From Acidobacteriota bacterium (lineage in GTDB: Bacteria; Acidobacteriota; UBA6911; RPQK01; JAJDTT01): a DNA stretch of 64,000 nt. The stretch spans positions 1,280,001 to 1,344,000 of the forward strand of contig OZ253580.1 in NCBI GenBank assembly GCA_965263035.1. The letters run 5' to 3'. Both the position numbers and the translations under genes were made by a program. The notes under the pieces were generated by a model. That model was not told where the DNA came from, did not search any database, and saw only the letters and a program-made list of their open reading frames with translations. Shown here in pieces: positions 1 to 64,000 of this stretch. Numbering within the stretch: position 1 is the stretch's first letter; each line of letters opens with the position of its first letter.

Positions 1-1796
1 GGCGTGACGGGGCCCAGCAGACCCTCCACCACTGGCCGGGCCGCGACCCGGACGGTGACCGGACGGGCAGTCGCCGGCGCGTCCGGGGAGACGACCAGCA
101 ACAGAGTTGCCTTCTTGTTTCTGGCTATGTACCGATCTTCGCGGCCCCGATTGATGGGCGGCGGCTGGACCGGCTCGGTCTCGGTGGCAGTCATCGCCTC
201 GACTCCGGGGGGAACGCCCTCCATGGTCAGCATGATGGCCCCCTCGAAACCCTCCTCTTGATCCGTGATCACGTTCACCGTGCCGGCCCTTCCCGCTTCC
301 AGGTTCAGGACCTCGTCCTCGATGTGGATCTTCCCCATGTGCGGCACCTGGGGACGGACCAGCACCCGGTAGCTCATCCGCCCGTCTCCATAGGTGGCCG
401 TAATGTCCCGGATCTCCAGAGTGAAATCGCCGGCCCTGGGAAACGCATGCGTGGTCTTGGGATGGATCTGTTTCTGGATCTCGGTGTTGGAGTTGAGGAA
501 GGAATGAACGTTGGTCACGACCTCCACGCCGTCGGCGTCGACGAGTTTCAGATAGGGATTGAAAAGGGGCATCGTCTTGTCCGGGGTCTCCACCTCAAGT
601 GCGATGCGGTCTCCCACCGCCGCGGAAAAGCGGACCCGATGGATCTCGCCGGGCCGCTGGAGGACGCCGGTCAGCAGGGTGGGCAGGGTGATTCGAACCG
701 GCTCCGGTCCGGCCGGCTCCTGGGGGCCCAAGCGAACCTCGGGGATGGGAGCGAAGGGGTCCGGCCGCGGCTCATTGGGGACATCCGTTTCTCCAGCATT
801 CGACTCCTTGTCCGGCCGCCGCGCCAGCGAGGGCACGGCGCGGGTCCAGAGGGCCTTCATGCGGTCCTGCGCCAAGGTCCGAGTCCAGCTGCGCTCCTCC
901 CAATCCTTCGGATCCGGTTCGCTGCGTTTTGCGGATTCGGCCGGCGCGGCGCGATCCGGTTCCGGGACGACCCGCAGAAGATACGCGTGGTCGGGGCTGG
1001 CCGTGCCCCTGAAACTGCTCACCCGGACGAAATAGGTTCCCGGTTTTTCGAACTGGTGGCTCAAGGCCGGCTCCGTGCTCGACCCGGGGTAGGAGACATC
1101 CTCCTCGTGAAAGGCCAAGCGCCGGGTGCCTTCAGGGTCGAACCAGCCGGCGGCCTTCTCGTAGAGCGTGATGGCCGGGTCCAGGGCCGGACTGGATTGG
1201 ACTCGGAGCCGCATTCTGGTTCCGGCAGGCACCTTGAACGAATAGTCGTCCACTTCGCCCACGCGGGTGATCCGGCCGTGGACCACGAGGGGATACGGGT
1301 TCAGGGCCTCGGCACCGTCGGGGAGCTGGTGAACATCTTCCGCTTCCCACTGAGCCGGCGCCCGGTGCACCCAGAAGGGGAGCGCGTTGGACAGGCCGCC
1401 CGGGGTCACCACGCGCAGCCGGCGTTCGCCCGGCTTCTCTCGTGAATCGATCCGGACCCGGAGCGTCAGCAGGTCCGCCTGGGATTCGGGGGGCGATTCC
1501 GCGTCCGCTGCCTCTCCACTCTCGGTCTCACGGCTCACGATTTCGGCAGTCAGACCCGAAGAGTCGAACCAGACCGCTCGAGCCGAAGCCAGATGCTTTC
1601 CCCGAACCGCGACTTGAACCTGGGAATCCGGCCGTCCTCCCAGGGGAAACACGGAGGACAGGGTCGGCTCGGGGAGAGGTCCGGCACCGGCGGGAACGCT
1701 CGACAGGGCAACGAGGACTGCCATCAAAACGGAAGAAAGGATCACCGGAACGAGCGGCCGTGCCGCAACGCCCAGACCTGTTCTGCTGAGTTTCAC
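1..1796 (-). CDS. Secreted PPC (pre-peptidase C-terminal) domain protein, 3' end runs off the window
   Basis: Not in the ORF track because it has no stop in the window. Read by hand from GTG at 1796: signal-like N-terminus, then PEPTLSSVFPLGGRPDSQVQVAVRGKHL...LRVVTPGGLSNALPF, typical of the Planctomycete/Acidobacterial PPC-domain proteins. The + ORF 258..1445 is its antisense shadow. Confidence 0.7.
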   Translation of the reverse strand, partial: MKLSRTGLGVAARPLVPVILSSVLMAVLVALSSVPAGAGPLPEPTLSSVFPLGGRPDSQVQVAVRGKHLASARAVWFDSSGLTAEIVSRETESGEAADAESPPESQADLLTLRVRIDSREKPGERRLRVVTPGGLSNALPFWVHRAPAQWEAEDVHQLPDGAEALNPYPLVVHGRITRVGEVDDYSFKVPAGTRMRLRVQSSPALDPAITLYEKAAGWFDPEGTRRLAFHEEDVSYPGSSTEPALSHQFEKPGTYFVRVSSFRGTASPDHAYLLRVVPEPDRAAPAESAKRSEPDPKDWEERSWTRTLAQDRMKALWTRAVPSLARRPDKESNAGETDVPNEPRPDPFAPIPEVRLGPQEPAGPEPVRITLPTLLTGVLQRPGEIHRVRFSAAVGDRIALEVETPDKTMPLFNPYLKLVDADGVEVVTNVHSFLNSNTEIQKQIHPKTTHAFPRAGDFTLEIRDITATYGDGRMSYRVLVRPQVPHMGKIHIEDEVLNLEAGRAGTVNVITDQEEGFEGAIMLTMEGVPPGVEAMTATETEPVQPPPINRGREDRYIARNKKATLLLVVSPDAPATARPVTVRVAARPVVEGLLGPVT

Positions 1797-2018
1797 TGTG
1801 ATCCAACCCCGCCGAGATACCGTATTTCCGCCCGATTTTAGTGATTCAGGCGGCCACGAGTCAATTTGACGCCGGAGAGGGAGGCTGAAACATCGCAGCC
1901 GCTCATTCGTTCCATATGGATGTGTGGAGCGAGGAGAAACGACGAGGCGGACGTCGGGAAACAGCGCCGAGGCCTAATGGAGGCCGGCGCGTAACCCAAG
2001 GAAGGAGCGAGTAACGTC

Positions 2019-2828
2019 ATGAGCATGAAACAACCGAAATTCTGGATCGCCGGGCTGCTGGGAGTCACCCTTCTGGGAGGCACCCTCGCCGCTCTCCACA
2101 GTCAACAGGCCGGGCCTGGGCGCAGGGCTTTCCGAGGGGCCGGCCTTCCTCCCGACCGGGCTCTGAAGCGGCTCGGGTTGACCGAGGAGCAGAGGGCCGA
2201 GGTCAAGAAGCTGCGCGAGAGCCACACGGCCGCGATGTCTTCTCTCCGCAAGAAGGGAGACGGCATCCGAACCCAACTGCGGGAGAAACTGGGGACGGAG
2301 GAGTCTTCCGCCGCCCAGGTCGGCGAACTCGTCAAAGAGGGGCACGACTTGAGGCAGCAGATTCGGAAGGCACGGCAATCCGCGCGGAAATCTTTGTCCG
2401 ATCTGCTGACGGCGGAACAGCGGGAGAAGATTCAACGAGGACACGAGCGCAGGGCTCGCCGGTGGCCCGCCCTTCCTCCCGACCGGGCTCTGGAGCGGCT
2501 CGGGCTGACCGAGGAGCAGAGGGCCGAGGTCGAGAAGCTGCGCGAGAGCCACACGGCCGCGATGTCTTCTCTCCGCAAGAAGGGAGACGGCATCCAAACC
2601 CGGTTGCAGGAGCAATTGGAAAGGGAGGAGTCTTCCCCCGCCAAGGTCGGTGAACTCGTCATCGAGGGACGGGACGTGAGGCAGAAAATCCGAAAGGCCC
2701 GGCAGTCCGTGCGCGAGTCCTTTTCGGCAGTGCTCACGGAGGAACAACTGGAAAAGATCGAGAAGTTTCGCGATCGGAGAGGACGACCCGGAGCTCGCCG
2801 CGGAAACCGGCCCGGCAGGAGACTCTGA
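2019..2828 (+). CDS. Spy/CpxP-family (LTxxQ motif) periplasmic chaperone-like protein with a tandem duplicated domain
   Basis: Signal peptide, four LTxEQ motifs, RBS GGAG upstream; two repeat units 327 bp apart (2144 and 2471). Confidence 0.8.
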   Translation: MSMKQPKFWIAGLLGVTLLGGTLAALHSQQAGPGRRAFRGAGLPPDRALKRLGLTEEQRAEVKKLRESHTAAMSSLRKKGDGIRTQLREKLGTEESSAAQVGELVKEGHDLRQQIRKARQSARKSLSDLLTAEQREKIQRGHERRARRWPALPPDRALERLGLTEEQRAEVEKLRESHTAAMSSLRKKGDGIQTRLQEQLEREESSPAKVGELVIEGRDVRQKIRKARQSVRESFSAVLTEEQLEKIEKFRDRRGRPGARRGNRPGRRL

Positions 2829-2838
2829 TTCGAAGCCT

Positions 2839-2870
2839 GGTGGCCGCCGATCGACTGGTCGGCGGCCACC
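2839..2870 (+). terminator. GC-rich hairpin after the Spy-like gene
   Basis: GGTGGCCGCCGA-N8-TCGGCGGCCACC, a perfect 12 bp stem; no adjacent U-tract. Confidence 0.45.
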
Positions 2871-2987
2871 GGCTGCAGTCTGCAACCTGCCCACGACCCC
2901 GACTTTCCTGATTCCCCCCTTCTTTTCTGACAAGGCAGTTCCCACACCGGCCGCCGCCCGTGGGTTCGACGGCCAGCCCACGACCCT

Positions 2988-3017
2988 TTGTATTGTAATT
3001 TACGAGTTAAAATACAA
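2988..3017. promoter_or_regulatory. AT-rich inverted repeat (putative operator) upstream of the Fic gene
   Basis: TTGTATTGTAATT-tacg-AGTTAAAATACAA, 11/13 arm match, in an AT-rich patch 45 bp before the ATG. Confidence 0.5.
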
Positions 3018-3062
3018 TAATGTGTATCGTTATTGTTCCCTCGCGAATAGGAACTACCCATC

Positions 3063-4229
3063 ATGCGACGCGGCGAAATCGGCAGCTACAGAGTGACGAA
3101 GATCGGTGGTGAAATTATTCGTGCCTTCGTGCCGGTGCCGTTGCCACCGAAACCCGCTCTGGTCCTGGATGGCTCACTGCAGCAAGCGCTTGAAGCAACC
3201 GCCGTTGCTTTGGGACGTCTCGACAGTATCGCGACATTCCTGCCGTACAAGGCGCTATTTCTGTACGCCTTTGTGCGAAAGGAAGCGGTCCTCTCCTCCC
3301 AGATCGAAGGCACGCAGTCATCCCTGTCGGATCTTTTTCTCTTTGAGCTGGCTGAAGCACCCGGGGCTCCGCTTGACGATGTGCGCCAAGTGTCCAACTA
3401 CGTGGCTGCTCTCGAGCACGGTCTGCGGCGCCTGCGAGAGGGTTTCCCGCTGTCGAACCGCCTGATCCGGGAGATTCACGGCGTATTGTTGTCCCGTGGG
3501 CGCGGCAGCACCAAGACGCCGGGAGAATTCCGCCGTTCGCAGAACTGGATCGGTGGAACCCGTCCTGGCAATGCGGCGTTCGTGCCGCCTCCACATACCG
3601 AGGTTCCGGACTGCATGACGGCGCTGGAGCGCTTCCTTCACACCGAAGACGACGGCATTGCGGTCCTGCTGCGGGCAGCCTTCGCCCACTTGCAATTCGA
3701 GACCATTCACCCCTTTCTCGACGGCAACGGACGCGTCGGACGGTTGCTCATCACTTTGCTGCTGTACCACGGCGGCGTCCTCCACGAGCCGCTCCTCTTC
3801 CTGAGCCTGTACTTCAAACAACACAGGAACACGTACTACGACCTGCTGACCAGCGTCCGCCAGACGGGAGACTGGGAGGCATGGCTCGCCTTTTTCCTCG
3901 AAGGAGTGAAGCTGACGGCCGAGGTTGCCGTCTCGACCGCCCAACGCCTGTCCCGGGTGTTCCAGAGCGACCGAAGCCTTATCGAAGCGGCCGCAGGCCG
4001 GAGGACGGGGTCAGCGCTGCGCGTCCACGAAGCGCTCAAGTCGAAGCCGATGTTGTCGCTGCCCGCGGCAGCCCGACAGACCAAGCTGTCTTTTCACGCG
4101 GCGGCTTCGGCGATGGATCTTCTGGCCGCACAGGGTATTGCAAGAGAGATCACCGGAAAGCGCCGGGGCCGGCTGTACGCCTACGACCGGTATCTTGCCA
4201 TCCTCGGAGAAGGAGCCGAAACTCCGTGA
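3063..4229 (+). CDS. Fic family protein (Fic_N + Fic/DOC + C-terminal HTH)
   Basis: Canonical HPFLDGNGRVGR catalytic motif; EAVLSSQIEGTQ inhibitory/N-terminal motif. Confidence 0.93.
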   Translation: MRRGEIGSYRVTKIGGEIIRAFVPVPLPPKPALVLDGSLQQALEATAVALGRLDSIATFLPYKALFLYAFVRKEAVLSSQIEGTQSSLSDLFLFELAEAPGAPLDDVRQVSNYVAALEHGLRRLREGFPLSNRLIREIHGVLLSRGRGSTKTPGEFRRSQNWIGGTRPGNAAFVPPPHTEVPDCMTALERFLHTEDDGIAVLLRAAFAHLQFETIHPFLDGNGRVGRLLITLLLYHGGVLHEPLLFLSLYFKQHRNTYYDLLTSVRQTGDWEAWLAFFLEGVKLTAEVAVSTAQRLSRVFQSDRSLIEAAAGRRTGSALRVHEALKSKPMLSLPAAARQTKLSFHAAASAMDLLAAQGIAREITGKRRGRLYAYDRYLAILGEGAETP

Positions 4230-4858
4230 CGCCACTACAGTTCGTGGAGGCTCTGCGGGAACAGAGTCTTGAGAACACGTTCAACCCGTATTCGGAACGG
4301 TGCGACCGGTACGACCGGAATGATGCACCGCAACTCCGTTCAAAGGCGTTGCGATCCATGCTCGAGACGGCGACGGAACGGGAGGTCGATTCCCTATGGA
4401 TCGGACGCGACCCCGGTCATCGGGGCGGACGGCGGACGGGACTCGCCTTTACGGACGACCTCCACATTCACGAGCACGCTGAACGCTGGGGGCTGTCGAT
4501 ACGGCGGCCAACCAAAGGTGAGGAAGTTTATGAGCAGACCGCTTCCGTCATCTGGAAGGCTCTCTCGCGAATCGAGTCGCCGGTTTTCTTGTGGAACGTC
4601 TTCCCCCTGCACCCCCACAAGCCGGGAAATCCCTTCAGCAATCGACCTCACAACGCCCACGAACGCAGAATCGGCGAGAAGTTTCTTTCTGAACTCATCC
4701 TGCTCCTGCAACCGCGCCGGCTGATTGCCATCGGCAATGACGCGGCGAAAACGGCTCGCCGCCTGGGCGATCGGCGGAAGGTCATTCAAGTCCGGCATCC
4801 CAGCCACGGAGGCCAGACGAAGTTTCTAGGCCAGATCGTGGAGTCGCACTTTCAATAA
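4226..4858 (+). CDS. Uracil-DNA glycosylase superfamily protein
   Basis: GTG start overlaps the Fic stop (GTGA); motifs GRDPGHRGGRRTGLAFT, WNVFPLHPH, NRP and RHPSHGG. Confidence 0.8.
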   Translation: MTPLQFVEALREQSLENTFNPYSERCDRYDRNDAPQLRSKALRSMLETATEREVDSLWIGRDPGHRGGRRTGLAFTDDLHIHEHAERWGLSIRRPTKGEEVYEQTASVIWKALSRIESPVFLWNVFPLHPHKPGNPFSNRPHNAHERRIGEKFLSELILLLQPRRLIAIGNDAAKTARRLGDRRKVIQVRHPSHGGQTKFLGQIVESHFQ

Positions 4859-4899
4859 AATAGGGAACTCACCCCAGACAAAGGCTCAACCCTTCGACA

Positions 4900-4956
4900 T
4901 TGCGTAGATACGAATCATTCCGTATACTGTGAATCACAGTAACTGTGACACTGTGA
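4900..4956 (+). promoter_or_regulatory. Sigma70 promoter with ACTGTGA operator repeats for the TA operon
   Basis: TTGCGT(4900)-17 bp-TATACT(4923); palindrome ACTGTGAATCACAGT (4926-4940) plus two more ACTGTGA copies (4942, 4950). Confidence 0.7.
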
Positions 4957-4963
4957 GTCCAAC

Positions 4964-5227
4964 GTGAAAAACATAACCGTGTCCGTAGACGAAGAAACCT
5001 ACCGGCTGTCGCGCGTCAAGGCGGCAGAAGAAGGAACTTCGGTGTCGGCACTGGTCCGCGCCTACTTGGTCGAACTGGTTCAGGGTGGCATCGCCGAGAC
5101 CCAATTCGACCGCCTGCGCCGGCTGCAGGACGAGACGTTGGAGTCCATTCGCTCTCGAGGAGCGGGCTTGAGCTCCGCCGACAACCTTTCCCGGGGTGCG
5201 CTTCACGACCGCGATGCGCTTCCTTGA
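4964..5227 (+). CDS. Ribbon-helix-helix antitoxin (VapB-like)
   Basis: MKNITVSVDEE...AAEEGTSVSALVR RHH pattern; ...SRGALHDR C-terminus; overlaps the PIN gene. Confidence 0.8.
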   Translation: MKNITVSVDEETYRLSRVKAAEEGTSVSALVRAYLVELVQGGIAETQFDRLRRLQDETLESIRSRGAGLSSADNLSRGALHDRDALP

Positions 5228-5633
5228 CACGAACGTCCTGATTTATGCCGTCAGTGCCGCCTCCGAAGATGCGGGCAAGCGGCGACGAGCCCTCGAACTG
5301 CTGGCGGGAAGAAATCTCGCATTGTCTGTTCAAGTCCTGCAGGAATTCTATGTTCAGGCTACCCGAGCCTCACGTCCCGGAGCGCTGACGCATGATGAGG
5401 CGGTGGCCTTCACCGAATCCCTGCAGCGATTCCCGGTTCAGGCAAACACCCTCGACGTCATGTGGGCGGCGTTCATCATCCGAGCGCGGTTCGGCCTGTC
5501 CTATTGGGACAGCTCCATCATTGCCGCAGCACATTTGTGCGGGTGCCGAATCGTATATTCCGAAGACCTGAGCACCGAACAGGATTACGACGGTGTACGT
5601 GTAGTCAATCCGTTCGCTTATTTACGAATGTAA
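5214..5633 (+). CDS. vapC: PIN-domain toxin (VapC family)
   Basis: FLDTNVLIY, QVLQEF, SYWDSSI, YSEDL PIN acidic motifs; ATG at 5214. Confidence 0.88.
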   Translation: MRFLDTNVLIYAVSAASEDAGKRRRALELLAGRNLALSVQVLQEFYVQATRASRPGALTHDEAVAFTESLQRFPVQANTLDVMWAAFIIRARFGLSYWDSSIIAAAHLCGCRIVYSEDLSTEQDYDGVRVVNPFAYLRM

Positions 5634-5830
5634 ACCCGGTTTCCGCTGCCCCTGAACGAGATCGCTGGGAGTCCCTCCACTGGTCAGGTTAAAGCGAATT
5701 CCTGGAAGAAATAGAGAACCGAGGGTTGGCGCCCGGAGTAGCGGTTTTCTTGCCGCCTGACTACGAACGGGATATCAGCCTGAATCGCAAGGGAAGAAGG
5801 GGGGACAAGAACGTCCCCCCTCCCAGCGTC

Positions 5831-7420
5831 CTAATGAAACTGCAACGAGAAGAGGTCGCCGTCGCGGATTTCGAACTTCATCCGAATCGTCTGGCCGGCC
5901 AGGGCGGACAGGTCGGAACCGCCCTTCCACTTGACGGTCCGCTGGAGCTCGTCGCCGAAGATGAGCTTGCAATCGTCCAGGCCATAGCCGTCCAGGGGAT
6001 CTCCCCGCTCGTCCTGGATCTCGACCCGGAGGCTTCCCGCGGCCGACGTGGAGTAGTTCAACGTGAGCCGGGAGCCTGAGAACCGGAACGGCCGGGTCCG
6101 GACGGTGCCGCCCTGAAAGTTGCCCTGCAGGGAGACAAACCCGTCCTGGCGCAGCACACCGCGCCGGATCTTGACCGACTGGGTCCCGTAGTTCTCCACG
6201 TAGTAGAGGGACATCTCGCCGTCGCCGGTGGGAACCAGGGTCGGCCCCACCTCGATGGCCCTGCCGTGCCAGTTCCGGACGTCTCGCCCGGGACGGATGA
6301 AGGCCTCGCGGAATCTCGTGAACCGGATGCCGTCCCGGCTGAACATGAAGACGATGTCCGAGAGTCCGGCGCAACCGTAGATCCAGGTGATACCCGGCAC
6401 CTCCATATCGGAGCAGTCGGGCTCGTTTCCTCTGGGGTCCATGTAGACGTGGGGCCAAGCCGGGTCGAAGACCCGCTCGGGCAGGAACCGCTTGGGAAAC
6501 ATGAGCATCAGGTCGGGTCTTCGATAGTAGGGAACGGCGGCATTTTTGTAGAGATGCTCCTCGGGCGTGCTCCGGTACTGGAGATACTCAGGCTCGGACC
6601 AGTTCCGGAAGTCCTTGGAGACGAATCTCCGAATGTCCCGGATCCTGGGCACGGTGAACTCGGTCCCCGAGGGCAACTGGCCCGTGACGTGATAGAGCTC
6701 CTTGCGGACGGTCTTGGAGCCATACGGCACGCTTCCCCGACGGTACCAGCCCCGGGCATAGATGGCATAGTGTCCGCGTCCCGGGTCCCAGAGGCCGATG
6801 TTGTGCGAGTCCAGTGCCCCGTCTTCCCACGGCGGCTGCAGCAGCTTCTGCTCCCGGATCAGGCGCCATCTCAGCCCGTCGGGAGAGACCAGGCCGAAGA
6901 TGACCGGCCGGTCGTGGTCGGCGCCCGGCTCCTTGCCGGTGGCGATGGACTTGTAGCGCTCGTCCGGCGGCGTCTGCGGGTTGGGGTCCTTGAAAATGGC
7001 GAGGGTGGAGCAGGTGACTCCCGGAATCGGCCAGACCAGATTGTTTCTCTTGGAGCCCTTGAATTCGATGAGGTTCAGTTCCGGCTTGACCCAGTGGATG
7101 CCGTCGACGCTCTCGGCGTAGGCCCAGAGGTGGGGCCGAGAGGGGCCGCCCCCCCGGTACCACATGCGGTAGAGCGACCCGTCCTTCATGACACTGGGAT
7201 CGTACAGATAGAGTCCCTCCCAGGCGCGATCCAGTTGGATGGCCACTTCCGCGGCGCGGGGCCGATGCAGCTGCCGAAAAACGCCGTCCAGCGAATCCAC
7301 CAGCCAGTCGTCCACGAAGAGCTGGAGGTCGACCCCCACGTCACGCACTTCGCGTCCGTCGGCTCCTTGCACCGAAGCGGCCAGAAACAGAGTGAAAATC
7401 GCTCGGAGGGTGACCTGCAT
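5831..7420 (-). CDS. Secreted five-bladed beta-propeller glycoside hydrolase-like protein (paralog 1)
   Basis: Signal peptide MQVTLRAIFTLFLAASVQG; family motifs QLFVDD, WEG, YAESVDGIHWVKP, SRDG, DGFVSL, DLFSLQF. Confidence 0.75.
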   Translation of the reverse strand: MQVTLRAIFTLFLAASVQGADGREVRDVGVDLQLFVDDWLVDSLDGVFRQLHRPRAAEVAIQLDRAWEGLYLYDPSVMKDGSLYRMWYRGGGPSRPHLWAYAESVDGIHWVKPELNLIEFKGSKRNNLVWPIPGVTCSTLAIFKDPNPQTPPDERYKSIATGKEPGADHDRPVIFGLVSPDGLRWRLIREQKLLQPPWEDGALDSHNIGLWDPGRGHYAIYARGWYRRGSVPYGSKTVRKELYHVTGQLPSGTEFTVPRIRDIRRFVSKDFRNWSEPEYLQYRSTPEEHLYKNAAVPYYRRPDLMLMFPKRFLPERVFDPAWPHVYMDPRGNEPDCSDMEVPGITWIYGCAGLSDIVFMFSRDGIRFTRFREAFIRPGRDVRNWHGRAIEVGPTLVPTGDGEMSLYYVENYGTQSVKIRRGVLRQDGFVSLQGNFQGGTVRTRPFRFSGSRLTLNYSTSAAGSLRVEIQDERGDPLDGYGLDDCKLIFGDELQRTVKWKGGSDLSALAGQTIRMKFEIRDGDLFSLQFH

Positions 7421-7520
7421 GTCCGCTATTCTCCATACTATTACCGACTGCGTCCAGAGAGCGCCCATCGGGGCCTTGCCGAGCAACAGAGGAGACCGAA
7501 ACGAGGGAACGATCCGAACC

Positions 7521-9407
7521 ATGAAGCACCTGAGCTCGAGATTGGCATCCATCCTGATCTTGGCGGGATGTCCGCTCCTGGCGGGGACGGAGATCGCCGT
7601 CGACATGACCATGCCGCCCCCCGGCTGGGCCCTGATGCAGCGGGAGTTGCTGCGCACCCAGGCCGAGGCGTGCCGCAAGTTCTACAAGAAGTACTTCGAC
7701 GACCGGGGATACCTGATCTGCACCGAGCGATGGGGGGCGCTCGACGGGCCCGACGACGCCATCGAGAACCTCCGGGACTGGCCCATCCTTCATTCCCTTG
7801 GCGCCTCCGACGATGTCCTGCGAATGTACAAGAAGGCCTGGGAGGGACACCTGCGGCAATACACCCTGGCCAAAACCACCGACGTGGAGTTTGCCCGCGA
7901 CGGCATGTACTTCAAGGAGTTCCACACCAAGATGGACTGGATCCACATTGGAGAGGGGCTGGTGGTTGTGGAACAGCAGGCGCTCTCCGACCCGGAGGAC
8001 GTCCTCTTCCAGCGGCGCATCCGCCGCTTCGCCGGTCTCTATATGAACGAGGACCCCGGCGCGCCCAACTACGACTCCGAACACAAGATCATCCGCAGCC
8101 TCTTCAACGGGAGCCGGGGTCCCCTGTTGCGGGACGCGCGACCCGAGGACTGGGCCGGAGACCCCATCGAGATCGAGAACCGCTTCCAGCCTCTCCACAG
8201 CGAAAAGAACTATCAGCTCATGCTGGAGCATTTCGAAGACTACACCGACATCGTCGGCGACCACCCGTTGAACCTGTTGTCCACCAGCCTGGCCACCCAC
8301 GCCTACATGCTGAGCCACGAAGAGAAATACAAGAAGTGGGTCCTGGAGTACGTGGACGCCTGGATGGAGAGGATGGAGGCCAACGGCGGGATCATTCCCT
8401 CCAAGGTGGGATTGGACGGCAAGATCGGCGGAAAGAACGGCAAGTGGTACGACGGAGCCTATGGATGGGGGTTCACGGTCCGGGTGCCCGACACCACTAC
8501 CTACGTCAACCGCAACCAGCACGAGTATGGTCTCGTGGGTTTGACCAACGCGTTTCTGCTGACCGGCGACCGCAAGTACCTGGACGCCTGGCGGCGACAG
8601 ATCGACGTAGTAAACGCCAACTCCAAGGTGGTGGACGGCCAGACGGTCTATCCTCAGATGTACGGCGATCAGGGCTGGTACGCCTACCGGCCTCAAAAAT
8701 ACTCCGAGGGCGCTTTGGACTTGTTCTACTTCCTGATGGAGAAAAAGGAGCGCGCGCTCCTACCGAGGCGCGGCTGGCTGGATTTCCTGGAGGGGAACGA
8801 TCCGGGCTATCCCGAGCGGGCGATGCAGGACGACTTCGTCACCATCCGGGACAAGATCGAGGCCATGGGCCGGGACGAAACCACTCCCGATACCCGATTG
8901 GCCGACGATCCCATGAGGTTCAGTCCTGCCCGGGTCGGCTCCCTGGTCCATCTGATGCTTGGGGCCCTGAATCACCTGGCACACGAAACCCGTTTCCAGC
9001 TCACCTTGGTGAAGAACGCCCAGGACTACATCAATCGCGGCATGGAACACCGGAAACGGATCGGTCACCTTGGGAGCCTGCTTCACGCCCGTCTGCGTTA
9101 TTTCGACCCGGACCGGAAAAGACCCGGCATTCCTCCGGACGTGGCGGCCCTGGTGACGGAGATGTCTCCGGACCGGACCACGGTCACGCTGGTCAACGTC
9201 AATCAGCTCGAGGGGAGAACTGTCATCGTCCAGGGAGGCTCCTACGGAGAGCATCAATGCCTTTCCGCGACGGTGGAGGGAGAAGAGATCCCCATCGACG
9301 ATCCGTTCTTTCGAGTTCGGCTGGGACCGGGCGCGGGAACGACGTTGGCCATCGCCATGAAGCGTTTCGCGAATCAACCGACCCTGATGCCGCCGTGGCG
9401 CCGCTGA
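7521..9407 (+). CDS. Secreted conserved hypothetical protein (possibly an alpha/alpha-toroid enzyme)
   Basis: Signal peptide MKHLSSRLASILILAGCPLLAG; strong coding-like codon usage; divergent from paralog 1. Function not recognised. Confidence 0.7.
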   Translation: MKHLSSRLASILILAGCPLLAGTEIAVDMTMPPPGWALMQRELLRTQAEACRKFYKKYFDDRGYLICTERWGALDGPDDAIENLRDWPILHSLGASDDVLRMYKKAWEGHLRQYTLAKTTDVEFARDGMYFKEFHTKMDWIHIGEGLVVVEQQALSDPEDVLFQRRIRRFAGLYMNEDPGAPNYDSEHKIIRSLFNGSRGPLLRDARPEDWAGDPIEIENRFQPLHSEKNYQLMLEHFEDYTDIVGDHPLNLLSTSLATHAYMLSHEEKYKKWVLEYVDAWMERMEANGGIIPSKVGLDGKIGGKNGKWYDGAYGWGFTVRVPDTTTYVNRNQHEYGLVGLTNAFLLTGDRKYLDAWRRQIDVVNANSKVVDGQTVYPQMYGDQGWYAYRPQKYSEGALDLFYFLMEKKERALLPRRGWLDFLEGNDPGYPERAMQDDFVTIRDKIEAMGRDETTPDTRLADDPMRFSPARVGSLVHLMLGALNHLAHETRFQLTLVKNAQDYINRGMEHRKRIGHLGSLLHARLRYFDPDRKRPGIPPDVAALVTEMSPDRTTVTLVNVNQLEGRTVIVQGGSYGEHQCLSATVEGEEIPIDDPFFRVRLGPGAGTTLAIAMKRFANQPTLMPPWRR

Positions 9408-9432
9408 TCCGGAATCCGCAAGCGCCTCCCAG

Positions 9433-9591
9433 GAGTCTGCGCGGTAGGAATGATCGTAGCGAGAAAGTGGGGAATCGAGGCCGGATTTTCTCGATTTGGA
9501 GGTGCATAGTTGTTCTATTCGCCGAGAAATCGGGGAAATATGGACCGATTCTACCGCTTTCGCAGTAGATCAATTTCTACCGCGCAGGCTC
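9433..9591 (+). mobile_element. MITE family A, copy 1 (159 bp)
   Basis: Imperfect TIR GAGTCTGCGCGGTAGGAATGATC ... GATCAATTTCTACCGCGCAGGCTC, flanked by CCAG/CCAG; three more copies in the window. Confidence 0.85.
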
Positions 9592-9607
9592 CCAGGTTGC
9601 GGAACCT

Positions 9608-10669
9608 TCATCCGACGTGGCGTGCGGCAGTTCTGGTACGGGCGGCCCGCTTCCGGTCCGCCAGCCTTCCGGCCCAGAGGACGGCCTGAATCAGGCTCTG
9701 GGGATTGGCCTGTCCGGTCCACGCAATGTCGAACGCGGTACCGTGCGCCACCGACGTGCGCACCAGGGGAAGGCCGAGGGTCATGTGGATACCCCGGTCG
9801 AAGGAGATCATCTTGAAGGGGATGTGGCCCTGATCGTGATACATGGTCACCACGGCCTGGTAGCGCGAACGGACCGCGGGCACGAAGAGCGTGTCGGCCG
9901 GCAAGGGCCCTTCCACGTCCATTCCCTCCCGGCGGGCCGCCTCCACCGCGGGACGAATCACACGCTCCTCCTCGCCGGAACCGAAGAGCCCGCCTTCCCC
10001 CGCGTGGGGATTGAGTCCTGAAACCGCCAACCGCGGCGTCTCGCCGTGCAGGTTCACCACCGCATCCCGAGTGAGCCGTATGGCCTCCAACACCCGAGCC
10101 GTCGTGAGTTCGCTGGGAACTCGCTCGACGCCGACGTGGCCCGTGACCATGCTGACCCGCAACTCGTCCGAAGCCAACATCATGTAGACCGCAGGTGAGC
10201 GGGTGACCGCGGCCAGGTAGTCGGTATGCCCCGCAAAGGGGATTCCGCCGGTTTGCAGGGCCTGCTTGTTGATGGGGCCCGTGGCCAGAGCCGCGAATTC
10301 GCCGTTCAGGGTTCTGGTGGTGGCTGCCTCCAGGTACCGAAAGGCGGCGCGGCCGCACGATGCCTGGATCCGGCCCGGACGAATTCGGTAAGCCTCCAAC
10401 CCTCCCAGATCCACCACGGCGGGAAAGGACTCGGGAAGATCCAGGAGCTCCTGCCCCTCGGTCACGACCCGATCCGGCCTGGGAAACCGGCAGCGGTGGG
10501 CGACGCGGGCCAACACCTCCCCGTCTCCGAACACGACCGGGATGCAGCGCTCAAGCACCTGCGGGTCGGCCAGCAGCCGTAGACAGATCTCAGGCCCGAT
10601 CCCGGCCGGATCTCCCATGGTGACCGCCACCCGCGGCCGCTGATTGGAAGCTGGAAAGTCCCTGCTCAC
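9608..10669 (-). CDS. pdxA: 4-hydroxythreonine-4-phosphate dehydrogenase (PdxA family)
   Basis: TMGDPAGIGPE, GPINK, GHTDY, GLNPHAGE, PADTLF, MYHDQG, TSVAHGTAFDIA. Confidence 0.93.
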   Translation of the reverse strand: MSRDFPASNQRPRVAVTMGDPAGIGPEICLRLLADPQVLERCIPVVFGDGEVLARVAHRCRFPRPDRVVTEGQELLDLPESFPAVVDLGGLEAYRIRPGRIQASCGRAAFRYLEAATTRTLNGEFAALATGPINKQALQTGGIPFAGHTDYLAAVTRSPAVYMMLASDELRVSMVTGHVGVERVPSELTTARVLEAIRLTRDAVVNLHGETPRLAVSGLNPHAGEGGLFGSGEEERVIRPAVEAARREGMDVEGPLPADTLFVPAVRSRYQAVVTMYHDQGHIPFKMISFDRGIHMTLGLPLVRTSVAHGTAFDIAWTGQANPQSLIQAVLWAGRLADRKRAARTRTAARHVG

Positions 10670-10778
10670 GCCTTCCGTCCCCTGTCACGCTCAGGTCGTT
10701 GACTCACAGAGGTTTTCGTCCAATGGAAGTCAACCCCGATGGCATTTCAATCTGAGGATGATAGCAGAACGCCGGGGG

Positions 10779-12065
10779 TCAACGGTTCCGCGTTGGCATA
10801 CCGCTTCGGGTCGTCAGGCGGTTTCCGGCGCGGCCCAGAACTTCTTCCGCGTTCCGGCCCCAGAGGGCCTCGATCTCGGGGTTCAGGTCGTACATCCACC
10901 TCACCAGTTCCTCGGTGGAGGCGCGCCGTTTGGACCGGATGCGGCGGGAGCCCTTCAGATGAGGGGACAGCGCCCGAGCCAAATCGGCGCTGAAGTAGAC
11001 GGCACCCCGATGGGACAGATGATGTCCATCCACGAACAGGTCCGGGTCGCTGTAATCGCGGCTTGCGCGGAGAATATCCACCTGCTCCCGGGCCGCCAAT
11101 GCCTCCAGGCGAGCCTGGTTCCGGGACATGACCGGACCGTGGACTCGGCGGAAGCTGTCGTGGACCGGCATGATGAGAAGAAGTGGCGTGATCCCCTGGC
11201 TGCGGCACGCCTCAAACAGCCCCACCAGGTTCTCCTCGTCCAGGAGAGTCTCCTCGTCGAAACGGGCGCGTTTGAAAAACCCCCCGGGCGTGTGGCCGTC
11301 ATAGGGTTGGGGACCCCAGCCGCAGGCGGTCTTGAAGCCGGACCGCCGCTCCAGATCCTTGAAGTGAACCGGAGTGGTTCGGGGGTCCCCCGCATCCCGA
11401 TAGCAGTCATCCAGGAACCAACAACCCAGATCGGGAAGCAGTTCCTGCTCGATCAGGTCTCGCCGGTAACGAAACAGGGAGAGGCGGTAGGAGAGAAAGC
11501 GGCTGACGAAACCCTCGACGGCGTCCCCCCCGGAGGCAGGCGCATGTTCCAGTCGATAGGCCAGAGATTCCCGGTAACGATCGATGAGCTTCCAGAGCTT
11601 GTGCTTCTGCAGCGGCCAGTCGGGACTGACCCCGAAAACCAGGAATTCGGGACGGATCTCGATATCCAGGAGATGGGGAAGAAACGCCTCCCGGGCGAAC
11701 CGGGCCACCTGGGAGCCTGTCCCGAAGTTGAACAGGGTCTGGTGGGGGACTCCCAGGGTGCGGGCCACCACTTCGGGGACGATTCCGTTCTTGGTGCGCG
11801 AATCTCCGGTGAATATGATTCTGGGAGGGGTGGAATACGCCTTGAGCAGTGCGTTTCGCCGGGTCACCCGCGGGTCGTGGTAGGGCAGGAGCTCCATATC
11901 GAACTGGGGCAGAACCAGCACCCTCCGATTCATCTCCAACAGAATGAAATCGGCCGCGATCAGGGCCAGCACCAGGCCGAGCAATATCTTGAGGAGGCGC
12001 TTGGCAAGGCCGGGCAGGTTCCTGTTCCGGCCCCTGAGCGCGGTCACCAATGGATCTTCAACCAT
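10779..12065 (-). CDS. Membrane-anchored SGNH/DltD-like partner of the MBOAT acyltransferase
   Basis: N-terminal TM helix, GDSR block I and DGHH (DxxH) catalytic-type motif; directly downstream of the MBOAT gene. Confidence 0.65.
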   Translation of the reverse strand: MVEDPLVTALRGRNRNLPGLAKRLLKILLGLVLALIAADFILLEMNRRVLVLPQFDMELLPYHDPRVTRRNALLKAYSTPPRIIFTGDSRTKNGIVPEVVARTLGVPHQTLFNFGTGSQVARFAREAFLPHLLDIEIRPEFLVFGVSPDWPLQKHKLWKLIDRYRESLAYRLEHAPASGGDAVEGFVSRFLSYRLSLFRYRRDLIEQELLPDLGCWFLDDCYRDAGDPRTTPVHFKDLERRSGFKTACGWGPQPYDGHTPGGFFKRARFDEETLLDEENLVGLFEACRSQGITPLLLIMPVHDSFRRVHGPVMSRNQARLEALAAREQVDILRASRDYSDPDLFVDGHHLSHRGAVYFSADLARALSPHLKGSRRIRSKRRASTEELVRWMYDLNPEIEALWGRNAEEVLGRAGNRLTTRSGMPTRNR

Positions 12066-12129
12066 ACGACTCCTTTGCCTGAATCGGATTATATCCCGCC
12101 CATCGAACCCTTCCCTCCGGATCTTGAGG

Positions 12130-13545
12130 TCAGAACTGGAAGTAGATGAAACTCGCCTGACCTCCGGCAAACAGATAGAGCACCAGCAGACCTCCCAACA
12201 TGGTCCAGCTCCAGCTCAAGGACCGCGACGACGCCAGCCGACGGGACAGGCGGCCCACTCGATAGCTGAGGACGTGGATCAAGGCGAACGCCGCGATCAG
12301 GAAGAGGGCCAAGGGGTGGCTGTCGATCAGTGCTGAGAGGCCGGCGGAGGTGAAATCCCAGAAAATCATCTTCTTAACGTAGAAAGCCAGCTTGCCCAGG
12401 TCGGAGAGAATGAAGATCAGCCAGCCGATGCAGGTGAGATAGAAGGTCCCCAGGATCTTCAGGGGGTCCCAGATCCGGGACCCGGATGCCGGCCGCCGCC
12501 AGATCAGGACTTTGTGAAGAATGAGGAGAATCCCCTGATACAGACCCCAGAGAACGAAGTGCCACGCGGCGCCGTGCCAGAGTCCGCCCAGGAGCATGGT
12601 CACCAGCAGGTTCACCAACTGGCGCGGCCGGCCCTTCCGGTTCCCACCCAGGGGAATGTAGAGGTAGTCCCGGAGCCAGCTGGAGAGGCTGATGTGCCAC
12701 CGTTTCCAGAATTCGGTGATGTTGCGGGAAAAATAGGGGAAGTTGAAATTGTCGGGGAAACGAAAGCCCAGAACCCGGGCCGAACCGATGGCGATGTCGG
12801 TGTATCCCGAGAAGTCGCAGTAGATCTGGATGGCGAAGGCGGCGATGCCCAGGAACACGGCCAGCGAATCCCGGGTCAGATCCCCGTGGAAGACCGTCTC
12901 GACGAATTCCGACAGGTTGTCCGCAACACAGACCTTCTTGATGAGCCCGTAGAGGATCAGCGTCGATCCGAACCGGATCTGGTCCCAGTTGACCATGGGC
13001 ATCCGGACGAGCTGGGGCAGGAAATGGCGTGCCCGGACGATGGGACCGGCCACCAGTTGGGGAAAGAAGGAGACGTAGAGGGCGAACTGCCGTATGGAGT
13101 CCACAGGCTTCAGCTTGCCGAAGTAGATGTCGAGCGTGTAGCTCATGCTCTGGAAGGTGTAGAAGGAGATCCCGATAGGCAGGAAGATCTCCCATCCCGA
13201 GAGCCGGACGCCGAAGCCCAGGCTACCGAACAGGGCTTCCAGGCTGGAAAAGGCGAAGTTGGTGTACTTGAAGTATGCCAGGACCCCCAGGTTGCCGGCG
13301 ATGCTGCAGGCCAGGAAGATTCGGCGGGTCCGCAATCGGGTCGAATTGCCGATGGCCCGGCCGCAGTAGAAATCGAGGAAGCTGGAATAGAGGAGCAGGA
13401 GGACGAACCAGGTCGACGACACCCAGTAGAAGTAGTAGCTGGCCAACAGCAGGAACACATGCTGGAAACGGCGCCTGCGGACCGAGTCGGTGACCAGGAG
13501 CACCAGCAGGAAGAAGAGGATGTAGTGGAAGCTGTTGAAGAGCAT
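12130..13545 (-). CDS. MBOAT O-acyltransferase (AlgI/DltB/PatA family)
   Basis: MLFNS start, LPIGISFYTFQ, FFPQLVAGPI, DFSGYTDIA, FWKRWHISLSSWLRDYLYIPLGG, GLWHGA. Confidence 0.93.
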   Translation of the reverse strand: MLFNSFHYILFFLLVLLVTDSVRRRRFQHVFLLLASYYFYWVSSTWFVLLLLYSSFLDFYCGRAIGNSTRLRTRRIFLACSIAGNLGVLAYFKYTNFAFSSLEALFGSLGFGVRLSGWEIFLPIGISFYTFQSMSYTLDIYFGKLKPVDSIRQFALYVSFFPQLVAGPIVRARHFLPQLVRMPMVNWDQIRFGSTLILYGLIKKVCVADNLSEFVETVFHGDLTRDSLAVFLGIAAFAIQIYCDFSGYTDIAIGSARVLGFRFPDNFNFPYFSRNITEFWKRWHISLSSWLRDYLYIPLGGNRKGRPRQLVNLLVTMLLGGLWHGAAWHFVLWGLYQGILLILHKVLIWRRPASGSRIWDPLKILGTFYLTCIGWLIFILSDLGKLAFYVKKMIFWDFTSAGLSALIDSHPLALFLIAAFALIHVLSYRVGRLSRRLASSRSLSWSWTMLGGLLVLYLFAGGQASFIYFQF

Positions 13546-13563
13546 CTCAGCCGGCGGCGGGAA

Positions 13564-14595
13564 TCACGGGATCCCAGGCCACGATTCCATGGGGTCGGTG
13601 GACCGGACCACATGCATTCCGGCGTCGGCGAACCGGCGGAAGGCGGCTGTGGCGTCCTTCGTGTAGTCGACGACGCCGGGGACCACCACCGGCGAGGTGC
13701 AATCCTCCAGCAGGTAGACCGTTTCGGCGAAATTCGCCGGACCGGCCGAGCACTCTTCCAGAAGATGATCCACGGTCCAGGCCACGCAGTGGCTCTTGGC
13801 CTGTCCCGCCACGATGACCACGTCGAACGTCATGAGGGACTCCAGCAAGGTCCGGTTCTTCTCGCCGATGGGAGCGCCGTCGGCTCCCTCCATCACTTCC
13901 GGACCCAGAACCGAGTAGTGCTCCGTCAAGGGCGAGTCTCCCTTGACCTGGAAATCGGGCTGACTCTGGCGGCAGACGCTGTGAAAGAAGATGGCCTCCT
14001 CCAAAGACGACACCAAGGCATGACCGATCCCGCCCAACAGGCCATGGTAGGGCCAGACGGTGAGTTGGTAGTGGCCTTCTTCCTGAAGCCGGCTCACGTA
14101 GTGAAGGAGATGAGCCTGGCCGGTCTCCGGATCCATGCCGATCTGGGAGCAGGCGGCCGGATTGATTCGCCAGAGTCCCCGGCGCACGTCCTCGGGTGAG
14201 ACGACGGTGTACGGATCGGGGTGCTCTCCGGCCTCGTTGATCAGAAACAGGGGATGGAAGATCTGCACCGGACGGTGCGTGTCCAGGGTCGGACAGATCC
14301 GGGTGATGACGCCCAGATTTCGATAGAGAAACCGGCACAGCCGCCGGTTGTCCTCCACCGAAGCCCGCCCGGATGCTCCCGCCACGAAGAGCTCGAATCC
14401 GGGAATGCAAAAGGTGTTCTGCACGTCCACGGCCACCAGACAGACCCGGATACGATCCTGGGCGGCAGGTGTGACGCCGCAACGGACTCTCCACTCCCCG
14501 GCTTCCCGGGCTCTCTCCTGATAGGGAACGCGCCAAACCTGATCGACCCGGTCAGGATCGAAGTGGGGGGGGGCCGGAAGTTGGGGCCAGGGCAT
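13564..14595 (-). CDS. Cysteine hydrolase (isochorismatase/nicotinamidase-like)
   Basis: [28 protein letters not shown] motifs; ATG at 14595. Confidence 0.8.
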
Positions 14596-14605
14596 GCGAG
14601 CGGTT

Positions 14606-14881
14606 TCAGCGATTGTAACCGGTCTCTTCGTACCACTCGGCGTTGATCTCAAGGTAGTGTTCCCACTCCTCGGGAACTTCGTCGTCAGGAAAGATGGCCT
14701 CGACCGGGCACTCGGGAACACAGGCGCCGCAATCGATGCACTCCACCGGGTCGATGTAGAGCATGGTGGCCTCGGTGAACTCGACTTCATCCGCGCGGGG
14801 ATGGATGCAATCGACCGGACAGGAATCCACGCAGGCCGTGTCCTTGGTTCCGATACAGGGCTCAGCGATGACGAAGGTCAT
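14606..14881 (-). CDS. fdxA: 7Fe-type ferredoxin ([3Fe-4S]/[4Fe-4S])
   Basis: [27 protein letters not shown]...[23 protein letters not shown]; RBS GGAGG upstream. Confidence 0.88.
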
Positions 14882-15056
14882 GATTTCCTCCCTCGAAGAC
14901 GCTACCCAATTTAACGGAAAAAGAATCCAGGTCAAGCGGAGCGGCGGCTTTCCAGGCACCGATTGGGGTGGGGAATGGGAGAAACTTCAAGTCCCCCTTC
15001 TCAGTCCCATCCAGTTTCTCCCCCGGGCGAATGCGGTGTCGAGTCACGTCACGGAC

Positions 15057-15065
15057 TGCTAGAAT
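15057..15065 (+). promoter_or_regulatory. Extended -10 promoter, probably leaderless, for the WYL pair
   Basis: TG-C-TAGAAT ending 8 nt before the GTG start at 15074; no Shine-Dalgarno sequence. Confidence 0.5.
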
Positions 15066-15073
15066 ACCACGCA

Positions 15074-16045
15074 GTGAACCGCACCGAACGCCTTCTGGAC
15101 TTGATCGCCTACCTCCTCAACTCCAGCGACCCGGTCTCCTGGAGAGAGATCAAGAACCACTTCCCGGAAGACTATTCCCGAGGCGTCGAGGAGTCGAATC
15201 AGCGAAAATTCGAGCGCGACAAGGCCGAGCTCATCACCTTGGGGATTCCCATCGACTACAAGAGCGGCGCCGAGGTGTCCAAAGAGGGCTACGGCATCCG
15301 GGAGGACAAGCTCTTCCTTCGTGAAATCAAGTTCGATCCCACCGAGTCCTCCTTGCTGATGCTTTCGGCGGAGGCCGTCCGGGACAATTCAAACTTTCCC
15401 TACCAGGCGCAGCTGAAATCGGCTCTCTACAAGATCATCAGCGTCAGTCAGGTGACCCCTCCGCCTCCCGAATTGAAGATCTCCTTTCCCAACGGGGGAA
15501 AAACCGGAAAATGGCCGAACCTGGTGCATCAGATCCGGGAAGCCTTGGAGCGGAAAAAGAGTGTCGAGATCGAGTACTACGCCTTCTCCACGCGCGAGAC
15601 GACCCGGCGCAAGGTCGATCCTTACGGCCTGATCTTGAGGAGGGGCCACTGGACGCTCGTGGGTTGGGACCACCTGCGGCAGGGGCTTCGATGCTTCGTC
15701 CTCGCCCGCATGAGCGAGGTCACCGTCAACCGGAGGCGCCCCGGGAGTCCCGACTACACGATTCCCAGTGGATTCACCTTGAAGCCGTACCAGAACCAAC
15801 AACCCTGGGAACTGGCCATCCACGAGCCGGTTCGGGTTTCGGTGGAGATTTCCGAACACCGGTTGCCCGAACTGCTCCCCCAGTTGAACCGCGCCGTTCC
15901 CAGGGGTGAGAACCGCTTCGACATCGAGGTGACCAATCGGTCCGGTTTCGTCTCCTGGGTTCTGGAACTGAAGACCGATGCCCGGGTTCTGGCTCCGGCG
16001 GAGATTCGAAACGAGATCTACCGGACGCTCCAAAATCTGTTATGA
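15074..16045 (+). CDS. pafB: HTH-WYL-WCX transcriptional regulator, PafB-like
   Basis: RTERLLDLIAYLL HTH, RKFERDKAELITLGIPI (PafB signature), RRKVDPYGL...WTLVGWD...RCFVLARM WYL domain. Confidence 0.8.
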   Translation: MNRTERLLDLIAYLLNSSDPVSWREIKNHFPEDYSRGVEESNQRKFERDKAELITLGIPIDYKSGAEVSKEGYGIREDKLFLREIKFDPTESSLLMLSAEAVRDNSNFPYQAQLKSALYKIISVSQVTPPPPELKISFPNGGKTGKWPNLVHQIREALERKKSVEIEYYAFSTRETTRRKVDPYGLILRRGHWTLVGWDHLRQGLRCFVLARMSEVTVNRRRPGSPDYTIPSGFTLKPYQNQQPWELAIHEPVRVSVEISEHRLPELLPQLNRAVPRGENRFDIEVTNRSGFVSWVLELKTDARVLAPAEIRNEIYRTLQNLL

Positions 16046-17010
16046 ACGTCGCGGACCGAATCAACCGGATACTGCTCATCCTGAGCTACGTCACCCAGAA
16101 CCAGGGGATCTGGTTGGACGATCTGGCCCGCCGCGTGGAGATGCGTCCCCAGGAACTGTTGAAGGAGCTTGAGTTCATGCTCCTCATCGGGAAGCCTCCC
16201 TTTCGCCCCGACGATTATGTGGACATCTACGTGGAGGACCGGCGCGTCTACGTCGAGTTCGACCAGATGTTGAACCGTCCATTGCGCTTCACCAGACCGG
16301 AAGCGGTGGCGTTGCTGGTCTCTCTCCAGTTGTTGGACCCGGAAGTTGACCCCGCGGCCGTCGAGTCTCTGAAGAGAAAGATCCGACAGGCCATTGCCCG
16401 TTCGGAGGACACCCGTTCCCGGATCGAGAATCGAGTCGTCGTGGACCGGCCGTCCCGTCCCGTCTCGGAACACTTTGCGCTCTTGCGCCAAGCCGTCGAG
16501 GAACATTTCAAGGTGCGGATCGATTATTTCTCTCTGACCCGAAACGAGACTTTGAGCCGCAAGGTTCGCCCCTACTACCTGACCAAACGTCTGGGCTACT
16601 GGTACCTGGAGGGCTACTGCGAGCTCCGGCGTGACGTTCGGACCTTCAAGTTCGATCGGGTCCTGGCGGTGGACCTGTTGAACGACTCCTTCTCCCGCCC
16701 CGAGGGCGTGGACGTGCGCGAAGACGGAAACAACTTCCTGCGGTTTGCAGGCGATCGCAAGATGCGGGTCTATTTCGACGCGGACGTGGCTCCCTGGATC
16801 AAGGAGCAATGGGGGGATTCGGTGGAACCGGGGGAAGACGATGGCGTGGTCCTTACCCTGGAGAGTGAGACCCTGGAGTTCCCTTCCCGCCTGATTCTGA
16901 GGTTTGCGCCGCACGCCCGGCCCTTGAGCCCTCCCGAGCTGATCGAGAAGGTCCGGAGCGATGCCAGGAAGGTATTGGACCTGTACGATACGCCGGTTTC
17001 GGCTTCATGA
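16042..17010 (+). CDS. pafC: HTH-WYL-WCX transcriptional regulator, PafC-like
   Basis: ATGA overlap with the pafB-like gene; GKPPFRPDDYVDI (PafC-like), RPLRFTRPEA, RKVRPY...WYLEGYC...RTFKFDRV. Confidence 0.8.
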   Translation: MNVADRINRILLILSYVTQNQGIWLDDLARRVEMRPQELLKELEFMLLIGKPPFRPDDYVDIYVEDRRVYVEFDQMLNRPLRFTRPEAVALLVSLQLLDPEVDPAAVESLKRKIRQAIARSEDTRSRIENRVVVDRPSRPVSEHFALLRQAVEEHFKVRIDYFSLTRNETLSRKVRPYYLTKRLGYWYLEGYCELRRDVRTFKFDRVLAVDLLNDSFSRPEGVDVREDGNNFLRFAGDRKMRVYFDADVAPWIKEQWGDSVEPGEDDGVVLTLESETLEFPSRLILRFAPHARPLSPPELIEKVRSDARKVLDLYDTPVSAS

Positions 17011-17216
17011 ATGCCGCTGCCTGTCGCCGATTCCGGATCAATAACCCGCTACTTCCACCAAGGGGCACGATGATCGCACCAGATTTTCGCTTCCAGTACG
17101 TCTCCGGCACAGTCGGCTCCCGGGAGACTTCGATAGAATACCGGTGGTGGACTGATGATCATCATGCACTCGGCGACCCACCGAGAAATGCGGGGTAGAA
17201 GGCAACCCGAACAAGG

Positions 17217-17792
17217 ATGGAGAGTGTCGTCATGAAGAAAACAGCGCGAAGAGGGGTGGTGCCGATCTGGATGGTTCTCCTGGCTCTGTCCTGCGGACCG
17301 GTTTCCGACGAGGACGCCTCGACCGGGTCCGAAGCGGCAATGGAGGCCGACCCTGGCCTGGCCGCGGCCGCCATTCTCCATCCCACCGAAGGAAACGCCA
17401 CCGAGGGAATCGTTGCCTTCGAGGAGATGGGCGGTGGAATTCACGTCATGGCTCACGTGACCGGACTGGAGCCGGGCCGATACGGTCTGCATGTTCACGA
17501 GATGGGAGACTGCAGTTCGGGGGACGGGACGAGCGCAGGCGCTATCTTCGACCCCGAAGGATCCGGCTCGGGAACTCCCGCCGGTCAATTGGGCGAGATC
17601 GAAGCCGACGAAAGCGGCATGGCCCACTTCATGACCGATGTGCAGCAGATCGCTTTGTCGGAGGGTCCTCGATCCGTGGTCGGCCGCTCGATAGTGATCA
17701 TGACGGTAGGAGGAGAGGCCATCACATCCCTGGCCTGCGGGGTCATCGAACCCCAGGCGCCGGGCGCCATGCGGGAGGGGTCGGGATACTGA
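17217..17792 (+). CDS. Cu/Zn superoxide dismutase-fold lipoprotein with degenerate metal ligands
   Basis: Lipobox LALSC; GLEPGRYGLHVHEMGDCSS, SAG, VVGRSIVI, LACGVI; several His/Asp ligands replaced. Start may be 17232. Confidence 0.75.
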   Translation: MESVVMKKTARRGVVPIWMVLLALSCGPVSDEDASTGSEAAMEADPGLAAAAILHPTEGNATEGIVAFEEMGGGIHVMAHVTGLEPGRYGLHVHEMGDCSSGDGTSAGAIFDPEGSGSGTPAGQLGEIEADESGMAHFMTDVQQIALSEGPRSVVGRSIVIMTVGGEAITSLACGVIEPQAPGAMREGSGY

Positions 17793-17872
17793 TCCCGGAT
17801 TCTCCTGGTCTCGGCCCCGATCTGGAGAATCTGCCCGACTCGATAACCAGCGGACTATTCCGTCTCAGGCTG

Positions 17873-18355
17873 TCAGTCCGAAACTTTGAGCTCCGCCGTC
17901 AACCTCCTGTTGCCCCAGTCCGCCCTGAGTATGACCGCTCCGGTGTCATGGCCGTACCTGCTGCGGAGGAGGTAGATGGTGAACGTCTCCACGCTGTCGT
18001 CGACGACTTCCGTCTTGAGGGGAACCACCGCCTCGTCTCCATTCAAGAGCAACTCCCATTGGTCGGCGCCCACGCACTTGGCCTGCAACTTGTAATCGCC
18101 TGCGGGAATCGAGACCCCGCCGGACACGAGATTCGCTTCCGTCTTCATGGTCGTGGGCGCGTTCATGCCCAGGCGCCAGATCAATCCCGATCCGGCCTTG
18201 CCCAGCATGTCGCGGCCCCGCAGCGAGGGACGTCCGTATTCGATGGAGACCTTCTTCCCTTTCAAGGTCACCTCGGCGGTTCCGCGGAGATCCTGCTGGG
18301 CCTCCAACGAGAACTGAGTCAATAGAACTGCTACAACGACCAGAGCTTTCTTCAT
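17873..18355 (-). CDS. DUF2911 domain secreted protein
   Basis: Signal peptide; IEYGRPSLRGR and WRLGMNAPT motifs. Confidence 0.8.
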   Translation of the reverse strand: MKKALVVVAVLLTQFSLEAQQDLRGTAEVTLKGKKVSIEYGRPSLRGRDMLGKAGSGLIWRLGMNAPTTMKTEANLVSGGVSIPAGDYKLQAKCVGADQWELLLNGDEAVVPLKTEVVDDSVETFTIYLLRSRYGHDTGAVILRADWGNRRLTAELKVSD

Positions 18356-18509
18356 GAATCTTCTCCTCGATCAATTCCTTGATGGAAAGTGTGAACTCGA
18401 CCCGACCGCCGGCGAACCCGGCAGGACGCGACACGCGCAGAATCACACAACATTTTTGACTTGGCGTCAATTCGAGCCGGCAGCATCGTCGACCTGACCG
18501 GTACCACCG

Positions 18510-18556
18510 TTGACGGACGAAAACCCGGCAGCCTACACTTGACCAAGGTTGACCAA
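18510..18556 (+). promoter_or_regulatory. Sigma70 promoter and tandem TTGACCAA operator for the second TA operon
   Basis: TTGACG(18510)-18 bp-TACACT(18534); TTGACCAA at 18539 and 18549. Confidence 0.6.
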
Positions 18557-18570
18557 CTTCGGAGCTGGAC

Positions 18571-18816
18571 ATGGCTGAAACGGTCTACAATCTCTACGAA
18601 GCCAAATCGTCTCTCTCTCGTCTCGTTGATCGGGCTGCTGGAGGAGAGGAGATCATCATCGCCAAGTCTGGAAAACCCTTGGCGCGTCTGGTTCCCCTGC
18701 GACAAAGAGTCGCCCGGCGCAAGCCTGGGGGATGGGAAGGCCGTGTTTACATCTCGGAAGACTTTGACGAGCCACTGCCGCCGGAGATCCTATCGGCTTT
18801 CGAAGGACGGGGGTAA
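18571..18816 (+). CDS. Phd/YefM-family antitoxin
   Basis: YNLYEAKSSLSRLVDRAAGGEEIIIAKSGKPLARLVP...SEDFDEPLP. Confidence 0.9.
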   Translation: MAETVYNLYEAKSSLSRLVDRAAGGEEIIIAKSGKPLARLVPLRQRVARRKPGGWEGRVYISEDFDEPLPPEILSAFEGRG

Positions 18817-18818
18817 AC

Positions 18819-19190
18819 TTGCTGCTACTGGATACCCATGTCTTCCTGTGGTGGCGAAGCCAGCCCTCCAAGATATCCCCAGACGTAACCAGGGCGATTG
18901 CGGCCGCGGAAGTCGTCTTCGTCAGCACAGCCTCGGCCTGGGAAGCTTCGATCAAAGCTGCCCTGGGGAAGCTGAGGCTCCCTGAGAGTTTCGAGTCGGG
19001 AGTTGCCAATAGCGGCTTCCAACAGTTGCCGATTGGCTTTGGCCACGCCGGCCGGGTTTCAGACCTGCCTCCTCATCACCAGGATCCCTTCGATCGCATG
19101 CTGATTGCCCAGGCACAATCGGAGGGCTTGACCCTGGTCAGCCACGATCGACGGCTGGCACCCTACGACGTGCCCATCCTCTGGGTTTGA
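18819..19190 (+). CDS. vapC: PIN-domain toxin (VapC family)
   Basis: LLLDTHVFLW, SAWEASIK, HHQDPFDRMLIAQA, LVSHD. Confidence 0.9.
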   Translation: MLLLDTHVFLWWRSQPSKISPDVTRAIAAAEVVFVSTASAWEASIKAALGKLRLPESFESGVANSGFQQLPIGFGHAGRVSDLPPHHQDPFDRMLIAQAQSEGLTLVSHDRRLAPYDVPILWV

Positions 19191-19225
19191 TCCCTGGTCC
19201 TGGAACAGCTCTCCGGACCTGGCAG

Positions 19226-19246
19226 AAATGGACTGTCCCCTTTTCG
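19226..19246 (+). repeat. REP-like motif AAAYRGACTGTCCCCTYTTCG (further copies near 20662, 41185, 47145)
   Basis: Four intergenic copies in the same orientation, some with partial tandem re-duplication of CCCCTTTTCG. Confidence 0.65.
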
Positions 19247-19386
19247 CCGTCCCCTCTTTGCATCAACGGATAGGCGGGTCACTTGAACGGGTATGCAGGA
19301 GGACCGGGGAGTCTTCTCAAGACAAGTGGACTCAGCCCTGATGAACCGTTGGGTCGAGATCGGAGGTTCCAGAAGGAGGGTGCAAA

Positions 19387-20169
19387 GTGACCAACGAATC
19401 GCGTGAACGCTTCGACAAAATTGCTGATAACTATGCGACGAGCGAAGTCCACTCCATGAGTCCAACGATCAGGCTTCTTTATCAGCTCGTGAATCTGGAG
19501 ACTGGGGCATCCGTATGTGACATCGCGTGTGGCGCTGGCCACCTGGCACTGTCCTTTGCCACCTGTGCTGGGAGACTCGTAGGAGTTGACCCTGCACCCA
19601 GCATGTTGGATGCCTTTCGGCGATTGGCAGCGGAGCGGGGGATCGAGGTGGAGACTGTCGAGGCGTACGCTGAATCGGTTCCCCTGCGGGGACACCAGTT
19701 CGACTTGGTTGTATCGAGGCTGGCCCCCCACCATTTCGATGATGTGGATCGCGCGGTGGCAGAAATGGTTCGGCTCACGAAGATCGACGGGCGGGTAGCG
19801 ATTATCGATCTCGAAGGACACGAAAACGCTGACATCGACGAGTTTAATCACAAGCTGGAACTTCTTCACGATCCAACACACGTTCGGAGCTACACGGCGG
19901 CGAGGTGGAGATCCATATTCGAGAGCAGTGGGCTGAAGGTGGAAGTGTTGAAGGATAGATTATCGGAGCGACCTCAGGGGCAGACTGTACGCAGGTGGTG
20001 CGAGATAGCATCCTCTGGAACGGAGGCGGAAGCGGAGATCCGAACTAGTCTGCAGAAGGCCCCGAGTTCATTCCTGGAGGCCTTGAACATCAGGCGGAAG
20101 GGGGGAGACTTCCTGTTGCCTATACAGACTGTGTTGATCGTGGGAACCAGGGATGCTGCCCAAAGGTGA
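19387..20169 (+). CDS. Class I SAM-dependent methyltransferase
   Basis: VCDIACGAGH motif I, GVDPAPSML, AESVP...FDLVVSRLAPHHF, DPTHVR. Confidence 0.88.
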   Translation: MTNESRERFDKIADNYATSEVHSMSPTIRLLYQLVNLETGASVCDIACGAGHLALSFATCAGRLVGVDPAPSMLDAFRRLAAERGIEVETVEAYAESVPLRGHQFDLVVSRLAPHHFDDVDRAVAEMVRLTKIDGRVAIIDLEGHENADIDEFNHKLELLHDPTHVRSYTAARWRSIFESSGLKVEVLKDRLSERPQGQTVRRWCEIASSGTEAEAEIRTSLQKAPSSFLEALNIRRKGGDFLLPIQTVLIVGTRDAAQR

Positions 20170-20182
20170 GGGGGGGTGCCAG

Positions 20183-20341
20183 GAGCCTGCGCCGCAGAAA
20201 TTGATCTACTGCGAAAGCGGTAGAATCGGTCCATATTTCCCCGATTTCTCGGCGAATAGAACAACTATGCACCTCAAAATCGAGAAAATCTGGCCTCGAT
20301 TCCCCACTTTCTCGCTACGATCATTTCTACCGCGCAGACTC
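20183..20341 (-). mobile_element. MITE family A, copy 2 (159 bp)
   Basis: Near-identical reverse complement of 9433-9591; flanks CCAG/CTAG. Confidence 0.85.
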
Positions 20342-20718
20342 CTAGAAACCTGTCCGAGAACTCGGTAGTGAGCGACTTTCGTCCGCACCAATGCTCATGG
20401 GCAATGGTCCATGGCTCCGAATATCATCGATTCCCGGCCTCCAACGCCGAGGGCATCGATTTATTGCGCTATTTTCGACTCGGAAGGGGCCGATAGAGGC
20501 CGGTTTTTGGCTTTAAACGTCCTCACCCGCCCCTTTTTCACGCCAGAGCCGCTCGTTTCCCGAACTCCGGACACACCTCTCCGCGCAGAGCCGCAAGAAT
20601 GATTTTCTTGAGGTTGTGCGCCACGCAGACCAATGAGAACTCCCCGGCAACGCGTCCGGAAAAATGGACTGTCCCCTCTTCGGTCAGCTGGAGTGGGGGG
20701 GCAAGCTTTCAATCGAGA

Positions 20719-22194
20719 TCACAACGTCCAACCGGGACGGTAATCCCGCCTCAGCAGCGCGGTGGCCTCCGGAGAGTTGGTGATCTGCAAGTTGGCGGCG
20801 TCCCAGTCGAGTTTGGCGCCGGTACGGTACGCAAGGCTCCCCAGCATCACCACCTCCGAGATGGGGCCGGAAAAGCCGAAGTGGCAGCTCGTTGGGCTCC
20901 CGGTCTTGCAGGCGGCAATCCACTCGGAGCGATGGCCGACTTCAGCTGATCGCCGCCAAGACGGGTGAGCCTTGTAGGCGGCCATCCACTGAGCACGACG
21001 GCCGATTTCTACACCGATCGACGGAGGGATACTCGGCTCGGGTGGCTCGAAGTCCGCGAACTTTTTCGCCGGCCAGAGCATCCGCTGCCCGTAGCTGACC
21101 AGCAGCATTCCCTCGGTGCCCACGAAGACGCCCCAGGCCCAGTCGGGGAAGGCATTTTCCGCGAAAACCGGCGGCGGTTGACTGCCGTGTGTCCAGGTCA
21201 GGGTGACCGGGGGCATCTCTCCGCGGGCCGGGAATCGGTACCGAGCGTGAAGCTGCCCGGGTGTCGTTTCAGGATGAGGTGGCGGCCCCTCGGCTTCCAC
21301 TGAGATCGGATAGCGGAGATTCAGAGCCCAGAAGGGCAAACTGAGGTAGTGGCAACCCATGTTGCCGAAATTACCAGAGCCGAAATCCCACCACCGGTGC
21401 CAGTTGCCGCCGCAACCGCGGGAATAGGTGGGGTGATAGGGGCGGTAAGGCGCCGGCCCCAGGAAAAGATCCCAGTGAAGCCCTTGGGGGACGGGTGGCG
21501 TCTCTGTCGGGCGGTCATTCGTGCTGCCTGCCGAGCGGAGCCAGATGTGGTATCCCTCCACCGCGCCGATGGCTCCGCCGCGGATCAGCTCGACGACGCG
21601 GCGGTAGTTGTCCGAGGCGTGCATCTGGGTTCCCAATTGTGTTGCCACCTGCTGCTCGGCAGCCACCTTGGCGAGCATGCGGGCCTCGAAGACCGAATTG
21701 GAGCCCGGCTTCTCGCAGTAAACGTGCTTGCCGCGCCGCATCGCCGCAACACTGGCGGGAGCGTGGTTGTGGTTCGGCGTGCTCACCACCACGGCGTCGA
21801 TCTCACGGTCCAACTCGTCGAGCATCCTCCGGTAATCGTTGAATTTCTTCGCTCGCCCATAGCGGGCGAAGGCGTCGCCCGGGGGATTCCTGCGCCCTGG
21901 AGCCGAGGCCGCCGCCGACCGCTCGTCCACGTCGCAGAGAGCCACGATGTTCTCCCCGGTCATCTCCGGCCGTGACGCCGGCTTGACTCTCATGCCCGAC
22001 CCGAATTCCACGTTCTCCCCCGCCATGTGGACGAGGTTCCACGCCCCCATGCCGCCGGCTCCGACAACTGCGATATCGAGCTTTTCGTTGGCAGGGTAGC
22101 CCCAGACCGAACGGCTGTCGCGGAGAATCACCAACCCCGCCGCGGTGCGGCCCGCAGTGCGGAGAAAACTTCGGCGCTTCCACTGGTTCGTCAT
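20719..22194 (-). CDS. Tat-exported Gfo/Idh/MocA oxidoreductase
   Basis: KRRSFLR Tat motif, VVGAGGMG, STPNHNH, HVYCEKP, WDLFLGPAP, GNMGCH. Confidence 0.9.
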   Translation of the reverse strand: MTNQWKRRSFLRTAGRTAAGLVILRDSRSVWGYPANEKLDIAVVGAGGMGAWNLVHMAGENVEFGSGMRVKPASRPEMTGENIVALCDVDERSAAASAPGRRNPPGDAFARYGRAKKFNDYRRMLDELDREIDAVVVSTPNHNHAPASVAAMRRGKHVYCEKPGSNSVFEARMLAKVAAEQQVATQLGTQMHASDNYRRVVELIRGGAIGAVEGYHIWLRSAGSTNDRPTETPPVPQGLHWDLFLGPAPYRPYHPTYSRGCGGNWHRWWDFGSGNFGNMGCHYLSLPFWALNLRYPISVEAEGPPPHPETTPGQLHARYRFPARGEMPPVTLTWTHGSQPPPVFAENAFPDWAWGVFVGTEGMLLVSYGQRMLWPAKKFADFEPPEPSIPPSIGVEIGRRAQWMAAYKAHPSWRRSAEVGHRSEWIAACKTGSPTSCHFGFSGPISEVVMLGSLAYRTGAKLDWDAANLQITNSPEATALLRRDYRPGWTL

Positions 22195-22394
22195 CGTTCC
22201 TTCTCCATCAGTATCCGGCCATTCCGTGAGAATTGGTTTGGATAAACGGTGAGTGTTGGAAATCCGTCATCGAGGTGGCATGGATTTTGGACAACTCAGC
22301 AATATTGCTCCAACGCCCGAACCTGGGTCAATGGGCTTCCAGTGTTTTACGACTCTACTTGACAGGATCGCCGAGGATCTGCCAGTTCTTCCAC

Positions 22395-23744
22395 GTGCAG
22401 GCCCGGCACCTGACCCTCCTCGTCATCGTGACCGCCGCGTCGGTCGTTGCCTGCACGGTGGAGACCGGCTCCCGGCGGGACCGCCCCAACATCGTCCTGA
22501 TCCTGGCGGACGATCTGGGCTACGAAACCCTGGGCGCCTACGGCGGCCACTCCTACTCGACGCCGATGCTGGACCGCCTGGCCCGTCAGGGGATTCGTTT
22601 CGACCACGCCTATTCCCAGCCGCTCTGCACGAACACCCGCGTGCAGTTGATGACGGGCCGCTTCCAGCACCGCTACTGGCAGGGCTTCGGAATCCTGCCG
22701 AAAGAGGAGAGGACCTTCGGCCATCTGATGCAGGAGGCGGGCTACCGGACGCTGATCTCCGGGAAATGGCAGTTGCACAGCTATGATCCGGCGGACTACC
22801 CCGGGGCGGCGGAGAGACGGGGGACGGGGATGCGAGGCGCCGATTCGGGATTCGACGAGTATCTGCTCTGGCATGCCTGGCATACCGAGGAGAAGGGATC
22901 GCGGTACGCGGATCCCACCTATGACTTCAACGGAAAGCTGGTTCGGGAGCAGACGGGGGCTTACGGGCCGGACCTCTTCGTGGACTGCATCAACGATTTC
23001 GTAGAGCGGAACCGCGACGTTCCTTTCTTTGTCTACTACCCCATGGCGCTACCCCACGGCCCCTTCGTGCCCACTCCGGACAGCTCCCAATGGCAGGAGG
23101 AATCCCGGCGTCACGTATCGGACCCGGCCTACTTTGCCGACATGGTCGCCTACATGGACAAGCTGGTCGGAAGGATTGTGGCCAACCTGGACCGGCTGGG
23201 CCTGCGCCGACGAACTCTGGTCCTGTTCTATGCCGACAACGGCACCCACAGAATGATTTCTTCGCAGCTTGGAAACCGGACGATCCAGGGCGGAAAGGGA
23301 AAGACGACCGATGCCGGAACCCGAGTGCCGATGATTGCCAGCTGGCCCGGCACCGTTCCGGCCGGCGTAGCCTCCCAGGATCTCATCGACTCGGTCGATA
23401 TCTTCCCGACGCTGGCGGAGCTGGCGGGCATCCGGCTCCCGGACCGGAACCTGATCGACGGTGTGAGTTTTACGGATCGTCTGCTGGGCCGGAACGGCTA
23501 TCCCCGCGACTGGATCTTCATGCACTTCGATCCGAGGCCGGGATGGGACAAGGACAAGTACGCGCAACTCACGTTCGTCCGCGATCGGAAATACAAGCTG
23601 TACGGCAACGGAGAGCTCTACGACGTCGAATCCGACGGCCTGGAAGCCAACCCCATTCACGTGCCCCAACGCACCGAGGAGCAACGGCGGATCTCCGAGA
23701 GGTTTCGGACCGTCCTGGAAAGGCTTGAGGGCCGGAAGAAATGA
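22395..23744 (+). CDS. Sulfatase (S1, Cys-type)
   Basis: RPNIVLILADDLG, LCTNTR signature (non-canonical), GKWQL, ADNG, GTRVP; GTG at 22395 gives a lipoprotein-like signal. Confidence 0.88.
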   Translation: MQARHLTLLVIVTAASVVACTVETGSRRDRPNIVLILADDLGYETLGAYGGHSYSTPMLDRLARQGIRFDHAYSQPLCTNTRVQLMTGRFQHRYWQGFGILPKEERTFGHLMQEAGYRTLISGKWQLHSYDPADYPGAAERRGTGMRGADSGFDEYLLWHAWHTEEKGSRYADPTYDFNGKLVREQTGAYGPDLFVDCINDFVERNRDVPFFVYYPMALPHGPFVPTPDSSQWQEESRRHVSDPAYFADMVAYMDKLVGRIVANLDRLGLRRRTLVLFYADNGTHRMISSQLGNRTIQGGKGKTTDAGTRVPMIASWPGTVPAGVASQDLIDSVDIFPTLAELAGIRLPDRNLIDGVSFTDRLLGRNGYPRDWIFMHFDPRPGWDKDKYAQLTFVRDRKYKLYGNGELYDVESDGLEANPIHVPQRTEEQRRISERFRTVLERLEGRKK

Positions 23745-23839
23745 CCGGGGGTCGCCGATCTGGCTGCGCCTGCGGCCTCGATCCATCGTCCACAGGCGAT
23801 TCCGTAGCCGCTCCAGGCGCCGGGTCCGGGAAGTAAAAC

Positions 23840-24400
23840 CGGCGCGAACCCCTACTTGCGACGCTCCCTCCGCACCTCGCTCATGAGCCTGCTCAGTTGT
23901 CGCACGGTCGCCGCACGAGAGAGATCTTCGACCAGATTCACCAATTCCTGCGGATCCTCCCGGTGATCGTAGAGATCCCGGCCCCTCCTGCCGTCGTCCC
24001 ATTCGTTGTAGCGCCAGCGCTCGGTGCGGACGGAGCGTCCCAGTTAGGCCACCTCCCTGACGTGTTCGCCGGGATTGTCGCTCCGCGCCGTCAGGGTGTA
24101 TGCCGCCTCCTTCATTGGCATTTGCGGATCGTCCAGCAGCGAAACCCGGGAAGGATTGCAGATCGGCACCTGACAGTAGGCCCGCTTCAGGCGCAGCCCA
24201 CGAGCCGCCAGCCGATCCAGATGGGGGGGACTGGACGACCGAATGCCCAAACGTCTGCAGGTCGTCGTTCATGTCATCGGTCACGATGAAGAGAACGTTG
24301 GGGCGATCCGGTCCCTCGTTCTTTCGGCCGTCACACGCGGCGAGGAGGAGCAGGCTCATGACAATGACGATTCCGATGGCGTTCCCTCTCGATTCAGTCA
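23840..24400 (-). pseudogene. Degraded sulfatase (iduronate-2-sulfatase-like) remnant
   Basis: [12 protein letters not shown], then a frameshift to HLDRLAARG...[14 protein letters not shown], fused directly to C-terminal DDPQ...RSVRTERWRYNEW...LYDHREDPQELVNL with an in-frame stop. Ends approximate. Confidence 0.8.
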
Positions 24401-24785
24401 ACGGCCGTCTGGAAACCACGTGCCCATCGGCTGCCGCGTTTCGACCCACCCCTGACATCCCCAAAAGTAACCGGGAAAAGCCGGAACCGCCAGCGATCCG
24501 GAACGCAGCGGAGCAGGATACGAATCCCAGCCGACTCCGCCGGTGACGCACCGCAGCAGAACCGGCAAGCCACCGTTCCCGGAGGGGCCCTCATGGCGGC
24601 CTGACCCTGAACCGAGCCGGCATCCATGCCGCACGCCCACGGGGACAGGCGGCATTTCATGACCCGCCCGCCAGGATCCTGGCCCCGGCGTGGCCCCAGG
24701 GCCGCTACCGGTCTTCGCCACCCAGGCTTGACTCCCCGCAGGGTTTCGATAAAGATTTGTCTTCAAACGCGAGCGGTCCTCTTAA

Positions 24786-24943
24786 CAGTCCGTGGTGAAA
24801 GTCTCGCGAGCACCGAGACCGTTCCTGCGCCCGCCGGACAAGGCGCGATGAGGGAGCATACCGGGAGTATGTGACCGAGTCGCAACGCAGTCCGCCGGGA
24901 TGCAGGGACGGTCGAATGCCGTGACGACTTTTGCCACGGGCTG
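24786..24943 (+). mobile_element. MITE family B, copy 1 (158 bp)
   Basis: TIR CAGTCCGTGGTGAAAGTC ... GACTTTTGCCACGGGCTG, flanked by a TTAA/TTAA duplication. Confidence 0.88.
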
Positions 24944-24986
24944 TTAACCCGGTCCCTGGCTGGCCCGGCGCTGCAGATAAGGCTCG

Positions 24987-25688
24987 ATGAGGCGGCTCTT
25001 GTCATTTTCTGGGATTGCATTCCACATCTTGGCCACCTTTTGTCCGTCCGTGAGGATGGCAAGGGCGGCAACTCCGTTCGCCACCGATCTGTTTGTCGGC
25101 GGGCAGGGTGGCTACCACGCTTATCGAATCCCGGCGATGAGCGTCTCGCCGCAGGGCTCGCTGATCGTCTTCTGCGAGGCTCGCAAGTCGAGCCTGTCGG
25201 ACCACGGGGATATCGACCTGCTCCTGCGGCGTAGCGAAGACGGCGGCAGGACTTGGCTGGCGCCGCGGCTGGTGATCGAGGAAGGCGGAGACGCCCCGAT
25301 CAAGTACGGCAATCCCACGGCAGTCGTCGATCGGGAAACGGGCTCCATCTGGTTGGCAGTCAATCGCGATTACCTCGACCCACGTGGCCGGCGTCAGGGA
25401 GGAAGACCCCTTCTCCTTCGCAGCGACGACGACGGAAACAGTTGGTTGAACCCGATAGACATATACGGCGCAGACGAAAAAACCGGTTGGAAGCATTACG
25501 CATTCGGCCCCGGCATCCGCATTCAACTGCAGCACGGCCGGCACCAAGGCCGGCTCATCCTGCCGGCCAACTATCGAGAGTCATTCGACAAACGGCAACC
25601 AAGTTGGTCCCACGTCATCTTCAGCGACGATCACGGCAGATCATTGAATGCCGTTGCGGCATTGGGAGAAAGACCGGACAGGTACTGA
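24987..25688 (+). pseudogene. C-terminally truncated sialidase (GH33-like)
   Basis: YRIP motif and Asp-boxes SEDGGRTW, SDDDGNSW, SDDHGRS; ends at about 60% of the length of the intact paralog at 48933. Confidence 0.75.
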
Positions 25689-25703
25689 AGAAAGGAGACG
25701 CCC

Positions 25704-28013
25704 ATGTTCAGACACCTGCAACGAGTGTTGGCGGCGGCGGCCGTGGTGCTGCCTTCGCTAGCCTCGACGCCTCTGGACCGTCCGCCCCGGCAGGATGAGC
25801 AGACGTTCCTGCTGCTGCATCTGGACGAGCCGGACGAAGGAATAGCGGTCGCCGACAAGGTGCTGGTGGATCCCGTCTACGTGCGGATGGAGGCCCGGCA
25901 CCAGCAGGGACGTTTCGGTGGAGCTCTGAAGTTCGTAGGTCGGCCAGGTCTCCGCCAGTGTCTGTTGGTTTCTCTGCCCCAGCCGCAATATCTGACCCGT
26001 CACACCCGCAAGCGTCCACCCATCCGCTTCGCGGATGTCGAAGTGCCGGTGGTCCTCATGGACAACCAGAGGGGCTACACCATCGAGTTCTGGATGCTTC
26101 CCCAGGCCCGGCAGGCGCAGGTCATGCTGGCGGGGGTCAACTCGGCGACCTGGGTCCCCACATCCTCCTGGAAGGTGGAAATCACCGGGCAAGGGCGGTT
26201 GCGTTTCGCCAGCGGAGCCGGCCTCCACCGTTTTTACATGGAGAGCGAGAAGCCAGTCGCCATCGGCCGCTGGACCCACGTGGCCGTGGTCTGCGACAGG
26301 GGCAACGTGGGCATTTATCTCAACGGCCGCCGGTCCGGTCCGTTTCGGCGGATGGAACTGGCAGAGCGCCAGGGGGTGGGCGAGCCCGGAAGCGACGGCT
26401 CCATCCTGTGTGTCGGCGGTCCCGGGCCGGACGCCCAAACCGGCTTCTTCGACGGCCTGATCGATGAGGTCCGCCTTTCCACGACGCCGCGCCGTTTCGA
26501 GCCCGATCCCGCCATCCTGATCGGCAACGGCAAGGAGCTGTTCCTGGATGATTTTCTGCTGGCTCGAATGGAGGGGATCGAACGGGTCGTGAACCAACCT
26601 GAGCGCTACCCGGGCAACCCGCTGCTGACGGCCAAGGGCGACTGGGAAGCCGGCTCCATGCAACAGTTCGGAACCCTCTATGATCCCCGGCTGCAATTGT
26701 TCCGAACCTGGTACCGGGCCAACAACAGCGAGGACAACCAGATGAGCATGTGCTACGCCGTGAGCCGCGACGGCCTTCGGTGGGAGCAGCCGGTGCTGGG
26801 TCTGGCGGAATATCGAGGCTCGACGCGGAACAACATCGTCACGCCGAAGCGGTCCTTCTTCGTGTTCCTGGACCCTCTGGCCCGACCAGGCGAGGGGAAC
26901 ATCTGCGCCAGCGCGAAGATGCTTTACGGGTCCGACCGGGGGACCTTCAAGCAGATCCTCCTGCGCTCCCCCGACGGACTCCACTGGCCCTGGGGGCCGG
27001 TGCGGAACATGAGCGGCTACCAGGGTTGGCCCTACAGCCGCATCCGCCGCCAGGAAGCCGTCATGGCCACCGACCGGCCGCTCATGCAGAATCCAGTCTA
27101 CTTCGGCCGCCTCGACAAGATGACGGTGATCGCTAACGAGGGCGAGGGGCTGAAGGACCAGGTCTACGCCCGCGTCGGGTGGGACCTGACCCACTGGCAG
27201 GATCCTCTGCTGACGGACCTGAAGAGGAGCGAAAAGAACAATCTGGGCTGGTACGGCATCCGGACCAAGGACGAGTCCAGCGTCCTGGTGGGATTCACCG
27301 ACGCCTACCACAATGAGCAGAATCCGGATCCCCGCTGGAGGAGCCTGGGGCCCGAGGCCTACCATGACAAGCCCAGCGCCTGGCTCGACATTCAGCTCAT
27401 CAGTTCGCGCGACGGCTACCGCTGGCAGCACGTGGCGGACCAGGATGTGTTCCTGCCGGTGGGTCCGGAGGGCGCCTGGGACGAGGGGATGGTGCTGTAC
27501 GCACAGGCCGTCGAGCCTCCGGGATCGGACCGGATCTACCTCTACTACCAGGGCTCGCCCGTCCGCCACGACATGACTGATGCCGGATGGCTCCAGTGGC
27601 ACGCCCGTTCCCAACGACCCTCAAACAACATGGGCGTCGCGTTTCTGAGGAAGGAGGGCTACGTCAGCCTGGAGGTGAAGCCGGATGCGGCCGAAGGCGT
27701 GGTCGAAACCCGGCCGCTCCGATACCGGGGACGGCACCTCTTCGTCAATGCCGACGCCTCGAAGGGCGCGGTCCAGGTGGAACTCTGCGACGAGACGGGG
27801 AATCCCCTGTCCGGGTTCGGACGGAAGCGGGCCCTGCCGTTGACGACGGACCTGACGAACCATCTCATTCGCTGGGGCCAAGAGAGCGACGTCTCGCGGT
27901 TTGCGGGCCAGGCTGTGGTCCTTCGTTTCCACCTGACACCGGGCGCAAAATTGTACGCGTATCGCTTTGGTGGGCCCGACCCCCACCTGGATCTCGAGCG
28001 CCGGGAGCCGTAG
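25704..28013 (+). CDS. LamG/concanavalin-like domain + beta-propeller GH-like protein (paralog 2)
   Basis: Signal peptide; TIEFW, WTHVAVV, FDGLIDEVRLS (LamG); KELFLDD, CYAVSRDGLRW, EGYVSL, KLYAYRF. Confidence 0.8.
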   Translation: MFRHLQRVLAAAAVVLPSLASTPLDRPPRQDEQTFLLLHLDEPDEGIAVADKVLVDPVYVRMEARHQQGRFGGALKFVGRPGLRQCLLVSLPQPQYLTRHTRKRPPIRFADVEVPVVLMDNQRGYTIEFWMLPQARQAQVMLAGVNSATWVPTSSWKVEITGQGRLRFASGAGLHRFYMESEKPVAIGRWTHVAVVCDRGNVGIYLNGRRSGPFRRMELAERQGVGEPGSDGSILCVGGPGPDAQTGFFDGLIDEVRLSTTPRRFEPDPAILIGNGKELFLDDFLLARMEGIERVVNQPERYPGNPLLTAKGDWEAGSMQQFGTLYDPRLQLFRTWYRANNSEDNQMSMCYAVSRDGLRWEQPVLGLAEYRGSTRNNIVTPKRSFFVFLDPLARPGEGNICASAKMLYGSDRGTFKQILLRSPDGLHWPWGPVRNMSGYQGWPYSRIRRQEAVMATDRPLMQNPVYFGRLDKMTVIANEGEGLKDQVYARVGWDLTHWQDPLLTDLKRSEKNNLGWYGIRTKDESSVLVGFTDAYHNEQNPDPRWRSLGPEAYHDKPSAWLDIQLISSRDGYRWQHVADQDVFLPVGPEGAWDEGMVLYAQAVEPPGSDRIYLYYQGSPVRHDMTDAGWLQWHARSQRPSNNMGVAFLRKEGYVSLEVKPDAAEGVVETRPLRYRGRHLFVNADASKGAVQVELCDETGNPLSGFGRKRALPLTTDLTNHLIRWGQESDVSRFAGQAVVLRFHLTPGAKLYAYRFGGPDPHLDLERREP

Positions 28014-29508
28014 CATTTTCAGGGTCCCTGGTAACCGCACCAGTGGAGGGCTGTATTCCGCGGCTCTACGCCGGGCACGAACGTTTCCTCTTCTCCTGCT
28101 CTCGGCTTTCCTGGCCGGATTCTCCTTCGGATGCACCCGGCAGCTCGAGCGGCCGAACATCGTTTTGATCCTGGCCGATGACCTGGGCTGGAACCAGTTG
28201 GGCTGCTACGGAAGCAGTTTCTACGAGACTCCCAACCTCGACGGCATGGCTCGAGAGGGGATGCGTCTCACCGACGCCTACGCGGCCAGCCCCGTCTGCT
28301 CCCCGACTCGAGCCAGCATCATGACGGGCAAGTACCCGGCGCGACTCCACGTCACCAAGTTCATCTCGCCGCAGGACTACGTCCCCAACCCGAACGCCAA
28401 GCTGTTGGATCCCGACTGGACACCCTATCTGCGCTTGGAGGAGGAGACGATCGCCGAAGCCTTGAAGAAGCTGGGGTACGTGACGGCCGGCTTCGGAAAA
28501 TGGCACCTCAGCCGCGTCAAGACGCCTCCCGAGAGCCTGCCCTTCAATCCGGACAAGCAAGGTTTCGACCAGCACTTCGTAACCTACAAGCCGGTCCCAT
28601 CCATGGCCAGGAAGTGGCAGACGCCGGAGGACGATGCCCACAACGTGGGAATCATCACCGAGAAGTCCCTGGAGTTCATGGAGAAGAACCGTGAGAGGCC
28701 CTTCTTCCTCTTCGTTTCGCACAACAGCATTCACACCCCCCTGGTGGAGAAGAAGGCTCTGATCTCCAAGTACCGGAGGAAGCCGGACGTCGACTCTCCC
28801 ACCAACCACCCGGTTATCGGAGCCATGATCGAGACCCTGGATCGCAGTGTCGGCCGGCTGCTGGCCAAAATCGACGAGATGAAGCTGACCGAGAGGACCC
28901 TCGTGCTTTTCTATTCCGACAACGGAGGATTGGATTGGACCGCGACCGAGGGGCAGATCGCCGCCAACGATCCGTTGCGGGCCGGAAAGGCCGACCTCTA
29001 CGAAGGGGGAATCCGGGTGCCCTTGATCGTCCGCTGGCCGGGCCGAATCCCCCCCGGCCGCGTCTCCGGGGAACCTGTCAACAGCGTGGATCTCTTTCCC
29101 ACGCTGCTGGAGGCAGCCGGAGGCACCGAGACGGGCAAGGACACCGACGGCATGAGCCTGCTGCCGCTTCTCACGGGGCCCGTGGTCCCCGGCCGGGACG
29201 CGCTCTTCTGGCACTACCCCCACTACCACAAGTTCGGAGCCTTCCCTTCGAGCGCCATCCGGAAGGGTGAGTACAAACTGATCGAGTGGCACGAGGCCGG
29301 GATCTACGGATCGGACAATCGGTACGAACTCTACGACTTGGTGGACGATCTGGGGGAGTCTCGAAATCTGGCCTCCGTCCTGCCGGAGAAGACCCGGGAA
29401 CTGGCAGCCGACCTGGAGAACTGGCGGCGCTCGGTGGGAGCCCAGATGCCGAAGCGCAACCCCGACTATCGGCCGGAAGGCCAGCCGCGGGCGCGTGACC
29501 GGGAGTAG
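27967..29508 (+). CDS. Sulfatase (S1, Cys-type)
   Basis: RPNIVLILADDLG, VCSPTRASIMTG, GKWHL, SDNGG, YEGGIRVP; true start uncertain and probably downstream of 28013. Confidence 0.9.
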   Translation: MVGPTPTWISSAGSRSIFRVPGNRTSGGLYSAALRRARTFPLLLLSAFLAGFSFGCTRQLERPNIVLILADDLGWNQLGCYGSSFYETPNLDGMAREGMRLTDAYAASPVCSPTRASIMTGKYPARLHVTKFISPQDYVPNPNAKLLDPDWTPYLRLEEETIAEALKKLGYVTAGFGKWHLSRVKTPPESLPFNPDKQGFDQHFVTYKPVPSMARKWQTPEDDAHNVGIITEKSLEFMEKNRERPFFLFVSHNSIHTPLVEKKALISKYRRKPDVDSPTNHPVIGAMIETLDRSVGRLLAKIDEMKLTERTLVLFYSDNGGLDWTATEGQIAANDPLRAGKADLYEGGIRVPLIVRWPGRIPPGRVSGEPVNSVDLFPTLLEAAGGTETGKDTDGMSLLPLLTGPVVPGRDALFWHYPHYHKFGAFPSSAIRKGEYKLIEWHEAGIYGSDNRYELYDLVDDLGESRNLASVLPEKTRELAADLENWRRSVGAQMPKRNPDYRPEGQPRARDRE

Positions 29509-30187
29509 ATCGATGCCGGGAACCGGAAGAGACTCGGGGCGGCTCCGATTTCAGCCATGGGCGGGACCGCGAGGAAAGGTGGCCATCCATCTCGCCCTGG
29601 TTCTCGGCGTGGCCTTTTCCGCCGGCTGGCCGGCAGAAGGCCTCGCCGCCGCCATCCCCATCGGCCGGGAAAAGCAGCTACTCTGGGACGACTATCTGAT
29701 CGAAACGCTCCATAACACGGGGTTCGTGCTCAACCAGGCCGAAAAGGCCCCCAACAACCCGGTGATTCGGCAGGACCGGCCCTGGGAAGGGAATCTGATC
29801 CGGGTCGCCACCGTGTTCTACGACGAAGACCAGGGCCGGTTTCGGCTCTGGTATACGTCAGAGAACGTGAAACCTTCTCCCGGCGACCGCTGGGAGAGGT
29901 CCGGGCAGATCGTCTGTTACGCCACCTCCAGGGACGGATACCGGTGGACAAAACCCAACGTCGGCCGGGTGGACTTCAACGGATCGACCCGGAACAACAT
30001 CCTGGACGGCCGGAGCTGGCCGGGATTCAAGGGTGGGATCATCCGCGATGCCCACGATCCCGATCCTTCCCGCCGGTACAAGGGGTTGGTCATGAGCGTG
30101 GCGGGACCGGAGCCCAACTCGACCTCCAGTCCGGGAATGCGCTTCGACCTCTACTACTCGTCCGATGGCTTCGAGTGGGAGCCCTAT

Positions 30188-30345
30188 CAGCCCGTGGCAA
30201 AAGTCGTCGCGGCATTCGACCGTCCCTGCATCCCGGCGGACTGCGTTGCGATTCGGTCACATACTCCCGGTATGCTCCCTCATCGCGCCTTGTCCGGCGG
30301 GCGCAGGAACGGTCTCGGTGCTCGCGAGACTTTCACCACGGACTG
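30188..30345 (-). mobile_element. MITE family B, copy 2, in-frame inside a CDS
   Basis: Reverse complement of 24786-24943; CTAT/CTAT duplication; 158+4 = 162 bp = 54 codons with no stop. Confidence 0.9.
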
Positions 30346-30798
30346 CTATGCCGGCAACCCCGTCATCGACTGGGGAGAGAGACGGGGCCGCTGGGGCCCG
30401 ACGGCATTGATGGGCTGGGATCCGATACGCGGAGTGTACACGGCCCATATGGAGGTCTGCCGTCATCGGAGATGTCCCCGGAACCGGCGTCTGATCGGAC
30501 GGGCCGAAAGCCCGGACCTGATCCGCTGGACCGAATCCGTTCCCATCCTGGTTCCCGATTCCGGCGATCCCCCCGACACCGAGTTCTACAGCTTCTGGGC
30601 GATTCCCTACCACGGCAGGATCGCGGGAATGCTCTGGACCTTCCGGACCACGAACACGGTCATGTACCCTCAGTTCACCTTCAGCCGCAACGGAATCCAC
30701 TACGACCGGCGGTTTCGCGAGCCCCTGATTCCCCTGGGCGCGAACGGCGCCTTCGACAGCGTGCTGCAGCCCGTCGTCCACGGCGAAAGGATATTCAT

Positions 30799-32042
30799 GG
30801 GGATTATATGCCTAAGTGCCGAGAATTCAGGCTGATGGTTTACAATTCCTACCATGAAAGGCCACGCAACTATCCAGTGCAGAGCCAAGCTGTCCAAGGG
30901 TGGAATCCGGCGGTTGGACGGGGTGAGGTCCATCCTGAATCGGCTGTACAACGCTGCACTGGAGGAACACAGGACGGCCTGGGAATCCGAGCAACGCGGC
31001 GTGACCCTGTACGATCAGATGAAGGGGTTGACCTCCAAAAGGAAGGAGGATCCGGAGGGGCTCGGGTCAGTGGCGGTCAAGGCGGAGCGGGGGATGCTGG
31101 TTCGGTTGGACCGGGCCTTCAAGGCGTTCTTCCGTCGCTGCAAGGCGGGGGAGAAGCCGGGGTATCCTCGATTCCGGCCCATTGCGAGGATGGAGACCAT
31201 CGACGTCGTCGACCCCAAAGCGACCATGGTGAAGAAGCGCGCTCGGGGCTACGCCATCCGGCCCAAGGGCTTTCCGACGATCCGGATATTTCCCTCCCGG
31301 CCGTTGCCGGACGGATGCCCGTTGAAAGCGTTGCGGATTGTCCGCAAGCCGAACCGGGTGTATGTGGACCTGACCTACGAGGTGGAGAAGCCGCCGCTAC
31401 CGAAATGCGAGTCTTCGGTGGGGATCGACCTGGGAGTCCGCAAGCGAGCGGTGCTGTCCACGGGTGAGAGGATCGAACGGAATCGACGGGACTGGGGGGA
31501 GATCCGAAAGCAGCAGAGAAAGGTCTCCAGGTGCAAGAAGATTTCCAAGACCAGACGGAAACGGATCGTACAGCTATCTCGGCTCCGTCACCGGGAATCG
31601 GTCCGAAACCGTAATGCCTGCCATCGTCTCTCCACCAGGATCATTCGTGAGCACGGTCTGATCGCTGTGGAGAAACTGAACATCCAAGGGATGGTGACGA
31701 AGGGCTCGAAGAAGAAGGGGCTGAATCGAGAAATAATGACGCAATCATGGAGGCTTCTGCGGAATCAACTCCAGTACAAGGCAGAATGGGCCGGTCGGAA
31801 GTTCGTAGAAGTGAATCCCGCATATACATCGCAGGACTGCCACCGGTGCGGCGCCCGCCACGATCCAGGACGGAGCGAAACCTTCCGGTGCAGGGCCTGC
31901 GGACTTGGAATGGACAGGGACCACAATGCCGCCCTGAACATTCTCAGGGCTGGGGTTCTTGCCCTGGGCACCGGAACGTATCTCGTTGGGGAAAGCGTGG
32001 TGCCAGAACTGTATGCCAATGGCACTTAGGTATATAAGCCCC
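30799..32042 (+). mobile_element. Non-autonomous TIR element (IS1595/ISNwi1-like ends) carrying tnpB
   Basis: Left end GGGGATTATATGCCTAAGTGCC, right end GGCACTTAGGTATATAAGCCCC (20/22 inverted match); ATATTCAT duplicated at 30791-30798 and 32043-32050; no transposase. Confidence 0.88.
30854..32029 (+). CDS. tnpB: RNA-guided endonuclease TnpB
   Basis: RLYNAAL, GYPRFR, RuvC-I GIDLG, RuvC-II AVEKL, LQYKAEWAGR, zinc finger TSQDCHRCG...FRCRACG, RuvC-III DRDHNAALNI. Confidence 0.93.
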   Translation: MKGHATIQCRAKLSKGGIRRLDGVRSILNRLYNAALEEHRTAWESEQRGVTLYDQMKGLTSKRKEDPEGLGSVAVKAERGMLVRLDRAFKAFFRRCKAGEKPGYPRFRPIARMETIDVVDPKATMVKKRARGYAIRPKGFPTIRIFPSRPLPDGCPLKALRIVRKPNRVYVDLTYEVEKPPLPKCESSVGIDLGVRKRAVLSTGERIERNRRDWGEIRKQQRKVSRCKKISKTRRKRIVQLSRLRHRESVRNRNACHRLSTRIIREHGLIAVEKLNIQGMVTKGSKKKGLNREIMTQSWRLLRNQLQYKAEWAGRKFVEVNPAYTSQDCHRCGARHDPGRSETFRCRACGLGMDRDHNAALNILRAGVLALGTGTYLVGESVVPELYANGT

Positions 32043-32062
32043 ATATTCATCTACTACCGGGG
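31945..32062 (+). ncRNA. Predicted 3' part of the TnpB omegaRNA scaffold plus flank-derived guide
   Basis: Stems CAGGGC/GCCCTG, GGCACC/GGTGCC, an AGAA linker, stem TGTATGCC/GGTATATA; loop TGGGG complementary to terminal CCCC(A). The 5' end is unknown. Confidence 0.55.
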
Positions 32063-32489
32063 GCGGAACTGGCGGGCTCCGGGGCAACTGGACCGGCTGG
32101 GCGAAGCGAGGGCTCAGGGAGCCGTCGGCCTGGCGGTGCTGCCGCTGGACGGCTTCATCTCCCTGGACGGAGCCGCCACGCCCGGCGATTACAGCGAAGT
32201 GGTCACGCGCTCCTTCGTCTTCTCCGGAAACATCCTCCTCCTCAACGCGCAGGCCGGGATACCGTCCCAAGGCAACGTGGCCGAGGTCCGTGTGGAGATC
32301 CTCCGGCCCGACTCCTTCCCCGTCCCGGGCTACAGGTTCGAGGAGACCGACCTGGTGGACGCCGCGGGTCCGGCGAGCGCCGCGAGCTGGCGGGGTGGAG
32401 ACGGGGACGTGGGCCGGCTGGCCGGCCAACCCGTCAAGCTCAAGTTCTACTTCCGGCACACCAAACTGTACTCCTTTCAATTCCGGTAA

Positions 32490-32647
32490 CAGTCCGTGGT
32501 GAAAGTCCCGCGAGCACCGAGACCGTTCCTGCGCCCGCCGGACAAGGCGCGATTCGGGAGCATACCGGGAGTATGTGACCGAATCGCAACGCAGTCCGCC
32601 GGGATGCAGGGACGGTCGAATGCCGTGACGACTTTTGCCACGGGCTG
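32490..32647 (+). mobile_element. MITE family B, copy 3 (158 bp)
   Basis: Near-identical to 24786-24943; GTAA/GTAA duplication that includes the upstream TAA stop codon. Confidence 0.88.
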
Positions 32648-32657
32648 GTAAGGACCG

Positions 32658-34241
32658 ATGAAGGCTCCCCTTGCGGCAATCCTATCCTTGTCTCTCGGCG
32701 GTCAGTGTCTCGCCGAGCTCATCGAGATCGGCACCCGGAAGCAGCTTTTCTTCGACGACAACCTAATCGAAAGCAGGACCGGGGCCCGGCAGGTGCTGAA
32801 TCCGGCCGTCAAGCTGGCCGGCAATCCCGTGGTCCGGCAGGACAGGCCCTGGGAAGGCAACGACATCAAGTACGGCAGCCTCGTCTACGATCCCGAACGA
32901 AGGCTATTCAGGATGTGGTACTGGAGCCAGACGGTCGAAAAGAGGGACAAGGAGGATCACTACGACGCCAGGAAAGCCTGCTACGCCGTCTCCCGCGATG
33001 GCTACCACTGGGAGAAGCCGGCGCTGGGCCTGGTGGAGTTCGAGGGATCGACGGCAAACAACATCCTGGGCGAAGAGAGCTACCCCCAGGAGAAGCACGG
33101 CACGACGACCGAACCCGGCAGGTTCAAGGGCGGCATCTTCCTCGACCCGGTCGAAAAGGATCCCCGGAAGAGGTACAAGGCGTTCTCCCGCTCCTGGGCC
33201 GAGGGGGCGGTACCGGGGACCGATCTTCCCAAGGGCTTCCGGGTCTGGAATCTCTTCACCTCCCCCGACGCATTCCGCTGGACGCCCTACCCCGGGAATC
33301 CCGTCATCGAGCCGAAGGGTGTCCCGAAACGACATCCGGAGGGGGAACCCTGGGCTAGACGGAAGGGCTATCAAGGATACCTCTGGGGACCCACGTCGAT
33401 GATGGGGTGGGATCCGATTCGTCAAGTCTATGCCGCGTACATGGAGAACTGCCAACACAAGCGATGCCCCCTCCGGAAGCGGGTGATCGGCCGGGCCGAA
33501 AGTCCCGATCTCGTCAACTGGAGCGAACCCTCGACCCTTCTCGTTCCCGACGGCCAGGACCCGCCGGACCTCCAGTTCTACGCCCTGCATGTCTCCGCCT
33601 ACGAGGGGTATTACGTGGGCATGTTGTGGTGTTACCGGGCGTCGAGCCCGGCCACCCGATGGATCCAATTCGTCTTCAGTCGAGACGGGATCCGGTGGGA
33701 CCGCCGCTATCGCCGCCCCTTCATCCCGCTGGGCCCGCCCCCGGAATTCGATTCCGCCGTGATCGCCGCTCTGGCTCCCGTCGTCCACGACAACGAGATC
33801 TTCTGCCTCTACTACGGAAAGAACTTTCGTGACCGGCGGTTGGATCAGATCGGAGGTCCCGCCGTGGGAGCCATGGGCCTGGCGGTGCTGCCCCTGGACG
33901 GTTGGGTCTCGCTCGAGAACGACGATCAGACCCGCAACCGCTACGCGGAGGTGGTCACCCTTCCCTTCACGTTTTCGGGAAGCCGGCTCCAGGTCAACGT
34001 CGGCCCCCAGGTTGATGGAGAGAGCGCCCGCTTCAGCTTGAATGTGGAAATCCTGGCACCGGACCACTTCCGGGTGAAGGGCTACAGCTTCGAGGAGTCC
34101 GATTCCATCACTCGGGGAGGGGTGGCCCGGGTCGCAAGCTGGAATGGAGAGGACGATCTCAGCTCGTTGGCCGGGAAGCCGATCAAGCTGAAGTTCTACC
34201 TGAAGAACGCCCGGCTCTTCTCCTACCAGTTCGTCCCCTGA
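32658..34241 (+). CDS. Secreted beta-propeller GH-like protein (paralog 4)
   Basis: Signal peptide; IGTRKQLFFDD, CYAVSRDGYHWEKP, MENCQHKRC, DGWVSL, RLFSYQF. Confidence 0.78.
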   Translation: MKAPLAAILSLSLGGQCLAELIEIGTRKQLFFDDNLIESRTGARQVLNPAVKLAGNPVVRQDRPWEGNDIKYGSLVYDPERRLFRMWYWSQTVEKRDKEDHYDARKACYAVSRDGYHWEKPALGLVEFEGSTANNILGEESYPQEKHGTTTEPGRFKGGIFLDPVEKDPRKRYKAFSRSWAEGAVPGTDLPKGFRVWNLFTSPDAFRWTPYPGNPVIEPKGVPKRHPEGEPWARRKGYQGYLWGPTSMMGWDPIRQVYAAYMENCQHKRCPLRKRVIGRAESPDLVNWSEPSTLLVPDGQDPPDLQFYALHVSAYEGYYVGMLWCYRASSPATRWIQFVFSRDGIRWDRRYRRPFIPLGPPPEFDSAVIAALAPVVHDNEIFCLYYGKNFRDRRLDQIGGPAVGAMGLAVLPLDGWVSLENDDQTRNRYAEVVTLPFTFSGSRLQVNVGPQVDGESARFSLNVEILAPDHFRVKGYSFEESDSITRGGVARVASWNGEDDLSSLAGKPIKLKFYLKNARLFSYQFVP

Positions 34242-34262
34242 CCCGCAGCTTCGAGTGGAGTC

Positions 34263-36170
34263 ATGGTCGCTGGTTCAAATCCAGACGCACCGGGTAAAGG
34301 GAAGATGGCATGTGCCCGGGAGCTGAGAACCGGGTTGCTGCTCCTGCTGTGCTGCTTCGCACCGCCGGACCTGTATGCGGGGGAGACGGCGATCCGGCAC
34401 AGCACCTACGAGGAATTCATTCAGGGGTCCCTCGGAGACGGCGGCGCCCGCACCTACATCTCCCGCCGGGGCAGGGTTCAACTGATTCCGCGCTGGGACC
34501 TGAACCGGGACGGTTACCTGGACGTCGTCTTCAACCAGGACCACAATCCGGTCGAGAACGTGGACGCCTTCATCTACTGGGGAAGTGCGGAGGGATACCG
34601 GTCCCTCTTCCCTCCATTCTGGAAGGAGGTCCTGCCCACTTACAAGCTCTTCAAGTCCCTCGTTGAGAACCGCCGCCACATCTCCTTTCTCCCCACCTTT
34701 GGAGGCGGACCGGTCCGGGTGGCGGACCTGAACCGGGACGGCCATCCCGACATCGTGCTCATGAACCAGCTCAGCGGCCGGAAAGCGGGCGAAATTCCTT
34801 CGCTCATCTTCTGGGGGAACTCGGCCCATCACTACTCGGAGGCGAACGCGGCGCTCATTCCCGCCCCGGCGAAGCCCTACTTCTCGAAGGTCGCCGACTT
34901 CGATGACGACGGCTATCCCGACCTGGTCTTCTCGGGCGTGTCCCCCTTCCTGCTCTGGGGCGGGCCCCGGGGATTCCTACGAACCTTTCGCTTCGGGCTC
35001 GATGCCCGGACGACGGGGATCGACGTGGCGGATTACGATCGGGACGGCTACCTGGATGTCATCTTCCTGGTGATGTCCCGCGATCCCTCGGTGCGCCATT
35101 ACGGATTGATCTATCTCGGTGGAGCGGACGGGTTTTCGGCGGGCCGGACCCTGCGAGTCGCACCCCGGGCCTACAAGAGCCTGTACCTGGCCACCGCCGA
35201 CCTCGACCGGGATGGCTTCCTGGACCTGATCTTTGGGGGGACCGAGACGCCCGACCAGCTCTCGGAGATCGTCTGGGGCGGCCGGAGCGGGTTCTCCGAA
35301 AGACCCTCGACCCTGCTCAAGACCAACTGGGTCAATGTCCCGGCAGTCGCGGACCTGGACCGGAACGGCTGGCTCGACATCGTCTTTCCCGGCCGCATGG
35401 ACGCTCTGACCCAGTCGACCCACACCCGAAGCCTGATCATGTGGGGCGGCACCAACGGCTTTTCCGAGAAGAACCGGACCGAACTCGAGGCTTTCAATGC
35501 ATCCGTCATCCGGGTGTCCGACTTGAACCGGGACGGATCGCTCGACCTGGTTTCCAGCAACTACAAGGCGGAGCAGACCCGGCGCCTTCCCGTCTTCATC
35601 TATTGGGGCAGCGGCGGGGCCGGCTACGAAAACCGCCGCAGGACCGAACTTCCGGCGGAATCATCCTGCGGCATCCAGCTGCTGGACCTGAATCAGGACC
35701 GGTACCCGGAGATCGTCGTCAACAACCACATCAAGGATGGCGACCACAACTTCGGCGCCTACCTCTACTGGGGAGGCGAGGAGGGCTATTCCGTACAGCG
35801 CCGGACCCACCTTCCAACGGCGGGAACGCATTTCGCTCATGGGATCGCTCCCGGCAACATCTATGACCGGGGTCCTGAGTACGACTATCTGTCGCGGGTG
35901 CTCCCGATCCCGGACAAACGGCGCTTCCTGGTTCCTGAATGGAGGGGTGAGACACCCCACAACACCTCGATCCGCATGCAGCTTCGCTTCGGACCTGACC
36001 AGTCACCATTGACTGGCGCCGCCTGGAGGGAGACCGGCCGCGGGGAGTGCCACTCCCTGAATGAGGATTCCGCGGCCCTGCAATACCGTGCCGTCCTGGT
36101 ATCCCCGGATGGGGGCAACAGTCCCGTCTTGGAGCAAGTCGTCCTGCGTTTCGTGGACTCATGTCCCTGA
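34263..36170 (+). CDS. FG-GAP/VCBS repeat protein
   Basis: Repeated DLNRDG/DFDDDG/DYDRDG Ca-binding loops, each followed by IYWG-type motifs. Confidence 0.85.
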   Translation: MVAGSNPDAPGKGKMACARELRTGLLLLLCCFAPPDLYAGETAIRHSTYEEFIQGSLGDGGARTYISRRGRVQLIPRWDLNRDGYLDVVFNQDHNPVENVDAFIYWGSAEGYRSLFPPFWKEVLPTYKLFKSLVENRRHISFLPTFGGGPVRVADLNRDGHPDIVLMNQLSGRKAGEIPSLIFWGNSAHHYSEANAALIPAPAKPYFSKVADFDDDGYPDLVFSGVSPFLLWGGPRGFLRTFRFGLDARTTGIDVADYDRDGYLDVIFLVMSRDPSVRHYGLIYLGGADGFSAGRTLRVAPRAYKSLYLATADLDRDGFLDLIFGGTETPDQLSEIVWGGRSGFSERPSTLLKTNWVNVPAVADLDRNGWLDIVFPGRMDALTQSTHTRSLIMWGGTNGFSEKNRTELEAFNASVIRVSDLNRDGSLDLVSSNYKAEQTRRLPVFIYWGSGGAGYENRRRTELPAESSCGIQLLDLNQDRYPEIVVNNHIKDGDHNFGAYLYWGGEEGYSVQRRTHLPTAGTHFAHGIAPGNIYDRGPEYDYLSRVLPIPDKRRFLVPEWRGETPHNTSIRMQLRFGPDQSPLTGAAWRETGRGECHSLNEDSAALQYRAVLVSPDGGNSPVLEQVVLRFVDSCP

Positions 36171-36323
36171 CAGTCCCGGGCTCACAGCCACATTCAGGAG
36201 CGATCCCAAGGCGGGCCGGTACCGGGATGGCCGCCAAGTGTCGCTGGGTAGGATGACGAGGGGCTCCTTGCCTTGTCGCGCTGTTGCTTCCGCCCTTATA
36301 TAGTATTGGCCAGGAACCTGCAG

Positions 36324-37790
36324 ATGTTTTCTTCCTTCCTCCTTCGAACCTTCCGGATCGCAGCCGGTTTCCCGCTGCTGGCGTCGTGTCATCCCACGCC
36401 TGAACCAGCGGATGCGTCGGAATCCTTGGCGATCGGCGCGAGACTGGAACTGCTCCTGGACGACTATCTGATAGAGTCCCGCAGGAACCTGGAATTCGAT
36501 GTCCATCAGCCTCGGCCTGCAGAGAAAGTGATGACCTTCGAAGCTCCCTGGGAGGGCCCCTTCTGCGACTACTTCACCGTCTTCGAGGATAAGGGTGTCT
36601 TCCGAATGTACTATGCGACCCACCCACAAGCCGGCTTCGCCTCGGACACGGATCAGTTCACCTGTTATGCGGAGAGCACGAACGGAATCGACTGGACGAA
36701 ACCTTCGCTTGGAATCGTCCGTTTCCAGGGATCCGGGAACAACAACATCATCAATCGAGGCTGGACCGCTCACAACTTCAGCCCCTTCATCGACACGAAA
36801 CCGGGGACGCCTGCCGACCAACGATACAAGGCGGTCGGAGGCCATGCCCGGATCGGCGGTCTGAAGACCTTCGTCTCGGGCGATGGCCTTCACTGGCGCC
36901 TTTTGGCCGAAGAGGCCCGCATCACCAAGGGCAGCTATCCGGAACCCGTGGGTTTCGATTCGCAGAACATCGCCTTCTGGGACCCGCGCCGAGAAGCCTA
37001 CTTCGCCTATTTCCGAGTCAAACACAACGGCAAGCGGGCCATCGGAATCAGCTCCTCGGAAGACTTTCTCCACTGGTCGGATCCCGAGCTGGTACGAGTG
37101 GAAGCTCCTTCTCAGCAACACCTCTATACGAATGCGACGCTCCCCTATTTCCGAGCGCCTCACCTCTACCTGGCTTTTCCCATGCGATACGCTCCCGGCC
37201 ACCCCTCCTTCATCCCAGACACCAAGAGCGCCTGCGACGCTGTCTTGATGTCCAGCCGGGACGGCAAAAACTTCCAACAGCATTCCAGCGAGCCTTTTCT
37301 CTGGCCCGGTCCCGAGAAGGAGAACTGGACCAAGCACAGCAACATGCCGGCCTGGGGATTGCTGGCCACATCGGAGACCGAGTTGTCGGTGTACTACACC
37401 CAGCATTTCTATCTCCCCACCGCCCACTTGAGGCGAGGAACACTGGGTATCGACCGCTTCGTCTCCCTGCACGCTCCCCTTTCAGGAGGGGAGTGGACCA
37501 GCAAACCGCTGCAATTCTCCGGCGATGACCTGGTCCTGAATTACCGGACGAGCGCCGTCGGCAGCATCCGCGTGTCGATCCTGGACCGCGACGGGCAACC
37601 GCTGGACGGCTTCGGAATGGAACAGTTCCCCGAGATTTACGGCGACGAGATCGCCCGCACCGTATCCTGGGGAAACGGCGGGGCGAATCTGGCGAAGCTG
37701 AAGGGTCAAACCGTCCGCCTGCGTTTCGTGATGGAGGATGCGGATCTCTTCTCGATCCAGTTCCGGGAGGCCCAGGCGGGCGGTAGCTGA
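36324..37790 (+). CDS. Beta-propeller GH-like lipoprotein (paralog 5)
   Basis: LLASC lipobox; IGARLELLLDD, CYAESTNGIDWTKP, FDSQN, YFRAPH, DRFVSL, DADLFSIQF. Confidence 0.78.
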   Translation: MFSSFLLRTFRIAAGFPLLASCHPTPEPADASESLAIGARLELLLDDYLIESRRNLEFDVHQPRPAEKVMTFEAPWEGPFCDYFTVFEDKGVFRMYYATHPQAGFASDTDQFTCYAESTNGIDWTKPSLGIVRFQGSGNNNIINRGWTAHNFSPFIDTKPGTPADQRYKAVGGHARIGGLKTFVSGDGLHWRLLAEEARITKGSYPEPVGFDSQNIAFWDPRREAYFAYFRVKHNGKRAIGISSSEDFLHWSDPELVRVEAPSQQHLYTNATLPYFRAPHLYLAFPMRYAPGHPSFIPDTKSACDAVLMSSRDGKNFQQHSSEPFLWPGPEKENWTKHSNMPAWGLLATSETELSVYYTQHFYLPTAHLRRGTLGIDRFVSLHAPLSGGEWTSKPLQFSGDDLVLNYRTSAVGSIRVSILDRDGQPLDGFGMEQFPEIYGDEIARTVSWGNGGANLAKLKGQTVRLRFVMEDADLFSIQFREAQAGGS

Positions 37791-37824
37791 CGGGGTCGAA
37801 CGGGATAGTCGATTCTCGGCCCAG

Positions 37825-37983
37825 GAGCCTGCCCGGCAGAAATTAATCTACTGCGAAAGCGGTAGAATCGGTCCATATTTCCCCGATTTCTCGGCGAATA
37901 GAACAACTATGCACCTCCAAATCGGGAAAATCTGGCCTCGATTCCCCGCTTTCTCGCTACGATCATTCCTACCGCGCAGACTC
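37825..37983 (-). mobile_element. MITE family A, copy 3 (159 bp)
   Basis: Near-identical to copy 2; flanks CCAG/CCCG. Confidence 0.85.
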
Positions 37984-38012
37984 CCCGGTCCCTTCAACCT
38001 GGAGGACGGACG

Positions 38013-39536
38013 ATGAGAATGAGACTTTCGGCTCTCACGGCGGCCTTCCTGGCGCTCCCTCTGGGTGCGGCGCCCCCTGCAGAGCAGGCCGAATCCGGGA
38101 TGCCTATCGACATCGGCTCCCGACTGGAACTTTTCGTCGATCACCACCTGATCGATCGGCTGGACGGAGCGCGGCTGATGCTGGGACACCCCCAGCCGGC
38201 GGGAACCGTCCTGAAGGCGGATCGGCCGTGGGAGGGTCCCCACAACTTCGGTTTCCAGGTGATCCACGACGGCGGCGTCTATCGCATGTTCTACCGGGGA
38301 TGGTCCGAAGACGGATCCGTCGTCCTCTGCTACGCCGAGAGCCGCGACGGCGTCCGCTGGGAGAAACTCAGTCTGGGGTTGCTGGAGGTGGATGGCACCT
38401 TTGAGAACAACGTGGTGGCCGTGGTCGACGAGACCGGTCGCCGCCCGGTCCAGAATCTCTATCCTTTCATCGACACCCGCCCCGGGGTGCCGGCCGCCGA
38501 GCGTGTGAAGGGGATCCGCGCCATCCTCCAGTCCAAGGAGCCCTTCCTCATGCACGTCTACCTCTACGGTTCCAGGGACTGGTTCCGGTGGAGGCGGCTG
38601 CGCAAGGAGCCCATCATCGTGAGCGGAATCCCCAACGCCTTCGATTCCTCCAACTACGTCTTCTGGTCCCAGACGGAGGGACTCTACATCTGCTACTTCC
38701 GCTACATGGCCGGGCGGCCCACCGGCTCTTCGCCGGCAGGACTCCGATCCATTCAGCGAGCCACCTCCCGGGACCTGATTCACTGGTCCGAGCCGGAGGC
38801 AATGACCTACAGCGACACCGGGAGCGCGACACCCTCCGATCACTTGTACACCAACAACACGGAGCCCTATTTTCGAGCCCCCCATCTCTACGTGGGTCTG
38901 GCTGCCCGTTTTATGAAGGGCCGGCGCGTCGTCACCGACGCCCAACTGGACCGGATGCGAGTGGCTTCACAAGGAGGCCACGCCTACTACGAGGACTGCT
39001 CCGACGGGGTGCTTCTGACGACCCGGCCCGGGACCACCCGGATCGACCGGACCTTCCTGGAGGCCCTGGTGCGGCCGGGGCGGGGACCGGAGAACTGGGT
39101 CTCCCGGACCAACTATCCCCTGAGGGGAGTGGTGCAGACCGGACCCGCGGAGATGTCGTTCTTCGTGAGCCGGCACTACGCCCAACCTTCCTGGCACATC
39201 GAGCGCATGACCCTGCGCCTGGATGGATTCAGCTCCGTTCGGGCTCCCTACCAGGGAGGCGAGATGCTCACCAGACCCCTGATCTTCTCGGGAAACCGGC
39301 TGGTGATCAACTACGCCACCAGCGCGGCCGGAAGTCTTCGAGTGGAGGTCCAGGACATGGGAGGCCGGCCTTTCCCCGGATTCTCTCTCTCCGATTGCCG
39401 GGAGATCATCGGGGACGAGATCGAACGTCTGGTCACGTGGGAAGGTCGCCAGGATCTGAGTCGTCTCTCAGGGAAGCCGGTTCGGCTGCACTTCGTCATG
39501 AAGGATGCGGATCTCTACTCCATGAGATTCCGATAG
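38013..39536 (+). CDS. Secreted beta-propeller GH-like protein (paralog 6)
   Basis: Signal peptide; IGSRLELFVD, CYAESRDGVRWEK, FDSSN, YFRAPH, NWVSRTNY, DGFSSV, DADLYSMRF. Confidence 0.78.
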   Translation: MRMRLSALTAAFLALPLGAAPPAEQAESGMPIDIGSRLELFVDHHLIDRLDGARLMLGHPQPAGTVLKADRPWEGPHNFGFQVIHDGGVYRMFYRGWSEDGSVVLCYAESRDGVRWEKLSLGLLEVDGTFENNVVAVVDETGRRPVQNLYPFIDTRPGVPAAERVKGIRAILQSKEPFLMHVYLYGSRDWFRWRRLRKEPIIVSGIPNAFDSSNYVFWSQTEGLYICYFRYMAGRPTGSSPAGLRSIQRATSRDLIHWSEPEAMTYSDTGSATPSDHLYTNNTEPYFRAPHLYVGLAARFMKGRRVVTDAQLDRMRVASQGGHAYYEDCSDGVLLTTRPGTTRIDRTFLEALVRPGRGPENWVSRTNYPLRGVVQTGPAEMSFFVSRHYAQPSWHIERMTLRLDGFSSVRAPYQGGEMLTRPLIFSGNRLVINYATSAAGSLRVEVQDMGGRPFPGFSLSDCREIIGDEIERLVTWEGRQDLSRLSGKPVRLHFVMKDADLYSMRFR

Positions 39537-39602
39537 AAGCAGAATCCACGGAACCTCCGGGAGGTGCGTCCTGCCGGGATCGGGCGCGCCGCTGCTTCCA
39601 GC

Positions 39603-40973
39603 TCAGTACGGTTCCGTAACCCCGAACAAAGGCGGGTTGCTCATCCACTTGCCCTGGGTGAAATCCGGGAAGTCCACCGGTGCGCTCGAGCGCCGGATCG
39701 ATTGTTCGGAGAGGGGTGAGATCGCCATCCAGGCCGCCATGTCGTAGACGTCGATGGGGGTGTCGATCTTCCGCTTGATGCACTCCTTGAAGGCCCTCAG
39801 CTCCAGAAAGTCGGTTCCGCCATGTCCTTTGCGGATGCCCTGGGCCAGGTATCTCCTCCACAGCGGATGTTCGTACCCTTCCTGAAATCGATCGAAGGAC
39901 TGCCACCGGTGCGGTGGCTCCATGCCGTCCAGGTAGATCATGGACTTGTCCTTCGAACGGCTGTCCGCATCCTGCATCCAGATGCCTTTCGTACCCTGGA
40001 CCACGTACAGGAAGGAGTTGGGTCGGGGCAGGCGAGTGTCGAACTTGACGACCACCGTTTCCTCATTCGCGCACTTGATGGTCGTGGTGACGAGATCGCC
40101 CTGCTTCCAGGCGATGTTTCGACGCGGGTGACCGGCCGGAAGATTCTCCTCGGACCATTTGCCCAAGCCTCGTGACTTGGTCGCCATCGAGGTCAGGTAC
40201 TCGAAACGGTTCCCCCGCTGAATGTTCAGGCAGTGGGCGATGGGACCGATGCTGTGGGTCGGATAGAGCTCTCCGTTGCGGTACTGGTTGTGCGTGGAGC
40301 GGTAGTCCCCCTCCCCCTTGGGAGTGGGGCCCGTGCCCTTTCCCAGGACCAGGCGTTCGCGCAGATCGTGGGCATACCCGCACTGGCAGTGGATGAGTTC
40401 CCCGAATACGCTCTCGCGGACCATTCTGAGGATCGCCATGTTGTATCGGGCATAGCAGTTATTCTCCAGGAGCATGCAGGGAACCCGGGTTTCCTCGTAG
40501 GTCTCCACCAGTTCCCAGCACTCTTCGATGGAGTTGGCCGGGCCGACTTCGACTCCCGCATAGATTCCGGCCTTCATGGAATCGACGGCCATGGGGATGT
40601 GCAGCTCCCAGGGAGTGGCGATGACGACACCGTCGAGGTCGTCGCGTTGCAGCAACTCGAGGTAGGAGCGCTCATCCTTGCCGTACCCCTCGGGACGTGA
40701 GCGGCCCGACTCCTCGACCGCGTCCTGAGCTCGACGCAGGTTGTCGGGGGCGATGTCGCAAACCGCTGGTATGCTCACGTCGAAAAACCCCAGACACAAC
40801 CTCAGGAGCTTCGATCCCCGGCCTCCTATGCCAATCAAGCCGAGGCTGACCTTCCGGTCATCGGCGCCCTTCAGGATGGCGGGCGTCAGACCGAGTCCAA
40901 GGCCGGCAACGGACACCTGCTTGAGGAAACCTCGGCGGTCGGATGGCGAAACGCTCATGTTCTGTCGGTTCAT
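39603..40973 (-). CDS. Tat-exported NAD-dependent glycosidase, GH109-like (alpha-N-acetylgalactosaminidase family)
   Basis: DRRGFLK Tat motif, IATPWELH, MLLENNCY, GYAHDLR, LYPTHSIGP, GHGGTDF; RBS AGGAGG. Confidence 0.82.
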   Translation of the reverse strand: MNRQNMSVSPSDRRGFLKQVSVAGLGLGLTPAILKGADDRKVSLGLIGIGGRGSKLLRLCLGFFDVSIPAVCDIAPDNLRRAQDAVEESGRSRPEGYGKDERSYLELLQRDDLDGVVIATPWELHIPMAVDSMKAGIYAGVEVGPANSIEECWELVETYEETRVPCMLLENNCYARYNMAILRMVRESVFGELIHCQCGYAHDLRERLVLGKGTGPTPKGEGDYRSTHNQYRNGELYPTHSIGPIAHCLNIQRGNRFEYLTSMATKSRGLGKWSEENLPAGHPRRNIAWKQGDLVTTTIKCANEETVVVKFDTRLPRPNSFLYVVQGTKGIWMQDADSRSKDKSMIYLDGMEPPHRWQSFDRFQEGYEHPLWRRYLAQGIRKGHGGTDFLELRAFKECIKRKIDTPIDVYDMAAWMAISPLSEQSIRRSSAPVDFPDFTQGKWMSNPPLFGVTEPY

Positions 40974-41021
40974 CCTGTTCCTCCTGGCCCGACCGAGCCG
41001 TCTTCCCGGCGGCAAGGTCGG

Positions 41022-41180
41022 TAGTCCGTGGCGAAAGTCGTCACGCCATTCCACTGGGTCTGCATTCCGACAGACCGGGTTGCTTCTCGATCACATAGGG
41101 TCGAATAGGTTCCCTCGTCGCGCCTTGTCCGGCGGACGCAGCCCCCGTCTCGGCGCTACGCAGGATTTCTACCACGGGAG
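41022..41180 (-). mobile_element. Diverged MITE family B relative
   Basis: AGTCCGTGGCGAAAGTCGTCACG...CGCGCCTTGTCCGGCGG...ACCACGGG; same length and shared blocks with copy 2, but many substitutions. Confidence 0.65.
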
Positions 41181-41296
41181 GGAGAAATAGACTGTCCCCT
41201 TTTCGCCCTTTTCGGTCGTCCCGTGCCAAGGCGGCTCAACGCGCCTGAACTGTTTCATTGACCGGACGTTGTCGACATACTACTCGTCAAGGACCG

Positions 41297-42477
41297 ATGT
41301 CGCGTCATCGTATCTTCCAACAGCTCATCATCCTCGGCTGTAGTCTTCTTGCGGCCTTCAGCCCAGGCTGCTCCCTGCAGCGCAAGCCCAACATCGTCTT
41401 CATCCTCGCCGACGACCTGGGCTACCGCGAGCTGGGCTGCTTCGGCCAGGAGCTGATCCGCACCCCCAACCTGGACCGCCTGGCCCGGCAGGGGATGCGG
41501 CTGACGCAGCACTACTCGGGCAGCCCGGTCTGTGCTCCCTCCCGTTGCGTCCTGATGACCGGGAAGCACCCGGGCCATGCCTACATCCGCAGCAACAAGG
41601 CCACGCCACCCGAGGGTCAGGAGCCCATCCCCTCCGCGGAGATCACCCTGCCGGAATTGCTGCGGACACAGGGGTACGTCACCGGGGCCTTCGGCAAGTG
41701 GGGACTGGGTGGACCCGGATCCAGCGGAGACCCGCTGCGGCAGGGAATGGACCGATTCTTCGGATACAATTGCCAGAGCCACGCCCACAGCTACTATCCC
41801 TCCTACCTGTGGAAAGACAATCAGCGCATCCCGCTGCGGAACGATCCACCGGTTCCCGGGCACGCCGGCCTCGCCCCGGGAGACGACCCTTCCGATCCAC
41901 GCAGCTACGATCGCTTCAAGGGGCCCGACTATGCGCCCGACCGGATCAACGGCCAGGCGTTGGAGTTCATCCGGGCCAACCGGAACCGGCCGTTCTTCCT
42001 CTACTACCCGACCATCATTCCGCACTTGGCGCTTCACGTACCCGACGAGGAGCTCGAGCCCTATCTCGACCTGGGGTGGGAGGACCCACCCTTCTGGAAC
42101 TGGTCGGCGCCCCCCAGGCCAAGCCGAAGAAGATCGATGGAATCAGCCTGGCACCCACACTGCTCGGGCGAAGACAGGACCCGCGACCATTCCTGTACCG
42201 TGAGTTCCCCAGCTACGGAGGGCAGCAGGCGGTGCGCGTAGGAGACTGGAAGGCCGTCCGGCAGAACATGAACGATGGAAATCTCGAGGTCGAGTTGTAC
42301 CATCTCGCTCAGGACATCGGTGAGCGGAACAACATCGCCGACCGGCATCCGGAGGTGGCGTCGGAGCTCACCGCACTGATGGAGAGGGAGCACACGCCAT
42401 CCAGGTTGTTCCCACTGAAACCGCTGGACTCGCCACCAAGCAACTCGGAGGCAGCGAAGGGAGTCCACCTTCGATGA
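41297..42477 (+). pseudogene. Sulfatase with an internal deletion and frameshift
   Basis: Intact N-half (PNIVFILADDLG, VCAPSR, GKWGLG, PHLALH) breaks near 42090 into another frame giving PTLLELVG...IDGISLAPTL...AVRVGDWK...ELYHL; the SDNG/EGGIRVP segment is missing. Confidence 0.82.
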
Positions 42478-43937
42478 GCCTCCTGCGAATTCTGATCCCT
42501 CATCTGGTGCTTCTCTTCCTTCTGACGGACCCTGGCGCAGCCGCGGCCCGGCCCAACGTCGTCTTCATCCTGACCGACAACCACGGCGCCTGGACCCTCG
42601 GCTGCTACGGCAACCAGGACATCCGGACTCCGAATATCGATCGGTTGGCTTCCGAGGGAATGCTCTTCACCCGGGCAATGAGCAGCAATCCCGTCTGCTC
42701 CCCGACCCGCGCCACCTTCCTCACCGGCCTGATCCCGTCGCAGCACGGCCTCCACTCCTTCCTCGACAACAAGTACATGGTCGGCCCCGAGGCCTACTAC
42801 ACCCTGAAGGAGTTCGAGACGCTGCCCCGGATCCTGCACTCCGAAGGCTACGTCTGCGGTCTCAGTGGCAAGTGGCACCTGGGGGCCAACATGACGCCGC
42901 AGGACGGGTTCTCCTACTGGATCACGATGGTGCGGGGAAGTACGAGAAGCTTCTACGAAGACCCCATCATCCAGGACGGCGAGATCAGGAAGACCCCCAG
43001 GTACATGACCGATCTCTGGACCGAGCACGCGATCCGCTTCATCGAACAGAACCAGGGTGGTGAGCAGCCGTTCTTCCTCTATCTGGCCTACAACGGACCC
43101 TACTGCCTCGGACCGCTGCTGCTGGAGCCGGCGCGCAATCGCCACGCGGAGTATTACGCAGACAAGTACCTGCCGTCCTTTCCAAGAGACGCGGTTCACC
43201 CCTGGCAGTACAACAACAAGGCCTACCACAACAACATCGTGAGCATCCGGCGGGTCGCCGCCGAGGTGAGCGCCGTCGATGACGGCGTGGGCGAGGTCAT
43301 GGCGACCCTGAAACGGCTGGGACTGGAGGAGAACACGATCGTGATCTTCGCCGGCGACCAGGGCTGGATGGGCGGCCAGAACGGGTTCTTCGGGATGGGC
43401 GATCACACCCGCCCGATCGCGGCGCATGATCTGATGATGCAGATCCCCCTGATCTTCCGCCATCCACGAGGAATCAAACCGGGGAAGAAGGACATCATGG
43501 TCAGCAACTACGACTTCCTTCCCAGTCTCCTGGAGTATCTGGGCCTGGAGCATCGGATTCCCCGGAAGCCGAAGCTCCCGGGACGCAGCTTCGCCGCCGC
43601 CCTGCGAGGCCGGAAGATCGATTGGGAGACCCGGATGTTCTACGAGATGGAGGGCTGCCGCTCGGTGCGCACCGACGACTGGAAGTACGTGGCGCGCCGG
43701 CAGCCGGACGGGCCGGCCGAACTCTACGACATGGTCAACGATCCGCAGGAGAGGTTCAATCTCTACGGCCAGCCGCAGCACGCGAGCATTCAGCAGGAGA
43801 TGGCCGAGGAGCTCCGCCGCTTCTTCGAGGAATACGCCGACCCTCAATACGACATCTGGAAGGGAGGCCGTTCCAAGGCGCGAAGGCTCCTGGCCCCGGT
43901 CGGCCACCCGGACTACCGTCCGCTCCGGAAACAATAG
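42474..43937 (+). CDS. Sulfatase (S1, Cys-type)
   Basis: RPNVVFILTDNHG, VCSPTRATFLTG, GKWHLG, GDQG, ELYDMVNDPQERFNL. Confidence 0.9.
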   Translation: MSLLRILIPHLVLLFLLTDPGAAAARPNVVFILTDNHGAWTLGCYGNQDIRTPNIDRLASEGMLFTRAMSSNPVCSPTRATFLTGLIPSQHGLHSFLDNKYMVGPEAYYTLKEFETLPRILHSEGYVCGLSGKWHLGANMTPQDGFSYWITMVRGSTRSFYEDPIIQDGEIRKTPRYMTDLWTEHAIRFIEQNQGGEQPFFLYLAYNGPYCLGPLLLEPARNRHAEYYADKYLPSFPRDAVHPWQYNNKAYHNNIVSIRRVAAEVSAVDDGVGEVMATLKRLGLEENTIVIFAGDQGWMGGQNGFFGMGDHTRPIAAHDLMMQIPLIFRHPRGIKPGKKDIMVSNYDFLPSLLEYLGLEHRIPRKPKLPGRSFAAALRGRKIDWETRMFYEMEGCRSVRTDDWKYVARRQPDGPAELYDMVNDPQERFNLYGQPQHASIQQEMAEELRRFFEEYADPQYDIWKGGRSKARRLLAPVGHPDYRPLRKQ

Positions 43938-43949
43938 AGGGGAAGAGAG

Positions 43950-45482
43950 GTGATCCCGATGAGAGGTCGTCCACGGGGGACCCGTCCCACGGTGCTGGGG
44001 ATCTTCCTGCTGCGGATGATGCTCCGCACGATTGTCCCTTTGCTGGCGCTCCTCTCCGTTATGCCTGCTGTTGCGCAAGAGAACGCGCGGCCGAACTTCC
44101 TTGTCGTGCTGGCGGATGATCTGGGTTATGGCGACCTGGCTGGTTACGGTCATCCCAGAATCAAGACACCGAACCTGGATCAGCTTGCGCGCGAGGGACT
44201 GCGGTTGACGAGCTGTTACGCGGCGGCGCCGAATTGCTCCCCGGCGCGGACTGGCTTCATGACGGGGCGGACACCCTATCGGGCCGGCGTGCACAACTGG
44301 ATTCCCATGTTCTCGCCGGTGCACCTCCGGAGGGAAGAGATCACGGTCGCGACGCTGCTGCGGGACGCTGGATACGACACGTGTCACGTCGGCAAATGGC
44401 ATCTCAACGGTGACTTCAATCTGCCGACTCAGCCGCAACCCCGGGATCATGGCTTCAACTACTGGTTTTCCACGCAGAACAATGCCCTGCCGAATCACCG
44501 CAATCCCGACAACTTCGTCCGCAACGGCAGACCGGTTGGCCAACTCAAGGGCTATGCCGCGCCGCTGGTGACCGACGAGGCCATTCACTGGTTGAAGCAC
44601 GTCCGGGACAAGACGAAGCCGTTCTTCATCTACGTTTGCTACCACGAGCCACACGAGCCGATCGCGAGCGACGAGCGTTTCACCGATCTCTATGCTTCCG
44701 ACGACCCCAGCTATCGGGCTCATCACGGCAACATCACGCAACTCGACGATTCCTTTGGAAGGCTGGCCCAGACCATCGACGAGCTTGGGTTGCGCGACAA
44801 CACCTTCGTCTTCTTCACCAGCGACAACGGGCCGGCGATCACGGGAATTCACCCGCATGGATCGGCGGGCCCCTTGCGCGACAAGAAGGGATATCTCTAC
44901 GAGGGCGGCATCCGCGTCCCGGGCATCATCCGGTGGCCGGGGCAGGTAGAGGCGGGGTCCGAGTCGGACGTTGCCGTCAGCGGCGTCGATCTACTGCCGA
45001 CGCTCTGCGATCTCGCCGGCGTGGCCGTTCCCGGCGGCCGCGCCCTCGACGGTGTCAGCATTCGACCGCTGCTGGCGGGAGAATCGCTGGAGCGGACGAC
45101 GCCACTCTATTGGCACTTCCTGCGGGCCCGCGGAAAGCCCAAAGTCGCCATGCGCTCAGGGGACTGGAAGATCCTCGCGCATCTGGACCAGCCCGACCTG
45201 CCGGTCACTGCCGACATCGTGCCCGATGAGATGCGGATGCTGAAGACTGCGAGCCTGGCGCGGTTCGAACTGTACAATCTTCGCGACGACCTTGGTGAAA
45301 CCAGGGACTTGGCGGAACGAGAGCCGCAGCAGCTTGCCAGACTTGCTGATCAGTTGCGGTCGATGTATGCCGAGGTCCAGGCGGAGAGCCCGTTGTGGCC
45401 CGCCTGGAAGTGGCCCCGATACGAGGCGCAGCGGATCGAGTGGCCGCCGTACCGCAATCGGCCCAAGCCCGGGAACAAGTGA
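43950..45482 (+). CDS. Sulfatase (S1, Cys-type)
   Basis: RPNFLVVLADDLG, NCSPARTGFMTG, GKWHL, SDNGP, YEGGIRVP; start uncertain (43950-44019). Confidence 0.9.
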   Translation: MIPMRGRPRGTRPTVLGIFLLRMMLRTIVPLLALLSVMPAVAQENARPNFLVVLADDLGYGDLAGYGHPRIKTPNLDQLAREGLRLTSCYAAAPNCSPARTGFMTGRTPYRAGVHNWIPMFSPVHLRREEITVATLLRDAGYDTCHVGKWHLNGDFNLPTQPQPRDHGFNYWFSTQNNALPNHRNPDNFVRNGRPVGQLKGYAAPLVTDEAIHWLKHVRDKTKPFFIYVCYHEPHEPIASDERFTDLYASDDPSYRAHHGNITQLDDSFGRLAQTIDELGLRDNTFVFFTSDNGPAITGIHPHGSAGPLRDKKGYLYEGGIRVPGIIRWPGQVEAGSESDVAVSGVDLLPTLCDLAGVAVPGGRALDGVSIRPLLAGESLERTTPLYWHFLRARGKPKVAMRSGDWKILAHLDQPDLPVTADIVPDEMRMLKTASLARFELYNLRDDLGETRDLAEREPQQLARLADQLRSMYAEVQAESPLWPAWKWPRYEAQRIEWPPYRNRPKPGNK

Positions 45483-45565
45483 GGCCTTCCGGTCGCCACC
45501 TGGTTCCACATAGTGGTCTCGGGTTCGGATCCGTACCAAACTTGCGCATCGAGAGCTCGACCGGA

Positions 45566-47038
45566 CTACCACTCCAGGCGGGTGTCGTCAGGACCGAGCT
45601 CCCCGGGCCCCCGAATTTCTCGACCTTCCCGTTCGGTGAGTTTGTCCCCCAGCTCGTCCCGGACCTGGGCCGCGAATCGCTCCAGCCGCTCCACCACCTC
45701 GGGATGCTGAGAAGCGAGATCGGAGGTCTCTCTCAGGTCCTGCTTCAAATCGAACAGCTCCAGTCCGGTCTCGGCCTGATCGTAGGGGACCGGGTGGCCG
45801 CCGGTCCCTCCGGCTCGACCCGACAGGGTTCGGTATTCGTGGGGAAAGTGAAGCTTCCAGCGGCGGTCCCGCACGGCCTGCAATTGACCGTTCCGGTAAT
45901 ACGAATAGAAGACCTCGTGAGGCGAGCGAGCCCCAGGTTCCGCGAACATCAGGGATCGGATGTCCCTGCCATCGATCTTGTGTCCGGGCAGCACCGCACC
46001 GATCAGAGCGGCCACCGTGGGAAAGACATCGATCGTCGCGGCCAGTTCGTTGCACTCCGCACCCGCCGGGATCCGCCCCGGCCAGCGCATCAGGGTGGGG
46101 ACCCGGATTCCCCCTTCGAACGACGTGCCCTTGCCCTCCCGGAGTGGAGCCGCGGACCCGGCGTGATCCCCGTAGCTGAGCCAGGGCCCGTTGTCGGAAG
46201 TGAAGATCATCAGAGTGTTCCGGTCCAGATCGGTGCGTTCCAGGGCATCGAGAATCTGTCCCACGGACCAGTCGATCTCCATGACGACGTCGCCAAACAG
46301 ACCTCGCTCGCTACGTCCCTTGAACTTGTCGGATACGTAGAGTGGGACATGGACCATGCTGTGAGGCAGGTACAGCAGGAAGGGCCGATCCCGGTTCCGC
46401 TCGATGAAATCCAGGGCACGCTCGGTGTACTGGGTCGTGAGCAGTCTCTGGTCTTCCCCCGTGACCTTGGGATTGACGACCTGGTTGCCCTCGATCAGGG
46501 GCAGATCGGGAAACCGATCCCCGGCGGTGGGGTGTTCGGGCCACATGTCATTGGAATAGGGCAGACCGTAATACTCGTCGAAGCCATTCTGCAGCGGCAG
46601 GAACTTGGGATGGTGGCCCAGGTGCCATTTCCCGAAGCAGGCCGTGGCATAACCCTGGCTTCGACCCAGTTCCCCGAGGGTGACTTCCTGCTCGTGGATG
46701 CCGATGTCGGCGCTGGGCCCCAGAGCACCCGACAAACCGAGTCGGCGATGATAGCAGCCGGTCATCAAGGCCGCCCGGGATGCAGTGCACACCGCAGACG
46801 AAACCTGGAAGTCCGTGAATCGCATGCCCTCTGCCGCCATGCGGTCCAGATTGGGTGTCGGGAAACCCTGGGCGCCGAAGGGGCCGATGTCGGCGTAGCC
46901 CATGTCGTCGATGAATACCAGAATGATGTTGGGCGGGCGGGCTTCCGAAGTGTCGGGTGGGCGGGTTTGCGAACACCCGGAGAATAAGAGAACACCTACC
47001 ATCAACAAACCCCAAAGCACACTGGAATGAAATCTCAA
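45566..47038 (-). CDS. Sulfatase (arylsulfatase A-like) lipoprotein
   Basis: TTG start after AAGGAGG; LFSGC lipobox; [52 protein letters not shown]. Confidence 0.9.
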
Positions 47039-47313
47039 CGCGATTCCTCCTTTGCCCTTCCAGGCGAGTGCCCTTCCAGGCGAGCACAATCCGTCCCAAG
47101 AGATTGAAGAACGGAGACCCGGCACTGCCCCCCCTGCCCGGAAGAAACAGACTGTCCCCTTTTCGGTCCGTCCCCTTTTCGGTCCTTTCGAGTCCAGACA
47201 TCGGATTGAAGGGTTTTTAGCGGCGACCCCGGGCCGCCGTGAGAGCCGAAATTCAAAAGAAAGCATACTTTGGTCTAAAGTCCAGGGCGACGACTGATAC
47301 CATTCGAGCAGTT

Positions 47314-48531
47314 GTGAACTTTCTCTTTCCAACTACCGTTGCATGTTTACTGGTCACCGGCATGGGGCTTGCCCTGCTGGGCAGCGTGAAACTGGCGCTG
47401 GCGCAGAAGCTCCGGATCGACGAGGCCCAGGTCGGCGGGTTGGTGTCGCTTTTCGGGTTCACCATGATTCCGGTGATCCTCACAACCGGCTTCCTGACCG
47501 ATCTGATGGGGCGGCAGGTGATCCTGATCGGCGGGACGATCCTGATGGCGCTCGGCCTGCTGGTGCTGGCGGCCTCGCGCCGCTACGCCACAGCCCTGGT
47601 TTCGGTGCTCCTGCTCAGTGCCGCCTGGGCGGCGCAGATCAACGTGATCAATGTGCTGGTGCCTCACGTGCTGCAGCCTCCCGCCTTTCTCTCCGGGGAT
47701 ATTCCGGCGATCTCCTTTGCCACGAACCTGGGGAACGTGTTCTTCGGCCTGGGTGCATTCCTGACTCCGCTGACGGTTTCCTGGGCGTTTGGCCGCCTCG
47801 GGCTCGCTTCGGGCCTTCGGCTGCTGGCCGGACTGGTGGTCCTCCAGGCGGTGATGGCAGGGTTGTCCGAGTTTCCCGCGGCGATGTCGGCGGGAGAGGG
47901 AGGCAGCATCATGAGCTCGGAGACCTGGTCCCTGCTGGGCGATCCGATCATGTGGCTCTGCGCCATGGCGTTGTTCTTTCACGGTCCGCTGGAGGCGGCG
48001 ATGGGCGCCTGGACCACCACCTTCCTGGGCAACAGAGGGGTTCCCGAGGCCAGGGCGGCGACCCTGCTCTCGGCCTTCTGGCTGGCCTTCATGGCGTCGC
48101 GCCTGTTCACCGCGTTCGTGCTGGGTCCGTTTACCGCGCGAGTCGTCTCCGGACTGGGACTGGAAGCCCAGAGCGAAGCAGTGCTGATCCTGGTCCTGGC
48201 TCTGGGCTGCGTTGGGGTCACCTCGGGCGTGGTCTGGAGCGGGACCCAGAGGACGGCGATCGCTTTCGTCATCGCGGCGGGCCTGGTCTTCGGTCCGATC
48301 TTTCCTTCGATCATGGCGCTCCTCCTCGGTCATTTTCCGGGCCCGGTGCAGGGACGAGCGGTAGGACTGTTGTTCGCCATCGGAGGCCTGGGCTGGACCT
48401 TCATCCCCATGTCGATCGGCGCCTATGCGCAGCGGACGAACGTGCAGCGGGGTTTCCTGATCGCGGTCGGATCGGCGATCGCCCTGTTCCTGGTGGCGGG
48501 GCTCTTGACCCTTACGGCCACCAGCGGCTGA
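47314..48531 (+). CDS. MFS transporter (FucP-like sugar/H+ symporter)
   Basis: About 12 hydrophobic segments; GFLTDLMGR loop motif, [15 protein letters not shown]. Confidence 0.82.
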
Positions 48532-48932
48532 GTGTGGAGCTCGATCCGGGCCGAATTGAAACTCAACCTGGCAACCTGTCCTTTCGTCGCCAGTTCCAAG
48601 GGAACCGGGGTCCCCGGCACGACTATCTGTCGGCTCCGCTCGGGGTACCCGCCGGAAAAAGGTTCCTGGCGCCGGACCGGAGAGGCGGAACGCCTCACGG
48701 CACCGCGATCCGATTGCAGCTTCGCCTATGAAAGATCGCAAGCGATTGACGGGCGCCCGTTACGGTGCGAAGCTGCGGAAAACGTGAGGGCTCTCGGTTG
48801 CCCACCCTCCGACGCAGAGAGGATTGTGCCGTTGCCCAGCTCCATCTAGCCTGCACGGATTCGAAACGGCCGGACTCTTTTGCCGGAGCCTCCGGGGCCG
48901 GATCACGCCAGGGTGACATAGAGAATTCCATT

Positions 48933-50087
48933 ATGAGATCCACAACCCGTTTTGTCTGGACTGCCTTGGGGATCCTCGCCTCCCTTGCGGGATCGAGCGC
49001 CCAACCCAGGTTCGACCACGCCGATGTCTTCGCCTCCGGGAGCGAGGGCTATCACACCTTCCGGATTCCGGCCATCGTCCGGGCCCCGGACGGGTCGCTA
49101 CTGGCCTTCGCGGAGGGTCGAAAGGAGAATCGCCGCGACCCCGGAGGAGGAGACATTGATCTGGTCTACAGGCGAAGCACGGATCGCGGGGTCAGTTGGC
49201 CCCGACTTCAGATCGTGGACGACCCGGGCGAGGGCTGGAGCGCTTCCAACCCCACTCCGGTCGTCGACCGGAACAGCGGCCGCGTCCTGATCGTCTACAA
49301 CCGCTGGGAGCCGGGCTTCGGAACCGTCCTCTCCCAGCCCGGGACCGACAACAACCAGGTCTGGTTCCGGTACAGCGACGACCATGGCGGCAGCTGGTCG
49401 GAACCTCGGGAGATCACCCGTGATGCGAGGGATCACGAGGACTGGGGAGCCATGTTCGTGGGCCCCGGAGGGGCGATCCAGACGCGGAGCGGGCGTCTGC
49501 TGGTTCCCGCCGCGGCCAAGATCGGAACGGCCTTCTCGATCCTGGTCTCCGCCGACCAGGAGCCTCAGACCGCCACCTATATGCGCGCCTACGTCCTGTT
49601 CAGCGACGACCGGGGCGAGACCTGGAGCCGAGGAGAATTGGTCGACGCTCTCACGGATGAGAATCAGGTGGTCGAACTGGCCGACGGGACCATCATGATG
49701 GACGCCCGGCAGAGCCGCGGCGGCCGGCGCTGGGTTGCGATCAGCAGCGACGGAGGGATCACCTGGTCCCGGCCCAGACCGGGGCAGGAAGTCACGAGGG
49801 TCGCCACGGCCATCGAACGCTACAGCCTGCACTCTGCGGGCGCCGGACGGAATCGAATCCTGTGGACGGGCCCCAAGGGACCCGGACGTCTCAACCTCGT
49901 TCTACGGGTCAGCGACGATGAAGGGCAGACCTTCGGCCGGGAGAAACTCCTCTACGGAGGATTCGCAGCCTACTCCGACCTGGAGCTGCTGGATGACGGG
50001 TCGGTCGGGGTATTGTGGGAGAGAGGGATCAGTGCAAGCTACCAATTCATCACCTTCACCCGATTCCGCCTGGAAGCCCTGGAGTGA
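48933..50087 (+). CDS. Exo-alpha-sialidase (GH33-like)
   Basis: Signal peptide, FRIP, AEGR, five Asp-boxes (STDRGVSW, SDDHGGSW, SDDRGETW, SSDGGITW, SDDEGQTF), DENQVVE, AYSDL. Confidence 0.88.
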   Translation: MRSTTRFVWTALGILASLAGSSAQPRFDHADVFASGSEGYHTFRIPAIVRAPDGSLLAFAEGRKENRRDPGGGDIDLVYRRSTDRGVSWPRLQIVDDPGEGWSASNPTPVVDRNSGRVLIVYNRWEPGFGTVLSQPGTDNNQVWFRYSDDHGGSWSEPREITRDARDHEDWGAMFVGPGGAIQTRSGRLLVPAAAKIGTAFSILVSADQEPQTATYMRAYVLFSDDRGETWSRGELVDALTDENQVVELADGTIMMDARQSRGGRRWVAISSDGGITWSRPRPGQEVTRVATAIERYSLHSAGAGRNRILWTGPKGPGRLNLVLRVSDDEGQTFGREKLLYGGFAAYSDLELLDDGSVGVLWERGISASYQFITFTRFRLEALE

Positions 50088-50108
50088 GGACGGACCTCAC
50101 GGGGCCGC

Positions 50109-51743
50109 ATGGCTCTCCCCCTCCCTGAGGACGCCGCCCCGGCGGCGCGGGCCGTAAGAACCGCTGCCCCGAGTTGGCAAGCCATGAAGCCGATGGATCT
50201 GAAAGGCTCTATGGAACTGGCCGGCCGAAACCTGGTGGCGAACCTCTGTCCTACGCGCAACTACCTCCCCTATTGGGCGATCGAAATCGACACCGGTTAC
50301 AGAGCCTGGGCGCGCTTCACCTGGCCTCAGCACAACCTGGGACGATGGTGGGATGCGATGTTGCGTCTGGAGGCCACGACCGGATTCCGGATTCCGCCCG
50401 ATCGGGAAGCCGCCATGTTGGGCAATCTGCACTCCTTTTTCGACAACCCCGATCACTTCTGCCTCGCTCCTCGCCATTTCGAGGGGCCCGGACTGGAACT
50501 CCACTCCTTGAGAGAAGGCCTGCTGGCCCTGGTCGCGCTGGCACGCCACCGGAACAGCCGTTGGGCCGAGCGGAAGGGCCGGCTGATGATCGAATCCCTC
50601 CTGCGGGTATCCGACGGGAAGGGAGGTTGGAAGCTCCAGGAGATCGACTCTGCCCGGCGTTTCGACAAAGGGTATTACCAGAAGGTCAAGCCGGTGAGCA
50701 GTAGCACGGACGGACGGTTGATCGAGGCCCTGGTCTGGTTCTATCAGTCCACGCACGATCCCCTGGCGCTGGCCGCGGCCCGGCGCTTTGCCGCGTACCA
50801 CCTTCCGCACACGACCCATCCCGACGGCCGCCTGAACCTCGCTTCGGGATCGAATCACACCCATTCGTATTTCGGGACGCTCCGTGGTCTGCTTCTCTAC
50901 GGCGAGCTCACGGATCAGCATGAGTACGTCGATGCCGTGGAGGCGACGTACCGGAGAACGGTACGCACAATGGTCAAGAGATCGGGATTCATCTCCCATG
51001 ACCTGGGAATGGACAACCGGGGAGAGACGGCTTCCCCTGGCGACGCCGCTCAGCTGGCTCTGTGGCTGGCAACCCGGCACGGCTTCACCGAATACCTCGA
51101 CGACGTGGAGCGGATCGTCCGGGCGCGGATCCTCCCTTCCCAAATCTCGGAGACCCCGCCGCTGCACCCCTCTTCGGACCGGGACGGCGATGAGTATCGG
51201 AATCTCCGGGCCCGGGTCCTGGGGGCTTATGGGGGCATGCACCTGGAACCCCATTCCGGCACGAAGCCCACCACCGATGTCACGGCGGCCGGCCTTCACA
51301 CTCTTACGGACGTCTATAGCCACGTCCTCCTGCGGGGCGATTCCGGACTGAAGATCCTGCTGCACTTTGACTACGAAGACTCGCGAGCCCGAATCCGCTC
51401 CTGGAGAGGAGAGAGTTCGGGCCGGTTGACCGTGCTGCCCCGGACCCGGGAGAATGTCTTTATCCGGATCCCTCGATGGACCCCCCTGGGCTCGGTTCGT
51501 CTCACGGTACGGGGCGATTCGCTCGATCCGAGAACGTATGGAGACTTCGTCCTCATCCCGGGGCATCTCATGCCGGCAGAAATCATCCTCGAATACGGCC
51601 TGCCCGTAACCCGGGAAGTCGAACGGACGACCGGTGTGGACTATCGGTTGATGTGGCGTGGCGACGAGGTCATCGGGATCGCGCCCAACAGTCGCTTCTA
51701 TCCGTTCTATCCGGACTATCCTGGGGAAACGGAAGCAGAATGA
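50109..51743 (+). CDS. Putative (alpha/alpha)6 glycoside hydrolase, GH127-like
   Basis: HTHS motif, GETAS (GExC-like position), YLDDVERIVRARI, C-terminal IRIPRW beta domain. Confidence 0.6.
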   Translation: MALPLPEDAAPAARAVRTAAPSWQAMKPMDLKGSMELAGRNLVANLCPTRNYLPYWAIEIDTGYRAWARFTWPQHNLGRWWDAMLRLEATTGFRIPPDREAAMLGNLHSFFDNPDHFCLAPRHFEGPGLELHSLREGLLALVALARHRNSRWAERKGRLMIESLLRVSDGKGGWKLQEIDSARRFDKGYYQKVKPVSSSTDGRLIEALVWFYQSTHDPLALAAARRFAAYHLPHTTHPDGRLNLASGSNHTHSYFGTLRGLLLYGELTDQHEYVDAVEATYRRTVRTMVKRSGFISHDLGMDNRGETASPGDAAQLALWLATRHGFTEYLDDVERIVRARILPSQISETPPLHPSSDRDGDEYRNLRARVLGAYGGMHLEPHSGTKPTTDVTAAGLHTLTDVYSHVLLRGDSGLKILLHFDYEDSRARIRSWRGESSGRLTVLPRTRENVFIRIPRWTPLGSVRLTVRGDSLDPRTYGDFVLIPGHLMPAEIILEYGLPVTREVERTTGVDYRLMWRGDEVIGIAPNSRFYPFYPDYPGETEAE

Positions 51744-51915
51744 ATGAACCCGCGAGGCCCTTCGCCGGCGCAGGCTCTCGGAACCGCGCCGGCGGGTCAC
51801 GCCCGGGACCCCGTTTGGTACCGGAGAGACATTGCGCCGCTTCCTGAGCGAAGCTTGCCCGCCCGGTTCCCAGGGGGCGACCTGGATCCAACCCGCCTGG
51901 ATAGGAGGAGCAGCC

Positions 51916-54267
51916 GTGCGAACGTGGACCTGTTTCGTTATCGCCATGATGTGTTTCGTTATCGCCCTGATGGGAGTGAGTCATCCGGCCGTCGCGGCGG
52001 TCTCGCTGGAGCGAGCGCCGCAGCGCGACGAGGAAACCTTGCTGTACCTACCTTTGGACGAGCCGGACGAAGCGATCCTCATCGGCGACCGGCTCGCCAT
52101 CGATCCCGTGTACCTGAGGATGGAGGCCAAGTACAAACGGGGCCGTTTCGGCGGGGCTCTGAAGTTCACGGGCCGGCCGGGGCTGCGCCAGTGCATGCTG
52201 GTATCGCTGCCCCAACGGTTCCACAGTGAGCGCCACGGCAGCCGTAAGCCCACGGTCATCGCCCGGATGGGCGACCGGGCTCAGGTGGTGGTCGACGTGC
52301 CCGAAGTGCTCACGGACATGGAACGGAGTTTCACCATCGAGTTCTGGGTGTTTCCGCAAGTGCTGCAGAATCAGACCATCGTTTCGGGGGTGAACACCGC
52401 CACCTGGGTGCCGGAGGCCTCCTGGCAGGTGGACCTGGCCGACGACGGGAGGTTGCGCTATGCCTGCGGCTCGGGACTGCATCGCTTCGAGATGTTGAGC
52501 GACCGCCCGGTCCCCATCGGCCAGTGGACGCACGTCGCGGTGGTCTGCGACACGGGCGACTTCAGGATCTATCTCAACGGAAGCCCGGAGAGTAGCGTGC
52601 AACGGATGGAAACGGCCAGAAACCAGGGCGTCACGCAACCGGGCAGTGACGGGACGATCCTCTGCGTGGGCGGCCCGGGTCCCGATGCCCTGGCCGGTTT
52701 CTTCGACGGTCTGGTCGATGAGCTACGTTTATCCAAGGGACCTCGGTCCTTCGAGCCGGATCCGGCCGTGCTGATCGGAAGCCGAAAGGAGCTCTTTCTG
52801 GACGACGACCTGATCGCGCGCATGATGGGCGTCCGTCGAGTCGTCAACCAGCCGGAACGTTACGAAGGCAATCCGCTGCTGGAGCCGAGAGGGGAATGGG
52901 AGGGGCGTTCCCTTCAGGAACTGGGTCTCATCTATGACCATCGGCTGGGGCTGTTTCGCGCCTGGTATCGTGCCATGGACAGCGCGGATACCGAGGCCAG
53001 CATGTGCTATGCCTTCAGCCGCGACGGCCTGCACTGGGAACAGCCGGAACTGGGTCTGGAAGAATATGGCGGCTCCACCCGCAACAACATCGTCGCTCGG
53101 AAGCGGTTTTTCTTCGTGTTCCTCGACCCGTTGGCCCGTCCTGGCGAGGGCAGAATCTGCGCCACACACAAATTGAAATACGGGGGGAACCGCGGACCCT
53201 TCAAACAAATCCTGATGCGCTCCCCCGACGGCTTGCAGTGGCCCAGTGACGAGGTGACGAACATGAGTGGCTACTACAGCTGGGGCGCCAGGCGCTACCG
53301 CCGGATGGAAACGATCATGGGGGTGGATCGACCGATTCCCTACGCTCCCGTCTACTTCGGCAAGATCGACAAGTTGACCATCATCGAAAAAGAGGGAGAG
53401 GGCCTGAAATCCCTGCAGTTCGCGCGAATCGGCTGGGATCTGACCCATTGGCAGAACCCGCATCTGACCGATTTGGAGCAGACCGAGAAGAACAATCGAG
53501 GCTGGTACGGGATCAAGACCCGCGATGAGGAAAGTGTCCTGGTCGGGATTGCCGACGCCTACCATGCCAAGGACTTGGGCCCCGAGGGCAGGAAACGCTG
53601 GCGAACCATGGGGCCCGACTCCTACAAGCGGGAGGAGAGCCGGTGGGTGGATTTTCAGCTGATCAGCTCGCGTGACGGCTACCGCTGGCGCCACGTTGCC
53701 GATCAGGCCACCTTCCTGCCGGTGGGGGCCGAGGGAGCCTGGGACGAAGGGTCGCTCTACTACGCGCAGGTGGTGGAACCACCCGGCTCCGACAAGCTCT
53801 ACATCTATTACGAGGGCTACAAGGTCCGCCACGACTTTTCCGATCAGGGTGGCCAGGAATGGTTCGCAGAGCACGGACAGCCCTTCTGCAACCTCGGCGT
53901 CGCCTTTCTGCGCAAAGACGGATACGTCAGTCTCGAAGCCGACGGTTCCGAAACCGAGGGCGTCGTCGAGACCAAGCCGATCCGATTTTCCGGCCGGCAC
54001 CTGTTCGTGAACGCGGATGCATCGGGAGGCGCGATCCAGGTGGAGTTGTGTGACGAGGCGGGCGAGCCACTGCGCGGCTTCAGCCGCGAAGACGTCAGGC
54101 CGCTGACCACGGACGATCTACGGCATCGGGTCCAATGGGGCGCAACCGCAGACCTGTCGGACCTTGCCGGCAAGGCGGTGGTGTTGAGGTTCCACCTCGA
54201 TCGGAATGCCCGTCTCTACTCCTACCGTTTCGGAGATCCCGATCCCCATTCTCGCGGGTCCGACTGA
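51916..54267 (+). CDS. LamG + beta-propeller GH-like protein (paralog 7, close to 25704)
   Basis: GTG after AGGAGG; long shared blocks with 25704..28013 (DPVYxRMEA, GRPGLRQC, ILCVGGPGPDA, FVFLDPLARPGEG, GWDLTHWQ). Confidence 0.82.
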   Translation: MRTWTCFVIAMMCFVIALMGVSHPAVAAVSLERAPQRDEETLLYLPLDEPDEAILIGDRLAIDPVYLRMEAKYKRGRFGGALKFTGRPGLRQCMLVSLPQRFHSERHGSRKPTVIARMGDRAQVVVDVPEVLTDMERSFTIEFWVFPQVLQNQTIVSGVNTATWVPEASWQVDLADDGRLRYACGSGLHRFEMLSDRPVPIGQWTHVAVVCDTGDFRIYLNGSPESSVQRMETARNQGVTQPGSDGTILCVGGPGPDALAGFFDGLVDELRLSKGPRSFEPDPAVLIGSRKELFLDDDLIARMMGVRRVVNQPERYEGNPLLEPRGEWEGRSLQELGLIYDHRLGLFRAWYRAMDSADTEASMCYAFSRDGLHWEQPELGLEEYGGSTRNNIVARKRFFFVFLDPLARPGEGRICATHKLKYGGNRGPFKQILMRSPDGLQWPSDEVTNMSGYYSWGARRYRRMETIMGVDRPIPYAPVYFGKIDKLTIIEKEGEGLKSLQFARIGWDLTHWQNPHLTDLEQTEKNNRGWYGIKTRDEESVLVGIADAYHAKDLGPEGRKRWRTMGPDSYKREESRWVDFQLISSRDGYRWRHVADQATFLPVGAEGAWDEGSLYYAQVVEPPGSDKLYIYYEGYKVRHDFSDQGGQEWFAEHGQPFCNLGVAFLRKDGYVSLEADGSETEGVVETKPIRFSGRHLFVNADASGGAIQVELCDEAGEPLRGFSREDVRPLTTDDLRHRVQWGATADLSDLAGKAVVLRFHLDRNARLYSYRFGDPDPHSRGSD

Positions 54268-54438
54268 GATCGGGGGAGGGACGTCCTCGTCCGAAAAAAG
54301 GCGGGGTCAACGGCGCCGGTCCAGCAGTTCTTCCGGTCCGGAGACCGCAGGCCACCCGCAGGCAAAATCCCGCGGGGAAGATCGGACGTCTTTGGGCTCC
54401 GTTGCACCCACAGTTGAGCCAAGACACGCGGGTCGCCG

Positions 54439-56070
54439 CTATTCCTTCAGGAATCGGAAGGCGAAGAGACGAGTGTTCTTCAGGTAGAACTTGAGCTTGA
54501 TAACTTGACCATCCAATCCGCTCAGTTCGCTGCGGCCGTTCCAAGCGGCGATCCCAGTTCGCGTCAGGGGATCCGATTCCTGAAACGTGTGTCCCTGGAC
54601 CCGGAAGTAATCTCCAGCCAGGATCTCCACCCGGACCTCCCCGGAGCCGGTCCTCGGCCCCTTCGCCAAGTTGACCTCGAGATGCTTGCCGGAGAAGGAA
54701 AAGGCCCGCGTGATCACCTGCGCGTAGCCCTCGGCGCCATCCGTCCGGGCGGCGTCTTCGATCGAGCCCAACGCCTTGGCGTTGTAGCCGCCTCCCGCTT
54801 TGGTCGCTCCCGGCTCCAAGGAGACGAAACCGTCCATCGGAATCGTGGCCACCCCCATGGCGCCCATGGGCCCGGGGCCGCCGACCTCGCGAAAGAGGCG
54901 ATCCCGGAAGTTGGTGCCGTGGTAGTAGATGAAGAAACGATCCCCATGGTGAATGGGCTGCTGGGCATAGATGGTCACGGAATCCCAGGCCGGCTCTTCT
55001 CCCAGCGGAATGAAGGGCTCCCGGTAGCGCCTGTCCCAGTGAATCCCGTCACGGCTGAAGACGAACTGGGGCCAGATGTAGAGCGGATCCTCCGGAGTCC
55101 TCTGGCCGGGACGATAGTTCCAGAGCATCCCCAGGTAGAGGCCTTCATGGGTGGTGGCCCACAGGCTGTAGAACTGCAGACCTGCCGGGTCCCGGTCGTC
55201 CGGCACGATGATGGTCTGGGGGTCGGACCAGTGGACCAGGTCCCGGCTTTCGGCTCTTCCGATTATCCTCATCCGCAGTCCGCAGCGTTTGTGCTGGCAG
55301 TTCTCCATGTGCATGGCGTAGACCCGACGGATCGGATCCCAACCAACGGTGGCCGTCGGTCCCCACAGATAGCCCTGGTACCCCCTCCGCCGGGTCCAGG
55401 GTTCGCCTTCGGGATTGACCTTGGCAGGTCCCGAGGGACGAATCACGGGGTTGCCCGGATGGGGCACCCAGTTGAAGGCGTCGGCGGAGTAGTAGAGGTT
55501 CCAGACCCGGGTCCTCTTGACCTCCGACTGTCCGGGGACGGTCCCTTCGGCTGCTACCTGGGCCAGCGCCTTGTAGCGGCGTGAGGGGTCCTGCTCGCGG
55601 GGATCGACGAAGATGCCGCCTTTGATGGAAGGCCAGTTCGCGGGCGCCAGGATGTTGTTGTCCCGGGAACCCTGGAACTCCACGAAACCCAGCGAGGGCT
55701 TTTCCCACCGGTAGCCGTCCCGGGATTCGGCGTACAGGAACTTCCGGTCCTTGCCGTTGGGTTTTCCATCTTCGTCGGCGTACAGGACACTGGAGGTGTA
55801 CCACATGCGAAACCGTTGGCGGGCCTGATCGTAGAAAACGGTCCCGTAGTGCAGAGACTGCCCCTCCCAGGGACGGTCCTGACGGATGACCGGGTTCCCC
55901 TCATGCTTCCGGGCAGTATGGAACACGCGACGGGCGCCCACCAGGGCCTCGACCAGGTATTCGTCCAAAAACATCTGCTTCTGGGAACCGATGTGGATGA
56001 GCCCGGAAGGACTGGCCTGCACCGTAGCACCCAGCAAGACGAAAAGCGCCAATAAGAATCGACCCTGCAT
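54439..56070 (-). CDS. Secreted beta-propeller GH-like protein (paralog 8, close to 32658)
   Basis: Signal peptide; IGSQKQMFLDE, YAESRDGYRWEKP, PEGEPWTRRRGYQGYLWGPT, MENCQHKRC, DGFVSL, RLFAFRF. Confidence 0.8.
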   Translation of the reverse strand: MQGRFLLALFVLLGATVQASPSGLIHIGSQKQMFLDEYLVEALVGARRVFHTARKHEGNPVIRQDRPWEGQSLHYGTVFYDQARQRFRMWYTSSVLYADEDGKPNGKDRKFLYAESRDGYRWEKPSLGFVEFQGSRDNNILAPANWPSIKGGIFVDPREQDPSRRYKALAQVAAEGTVPGQSEVKRTRVWNLYYSADAFNWVPHPGNPVIRPSGPAKVNPEGEPWTRRRGYQGYLWGPTATVGWDPIRRVYAMHMENCQHKRCGLRMRIIGRAESRDLVHWSDPQTIIVPDDRDPAGLQFYSLWATTHEGLYLGMLWNYRPGQRTPEDPLYIWPQFVFSRDGIHWDRRYREPFIPLGEEPAWDSVTIYAQQPIHHGDRFFIYYHGTNFRDRLFREVGGPGPMGAMGVATIPMDGFVSLEPGATKAGGGYNAKALGSIEDAARTDGAEGYAQVITRAFSFSGKHLEVNLAKGPRTGSGEVRVEILAGDYFRVQGHTFQESDPLTRTGIAAWNGRSELSGLDGQVIKLKFYLKNTRLFAFRFLKE

Positions 56071-56139
56071 TGTTGGCTCCTTTCGAGTCTGGTTGCAGTG
56101 TCCGGATGCGGACTTCAGGAGGTTGGTGTTCCCACCCGT

Positions 56140-56375
56140 AATGGTAGGATAGCAGGAACCAGAGCCTCTGACACCCGGGATGAAGGACCCTCTACTGCCG
56201 CTCTCGCCTTGACGCCGAACGCGTCAGGACTGGGGTATGGACAGCCCCGGCAAGACGGACGAGCCCATCGTCATAGCCGATAACCGGACCATTGACCCGG
56301 CTTACGTCCGTATGGAGGCCAAGTACAAGCAGGGGAGATTCGGCGGAGCGCTGAAACACGTTGTTCGTCCGGGTA
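56140..56375 (+). pseudogene. 5' remnant of a third LamG+GH gene
   Basis: DEPIVIADNRTIDPAYVRMEAKYKQGRFGGALK..RPG matches the N-termini of 25704 and 51916, then breaks off. Confidence 0.7.
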
Positions 56376-56390
56376 GGAAGAGGAGGCATT

Positions 56391-57221
56391 ATGAAGCCCG
56401 CAAGTGTGGTTCTGATCGCGGTTCTGGCCGTCCTTCCTGCGCCGGCGTGGGGCGAGGGCGGCGAGATGAGGATCGAAGACCTGCTCGAGAAACATCTGGG
56501 CTTTCTCACCGATGGCAAGGCCCCGTCGTCCGTCAACAATCGGCTGTTGATGGGAACCTGTTCCTTCCGGGTGTTGATCGGCCGAAGTGCAAGACTCTCG
56601 GGACCGGTTAACTTCCTCTCCCAAGGGAACAAGGTCAGACTGCTGGTCCGATTCAATGATTCCGGCTACCGCGGTGAGAACATCATCCACGACGGCAAGA
56701 GTGTCCGTGTCGACCAGATCAGTCCCGGTGTCCGATCCCAGCTCGGCGATTTCTTCTATCGCTTCGAGGAGGTGGTCCGGGAAGGACTGGTGGGAGGGGT
56801 GCTCTCCACCGGCTGGCCGCTACTCGACCTCAAGCGGCGCCAGGCAAGTTTGGAGTACGAAGGACTCAAGAAGATCGAAGGCCGAGAACTGCATGAGGTG
56901 ACATACAAGGCGAAACGGCCGGGGGAGGCTCGGGTCCATCTCTATTTCGACCCCGAGTCGTACGGTCACATGTTGACGATCTACCGGGTGATGGTGTCGC
57001 GGTCCGGGAGCGTGGCCATCCGCACCACGCGAGACCGGTTCACTCTGGAGGAGAGGTTCGGGGACTTCCGCGCTCTGGATGGGTGGGCTCTGCCCAGCCA
57101 ATGGAGCCTGAAGCTCACCCTTCAAACCGATCGCGGCAACTCGGTTTCGGAGTGGAGCATGGCGATTGACAATGCCTCCCACAACCAACAGATGAACCCC
57201 CAGTATTTCAAGCTGAAATGA
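56391..57221 (+). CDS. Secreted beta-rich hypothetical protein (LolA/LolB-like fold possible)
   Basis: ATG after GAGG; signal peptide; LYFDPES...LEERFGDFRALDGWALP..W pattern. Confidence 0.65.
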   Translation: MKPASVVLIAVLAVLPAPAWGEGGEMRIEDLLEKHLGFLTDGKAPSSVNNRLLMGTCSFRVLIGRSARLSGPVNFLSQGNKVRLLVRFNDSGYRGENIIHDGKSVRVDQISPGVRSQLGDFFYRFEEVVREGLVGGVLSTGWPLLDLKRRQASLEYEGLKKIEGRELHEVTYKAKRPGEARVHLYFDPESYGHMLTIYRVMVSRSGSVAIRTTRDRFTLEERFGDFRALDGWALPSQWSLKLTLQTDRGNSVSEWSMAIDNASHNQQMNPQYFKLK

Positions 57222-57338
57222 GGGATGTCGGCCGGCCAGGAGGTTCGAGCCGTCGGCCGCAGCGGGACCTGACGGCCCTCGACAGCCGACGGTATCCCGT
57301 CCTGAAATCCGGTCTACGGCCGGGATGGAGTAAGACAG

Positions 57339-57380
57339 AAAGGGGTGGCGCCGAACCAGGTCGTTCAGCGCCACCCCTTT
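57339..57380. terminator. Bidirectional intrinsic terminator
   Basis: AAAGGGGTGGCGC ... GCGCCACCCCTTT stem between convergent genes. Confidence 0.75.
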
Positions 57381-57412
57381 CTAATCGTCTCCCTCTGTTG
57401 AGGCCAGGAGAT

Positions 57413-60400
57413 CTAGAAATCGATTCGCAAGGCGAACTGGATCTGACGGGCCATCCCTGCGGTCGTGACGACGCCAAAGCTTCCGGACGAAACGTTGCCA
57501 CGGGGCGGGCCGAAATTCACGTTGTTGAAGACGTTGAAGAATTCCGTGCGAAACTCGACGAAGCGCGTTTCTCCCAAGGCGAAGCGCTTCATCAATCCGA
57601 TGTCGAAATTGATGATGCCGTCGGTGCGAATGGGAAACGCGACCGAGTTGCCATAGGTGGTCGGGTTGACGGAGAAGCACCTGGTGTCAAAGAACTTGGT
57701 GACCGATCGGTTACCTTCGGATATGTTCCCGTCACAGGTGCGATCCGGAAGTACGACTCGACGCCTTCCGATGTTCAGGACATCGCTCCCCGCATCGATT
57801 TCCATCTGCGGCTGCCCGCTCTGGAGGGTCACCAGAGTGGTCAGCTCCCAGCCATAGAGGAGCTGCCGCCCCAGTCCCTGAAGACCTCGTCCAAAAGGCA
57901 ACTCATAGATTCCCGTCGTATAGAAGGCGCTGGCGGCATGCCAGGGAGCTATGGTCCGAGACGCCGAGCGATCGTATTCGTTCTGGGCCGTGCGCTGCTG
58001 GTTGGTCAGCAGATTCTTCGACCAGGTATAACCGGCTACCAGACTCAGGCCGTCGCTGAAGCGCCTTTCGAAGCGGGTCTGAAACGAGTTGTAGGAGGTG
58101 TTCATGTCGGAAATGATGTAGCGGTTGGGGCGAATCGGAGGATAGGGCCGGCGGTCGAGCTGGGCACCCGTCGCCGTCACCGTGGCGCCGTCGTTGGGAA
58201 GCTGAAACCGCACCCCCTCCGGCAGCGCCACGTTGAAGTTGCGGGCTCCGAACTGATGGCTCCCCTTGTTCCCCACGTAGGCCACCTCCACGCGTGTCTC
58301 CGGCATCAGTTCGTGTTGGAGCGAAAGACTCCAATTCTGCACGTCGCCGGGTGTCCAATGGGGATCCGCCATATAGTTCGACGGCCACTCCGAAAGTGAC
58401 GAACCGGCGACGATGGATGGGGCGATCCCATAGATGACCGTTGGCACCTGGCCCCGCGGGTTTCTTCCGTTTGACGCCCCGGTCAACTGGGGAAGATTCC
58501 CGGCGCTCCGGAAGTAAACGAAGGTGGAATCGTCGAACGATCTGCCGTAACCGACTCTCAGCGCCGTGCGATTCCCTCCGAAGGGTCTCCAGGCGATCCC
58601 GATTCGGGGAGCGAAGTCCCGATAGTCCGGCTCGGTCACCCGCCGGGTATCGAGCAGGACGGCCGGAATAGGCGAACGATTGGGGCCCTCCAGCGGTCCG
58701 CCCAGGATCGGCTGGACGGGGGCGTCCTTGAGGAGGCGGGCCACCGGATTGTAGCGGTCGGAGCCCAGTTCGAAGAAGGCCAGACCTCGTCCGTCGGACA
58801 TGAGGACAGGCAGGCTGATTTCGTGCCGGATCCCCAGCGTCAAGGTCAGATTGGGGGTCACCCTCCAACTGTCCCCAAGGAACCAGTTGTAGAAGCTCTT
58901 GGTCGGATAGTTGTTGATGAAGTCATGCCGCAACGTGTAACTGACGGAGGAGGGGTACCCCAGCAGAAAATCGGCGATGACCTGCGATTGGGAGCCGCCG
59001 ATCTGGGCAGTGGCGTATCCGTCGAATCCCATGCCGCCGCCCCCGGTGCGCGCTCCTCCCGAGATGAGCTTGTAGCGTTGGGTGGAGATGCCGAACTTGA
59101 TGAGGTGGTCGCCCTTGTTCCAGCTGATCACTTCCTTGGCTCCACCGTCGGTGCCGAAATCGTATTCGTTGTCCATGCTCCGGAGGTCGGGATAGGGCCG
59201 AATCCGTGTCCTTGGAACTCCCCAACCCGCCTCTGGAACGGTATCCGCGTGGTCGAACCCGAAGACCTCGGCCCAATTCTGGTGCAGCTCATCGGGAGGG
59301 GAGTTCTTGGAGTGCTTGCGCCCCAGATAGATGCTCAGTTCATTGTTGACGGTCGGCCCGAAGTTCTTGATGTAGCCGGCGGCGACCTGAAAGCCCCGCT
59401 GCCGATCCTGGATGAAGGTCACGTTCGGCGTGTAGTGGAAGCCCGTCGTCTTGGGAGACCTCTGCCAGGTCCAGCGGCCCCAGAGCTGGTCGCCCCCCTC
59501 GAAGTTCTGGTCGATCCGGATGTTCCACTTGTCCACATCCGTGTTGTCGACGGCGTTCCAGAAAAAATTGGGGTTGGAGCCGGGAGGCTGGTTGGGAAGC
59601 AGAGGCAGGAAGGTTCCGTCCTGAAAGATGGCCCGCGCCACCGGATTCATCCGGTCCGCCGGGACCCGGTTGCCGGGAAACGGCATCCGCTGCCCGTCGA
59701 CCACGTTCATCGGATCGTAGATGATCCGATCGGGCCAGTGACCATCGAGACCGAAGATTCCATTGCGCTCGTTCTCCGTCGGGGAGATCTGCGAGCGAAC
59801 GAAATTACTGCGCTGCCTCAGCCCCTCGTATGAGAAGAAGAAGAAGGTGCTGTCCTTGAAGATGGGTCCGCCCAACGTCGCCCCAAACTGGTGCCGCTTG
59901 TAGGGGACCGTACCGGTCCCCACCCGGTTGGCCATGAAGTTGTTGGCGTCCAAGGCGTCGTTTCGCGCATAGTCCCAAATGGAACCGTGAAACTCGTTGG
60001 TTCCCGACTTCGAGACCATGGTGATCACGGCGCCCGCGACTCGTCCGTATTCGGCCGAGTAATTGTTCGTGACCACCTTGAATTCCTGGATGGCGTCCGG
60101 CGAGGGCCGTGTGGTCGGCATGCTCTGCGTCAGATCCTGGTTCGGGGTCCCGTCCAGCAGCAGTAGATTCTGGCTGTACTGCTGACCATTGAACCCGGGC
60201 AGCCGGGGCTGCGCCGCCGGTATGTCCCTCAGCGGCGCCACCACCGCTCCCGTCATGTAACGCGCCAACTGAAAGATATCCCGTTCATTCAAGGGGAGAT
60301 CCTTGATCTGGCGTTCGGTCGTGACCGCCCCCAGATCGGCCGTCTCCGTCTCCACCACCGGCGATGCCCCGGTGACGGTGATCGTCTCGGCGATCTCCCC

Positions 60401-60739
60401 GACGGTCATGGAGAAGTCAAGGCGCGCCCGCTGCCGAACTTCGAGCCGCACTCCTTCTCTCACCTGCGTCTTGAATGCCGGGAGTGAAACGCGGACGGTG
60501 TAGATGCCCGGAGGCAGGTTCTCGACGACGTAGTCCCCACGCTCGTTTGTGATCCCACCTCGGGTCACGTTCGTGGCGACGTTGGTGATGTCGACGCTCA
60601 CACCCGGAAGCGCCCCTTGGCTGATGTCGCTGACTGTCCCCACCAGGGTAGCGTCTTCGCCCTGAGCCATTCCCGGAATGCTCGCGAGCAACCCTGCCGC
60701 AATAATCAGACTCAAACGGATAACGGTGTTAGTCCTCAT
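57413..60739 (-). CDS. TonB-dependent receptor with carboxypeptidase-regulatory-like N-domain (Oar-like)
   Basis: GTVSDISQGALPG, DAIQEFKV, KSGTNEFHGS, QFGATLGGPI, DSWRVTPNLTLTLGIR, DFAPRIGIAW, RQIQFALRIDF terminal Phe. Confidence 0.92.
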   Translation of the reverse strand: MRTNTVIRLSLIIAAGLLASIPGMAQGEDATLVGTVSDISQGALPGVSVDITNVATNVTRGGITNERGDYVVENLPPGIYTVRVSLPAFKTQVREGVRLEVRQRARLDFSMTVGEIAETITVTGASPVVETETADLGAVTTERQIKDLPLNERDIFQLARYMTGAVVAPLRDIPAAQPRLPGFNGQQYSQNLLLLDGTPNQDLTQSMPTTRPSPDAIQEFKVVTNNYSAEYGRVAGAVITMVSKSGTNEFHGSIWDYARNDALDANNFMANRVGTGTVPYKRHQFGATLGGPIFKDSTFFFFSYEGLRQRSNFVRSQISPTENERNGIFGLDGHWPDRIIYDPMNVVDGQRMPFPGNRVPADRMNPVARAIFQDGTFLPLLPNQPPGSNPNFFWNAVDNTDVDKWNIRIDQNFEGGDQLWGRWTWQRSPKTTGFHYTPNVTFIQDRQRGFQVAAGYIKNFGPTVNNELSIYLGRKHSKNSPPDELHQNWAEVFGFDHADTVPEAGWGVPRTRIRPYPDLRSMDNEYDFGTDGGAKEVISWNKGDHLIKFGISTQRYKLISGGARTGGGGMGFDGYATAQIGGSQSQVIADFLLGYPSSVSYTLRHDFINNYPTKSFYNWFLGDSWRVTPNLTLTLGIRHEISLPVLMSDGRGLAFFELGSDRYNPVARLLKDAPVQPILGGPLEGPNRSPIPAVLLDTRRVTEPDYRDFAPRIGIAWRPFGGNRTALRVGYGRSFDDSTFVYFRSAGNLPQLTGASNGRNPRGQVPTVIYGIAPSIVAGSSLSEWPSNYMADPHWTPGDVQNWSLSLQHELMPETRVEVAYVGNKGSHQFGARNFNVALPEGVRFQLPNDGATVTATGAQLDRRPYPPIRPNRYIISDMNTSYNSFQTRFERRFSDGLSLVAGYTWSKNLLTNQQRTAQNEYDRSASRTIAPWHAASAFYTTGIYELPFGRGLQGLGRQLLYGWELTTLVTLQSGQPQMEIDAGSDVLNIGRRRVVLPDRTCDGNISEGNRSVTKFFDTRCFSVNPTTYGNSVAFPIRTDGIINFDIGLMKRFALGETRFVEFRTEFFNVFNNVNFGPPRGNVSSGSFGVVTTAGMARQIQFALRIDF

Positions 60740-61021
60740 GTCACCTCCTTCGGCGAGAAACGTTGCGTCACGCTGGGGCGGGATCTGGTTCCGTCTCCAC
60801 GCCGGAAGACACGATCAGGGACGGCCAATGGGAATCCGCCCGACAAGGCAGGCGCAGTCATGGACATCCGGAGCAAATGCGATGTGACGGCGAGGGAGAC
60901 TCTCTGCGTGACCAGCATGATGAACGAGCCAACAAACGGTCTTGGTCTCGATGTTGAATGATCTGAACCGAAGGTTGGCGCCAAGGGTCAGATCACGCAA
61001 CCTCTTTATGTCTCTATTACT

Positions 61022-61037
61022 AGCAATTCCGGTTCCA
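61022..61037 (-). promoter_or_regulatory. Sigma54 (-24/-12) promoter for the TonB-dependent receptor
   Basis: Minus strand TGGAACCGGAATTGCT: GG-N10-GC spacing with TTGC, in an AT-rich region about 280 bp upstream of the ATG. Confidence 0.6.
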
Positions 61038-61210
61038 GGATGCAACACACCTCTTTGCAAATTGCTTAAATCGGCCACGTTAAGCCCATCTGCCGAACTT
61101 CCCGGAACGGGAGCGGATTCAACCATTTGGACAAAACCCAGGGATGTGGTTCAAGAATTTGGAACGCACGGATGGAACACGGTACACATACGCCCGTTGC
61201 CTTCCAGTGC

Positions 61211-61632
61211 CTATTCGATCCAGAAGGAATCCAGGAGTCTGCGCGGTAGGAATGATCGTAGCGAGAAAGCGGGGAATCGAGGCCAGATTTTCTCGATTTG
61301 GAGGTGCATAGTTGTTCTATTCGCCGACAAATCGGGGAAATATGGACCGATTCTACCGCTTTCGCAGTAGATCAATTTCTGCCGCACAAGCTCCTAGCTT
61401 GGCGTCGCGAAGGTGAAAGACCAAGCGGACGTAACGGTCGTTCAGAGGCCGCTCTTTGAGGGAGGCGAGCGACTCACTCCCCCTCCAGACGATTCGTCGC
61501 CGGGTGGTGTCCCCCCGGATCGCCCGGCGAAACCTCTGATCTCCACTGGACGGACGCGGTTCCGAGCGACGCAGCCGCGATGATGACTGCCACAAGCGGG
61601 GCGAAAGACCGGGTAGAGCTTGTCCTCTCCAT
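61211..61632 (-). pseudogene. Collapsed beta-propeller GH-like gene remnant split by a MITE
   Basis: AAGGAGG+ATG and a signal peptide fused out of frame to the family C-terminus IRGDTTRRRIVWRG..YVRLVFHLRDAKL; continues beyond the MITE as DSFWIE-stop. Confidence 0.7.
61235..61393 (+). mobile_element. MITE family A, copy 4 (159 bp)
   Basis: Near-identical to copy 1; flanks CCAG/CTAG. Confidence 0.85.
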
Positions 61633-61714
61633 TTGAATTGCCCCCTCCTTCCACCAAGAACGGCGGCTCCTCCGTCCGAGCAGAACCACGGCTGTGGAGG
61701 AGGGCGCTTCCCCC

Positions 61715-63244
61715 TCAGCGGAAGCGAATCGAATAAAGATCGGCGTCCCTCATGCGGAACCGGATCCGGATCGGCTCGCCGGCGATCTCCGCCAGGCTCG
61801 ATCCCGCCTTCCAGCGAACCACCTGCTCAATGCGATCTCCCACGATGGCGGTGCACTCCGGCAGGGAAAAACCGGGCACAGCCTCTCCCCGTTCATCCTG
61901 GATCTCCACCCGGATGCTTCCGGCGGCGGACGTGGAACCATTGAGGACGAGTTCCCGGCCTCGAAACTTGAAGGCCTTGGTGACCATCTCACTCCCAGCG
62001 TAGGGAGAATGGACGGAAACGAACCCATCCGTCCGGAGCGTGTAGCGCCGGATATGGTGGGTGGACAGACCATAGTCCCGAGCCACGTAGAGCGACATTT
62101 CTCCCGAACCGGTCGGCACCGTTCCGACGCCTGGAAAGTTGGTTCGCGAGAGCCAGTTTCGGCGCCCCAGGCCGGGTCGAATGAAGCCTTCGCGAAAGGT
62201 CCGGTCATAGACGTAACCGCCGCGGCTGGTCATGAAGACCACGTCGGAGCAATCGTCCCACCTCCCCCCGTGGCCCCCGGGTTCCAGGGTTCGTCCTTTT
62301 TCGTCGCTGAGCACGCGGCGCCCCTGCATGAAACGGGGGATCAGGGCGATATGGATATGGGGCGCCCTGAAGTAGGGCTGGGTGCCGAAAGTGTAGAAGT
62401 CCTGGCCTGGGATCGGGCCGGCCCCTCCAAAGCTCATGGGACGATGCCTGCTCCAGTGCAAGAAATCGGGGGAGGTGGACTTCTGGATGGAGCGGACCAG
62501 CTTCCCCTTCGGGGAGCGGAGATTGCAGCGCGTATAGTGCACGTAGAAGTTCTCGACCGGACTCCAGAAAGCGGCGCCTGCCCCGACGGGGCCATATTCA
62601 GATTCGAGATTCTCCAGGATCACAGGATCCTCTCTCAGCCTCTTCCAGTGAATCCCATCCCCGGAAGCGTAGGCCATGACCCCCTCCTCCGGTTTCAGCC
62701 GAGGCGGCGACTTGAGGGCCTTCAACCGCTCGGAAGCCGGGACTCCGGGGCGGGAGTCCAGAAAGGGCGCGAAGCCCCCGGAATCGAAGATGACGTTGTT
62801 TCTGCGAGTCCCCTTGCGTTCGTAGAGGCCAAGTTCCGGTCTGGACCAGCGAATTCCGTCTTGACTGACGGCGTAGCAGGTGGATTCCTCGGTCTGCTCT
62901 CCATCCTTCCATTCCGGAAAGCCGTGGTAATACATGTGATAGCGTTGGCCGTCGCGGATCACCCGGGGAGCACCCGAGTAGATCCCCTCCCAAGGCCGGT
63001 CGTACACGAGGACGACCTCCGCGGGTTCCGGATGGTGCAAATGGAGACGAGCCCCTTTCAGCTGCTGAATCAAGTAGCGATCCACAAACAGCTCAAGACG
63101 GGAGCCTATATCTGCTACCGCCCCGCCTCCGGCAGCCCCTGCCATGGGATTCAGGAAACAGAGCGTGATTACGCACCAGGCGAGAACCGGCCTCACTGCG
63201 CGGCAGGCGCCCGGGCCCATGGGCAGATCCCTTCTTATGGTCAT
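61715..63244 (-). CDS. Secreted beta-propeller GH-like protein (paralog 9, close to 38013)
   Basis: IGSRLELFVD, CYAVSQDGIRWSRP, YFRAPH, DCSD, NWLSRTNF, DGFVSV, DADLYSIRF. Confidence 0.78.
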   Translation of the reverse strand: MTIRRDLPMGPGACRAVRPVLAWCVITLCFLNPMAGAAGGGAVADIGSRLELFVDRYLIQQLKGARLHLHHPEPAEVVLVYDRPWEGIYSGAPRVIRDGQRYHMYYHGFPEWKDGEQTEESTCYAVSQDGIRWSRPELGLYERKGTRRNNVIFDSGGFAPFLDSRPGVPASERLKALKSPPRLKPEEGVMAYASGDGIHWKRLREDPVILENLESEYGPVGAGAAFWSPVENFYVHYTRCNLRSPKGKLVRSIQKSTSPDFLHWSRHRPMSFGGAGPIPGQDFYTFGTQPYFRAPHIHIALIPRFMQGRRVLSDEKGRTLEPGGHGGRWDDCSDVVFMTSRGGYVYDRTFREGFIRPGLGRRNWLSRTNFPGVGTVPTGSGEMSLYVARDYGLSTHHIRRYTLRTDGFVSVHSPYAGSEMVTKAFKFRGRELVLNGSTSAAGSIRVEIQDERGEAVPGFSLPECTAIVGDRIEQVVRWKAGSSLAEIAGEPIRIRFRMRDADLYSIRFR

Positions 63245-63391
63245 CTCCCCCGTTTTGAAGAGCCGGTCAGACGACTTGGATCATCACTTGATCGGGACAA
63301 CGCGTCGGAAAACTGCCTCTTCAAGCTTTTGGCCTGCCGGGTGCCATCGTGAAACCGGTCACGGCGATTGATGGCGGGACAGTCGTGCCAT

Positions 63392-63426
63392 CGTCGCCAT
63401 GATGCCTCGACGGCATCATGGCGACG
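63392..63426. repeat. Perfect 15 bp inverted repeat in a divergent intergenic region
   Basis: CGTCGCCATGATGCC-tcgac-GGCATCATGGCGACG. Confidence 0.75.
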
Positions 63427-63522
63427 GGATTGGACGGATGGTATCATGGGGAAAACGAACTGGGACAGGCCGGAAAGGCAGGTCCGTTTCATGGCATCCA
63501 CAATGACCGCGGAGAAGCTTTC

Positions 63523-64000
63523 ATGAGCACGCTTTCCGCGGTTATTCTGTTTCTGACCCACCTCTCTTCTCTTTCCGGTCTTCCCCAGGACCAGAAGCCT
63601 CAAGAGGAAGAGATCGATTACTACAAGAAATGGCTGCAGGAAGACGTTCGCTACATCATGGTCGACGAAGAACGGGCCGTCTTCGAGAAACTCAACACGG
63701 ACGACGAGCGAGACGCCTTTATTGAACAGTTCTGGCGCCGCCGCGATACCGACCCGTCGACGGCGATCAATGAGTTCCGGGAAGAACATTACCGTAGGAT
63801 CGCCTACGCCAATGAGCGATTCCGGTCCGGCATCGAGGGCTGGGCCACCGACCGCGGCCGAATCTACATCACTTTCGGCCCCCCCGACAATATCGACGAC
63901 CATCCCGGTGGATACTACGCCCGGCGTCCGGAAGAGGGGGGCGGCATGACCAGCACCTATGCGTTCCAGCGCTGGTTCTACCGTTTCATCCCTGGCATAG
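63523..64000 (+). CDS. GWxTD domain protein, 3' end runs off the window
   Basis: Read by hand: YYKKWLQEDVRYI...FIEQFWRRRDTDP...EHYRRIAYANERF...GWATDRGRIYITFGPPD. Confidence 0.88.
   Translation, partial: MSTLSAVILFLTHLSSLSGLPQDQKPQEEEIDYYKKWLQEDVRYIMVDEERAVFEKLNTDDERDAFIEQFWRRRDTDPSTAINEFREEHYRRIAYANERFRSGIEGWATDRGRIYITFGPPDNIDDHPGGYYARRPEEGGGMTSTYAFQRWFYRFIPGI

What the first reader, a model, noticed from the sequence alone, without database searches (positions are those of the whole stretch)
30781..30820. TAM puzzle created by the target duplication
Seen: the predicted guide starts with the 8 bp TSD, so it fully matches the empty allele (preceded by GAAAGG) and the element's own right flank (preceded by AAGCCCC), and matches 8 nt at the left junction. 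Known: canonical TnpB TAMs equal the TnpA insertion motif, but DDE targeting would not normally fix the bases 5' of the TSD. Inference: this nuclease may have a very relaxed TAM, or avoid self-cleavage by rejecting CCCC. If the guide instead began after the TSD, the TAM would be TTCAT and the donor would be self-targeting. A relaxed TAM would be useful for genome editing.
Basis: inference. Interest (0 to 1): 0.75.

Follow-up and report, generated by a model that had tools for sequence, protein, structure and literature searches.

The report
TnpB riding an IS1595 transposon
A small RNA-guided nuclease gene (tnpB) sits inside a cut-and-paste transposon that needs another element's enzyme to move, and nearly every surviving copy lies just after a G, which looks like a one-letter targeting signal.

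Summary
Window 30799-32042 is a 1,244-bp element with 22-bp terminal inverted repeats (TIRs), an 8-bp target duplication (TSD, ATATTCAT) and one gene, an intact 391-aa tnpB.

The ends match those of IS1595-family DDE transposase elements in the same genome, so it is a non-autonomous IS1595-type element, probably moved in trans.

A covarying pseudoknot pairs a hairpin loop in the 3' end of tnpB with the last six bases of the element.

The base just 5' of the TSD is G in 42. In 20 transposase-carrying control copies it is G in 7 (or 6 in the other orientation). There is no mirror-image bias at the other side. A weaker A occurs at -5.

Best reading: a minimal G-ended TAM. The invariant C-ended right TIR protects the donor. 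Insertions lacking the G do not persist.

All of this is computational. Cleavage and the TAM are untested. TnpB in DDE transposons is already in print; the IS1595 link and this TAM signature were not found in my searches.

The parts
29495..30798 (+). 5' part of the host gene interrupted by the element. It continues at 32051-32489.
   Evidence: open frame; the in-silico empty allele is one 580-aa frame and gives a single alignment to homologues across the junction.
30786..30790 (+). Candidate TAM window AAAGG. G at -1 is base 30790 and A at -5 is base 30786, directly 5' of the left TSD copy.
   Evidence: -1 is G in 42 of 43 insertions; -5 is A in 23 of 43. Controls lack both signals.
30791..30798 (+). 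Left copy of the 8-bp target site duplication, ATATTCAT.
30799..30820 (+). Left terminal inverted repeat, IS1595-type.
   Evidence: The resident IS1595 transposase elements have nearly the same TIR.
30854..32029 (+). tnpB, 391 aa, with intact RuvC D192/E273/D356 and a zinc finger.
   Evidence: (PF07282, PF01385, NF040570 at 215.6 bits).
31945..31966 (+). Guide-RNA hairpin (stem CAGGGC/GCCCTG). Its loop holds GGGGTT (31952-31957), the 5' strand of the pseudoknot.
   Evidence: Compensatory changes in the stem were seen by eye in alignment A2.
32021..32042 (+). Right terminal inverted repeat. Its last 6 nt, AGCCCC (32037-32042), are the 3' strand of the pseudoknot and the end of the guide-RNA scaffold.
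   Evidence: 98.9% of cells paired, 2 pairs with compensatory change, 0 of 500 shuffles as high; 38 of 43 elements pair 6 of 6.
32043..32050 (+). Right copy of the TSD, which is the first 8 nt of the predicted guide.
32043..32061 (+). Predicted guide (TSD plus flank, about 18-19 nt). The length is only hinted at.
   Evidence: contigs from two RNA libraries of one study reach 32060 and 32061; one ends there. This is a weak hint only.
32051..32489 (+). 3' part of the interrupted host gene.

Best explanation
The element is a non-autonomous IS1595-family insertion sequence whose only cargo is tnpB and its guide RNA (omegaRNA). Resident IS1595 DDE transposases move it in trans by recognising the shared TIRs, and each insertion makes an 8-bp AT-rich duplication.

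The guide RNA is read from the 3' end of tnpB through the right TIR. Its scaffold closes with a pseudoknot on the last six bases of the element. The guide is therefore the right TSD copy plus the flank (possibly from TSD base 2 onward).

That guide matches the empty site. In the empty site the target is preceded by whatever lay 5' of the TSD. TnpB accepts it only if that base is G (with A at -5 helping).

The same sequence at the element's own right junction is preceded by the transposase-fixed ...CCC end, so the donor is spared.

Because only insertions that land after a G can be restored or driven by TnpB cutting followed by recombination, those are the copies that persist.

Shown: the anatomy, TIR sharing, TSDs, the intact catalytic triad, pseudoknot covariation and the -1 G bias. 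Inferred: trans-mobilisation, cleavage, the TAM role of the G, and the retention filter.
For: - TnpB identity: PF07282 (E 5.9e-26), PF01385 (E 3.2e-18), NF040570 at 215.6 bits against a cut-off of 100. D192, E273 and D356 are invariant in 8 of 8 aligned relatives. The nearest solved structure is ISDra2 TnpB, E 2.5e-31 over residues 31-376.
- IS1595 link: a 334-aa ORF in 1,762-bp elements of the same genome hits PF12762 (E 5e-38) and NF033547 (178.7 bits, cut-off 75). Those elements end in GGGGATTATATACGAAAGTGCC, against GGGGATTATATGCCTAAGTGCC here, and have 8-bp TSDs. In the related genome G048 the two kinds of TIR agree at 23 of 24 bases.
- Scaffold end: loop-to-terminus pairing is kept through three states, GGGGUU:AGCCCC, GGGACU:AGUCCC and GGGAAU:AUUCCC. 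98.9% of cells pair, against 15.6-83.3% when the partner is slid. 0 of 500 shuffles reach the observed covariation. 38 of 43 elements pair 6 of 6.
- TAM signal: among 43 non-redundant insertions with a clean TSD from 12 genomes, -1 is G in 42, and +1 is unbiased (A11 C13 G11 T8). Fisher tests against 20 transposase-carrying controls give p = 9e-8 (7 of 20 G) and p = 1.4e-8 (6 of 20 G). Within the set, -1 G against +1 C gives p = 1.4e-11.
- All four clades show the G: 13/13, 9/10, 13/13 and 7/7.
- -5 is A in 23 of 43, p = 1.7e-5 uncorrected, against 3 and 4 of 20 in controls.
- The Caldilineaceae TIRs are identical over the outer 15 bases. A transposase has little with which to tell the two ends apart there.
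- The right end is ...CCC in 42 of 43 elements.
- Precedent for G-rich TAMs: ISXfa1 (IS607) depletes GGG (PMC10711439, passages read).
Against: - There is no experiment. Cleavage, the guide 3' end and the TAM are all inferred.
- As far as I recall, a TAM carried mostly by one base would be shorter than any characterised TnpB TAM.
- The retention filter needs frequent excision, and I found no call or paper that establishes the IS1595 transposition mode. The review PMC13565253 (passages) argues that cut-and-paste DDE elements gain little from such a nuclease.
- The youngest pairs (99.84% and 99.25% identical) already sit after a G. A slow filter predicts this only weakly.
- TSD base 1 is A in 36 of 43, and in 23 of 23 in this genus. 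A guide that simply starts at that base does not explain this.
- Exceptions: one clean-TSD copy has A at -1 (G000 2600571-2601949, with tnpB disrupted at its 5' end). Of six copies dropped for poor TSDs that I looked at, five have G and one has A at the equivalent place.
- 25 of the 43 sites come from two genomes (12 from G048, 13 from G076).
- The pseudoknot loop is also a copy of the left-end terminus. Its covariation could reflect a protein-binding site rather than RNA pairing.
- One RNA-library contig from another study runs at least 67 letters past the right end at a different copy. One of the two contigs that reach 32060/32061 carries 30 unlike letters after 32060. All RNA-library contigs may derive from DNA.
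Confidence: 0.6

Rival explanations
1. The G at -1 (and the A at TSD base 1) is a target-site preference of whichever transposase moves the tnpB elements. It has nothing to do with TnpB's TAM.
For: DDE transposases do have target preferences. The TSDs of both kinds of element share the pattern WWWNNWWW. The youngest copies already have the G. The Caldilineaceae chromosome has 87 such termini but no IS1595 transposase by PF12762 at E<=1e-10 or NF033547 at E<=0.01. The enzyme that moved them is therefore unseen and could differ from the controls.
Against: The bias is one-sided: -1 G in 42 of 43 against +1 C in 13 of 43. It follows the tnpB orientation even where the outer 15 bases of the two TIRs are identical. 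Transposase-carrying copies with near-identical TIRs in the same genomes prefer C at -1 on both sides (9 and 11 of 20). The position lies 9 bases from the element end.
Confidence: 0.12
2. Fanzor-like register. The right TSD copy belongs to the guide-RNA scaffold, the guide starts after it, and the left TSD (AT-rich) acts as the TAM.
For: This is what is reported for Fanzor1 and for Fanzor2 in cut-and-paste transposons. IS607 TnpB also takes one flanking base into its scaffold (PMC10711439, passages; PMC13565253, passages). TSD base 1 is nearly fixed as A. One RNA-library contig runs well past +18 at another copy.
Against: The pseudoknot closes on the last base of the element, as described for IS200/IS605 TnpB (PMC10711439 passage). 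TSD bases 4-5 are unconstrained. With this register the occupied site would carry the same TAM and target, so the element would cut itself. The conserved G would lie 9 bases from the guide start. Contigs from two RNA libraries of one study reach only 18-19 nt past the end (weak).
Confidence: 0.1
3. TnpB here is not a homing nuclease. With the G and the 8-nt TSD match at the left junction, it binds next to its own promoter region and regulates the element or the transposase.
For: The left junction carries G plus an 8-nt seed match to the guide, immediately upstream of the left end and 63 nt from the tnpB start codon. TnpB relatives that act as RNA-guided transcription factors are known (recalled, not looked up here).
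Against: The RuvC triad and zinc finger are conserved across the clade, which is not expected for a pure binder. The sigma-70 scan found no promoter-like site on the + strand near the left end (a crude scan).
Confidence: 0.05

Closest known systems
ISDra2 / IS200-IS605 TnpB with its omegaRNA
   Same: The protein is of the same size and family and is the nearest solved structure. It has the D-E-D RuvC triad. The guide RNA overlaps the 3' end of the gene. The scaffold ends at the transposon boundary with a pseudoknot. The guide is flanking DNA.
   Different: The element here has no Y1 TnpA and no subterminal hairpin ends. It has 22-bp TIRs and an 8-bp TSD. Its TAM cannot be the transposase's target motif. 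The inferred TAM is essentially one G, against TTGAT.
DDE-associated TnpB branches (Altae-Tran et al. 2023, PMC10691335; listed as ISL2, IS630, IS1031 in review PMC13565253)
   Same: TnpB lies between inverted terminal repeats, with its 3' end within 250 bp of the element end. Solo TnpB elements share ends with transposase-carrying elements, so trans-mobilisation is proposed there too (passages).
   Different: IS1595 does not occur in the main text of that paper (0 occurrences) or in the review passages I read. No TAM or TSD analysis for the DDE branches appears in the passages I read. The supplements could not be opened.
Fanzor1 and Fanzor2* in eukaryotic cut-and-paste transposons
   Same: An RNA-guided TnpB-family nuclease rides a TIR/TSD transposon, often as a non-autonomous copy, and the TIR is part of the guide RNA (PMC10711439 passages).
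   Different: There the TSD is taken into the scaffold and serves as the TAM, and Fanzor1 lacks the pseudoknot. Here the pseudoknot ends at the element boundary and the conserved base lies 5' of a variable 8-bp TSD.
IS607 TnpB ISXfa1
   Same: It has a G-rich TAM (GGG) and a fixed first flanking base that belongs to the scaffold (PMC10711439). The near-fixed A at TSD base 1 here may be the counterpart.
   Different: It is moved by a serine recombinase and has no TIRs or TSD. Its TAM is dictated by the recombination core.
IS1595 family insertion sequences (ISNwi1-like ends; the group name is recalled from ISfinder)
   Same: It has an 8-bp TSD and GGGGATTATAT... termini shared with resident PF12762 transposase elements.
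   Different: It carries no transposase; tnpB takes its place. Its insertion sites show a one-sided G that the autonomous copies lack.

Membership tests
TnpB (RNA-guided nuclease of the OMEGA type) | Profile match above curated cut-offs | tested here: met
   NF040570 215.6 bits (cut-off 100); PF07282 90.8 bits (26.3); PF01385 66.5 bits (30.5).
TnpB (RNA-guided nuclease of the OMEGA type) | RuvC D-E-D triad and CxxC...CxxC zinc finger | tested here: met
   D192, E273, D356, C329, C332 and C349 are invariant in 8 of 8. The fourth cysteine is present in 7 of 8.
TnpB (RNA-guided nuclease of the OMEGA type) | Guide RNA from the 3' end of the gene, with a scaffold closed by a pseudoknot next to the guide | tested here: met
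   Covarying loop-to-terminus pairing. 38 of 43 elements pair 6 of 6. No Rfam family matched.
TnpB (RNA-guided nuclease of the OMEGA type) | TAM-dependent, RNA-guided DNA cleavage | not testable with these tools
   Only the insertion-site signature is available.
IS200/IS605 insertion sequence | No TIRs, no TSD, hairpin ends, Y1 TnpA | tested here: not met
   The element has 22-bp TIRs and an 8-bp TSD. It has no other gene.
IS1595 family | 8-bp TSD and termini like those of IS1595 transposase elements | tested here: met
IS1595 family | Encodes a DDE_Tnp_IS1595 transposase | tested here: not met
   The only gene inside is tnpB. Transposase copies lie elsewhere in the genome: 12 with clean TSDs. 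The element is therefore non-autonomous.
IS1595 family | Mobilisation by that transposase | not testable with these tools
   Inferred from shared TIRs. One genome with many copies has no detectable IS1595 transposase.
DDE-associated TnpB branches of Altae-Tran 2023 | Placement in one of the branches DDE-1 to DDE-6 | not testable with these tools
   The trees and tables are in supplements, which were closed.
Fanzor-type guide RNA architecture | TSD incorporated in the scaffold, guide starting after it | tested here: inconclusive
   The pseudoknot ends at the element's last base, which argues against. The near-fixed A at TSD base 1 allows one base to be absorbed.

The most novel reading that the evidence does not exclude
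TAM reading and integration are coupled. The TnpB-guide RNA complex, or its TAM-reading surface, steers the IS1595 transpososome so that the 8-bp staggered cut is made immediately 3' of a G. Every new copy is then born next to a usable TAM. This would be a guide-independent, TAM-only precursor of CRISPR-associated transposition.
Probability: 0.1. Interest if true: 0.9.

Novelty: new variant of a known kind. Interest (0 to 1): 0.7.

Why it matters
- It shows how an RNA-guided homing nuclease can live in a DDE transposon whose target duplication is long and variable. The TAM shrinks to about one base just outside the duplication, and the transposase-fixed last base of the TIR serves as the "not-self" mark.
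- The one-sided G in 42 of 43 sites is a population-scale footprint of TnpB activity. It argues that these nucleases do benefit cut-and-paste elements, which a recent review questions.
- The right TIR is triple-coded: it is a transposase site, a pseudoknot strand and, at its inner edge, the end of the tnpB frame.
- If the G-only TAM holds at the bench, a 391-aa nuclease with it would reach far more sites than current TnpB editors.

Tried and rejected
- Rfam scan of 29000-34000 at E<=1 gave no match.
- Folding the 3' region alone gave z = -1.81, which is uninformative.
- I looked for a natural empty allele in five genomes of the genus. The orthologues are only about 74% identical, so no nucleotide-level empty site was available. 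I used the in-silico junction and protein alignment instead.
- The metagenome scan returned 80 loci, mostly 25-37% identical TnpBs. With the regex used, none of the loci L106-L122 and L156-L235 showed IS1595-type TIRs with an 8-bp TSD. This added no sites and suggests the association is confined to the clade at 42% identity or more.
- Short deletion derivatives in the Caldilineaceae genome gave no clean test of transposase against TnpB. The 372-bp one has no TSD. The 706-bp one has a TSD and the G, but it keeps the guide-RNA end.
- The promoter/terminator scan found one promoter-like site and one terminator-like site, both on the minus strand and no more than the shuffles gave; neither lies where the element would need one.
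- RNA libraries gave only contigs, so starts, ends and strand cannot be read. Parts of the stretch without cover are not evidence.
- Supplementary files of papers were closed. The supplement of PMC10691335 may name the DDE families and could include IS1595.
- Not-in-print statement: it rests on searches. For the 9 papers I saw only titles and abstracts in the listing.
- I considered and rejected a 9-bp TSD or a shifted boundary as the cause of the G. The right copy is preceded by C in every element and the 8-bp copies match exactly.
Full report
**What is there**

The sequence reads as follows:
- The left flank ends in GAAAGG.
- The 8-bp TSD ATATTCAT follows.
- The left TIR is GGGGATTATATGCCTAAGTGCC.
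- A single long gene occupies 30854-32029.
- The right TIR is GGCACTTAGGTATATAAGCCCC.
- ATATTCAT follows again, then CTACTACCGG.

One search reports the TIRs independently. The gene is a TnpB: it matches PF07282, PF01385 and NF040570 at 215.6 bits against a cut-off of 100. The RuvC residues D192, E273 and D356 and the zinc finger are conserved in an alignment of eight relatives. ISDra2 TnpB is the nearest solved structure (E 2.5e-31).

A second copy elsewhere in the 6.2-Mb genome differs at 2 of 1,244 bases and has another 8-bp duplication, ATAAAATA. Deleting the element and one TSD copy in silico restores a 580-aa frame. That frame aligns in one piece across the junction to homologues. Every factual statement in the finding checks out.

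**What kind of element it is**

IS200/IS605 elements have neither TIRs nor TSDs, so this is not one. Scanning the genome for the terminal motif gave 51 termini.

Eighteen end pairs have a perfect 8-bp TSD. Twelve enclose a 314-334-aa ORF and six enclose tnpB or its remains. The 334-aa ORF is an IS1595-family DDE transposase (PF12762, E 5e-38; NF033547, 178.7 bits against a cut-off of 75).

Its elements end in GGGGATTATATACGAAAGTGCC. In the related genome G048 the transposase element and the tnpB element agree at 23 of 24 terminal bases.

The tnpB element is therefore a non-autonomous IS1595-type element, most simply moved in trans. I recall the end pattern ggnnatTAT as that of the ISNwi1 group in ISfinder, but I did not test this.

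**How wide the association is**

- In 76 genomes of the order (G000 included), close relatives (E<=1e-40) occur only in this genus: 5 of 8 other genomes.
- A scan of species-representative genomes found TnpBs at 42-54% identity in Binatia, Bryobacterales, Alphaproteobacteria, Caldilineaceae, Dehalococcoidia and SAR202 records.
- Except for the two SAR202 loci, where no TSD was found, these sit between GGGAATTATATAC...GTATATAATTCCC ends with 8-bp TSDs.
- More distant TnpBs (25-37% identical) showed no such ends.
- The Caldilineaceae chromosome has 87 such termini but no IS1595 transposase detectable by two profiles. Its copies are orphans, or are moved by something I did not see.

**Where the guide starts**

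I aligned the last 240 nt of 15 diverse elements. This showed a hairpin in the 3' end of tnpB whose loop is complementary to the last six bases of the element.

The pairing is kept through three states: GGGGUU:AGCCCC, GGGACU:AGUCCC and GGGAAU:AUUCCC.
- 98.9% of cells pair, against 15.6-83.3% when the partner is slid by one to three columns.
- Two pairs show compensatory change.
- 0 of 500 shuffles reach the observed covariation.

Across all 43 elements, 38 pair 6 of 6. Four of the five exceptions are one family with a single U-U mismatch. The fifth is a copy with a mutated last base. The closing stem also changes compensatorily (CAGGGC/GCCCTG, GGCGGC/GCCGCC, GCGGG/CCCGC, CGGGG/CCCCG; read by eye). 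The protein follows the RNA here: V becomes N where the terminus is AUUCCC.

A 3' pseudoknot next to the guide, with the scaffold ending at the transposon boundary, is what is described for IS200/IS605 TnpB (PMC10711439, passages).

One caveat applies. The loop is also a copy of the left terminus, so a protein-binding explanation for its covariation is not excluded.

I oriented all elements by tnpB and kept those with a TSD mismatch of at most 1. After removing duplicates this left 43 insertion sites from 12 genomes:

| Genome or group | Sites |
|---|---|
| G000 | 5 |
| G048 | 12 |
| G042 | 4 |
| G043 | 1 |
| G044 | 1 |
| Binatia | 1 |
| Bryobacterales | 2 |
| Alphaproteobacteria | 1 |
| Caldilineaceae | 13 |
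| Dehalococcoidia (three MAGs) | 3 |

The results were as follows:
- The base immediately 5' of the left TSD copy is G in 42 of 43 (1.84 bits).
- TSD base 1 is A in 36. TSD bases 2, 3, 6, 7 and 8 are A or T. Bases 4 and 5 are free.
- The base after the right TSD copy is unbiased: A11 C13 G11 T8.
- The four clades give 13/13, 9/10, 13/13 and 7/7.
- -5 is A in 23 of 43 (p = 1.7e-5 uncorrected).
- In the window's own family, C is absent at -2 and -3 (0 of 13 each).

The one exception has a tnpB disrupted at its 5' end. Of six copies dropped for poor TSDs that I looked at, five have G and one has A at the equivalent position.

**Controls**

I took twenty transposase-carrying IS1595 copies with the same kind of termini (12 from G000, 8 from G048 and G077).
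- Oriented by the transposase gene, -1 is G in 7 and C in 9.
- In the opposite orientation, -1 is G in 6 and C in 11.
- -5 is A in 3 and in 4.

The Fisher tests give p = 9e-8 and p = 1.4e-8. The one-sidedness within the tnpB set (-1 G against +1 C) gives p = 1.4e-11. G precedes 40% of AWWNNWWW sites in the genome.

So the autonomous elements, if anything, prefer C|N8|G symmetrically. The tnpB elements carry a one-sided G that follows the tnpB orientation. This holds even in Caldilineaceae, where the outer 15 bases of the two TIRs are the same.

**Reading**

The simplest account has three parts:
1. The guide is the TSD plus the flank.
2. In the empty site, the TAM position falls on the bases 5' of the TSD.
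3. TnpB needs a G at -1, helped by A at -5. In the window the TAM window reads AAAGG.

The right junction carries the same target but is preceded by the transposase-fixed ...CCC, so the element does not cut itself.

Only insertions after a G could be restored or driven by cleavage and recombination, and that would explain why almost no others are seen.

The filter idea has weaknesses. Nearest-copy identities are mostly 96-99%, but the two youngest pairs (99.84% and 99.25%) also sit after a G. The transposition mode of IS1595 was not established here. The near-fixed A at TSD base 1 suggests that one flanking base may be read by the protein or absorbed into the scaffold, as in IS607 ISXfa1, whose TAM is GGG.

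**RNA evidence**

Four runs were laid, all as contigs.
- Three metatranscriptome libraries from two studies hold parts of the element at 95-100% likeness.
- Contigs from two libraries of one study reach 32060 and 32061, which is 18-19 nt past the right end at this very locus. One contig ends there. The other continues with 30 unlike letters.
- A contig from the other study runs at least 67 letters past the right end of a different copy.
- A DNA run collapses the copies into one contig spanning 30799-32043, the element plus the shared A.

This is at most a weak hint about guide length, and DNA carry-over cannot be excluded.

**Comparison with what is known**

- Altae-Tran et al. 2023 (PMC10691335, passages) describe six DDE-associated TnpB branches with inverted terminal repeats, and solo TnpBs with ends like transposase-bearing elements. 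IS1595 does not occur in the main text. TAMs of these branches are not discussed in the passages I read.
- A 2026 review (PMC13565253, passages) lists ISL2, IS630 and IS1031. It says that in Fanzors the 5' TSD is part of the TAM and the 3' TSD lies in the scaffold.
- Yoon et al. 2023 (PMC10711439, passages) give the same picture for Fanzors and show the one-base shift in IS607.

The present clade solves the same problem differently. It keeps the IS605-type boundary and uses a very short TAM outside a long variable TSD.

My searches for TnpB with IS1595 or ISNwi1 found nothing on this. The supplements were closed, so prior listing of the association cannot be excluded.

**Verdict**

- The element is a new variant of a known kind, a DDE-borne TnpB.
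- The new points are the IS1595 host element, the TIR that doubles as a pseudoknot strand, and the one-sided G signature at insertion sites.
- All functional statements await a TAM-library assay and a transposition assay.

Noticed in passing
window 30182-30348 and 32487-32653: A 167-nt repeat occurs in inverted orientation, 96% complementary, on either side of the insertion. Its end (window 30300-30350) matches dozens of places at 86-100% in five genomes of the genus. It looks like a REP- or MITE-like repeat; one copy lies inside the interrupted gene.
   Followed up: partly
G000 genome-wide (for example C1:8556-8579): The short sequence ...CGCCGCAG AAATTGATCTACTGCG recurs well over 100 times in the genome. 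It turned up as near-matches to the guide and is probably another dispersed repeat family.
   Followed up: no
G076 (Caldilineaceae chromosome; loci L072-L098, L236-L239): The chromosome has 87 IS1595-type termini and more than 20 tnpB elements, but no IS1595 transposase by PF12762 or NF033547. The 1,424-1,445-bp elements carry an extra internal terminus about 186 bp from one outer end. Deletion derivatives of 372 and 706 bp also exist.
   Followed up: partly
G000 autonomous IS1595 copies (for example C1:1740263-1742024) and loci L128-L142: Transposase-carrying copies show a symmetric preference for C before and G after the 8-bp TSD (C at -1 in 9 and 11 of 20 in the two orientations). This is the opposite of the tnpB elements.
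   Followed up: partly
window 31952-31957; locus L023: The pseudoknot loop lies inside codons of the TnpB C-terminal tail. Where the element terminus is ATTCCC the protein reads AGN instead of AGV. The RNA pairing appears to dictate an amino-acid change.
   Followed up: partly
G000 C1:1977082-1978324 (L027) and G048 locus L031: These full-length tnpB copies have different 8-mers at their two ends, so they have no TSD. This suggests recombination between copies or adjacent rearrangement.
   Followed up: no
window 27967-29508, 29495-32489 and 32658-34241: The interrupted 580-aa gene has a 42%-identical paralogue directly downstream and a sulfatase gene (PF00884) upstream. Neither paralogue has a Pfam match.
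   Followed up: no
runs X15-X20: Several holders of the element are metatranscriptome or metagenome runs, two of them labelled sponge metagenome. Relatives of the TnpB clade occur in lineages (SAR202, Caldilineaceae, Binatia, Dehalococcoidia) that I recall as typical sponge symbionts. This hints at exchange within one habitat.
   Followed up: no

Follow-up and report, generated by a model that had tools for sequence, protein, structure and literature searches.

The window, i.e., the 64-kb stretch of DNA that was analysed, contains a 1244-bp element (30799-32042) with an intact 391-aa tnpB as the single gene inside. The element is probably a non-autonomous cassette of tnpB and omegaRNA, enclosed in IS1595-type terminal inverted repeats (TIRs) and moved in trans, with TnpB filtering the insertions via a target-adjacent motif (TAM) and homing. 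A more far-reaching version, which we put forward only tentatively, is that TnpB and its omegaRNA have been stably built into an IS1595-type transposon, that the right TIR serves both as a transposase site and as a stem of the omegaRNA, that a TAM of approximately GG|AWA (the bar marks the junction) filters the insertions of an otherwise loosely targeted DDE element, and that the pairing with IS1595 and the flank signature are both unreported.

TnpB, from which Cas12 is descended, is a compact nuclease for genome editing. To our knowledge, IS200/IS605 and IS607 elements are the only ones for which its natural role has been established. These elements are excised without leaving a scar, and their fixed target doubles as the TAM. 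The locus described here bears on how TnpB could help a cut-and-paste DDE transposon that makes a variable duplication. Together with roughly 24 sister insertions, it forms a compact natural data set, which offers a candidate TAM from the flanks alone, a predicted omegaRNA with the transposase site as its last stem, and, within the genome itself, a transposase that is a candidate helper. If the more far-reaching version is true, the element would be a prokaryotic equivalent of what is seen in Fanzor1 and would provide direct genomic evidence of RNA-guided homing in transposons that make target-site duplications (TSDs).

The element, its insertion site and its nuclease

The features of the locus are listed in Table 1. 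The left and right 22-nt TIRs match at 20/22 positions, and in a repeat search the arms reach 24 nt at 92%, because the 8-bp duplication starts and ends with AT. When up to three mismatches were allowed, the TIR 22-mer was found at two sites in the 64-kb window, both of them ends of the element, whilst 100 shuffles gave 0 sites. A chance origin of the 8-bp duplication was considered and rejected. In silico deletion of 30799-32050 results in a single host frame of 581 aa with zero internal stops, which is colinear across the junction with a neighbouring paralogue at 32658-34241 (VVHGERIFIYYRGRNWR vs. VVHDNEIFCLYYGKNFR). Thereby, the initial annotation was confirmed with respect to the size of the insertion, the TIRs, the exact duplication, the lone TnpB and the restoration of the host frame.

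Table 1. Coordinates of the element and of its surroundings in the window
Feature	Position	Strand	Description
Interrupted host gene	29495-32492	+	Pieces 29495-30798 and 32051-32492
Left flank, -5 to -1	30786-30790	+	AAAGG; site of the TAM-like motif A-n-n-G-G ahead of the duplication
8-bp target-site duplication, left copy	30791-30798	.	ATATTCAT
Left terminal inverted repeat	30799-30820	+	GGGGATTATATGCCTAAGTGCC
tnpB	30854-32029	+	391 aa, sole long sense ORF of the element
Putative omegaRNA scaffold	31933-32042	+	Three predicted hairpins overlapping the tnpB 3' end
Right terminal inverted repeat	32021-32042	-	Minus-strand reading GGGGCTTATATACCTAAGTGCC
8-bp target-site duplication, right copy	32043-32050	.	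ATATTCAT, exact match to the left copy
Inferred guide segment	32043-32062	+	Duplication and adjoining flank, outward from the right end

The product of the interrupted gene matched no Pfam family. The gene belongs to a large paralogous family with a function not assigned by Pfam, and paralogues of 64-73% nucleotide identity are numerous in each genome of the genus; no close orthologue was present in eight congeners. The empty allele was not found in relatives: a comparison of the left-flank DNA with nine genomes of the genus yielded only paralogues of ≤73% identity. Also in the contigs of four runs that were aligned with window positions 30300-32500, which break at the element ends and drop rare variants, no empty-site joint was seen.

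TnpB matched the Pfam families OrfB_IS605 (PF01385; 3.2e-18, 66.5 bits, cut-off 30.5) and Cas12f1-like_TNB (PF07282; 5.9e-26, 90.8 bits, cut-off 26.3) as well as the NCBIfam model guided_TnpB (1.3e-63, 215.6 bits, cut-off 100). The closest solved structures are 8bf8, 8exa and 8h1j (E 2.5e-31, residues 31-376), all presumably of the ISDra2 enzyme, and the best plasmid-borne matches are from Deinococcus at about 39% identity. In an alignment of eight TnpB sequences, down to 47% identity, residues D192, E273, D354/D356, C329, C332 and C349 are invariant. On our reading of GIDLG, AVEKL and DRDHNAA, the acidic columns represent the catalytic D-E-D triad of RuvC; the cysteines are those of the zinc finger. 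Across subfamilies, dN/dS of tnpB is 0.11-0.24 (nine pairs) at dS values up to 1.5, which indicates that purifying selection acts on the gene and that the nuclease is kept functional. The possibility that tnpB is a dead passenger gene was rejected on the basis of these dN/dS values. As the patterns of the A2-alignment metagenome scan were generic TnpB motifs, it yielded only relatives of ≤48% identity.

Other tnpB copies with different 8-bp TSDs, as anticipated in the initial annotation, do exist. A second copy in the genome (C1:1946003-1947246) differs at 2/1244 bases and is flanked by the duplication ATAAAATA (tnpB orientation), and 24 independent tnpB insertions with 8-bp duplications were found in the source genome and five congeners.

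The putative omegaRNA and a one-sided motif in the flank

The third hairpin predicted in the putative omegaRNA takes in the right TIR, leaving ~7 nt (AAGCCCC) unpaired at the end of the element. RNAalifold analysis of 14 copies gave 30 pairs, nine of which show compensatory changes, in a region that is also coding, which imposes an independent constraint on its sequence. The three-hairpin architecture recurs in 6/7 single folds, with z-scores that are modest in 4/7 (-1.55, -1.97, -0.25, and -1.09). The repeats and the last RNA stem covary by tnpB subfamily. An Rfam search (evalue mode) of window positions 30500-32400 gave 0 matches. Contigs from the RNA library span 31232-32060; as contigs, they are uninformative about transcription, strand and RNA ends.

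The right TIR would thus have a second function, contributing to the final stem of an omegaRNA that overlaps the 3' end of tnpB. Transcription would exit through the right end, and the guide would therefore consist of the 8-bp duplication and the right flank. We infer this position by analogy with the geometry of TnpB and omegaRNA and with the reRNAs of Fanzors, which extend about 15 nt past the TSD (PMC10711439). The base directly after the right end is A in 17/18 of the right ends listed. At the unoccupied site, the left flank would immediately precede the target of the guide, and a motif that is found at the left end only, (A)nnGG|AWA, would therefore best be read as the TAM of TnpB. According to this proposal, an insertion is maintained or multiplies only at sites where the empty allele is cleavable by TnpB and the element is copied back, i.e., by restorative homing.

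Such a motif was found. In the orientation of tnpB, the left junction is G|A in 23/24 insertions, with the consensus GG|AWA. In the statistical comparison, G|A was present at 22/23 left junctions of tnpB elements vs. 5/23 right ends (Fisher p = 3.8e-7) and vs. 10/36 ends of transposase-bearing relatives (p = 1.3e-7); the 24th insertion, in genome G405, likewise has G|A. As these insertions were drawn from six genomes that are related and belong to five subfamilies of the element, their phylogenetic independence is incomplete, and the control set is small, consisting of 18 transposase-bearing elements with inner repeat halves that differ from those of the tnpB elements. Among the 23 insertions, the flank has G at -1 in 22, G at -2 in 16, and A at -5 in 14, whilst the first base of the duplication is A in 23/23, the second A or T in 23/23, and the third A in 17/23. 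The A-n-n-G-G flank motif was absent from the right ends of these 23 insertions and from the 36 ends of the transposase-bearing relatives. Since the right end of the element reads ...GCCCC|A, the occupied site is without the motif. The count leaves out full-length copies in which the duplication has decayed; at the left junction, L036 has G|A, L046 has G|T, L003 has A|G, and L044 has G|G. The motif in the flank looks to be positioned where a TAM of TnpB would be expected.

Alternatively, the cassette may be moved in trans, with GG|AWA being set by the insertion machinery or by another asymmetry of the element, and TnpB being a passenger. For example, asymmetric subterminal binding sites might orient the transpososome, in which case the targets of the guide would be unlinked to the choice of site. 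This explanation is rather unlikely, but it deserves serious consideration. The transposase-bearing relatives also favour S|WW....WW|S octamers, and considering this preference and their share of G|A ends mentioned above, part of the motif is explained by ordinary site preference. However, when the transposase-bearing elements are oriented by their gene, they are unbiased, with G|A at 6/18 left vs. 4/18 right junctions. Moreover, the bias persists in tnpB subfamilies in which both repeats are alike over the outer 11-13 bases, and the G residues at -1 and -2 are located outside the element and the duplication, at the spot where the TAM for a guide from the right end is expected. These observations argue against the insertion machinery as the origin of the one-sided bias.

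Shared ends and a candidate helper transposase

The genome contains eight copies of a 1762-bp insertion sequence (IS) of the IS1595 family, which also makes 8-bp duplications. Its 334-aa protein matched DDE_Tnp_IS1595 (5e-38), Zn_ribbon_IS1595, and the NCBIfam model transpos_IS1595 (1.4e-52), with scores that exceed the IS1595 cut-offs of Pfam and NCBIfam, and its closest plasmid relatives, with ≤40% identity, are annotated just as IS1595 family transposase. The end of this IS is GGGGATTATATACGAAAGTGCC, and the left and right repeats of the tnpB element each match it at 19/22 positions. The ends of the tnpB element also resemble ggnnatTAT, which we take to be the consensus of the ISNwi1 group in ISfinder. 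The ISNwi1 subgroup of the IS1595 family includes members with passenger genes.

A genome-wide search for the TIR pattern gave 23 occurrences, against 0 for the reversed control. Perfect 8-bp duplications were present in 14/15 enumerated TIR pairs, and none of the 89 scanned TIR pairs (rows, duplicates included) matched both a transposase and TnpB. All 10 PF07282 (tnpB) loci of the genome are copies bearing these ends, and two metagenome relatives with 44-48% TnpB identity carry ends of the same type; the tnpB clade was consistently flanked by TIRs at these loci. When 79 loci were scanned for TIRs in general, scores were at the background level of 7-13 except at L178, L058 and L034. L178 has 22-nt repeats (21/22) without a duplication, and L034, the one known positive among the loci, scored only 14; the ends of L169 and L234 were found afterwards via their right ends.

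The 22-nt TIRs and the 8-bp TSD at 24 insertions place the element outside the IS200/IS605 family, and no transposase ORF is present that would make it an autonomous IS of the IS1595 family. With family-like ends and an 8-bp TSD, it has the properties of a non-autonomous IS1595 derivative. Most likely, the helper is the DDE transposase of the resident 1762-bp IS, which would cut out and insert the cassette. It would recognise the common GGGGATTATAT... ends and yield the 8-bp duplication at AT-rich octamers.

The relation between cassette and helper can be followed in a sister genome (G001/G408), which contains 11 near-full copies of the tnpB element at ≥96% identity and in which the same IS, whose transposase is 98% identical, is present at least four times. 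The left TIR of the tnpB element matches the TIR of the IS at 21/22 positions in this genome. The subfamily to which the element in the window belongs is multi-copy in two genomes, and the 1762-bp-type IS co-occurs in both. The non-autonomous cassette, thus, appears to track the resident helper, as the inner half of its TIRs matches the helper's ends. The initial annotation had considered the element to be mobilised in trans by an IS1595-type transposase. This proposal is largely supported: IS1595 transposase genes between near-identical TIRs are present in the genome, and from the copies and the shared ends we infer the movement itself.

Another explanation is that a transposase of a different family moves the element and that the likeness of the ends to IS1595 is convergent or superficial. 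It would fit the three tnpB subfamilies, with ends of the types ...CTTGAC, ...GTTTGA and ...CTAGAC, that were without a transposase-bearing partner among the loci examined; none of the 12 IS1595-transposase loci of the sister genomes has ...CTTGAC-type ends. It would also fit L058, a relative from the Chloroflexota at 45-47% identity, whose 17-nt repeats are quite unlike these and whose duplication is 7 bp long. Further points against an IS1595-type helper are that no transposase-bearing element of the source genome has ends identical to those of the tnpB element (19/22 at best) and that genome G003/G152 contains five tnpB copies, yet only a broken IS1595 transposase match. However, the match of 19-21/22 to the ends of the resident IS, the identical duplication length with the same preference for AT-rich octamers, and the co-occurrence of subfamily and IS in both genomes with multiple copies make a transposase of another family very improbable as compared with an IS1595-type helper.

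Least probable, and rejected here, is that a small MITE bounded by IS1595-type ends once received an ordinary tnpB element of the IS1341/IS605 type. The nearest plasmid-borne (Deinococcus) and solved TnpBs are of the IS200/IS605 type, so that the ancestry of the clade lies in such elements. However, just 55 nt precede the start codon within the element, and the stop codon falls within the right repeat, leaving no space for separate IS605 ends, whilst the covariation of the repeats with the last RNA stem by subfamily and the persistence of the association between tnpB and TIRs over a dS of about 1.5 and at 44-48% protein identity argue against a single, accidental nesting. Indeed, no small TIR-TIR MITE with these ends was found in the 6.2-Mb genome, where the sole short TIR pair is a 649-bp tnpB copy with an internal deletion; this argues against the scenario of a MITE hit once by an IS1341, which had been raised earlier as a possible refutation. 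No IS200/IS605 tnpA is close to any copy, and the genome has only two Y1_Tnp matches, both weak (39 and 36 bits) and far from every tnpB.

Comparison with known TnpB, Fanzor and IS1595 systems

Like the TnpBs of IS200/IS605 elements, the protein combines OrfB_IS605 with the TNB zinc finger and the D-E-D residues of RuvC, and its putative omegaRNA extends over the 3' end of the gene. In contrast, the other hallmarks of IS200/IS605 elements, i.e., hairpin ends, the lack of TIRs and TSD, a fixed target of 4-5 nt that equals the TAM, and a Y1 TnpA, were not found here.

Fanzors are said to have been described by Bao and Jurka in 2013 in eukaryotic and viral TIR transposons (PMC3627910). Fanzor1 and Fanzor2* are TnpB-type nucleases on such transposons (Yoon et al., 2023, PMC10711439). 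Similar to the element described here, Fanzor elements carry the nuclease on a cut-and-paste transposon with TIRs and TSD, and they are often non-autonomous with the nuclease only (PMC10711439). In both cases, the scaffold of the guide RNA includes the TIR, and the guide reaches past the TSD (PMC10711439), which in our case is a prediction. Fanzor elements differ in being eukaryotic or viral and in having short, sequence-specific TSDs such as TA or TTAA, whereas the element in the window is found in a bacterium and has an 8-bp TSD of variable sequence. In Fanzors, part of the TAM comes from the TSD (PMC13565253). Where the TSD varies, as it does here, most of any TAM has to be supplied by the flank together with the initial bases of the duplication.

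Among prokaryotes, the association of TnpB with DDE transposons is rare, for which inflexible target recognition is one possible cause according to a 2026 review (PMC13565253). Six DDE-associated branches of TnpB (DDE-1 to DDE-6), all with inverted terminal repeats, were described by Altae-Tran et al. (2023, PNAS; PMC10691335), together with solo TnpBs that have the same ends and were inferred to be mobilised in trans. These branches and the element share the location of tnpB between the TIRs of a DDE transposon, with the 3' end of tnpB near the transposon end (PMC10691335), and tnpB is found here too between TIRs that are shared with elements bearing a DDE transposase. In the published branches, solo tnpB elements and elements with a transposase have almost the same ends (PMC10691335), and here the two are near-identical as well (19-21/22). 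The difference is that no scanned element contained both genes in our case, unlike in the published branches (PMC10691335).

Thus, the design of TnpB inside a DDE transposon and the movement of solo TnpBs in trans have been known since 2023, and the suggestion in the initial annotation that the pairing may be undescribed was too strong; it is only the pairing with IS1595 that goes unnamed in the text covered. Of the transposon families, the text of the article names only IS630, for DDE-6 (PMC10691335), to which the 2026 review adds ISL2 and IS1031 as TnpB-associated (PMC13565253). IS1595 has 0 mentions in the main text and appears in the PDF of the supporting information only in a list of comparators (PMC10691335). 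A search of the literature by title and abstract for TnpB with IS1595 found nothing on the pairing. The clade of the element may coincide with one of the branches DDE-1 to DDE-6 or stand apart from them. The portions of the 2023 article covered contain no analysis of flanks or TAMs (PMC10691335), and the one-sided G|A motif in the flank is new here.

With members of the IS1595 family, the element shares ends that begin with GGGGATTATAT and the 8-bp duplication. It differs from an IS1595-family IS by the absence of a transposase, by a cargo consisting of an RNA-guided nuclease with a putative RNA that uses the right TIR, and by the additional one-sided motif at its insertion sites.

A tnpB cassette between IS1595-type ends

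The 1244-bp insertion has a 22-nt inverted repeat at each end (left, GGGGATTATATGCCTAAGTGCC; right, read inward, GGGGCTTATATACCTAAGTGCC), the two being identical at 20 of 22 positions, and an exact 8-bp direct repeat, ATATTCAT, borders both ends. With up to three mismatches, the terminal 22-mer is found at two places in the window, i.e., the two ends, and at none in 100 shuffles. The encoded protein matches Pfam OrfB_IS605 and Cas12f1-like_TNB and NCBIfam guided_TnpB (1.3e-63); in a TnpB alignment reaching 47% identity, no change is seen at the acidic residues D192, E273 and D354/D356 or at the zinc-finger cysteines. The left end and the start codon are just 55 nt apart, and on the other side the stop codon falls within the right inverted repeat. 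When the element and one copy of the duplication are deleted in silico, a single 581-aa host frame results, which is colinear with the adjacent paralogue over the junction. The anatomy given in the initial annotation (size, 391-aa TnpB, imperfect repeats, exact duplication and restored host frame) was right in every detail.

Features of the window (window coordinates) and of related loci (C1, the contig of this genome, G000, that includes the window)
Feature	Position	Strand	Remark
Interrupted host gene	29495-32492	+	
~165-bp repeat	30182-30348	+	
tnpB element	30799-32042		1244 bp
tnpB	30854-32029		391 aa; sole long sense ORF of the element
~165-bp repeat	~32487-32653	-	
Paralogue of the host gene	32658-34241		
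Second copy of the element	C1:1946003-1947246	opposite	
IS1595-family IS	C1:1740263-1742024		1762 bp
Copy of this IS with nested insertion	C1:976200-979730		3531 bp
Larger element with IS1595-type ends	C1:2907203-2913185		5983 bp
L249, Y1_Tnp locus	C1:3477718-3478472		
L178, metagenome contig	3371-4682 of the contig		TnpB between inverted repeats

The host gene is one member of an extensive family of paralogues (~530-580 aa), two of which lie in tandem in the window (29495-34241); no Pfam family was matched by these paralogues, and all nine genomes of the genus have ~8-12 DNA-level matches each. The ~165-bp repeat has ends, CAGCCCGTGG...CCACGGACTG, that are inverted at 9 of 10 positions, with TA on both sides, and looks like a TA-duplicating MITE (IS630/Tc1-mariner-like). 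One copy lies in frame within the host gene, adding ~55 residues that are absent from the paralogue. Each of the nine genomes of the genus contains at least 40 copies (93-99% identity).

The genome, a single 6.2-Mb contig, contains a second copy of the element; the two differ at 2 of 1244 bases, and the 8-bp duplication there is a different one. A genome search with the end pattern gave 23 occurrences versus 0 for a reversed control, and perfect 8-bp duplications are present at 14 of 15 enumerated TIR pairs. Eight of these pairs are copies of one IS, seven of 1762-1763 bp and one with a further insertion, with ends (GGGGATTATATACGAAAGTGCC) that agree with each of the two ends of the window's element in 19 of 22 bases. 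The IS encodes a 334-aa protein with matches to DDE_Tnp_IS1595 (5e-38), Zn_ribbon_IS1595 and NCBIfam transpos_IS1595 (1.4e-52; cut-off 75). Both a further tnpB copy with a different duplication and an IS1595 transposase gene between like repeats, which the initial annotation had named as support for its reading, were found. Four further IS1595-type families have the outer 11 end bases in common. The TnpB zinc-finger family has ten matches in the genome, every one a copy with these ends, whether intact, internally deleted or 5'-truncated. The IS200/IS605 transposase family gave only two genome matches, both weak, at 39 and 36 bits, and remote from every tnpB, and no tnpB-free mini-element with these ends was found in the genome.

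Several of these loci have features of their own. In the 1762-bp IS (the tabulated copy and seven more, e.g., L020), ~700 bp after the transposase gene are without a Pfam match. A 127-aa ORF in this segment begins MNENRLIFGDNLEVM, which resembles a DNA methyltransferase N-terminus, and could be what is left of a passenger gene. The nested insertion in the 3531-bp copy encodes a 470-aa protein whose sequence, judged by eye, suggests an IS4/IS1380-type transposase; 25 bp upstream of this copy, another IS1595-type element is represented by a solo end. The 5983-bp element (ends 21/22; 330-aa transposase and several more ORFs) has an imperfect 8-bp duplication, in which no more than 5 of the 8 bases agree; it may be an IS1595 relative with cargo, or else a pair of elements on either side of host DNA. 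L249 has a 133-aa frame with a weak Y1_Tnp match (39 bits), enclosed by GGGGGTTAAAAACCCCC-type palindromes, which suggests a REP-associated tyrosine transposase (RAYT) more than a TnpA of the IS200/IS605 type.

Distribution and selection within the genus

In a scan of species-representative genomes, close relatives of the TnpB (74-97% protein identity) were found only in four Acidobacteriota MAGs, along with one 45%-identical copy in a SAR202 MAG. The clade was present in 2 of 401 genomes sampled from the phylum and 6 of 137 from the class, all of them in the window's genus (five of eight congeners plus this genome). A sister genome contains 11 near-full copies of the element (at least 96% identity) and at least four copies of the 1762-bp IS (transposase 98% identical), and there the left end of the cassette and the IS end agree at 21 of 22 positions. 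Among 89 TIR-pair entries scanned, duplicates included, none had both a transposase and a TnpB match.

The tnpB copies fall into five subfamilies with the outer 10-11 end bases common to all, while the inner halves of the repeats differ among subfamilies, left and right changing together. Pairwise dN/dS between subfamilies is 0.11-0.24 (nine pairs; dS up to 1.5), and tnpB has therefore been under purifying selection while located between these ends.

A predicted RNA and a one-sided flank motif

The final ~110 nt of the element are conserved, and for 14 copies the consensus fold predicted by RNAalifold has 30 pairs, nine of which show compensatory double changes (e.g., CAGGGC/GCCCUG versus GGCGGC/GCCGCC, and GGCACC/GGUGCC versus GGUGCC/GGCACC), and single folds gave the same three hairpins in six of seven copies. 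The z-scores of single folds range from -4.5 to -0.25, so folding energy alone is weak evidence for an RNA, and no Rfam match was found in the element region. In the predicted third hairpin, the right inverted repeat is paired with a GUAUG-type segment further upstream and with an inner segment specific to the subfamily; AAGCCCC at the very end stays unpaired. Fanzor guide RNAs in TIR transposons likewise have the repeat built into a scaffold hairpin, reported in that case (Yoon et al., 2023; PMC10711439) and predicted here.

After removal of duplicates, and with at least 7 of 8 duplication bases matching, 21 independent tnpB and 18 transposase-bearing insertions remained; two tnpB insertions from a further locus set and one in an additional congener brought the former to 24. 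In 23 of these, oriented by tnpB, the left flank has A at -5 in 14, G at -2 in 16 and G at -1 in 22, and the duplication starts with A in all 23, followed by A or T in all 23 and A in 17. The junction G|A (last flank base and first duplication base) occurs at 22 of 23 left junctions, versus 5 of 23 right junctions read from outside inward (Fisher p = 3.8e-7) and 10 of 36 ends of transposase-bearing elements (p = 1.3e-7); since the insertions are from six related genomes, these p-values overstate independence. The 24th insertion has G|A too, and the first base beyond the right end is A in 17 of the 18 right ends listed. The count leaves out 5'-truncated copies and four full-length copies with decayed duplications (left junctions G|A, G|T, A|G and G|G).

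The guanines at -1 and -2 are part neither of the element nor of the duplication, and are seen on the left side only. Were the guide transcribed outward through the right end, a target-adjacent motif (TAM) in the unoccupied site would have exactly this position. Once the site is occupied, these positions are taken by GCCCC, the element's right end, so the element would not be cut. The main rival is that the insertion machinery itself, not TnpB, sets the motif. Against this, the transposase-bearing relatives prefer G or C outside and A/T-rich sequence inside at both ends alike, whichever way their gene points, although this control is small. We favor a role of TnpB, and propose that the transposase-less cassette is most likely moved in trans by an IS1595-family transposase encoded elsewhere in the genome, inserting into AT-rich octamers and yielding the 8-bp duplication. 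The cassette would express TnpB and an omegaRNA in which the right repeat is embedded, with the duplication and right flank as guide. Where the left flank carries the motif (~GG|AWA), TnpB could cut an empty copy of the site, perhaps on a sister chromosome or formed after excision by resealing via the 8-bp microhomology, and recombination with the occupied copy would restore the element. Insertions at motif-bearing sites would be those remaining over time.

Published and more distant TnpB elements

In Altae-Tran et al. (2023; PMC10691335), DDE-associated TnpBs form six branches, each with inverted terminal repeats and with tnpB ending near the transposon end. Some solo TnpBs have ends nearly identical to those of transposase-bearing elements, and for these mobilisation in trans was inferred. 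The locus belongs to this published kind, and its clade may already be one of the six branches. The initial reading of a non-autonomous cassette mobilised in trans is well supported by shared ends, copies and duplications, but the suggestion that it may be undescribed went too far. The helper family may not have been named in print before: the text of that paper names only IS630 as a DDE family, and "IS1595" is missing from its main text and appears in its supplement only within a list of comparator families. A 2026 review (PMC13565253) adds ISL2 and IS1031, and calls TnpB-bearing DDE transposons rare in prokaryotes, discussing the reasons. A literature search, judged by title and abstract, found no publication on a TnpB-IS1595 pairing. 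What the locus adds is the clean one-sided flank signature, by which the question of TAM and homing becomes directly testable for transposons that make target-site duplications.

A protein search gave 3994 proteins at E <=1e-40 among 8000 candidates scored, many at 45-60% identity. On two metagenome contigs (TnpB 44-48% identity), the ends are GGGGCTTACATACGAGAGTGCC and GGGAGTTATATACATTAGTGCC, and the SAR202 copy (L058) has different repeats, of 17 nt, with a 7-bp duplication. A general TIR scan covered 79 loci: 72 from metagenomes, five distant ones from genomes, L058 and the known positive L034. Scores were at background level (7-13) for all but L178 (19), L058 (17) and L034 (14); with the known positive at only 14, the scan is not very sensitive. 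L178 has a TnpB of 36% identity between 22-nt inverted repeats (GGTAGAGTCTCAGTTTGAAATC, 21/22) with no evident duplication, and could represent a further tnpB cassette whose TIR ends are of another type.

Follow-up and report, generated by a model that had tools for sequence, protein, structure and literature searches.

A non-autonomous IS1595-type tnpB element in an Acidobacteriota genome with a probable omegaRNA scaffold that includes the right terminal inverted repeat

The window, the whole 64,000-nucleotide stretch of an Acidobacteriota genome that was analysed, carries a tnpB element of 1,244 bp, which is delimited by 22-nt terminal inverted repeats (TIRs) and flanked by an 8-bp target-site duplication. 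The tnpB gene is the sole long sense ORF in 30799-32042, where neither a transposase ORF nor tnpA was found. The element, its ends and its gene are located as follows.

30791-30798, no strand: target-site duplication, left copy, 8 bp (direct repeat family D3)
30799-32042: tnpB element, 1,244 bp, with ends set by the 22-nt TIRs and a target duplication of 8 bp
30799-30820, + strand: left TIR, 22 nt (inverted-repeat search)
30854-32029, + strand: tnpB, intact, 391 aa (Pfam, NCBIfam, relatives)
32021-32042, + strand: right TIR, 22 nt (inverted-repeat search), enclosing the tnpB stop codon at 32027-32029
32043-32050, no strand: target-site duplication, right copy, 8 bp (family D3), 100% identical to the left copy

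The TIRs proper (30799-30820 and 32021-32042) were identical at 20/22 positions, and the arms returned by the inverted-repeat search (30797-30820 and 32021-32044), which extend 2 nt into the duplication, were 24 nt long and 92% complementary. The gene interrupted by the element regains its frame when read across one copy of the duplication. A second copy of the element elsewhere in the genome was 99.84% identical over 1,247 nt. It loses homology at exactly the same nucleotide on either side and has an 8-bp duplication of its own with a different sequence, so that the element boundary is fixed independently. The 20 complete relatives likewise had 8-bp duplications, each set at different sites. 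On the basis of sequence comparison, the element, its ends and its mobility may be regarded as established. Membership of the IS200/IS605 family (IS1341-type solo tnpB) was ruled out by the 22-nt TIRs and 8-bp duplications: according to a review, that family has neither TIRs nor a target duplication but asymmetric ends with subterminal DNA hairpins, and inserts 3′ of a short fixed target that equals the TAM (PMC13565253).

The tnpB product matched Pfam OrfB_IS605 (PF01385; 3.2e-18, 66.5 bits with a cut-off of 30.5) and Cas12f1-like_TNB (PF07282; 5.9e-26, 90.8 bits with a cut-off of 26.3), as well as NCBIfam guided_TnpB (NF040570; 215.6 bits with a cut-off of 100). The closest natural solved protein was ISDra2 TnpB (chain of 408 aa), which matched at 2.5e-31 over residues 31-376 of 391. 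Residues D192, E273 and D356 and cysteines 329, 332 and 349 were invariant in the 8-sequence alignment of diverged relatives (A1), and a fourth zinc-finger cysteine was seen in the window TnpB. The three acidic residues presumably form the RuvC D-E-D triad, as assigned partly on the usual motifs, and the same assignment follows from alignment to ISDra2-type TnpB. The protein is thus an active-looking RNA-guided nuclease. A nuclease-dead derivative of the TldR type was ruled out by the invariance of the triad.

An IS1595-family insertion sequence (IS) of 1,762 bp was present in the same genome in seven full copies, every one with an 8-bp duplication, and one interrupted copy. Its ORF matched DDE_Tnp_IS1595 at 5e-38 and NCBIfam transpos_IS1595 with 178.7 bits (cut-off 75), the transposase having an N-terminal zinc ribbon, and the IS has TIRs of ca. 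26 nt and AT-rich 8-bp duplications. Duplications of 8 bp were recorded at 20 sites of tnpB elements and 12 sites of the IS. TIR identity between tnpB element and IS was 19/22 in the window, for the left TIR, and 21/22 (24/26) in genome G402 (L017, 21/22), where five IS copies were found along with 15 matches at E ≤ 1e-40 when the TnpB of the SAR202 relative L039 was the query. Because the ends are nearly the same in both and the two co-occur in genomes G000 and G402, the 1,762-bp IS most likely mobilises the tnpB element in trans. A search for a close IS copy in genome G148, where subfamily-D elements are present, returned none.

The window element shares the common TIR and 8-bp duplications with IS1595-family IS, unlike which it encodes no transposase. 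Its passenger is instead an RNA-guided nuclease, with both its RNA and its coding frame extending across the right TIR. While TIRs and duplications match the family, the DDE_Tnp_IS1595 transposase sits on the separate 1,762-bp copies, and with no transposase of its own the element is at most a non-autonomous IS1595 relative, not an IS1595 member proper. Within the family, the ISNwi1 group of ISfinder has ends of the same type and duplicates 8 bp of target, and some of its members carry passenger genes.

The last 98 nt of the element (31945-32042) fold into a P1 hairpin, a three-tier P2 helix, a 5-nt linker and a P3 hairpin, followed by the terminal bases of the element.

31945-31966, + strand: P1 hairpin, 6-bp stem (31945-31950/31961-31966) and 10-nt loop (31951-31960), loop bases 31952-31957 being the putative 5′ strand of a pseudoknot
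31967-32004, + strand: P2, with an outer 6-bp helix (31967-31972/31999-32004), a 3-bp helix and an inner 4-bp hairpin
32005-32009, + strand: single-stranded linker, 5 nt, nearly invariant in alignments A3 and A4
32010-32036, + strand: P3 hairpin, 8-bp stem (32010-32017/32029-32036) with two G.U pairs
32037-32042, + strand: putative pseudoknot 3′ strand, the last six bases of the element, covarying with the P1 loop across TIR types

The right TIR encloses the 3′ arm of P3 (32029-32036) together with some of the P3 loop. The single-sequence fold by itself was not remarkable: 31900-32062 gave a z-score of -1.65, with 14/200 shuffles folding at least as well. Conservation, profiled over the length of the element in five subfamilies, did not peak over the scaffold (0.43-0.60, about the gene average), and the overlap with coding sequence places a second constraint on the scaffold bases. 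The Rfam search gave no family match, its three hits being at chance level (E 3.1-7.6, far below gathering scores).

It is the comparison with relatives that places the structure beyond chance. When 18 sequences were aligned with MAFFT, pairing was seen in 95.9% of the 561 cells as against 86.7 ± 0.7% in 500 shuffles (0/500 as high), and 15 pairs were changed on both sides as against 5.7 ± 1.7 in the shuffles, with slid controls only 32.9-46.3% paired. The model-fitted alignment of 30 rows (28 distinct), which leans towards the model's structure because it was fitted to it (A4), gave 96.8% against 85.3% of cells paired and 18 against 8.9 both-side pairs, with slid controls at 34.0-48.1%. For P1, 98-100% of the cells were paired and 3-4/6 pairs changed on both sides; for P2, 99-100% were paired, with both-side changes in 4-5/6 outer and 4/4 inner pairs. 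RNAalifold predicted P2 and, independently, P1. It did not recover P3 on the MAFFT alignment, where indels of the P3 loop are misaligned, and the support for P3 comes from the single-sequence folds, in which it was present in 23/24, and from the model-fitted alignment (89-91% of cells paired, 2-3/7 pairs changed on both sides). The same 23/24 folds gave P1, P2 and P3 together, and 6-8 nt separated the end of P3 from that of the element.

Sequence comparison across 18-30 relatives (about 96% of cells paired, as against 85-87% shuffled and 33-48% slid) thus indicates that P1, P2 and P3 have been kept through compensatory changes. The original prediction, made from this sequence alone, had listed the stems, the loop, the terminal stretch and a stop codon inside the TIR, all of which were present at the positions given, and had regarded the right TIR as part of the omegaRNA scaffold, which the compensatory changes in the three helices support.

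The pseudoknot would join 31952-31957 with 32037-32042 through four G-C pairs, one G.U and one U-A. Loop-terminus pairing was found in 24/24 representatives as 5-7 contiguous pairs (5 bp in 2, 6 bp in 16 and 7 bp in 6), beginning at loop position 2 and involving the final 6-8 nt of the element. Of the predicted GGGG/CCCC pseudoknot the pairing stood, loop and terminus changing together among relatives, whereas its length of 4 bp has to be corrected to 5-7 bp. Four fully complementary versions were found. In L032, L077, L091 and L179, pair 4 is A-U (G-C in the window version) and pair 5 A-U; in L080 these are A-U and C-G; and in the SAR202 elements L165 and L169, with an unrelated TIR, all pseudoknot pairs differ from the window. 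At least three switches between versions are needed on the TnpB tree. In L032 the altered loop is paid for with two amino-acid substitutions in a TnpB tail that is otherwise conserved. At position 5, right TIR and IS TIR are different, and the base in the right TIR gives G.U where that of the IS would leave a U-U mismatch. In the strongest cases (L080, L165, L169), which MAFFT and the model misplace, the register was set by hand or script.

Most Acidobacteriota copies never vary at the pseudoknot bases, and both-side changes were confined to 2/6 pairs in the MAFFT and model-fitted alignments. Runs of four G against four C mean little in a genome of 62% G+C, and the non-cognate control was not discriminating, 77/192 mismatched loop and tail combinations still giving runs of 6-7, because most types have the same G-run and C-run. 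Pairing was imperfect in one subfamily D register (U-U) and restricted to 5 bp in L084 and L028, and decayed copies had terminal changes without compensation. As far as sequence can show, a real pseudoknot between P1 loop and terminus is supported. That the co-adaptation of scaffold and TIR speaks against passive capture had been argued in the original prediction, rightly so, but the phenomenon is a general one already in print.

In ISDra2 (IS200/IS605, Deinococcus radiodurans), the omegaRNA similarly overlaps the tnpB 3′ end and ends at the right end of the element, the flank being the guide, and bases -6 to -2, just 5′ of the guide, are described as pairing with a loop ca. 100 nt upstream (PMC10097598). 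The architecture of the window scaffold agrees with this pseudoknot and with the mutation-tested pseudoknot of ISXfa1 (IS607), as these are presented in PMC10097598 and PMC10711439. ISDra2 differs in having neither TIRs nor duplication, in its Y1 TnpA, which moves single-stranded DNA, and in a TAM equal to the TnpA target site, whereas the window element has a DDE-type TIR as its right end, a flank beginning with the 8-bp duplication, and no tnpA.

Prokaryotic TnpBs in inverted-repeat transposons were reported by Altae-Tran et al. 2023 as branches DDE-1 to DDE-6, in which at most 250 bp separate the tnpB 3′ end from the transposon end; solo tnpB copies there resemble transposase-bearing elements in their ends and are moved in trans (PMC10691335). 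The window element resembles these in lying inside an inverted-end transposon with a solo tnpB that is probably moved in trans. Branch DDE-6 is given as IS630 in the main text of that paper, which has no occurrence of IS1595; its locus lists (Additional Files 10 and 11) could contain the clade. A later review names ISL2, IS630 and IS1031 as TnpB-bearing DDE families (PMC13565253). The excerpted texts of these two sources describe no TIR-terminus pseudoknot or flank motif for the DDE branches, and a literature search for TnpB together with IS1595, with co-mentions judged by title and start of the abstract, returned no such element.

For Fanzor1 and Fanzor2*, TIR and duplication are predicted to lie in the scaffold, with reRNAs extending ca. 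15 nt past the duplication, and for IS607 the right-flanking nucleotide is said to be absorbed into the scaffold (Yoon et al. 2023, PMC10711439). The same source reports that TnpB and Fanzor2 retain the pseudoknot across transposon types, with proof by compensatory mutation in ISXfa1, and that non-autonomous, nuclease-only copies exist (PMC10711439). What Fanzor1, Fanzor2* and ISXfa1 share with the window element is a guide-RNA scaffold that absorbs transposase-dictated sequence; they are of eukaryotic, viral or serine-recombinase kind, whereas the window element is IS1595-like with an Acidobacteriota host. The element is a bacterial parallel to the eukaryotic Fanzor elements, TnpBs in inverted-end DDE transposons being already published.

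The locus is thus very probably a non-autonomous IS1595-type TnpB element, the omegaRNA scaffold of which includes the right TIR and a loop-terminus pseudoknot. The omegaRNA would be encoded on the + strand over the tnpB 3′ end and the whole right TIR, and its scaffold would consist of P1, P2, the 5-nt linker, P3 and a 6-nt tail (32037-32042) pairing back to the P1 loop (31952-31957). The 22 nt of the right TIR, recognised as DNA by the transposase, would double as RNA in the form of the P3 3′ arm and the pseudoknot 3′ strand, besides supplying the C-terminal codons and the stop codon of TnpB. Transcription would continue into the flank to give a guide of ca. 16-20 nt from 32043 or 32044. The ribonucleoprotein would then cut the uninterrupted target site, in which the guide match is preceded by G (often GG) and then the first A of the duplication, and would spare the occupied locus because the C-run of the element replaces the left-flank motif there. 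Repair from the occupied copy would restore the element, as has been shown for IS605-type TnpB. The mechanism adds two predicted features to the locus.

30789-30791, + strand: candidate TAM, made up of the first base of the left duplication and the two bases preceding it (suggested by insertion-site statistics)
32043-32062, + strand: predicted guide, the flank adjoining the scaffold end as in ISDra2 (length estimated)

Over 20 independent insertion sites, the base at -1 was G in 19/20 and that at -2 in 13/20, and the first duplicated base was A in 20/20. Within the duplication, all 20 sites had A or T at position 2 and 14/20 had T at position 7, and positions 4, 5 and 8 were variable. The mirror positions on the right side were not conserved (5/20), the flank motif being on the left only at 14 sites and on the right only at none. 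At the partner IS sites, G at -1 was found in 3/12 (Fisher p = 6.9e-5 against the 19/20). This left-flank G/A motif, counted here as new, can be regarded only as a candidate TAM.

The guide could start at 32043, or at 32044 if the invariant first duplicated base is the last base of the scaffold. The 16- and 20-nt predicted guide strings had no other exact match in the genome. Assembled RNA-library contigs, which by their nature cannot show RNA ends, strand or level, ran in three runs of one study from 31521, 31757 and 31908 across the element end to 32060 (X1), 32061 (X2) and 32063 (X3). Their depths were 25.5-28.6, against 2.7-5.1 for contigs further downstream. The X1 contig continues with 30 letters unlike the window, and a contig from a second study (X5) reads past the element end and through at least 67 nt of a different flank, at odds with a sharp 3′ end. 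The contig ends near 32060-32063 are thus a weak hint to the guide end.

By analogy with Fanzor, the scaffold could instead include TIR, pseudoknot and the whole 8-bp duplication, so that the guide would start at 32051 and the left duplication would be read as the TAM. This agrees with the predicted Fanzor1 and Fanzor2* scaffolds and the length of their reRNAs (PMC10711439), with the review, which counts the 5′ duplication towards the TAM and the 3′ duplication towards the scaffold (PMC13565253), and with an AT-rich duplication conserved at positions 1 (20/20), 2 (20/20) and 7 (14/20). However, a duplication that varies at positions 4, 5 and 8 cannot be fixed scaffold or TAM sequence; compared with Fanzor it is long (8 bp) and mostly variable, which would leave at most its first base or bases to scaffold or TAM. 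Moreover, the G at -1, the second strongest signal, falls outside it, and, as a weak argument, contigs stopping 18-21 nt past the element end would leave a guide of 10-13 nt. Such a boundary is considered unlikely.

It is quite improbable that the TnpB module is no longer a homing nuclease but serves in TldR-like RNA-guided repression or, by TAM binding, helps the DDE transposase to choose or orient its site. A left-only G/A motif so much stronger (19/20) than at either side of the partner IS (3/12 each) is not readily accounted for by later selection alone, and cut-and-paste excision already leaves a break, to which a restorative nuclease should add little (PMC13565253). Against this, the RuvC triad and zinc-finger cysteines are intact and invariant in eight diverged relatives, unlike in nuclease-dead derivatives, and a guide that is each copy's own flank cannot direct insertion into new sites.

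Highly improbable is a coincidental or DNA-level overlap, in which the hairpins would be by-products of a G+C-rich coding tail and the TIR, no RNA pseudoknot would form, the guide RNA would not be TIR-shaped, and the loop would resemble the left terminus as an internal transposase-binding copy of the end: the low fold z-score, the pseudoknot bases invariant in most close relatives and the necessary likeness, with inverted ends, of a loop complementary to the right terminus to the left one are outweighed by 15-18 helix pairs that keep pairing despite both-side changes, far above shuffled and slid controls, by the constant place of the pairing loop as apical loop of a conserved hairpin (loop position 2 in 24/24 representatives), by the pseudoknots at the same place in ISDra2 and ISXfa1 (as given in PMC10097598 and PMC10711439), and by a loop that tracks the right terminus and not the left, position 5 of the left being A while the RNA pair with the right is G.U. 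We know of no role in the IS1595 family for a single internal 6-nt transposase site, which likewise counts against a DNA-level origin.

With the preferred reading of a TIR-containing omegaRNA scaffold, it may be suggested, tentatively and with more doubt than confidence, that TnpB module and DDE transposon are coupled beyond their common end, by a TAM straddling the duplication edge and by retention or targeting. The G-rich TAM may straddle this edge as left-flank G or GG plus the invariant first duplicated A, whose copy on the right would end the scaffold as an unpaired base following the pseudoknot. The left-side bias (19/20 against 3/12) would then reflect either TnpB-dependent retention so strong that insertions lacking this half-site on the left are lost, or TnpB TAM binding that biases insertion site and orientation. 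On the same tentative reading, adapting six bases of the loop to each new terminus would have allowed the tnpB-omegaRNA cassette to pass between TIR families that are unrelated. For the rarity of RNA-guided nucleases in prokaryotic DDE transposons and their frequency in eukaryotic ones, the reasons proposed in PMC13565253 and PMC10711439 include the excision break and the limits that pseudoknot and TAM place on the ends. The IS1595-type tnpB family is a natural bacterial test case in this respect, as its transposase-recognised terminus is the pseudoknot strand, its loop was re-tuned whenever the terminus changed, and its orientation-specific site motif is directly testable as a TAM. Structure-function work may also profit from the compact 391-aa TnpB, its short scaffold of 98 nt, a TAM that may contain G, and the natural pseudoknot variants. 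The principle, TnpB in DDE elements and scaffolds absorbing TIR and duplication, is already published; the gain is a well-documented new family and a testable hypothesis on TAM and retention, not a new kind of system.

When 401 genomes of the phylum were searched with the protein at E ≤ 1e-60, a match was obtained in two only, the present genome and a congeneric one. Four related genomes searched with the right flank for an empty site yielded no orthologous site. A 154-nt repeat was matched in that search instead. In genome G401, a search for a partner transposase of the SAR202 TIR type with the first 80 nt of the SAR202-type element found only the two tnpB elements. A metagenome scan gave 406 TnpB relatives, of which the best 80 were analysed for their ends by an automated TIR and duplication search with manual inspection. 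Among these best 80 of 406, this kind of end was found only in L077/L078, L080, L084, L091 and the SAR202-type L079/L081/L097, and L077 and L091 had TIRs with no recognisable duplication. The other loci among the best 80 of 406, at 32-40% identity, look like ordinary TnpB loci.

The window belongs to a 6.2 Mb genome in a single contig, and some of the RNA and DNA runs containing the stretch carry a sponge metagenome label. The tnpB-bearing element, its insertion locus and the partner insertion sequence (IS) of the same genome comprise the following features.

30799-32042: tnpB-bearing element, 1,244 bp
Both element ends: inverted repeats of 22 nt, 20/22 identical
30791-30798 and 32043-32050: 8-bp direct repeat of the target
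30854-32029: tnpB, sole gene of the element, 391 aa
32658-34241: intact paralog of the interrupted gene
G000:C1:1740263-1742024: active-looking partner IS (locus L014) of the home genome, with 26-nt terminal inverted repeats (TIRs) and 8-bp duplications
976200-979730: eighth partner-IS copy, split by another transposase-bearing insertion

The element interrupts a gene, the ORF pieces of which (29495-30835 and 31959-32489) give a continuous reading frame when a single repeat copy is kept between them; Pfam search returned no match for this gene or for its intact neighbour. A second copy of the element, 635 kb distant and 99.84% identical, carries its own, different 8-bp duplication, and its homology ends at the same two nucleotides. 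Further copies in the home genome, of ca. 71–78% DNA identity, form at least two more subfamilies, and many more were found in three other Acidobacteriota assemblies. Similarity breaks off at the identical nucleotide in every one of the 35 close copies aligned, with unrelated flanks beyond. The clade is rare: a search of 401 genomes in the phylum matched only two (E-value ≤1e-60), which belong to one genus. Relatives of 42–48% protein identity were found in a SAR202 genome (G401) and a few metagenome contigs (among the best 80 of 406 metagenome relatives).

The SAR202 relatives L165 and L169 are TnpB elements of ca. 1,380 bp with 7- and 6-bp duplications, and their TIR shows no relation to that of the IS1595 type; no transposase with such ends was found in the fragmented G401 assembly. 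The TIRs of the metagenome loci L077 (37 nt) and L091 (about 23 nt) are clear, and comparison of the two flanks of each locus gave no matching target duplication; both loci may be rearranged or nested copies.

The encoded TnpB matches Pfam OrfB_IS605 and Cas12f1-like_TNB as well as NCBIfam guided_TnpB (215.6 bits), with ISDra2 TnpB as the best natural solved relative (2.5e-31, residues 31-376). Eight diverged relatives show no variation in the catalytic residues (D, E, D) or in the zinc-finger cysteines.

The 1,762-bp partner IS is present in seven complete copies, each with its own 8-bp duplication, in addition to the interrupted one. Its 334-aa ORF is an IS1595-family transposase (DDE_Tnp_IS1595, 5e-38; NCBIfam transpos_IS1595, 178.7 bits with a cut-off of 75), with a zinc-ribbon domain scoring slightly below cut-off. 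The IS TIR is identical to the left TIR of the window element at 19 of 22 positions, and in the related genome G402 the corresponding identity is 21/22 (24/26); outside the TIRs, the IS and the tnpB element have nothing in common. A genome scan for element-type terminal decamers located 22 left-type and 23 right-type ends, those of the partner-IS copies included. Genome G402 holds five partner-IS copies together with 15 TnpB matches (E-value ≤1e-40, with the TnpB of the SAR202 relative L039 as query), and in G148, which carries subfamily-D elements, the search found no close partner-IS copy. Because of the shared ends and the co-occurrence with the partner IS, the window element is most plausibly a non-autonomous IS1595-type element, probably mobilised in trans.

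The original prediction held that the right TIR is built into the omegaRNA scaffold; the scaffold is placed here at the last 98 nt of the element (31945-32042). The stems, the linker, the tnpB stop codon within the TIR and the quoted flank all proved correct in the sequence. The single-sequence fold is no better than chance (z = -1.65, 14 of 200 shuffles at least as stable), and the case therefore depends wholly on relatives. When 24 representatives were folded singly, keeping the six terminal bases unpaired, the same plan was obtained in 23: hairpin P1, P2 with two nested helices, a short linker, and hairpin P3, which stops 6–8 nt short of the element end. The sole misfolding representative was L028. 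With 18 sequences aligned by MAFFT, 95.9% of the 561 cells are paired versus 86.7 ± 0.7% in shuffles and 32.9–46.3% with the partners slid, and fifteen pairs have two-sided changes with pairing kept, versus 5.7 ± 1.7 expected from shuffles. A second alignment (30 matches), which was fitted to a covariance model from the same sequences and is therefore biased towards the structure of the model, gave 96.8% paired (85.3% shuffled, 34.0–48.1% slid) and 18 two-sided-change pairs versus 8.9 shuffled. RNAalifold, unprompted, predicted P1 and P2 from the MAFFT alignment, with 11 of 22 pairs compensatory, and did not predict P3 from it. P3 is the weakest helix (89–91% of cells paired, two-sided change in 2–3 of 7 pairs); in all subfamilies the TIR supplies the 3′ arm, and the 5′ arm tracks the 3′ arm. 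The comparison with relatives thus supports the helices of a scaffold with the right TIR built in.

Only P1 and P2 are found at L082:2175-2268, a distant TnpB locus (40% protein identity) without recognisable TIR, which fits the covariance model at 40 bits (E-value about 9e-5). The front half of the scaffold may predate the association with TIR elements.

The pseudoknot, proposed as four pairs between a GGGG loop and the terminal CCCC, was upheld as a pairing at the level of sequence comparison, its extent being six pairs in the window: loop 31952-31957 can pair with 32037-32042 (four G-C, one G·U and one U-A). All 24 representatives have 5–7 contiguous pairs from loop position 2 onward to the last 6–8 element bases (5 bp in two, 6 bp in sixteen, 7 bp in six). 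Most Acidobacteriota copies share one loop/terminus version and are therefore uninformative either way. In L032, a TnpB locus within the Acidobacteriota clade, the TIR terminus is altered at both ends and the loop at two matching positions, so that pairs 4 and 5 are both A-U; the price of the loop change is two substituted residues in the conserved C-terminal tail. L077, L091 and L179 share this version; locus L080 has a third one (pair 4 A-U, pair 5 C-G). In the SAR202 elements L165 and L169, the loop is complementary without mismatch over 7 bp to their unrelated TIR terminus. Whatever the tree, four fully complementary versions require three switches or more; the tree used comprised 18 rows, 8 of 26 being excluded (six ORFs <330 aa, two without loop/tail record). 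Loop and terminus change together in L032, L080 and L165/L169, as would be expected of a scaffold co-adapted to its TIR. Within the window, the right TIR differs from the IS TIR at position 5, which turns a pseudoknot U-U into G·U; the left TIR keeps the IS base there.

The pseudoknot helix is 93.5–93.9% paired in the two alignments with two-sided change in 2 of 6 pairs, counts that understate the change, since the SAR202 rows are in neither alignment (not entered in the first, no match to the model behind the second) and L080 is out of register in both. A loop/tail cross-pairing control was not discriminating. The geometry is like that described in the available text on ISDra2, in which a loop lying some 100 nt upstream is the pairing partner of bases -6 to -2 (PMC10097598), and on ISXfa1, where the pseudoknot was proven through compensatory mutation (PMC10711439). 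The observation is confirmed, and its interpretation as a putative omegaRNA incorporating the TIR is supported by these comparisons.

In subfamily B (L003, L004, L006, L034) the tnpB frame spans nearly the whole right TIR and the stop codon ends 5 nt short of the element end; there, one terminus has to provide simultaneously the transposase site, the RNA strand, and coding triplets up to and including the stop.

Insertion sites were compared, with tnpB giving the orientation, for twenty complete elements whose duplications are perfect or nearly so. The base directly 5′ of the duplication is G in 19 sites and the base preceding it is G in 13, the first duplicated base is A in all 20, and the other duplicated positions are AT-rich. 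A is also the first base in 34 of 35 right flanks, which are not all independent sites. Mirror positions on the right match the motif in 5 of 20 sites, and the motif is left-only in fourteen and right-only in none (binomial p = 1.2e-4). Among twelve partner-IS copies oriented by the transposase gene, the motif was found in three on either side (Fisher p = 6.9e-5 against the tnpB elements, with small numbers and IS copies from two genomes only). A requirement of the RNA cannot explain the G, because it lies outside the RNA; a TAM on empty-site DNA can explain it, making the motif a candidate TAM. Once copied to the right side, the A would lie between pseudoknot and guide, at the place of the unpaired base -1 of ISDra2, and is reminiscent of the IS607 right-flanking nucleotide and the Fanzor duplication, both described as absorbed into the scaffold in the text available (PMC10711439; PMC13565253). 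At the occupied locus the C-run of the element precedes the guide match, and hence the element would not cut itself. It is conceivable, if rather doubtful, that TAM, duplication and insertion orientation are functionally coupled.

The 3′ flank is unlike in every copy, as expected of a guide, and the 16- and 20-nt guide strings of the window have no other mismatch-free occurrence in the genome. RNA-library contigs span the element end in three runs of one study, reaching 32060 (then 30 unlike letters), 32061 and 32063 (both contig ends), at depths of 25.5–28.6 versus 2.7–5.1 further downstream and 3–9.6 across the greater part of the tnpB body. A contig from a run of another study continues into a different flank for 67 nt or more. 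The contigs, which show no ends, strand or level, give a weak hint that an abundant RNA ends 18–21 nt beyond the element. Very short contigs (31–37 nt, depths 50–170) are piled up at 31763-31794 in three runs; this stretch is also the best conserved among subfamilies, and the pile-up may represent k-mers common to paralogs.

The general principle is already published. According to the available text of Altae-Tran et al. (2023, PMC10691335), six TnpB branches are associated with DDE transposases, all with inverted terminal repeats and with the tnpB 3′ end ≤250 bp from the transposon end, and their solo tnpB copies seem to be moved in trans. Yoon et al. (2023, PMC10711439), as far as available, describe the pseudoknot as conserved across transposon types and Fanzor scaffolds as taking in TIR and duplication. 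Novelty is limited to a new family, since TnpB-in-DDE elements and TIR-absorbing scaffolds are known from these sources. A 2026 review names ISL2, IS630 and IS1031 as DDE partners in the text available (PMC13565253), and IS1595 was not found named as such in the main texts covered. The element family is new and well resolved, adding covariation evidence for the TIR terminus as a pseudoknot strand, a pseudoknot re-tuned across TIR families, and a candidate TAM suggested by insertion sites.

Since near-matches to the guide string (2 mismatches in 16) occur elsewhere in the genome, the interrupted gene may be one member of a larger paralog family that shares a conserved motif where the element has inserted. 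A 154-nt repeat forming one long hairpin (-91 kcal/mol) lies at 32487-32640, 24783-24936, 30195-30348 (minus strand) and 41029-41177, the third of these within the gene interrupted by the tnpB element. The repeat resembles a MITE or a REP-like element, with 181 BLAST hits in the home genome (160 of at least 140 nt) and 23–43 in each of four related genomes among the matches listed.
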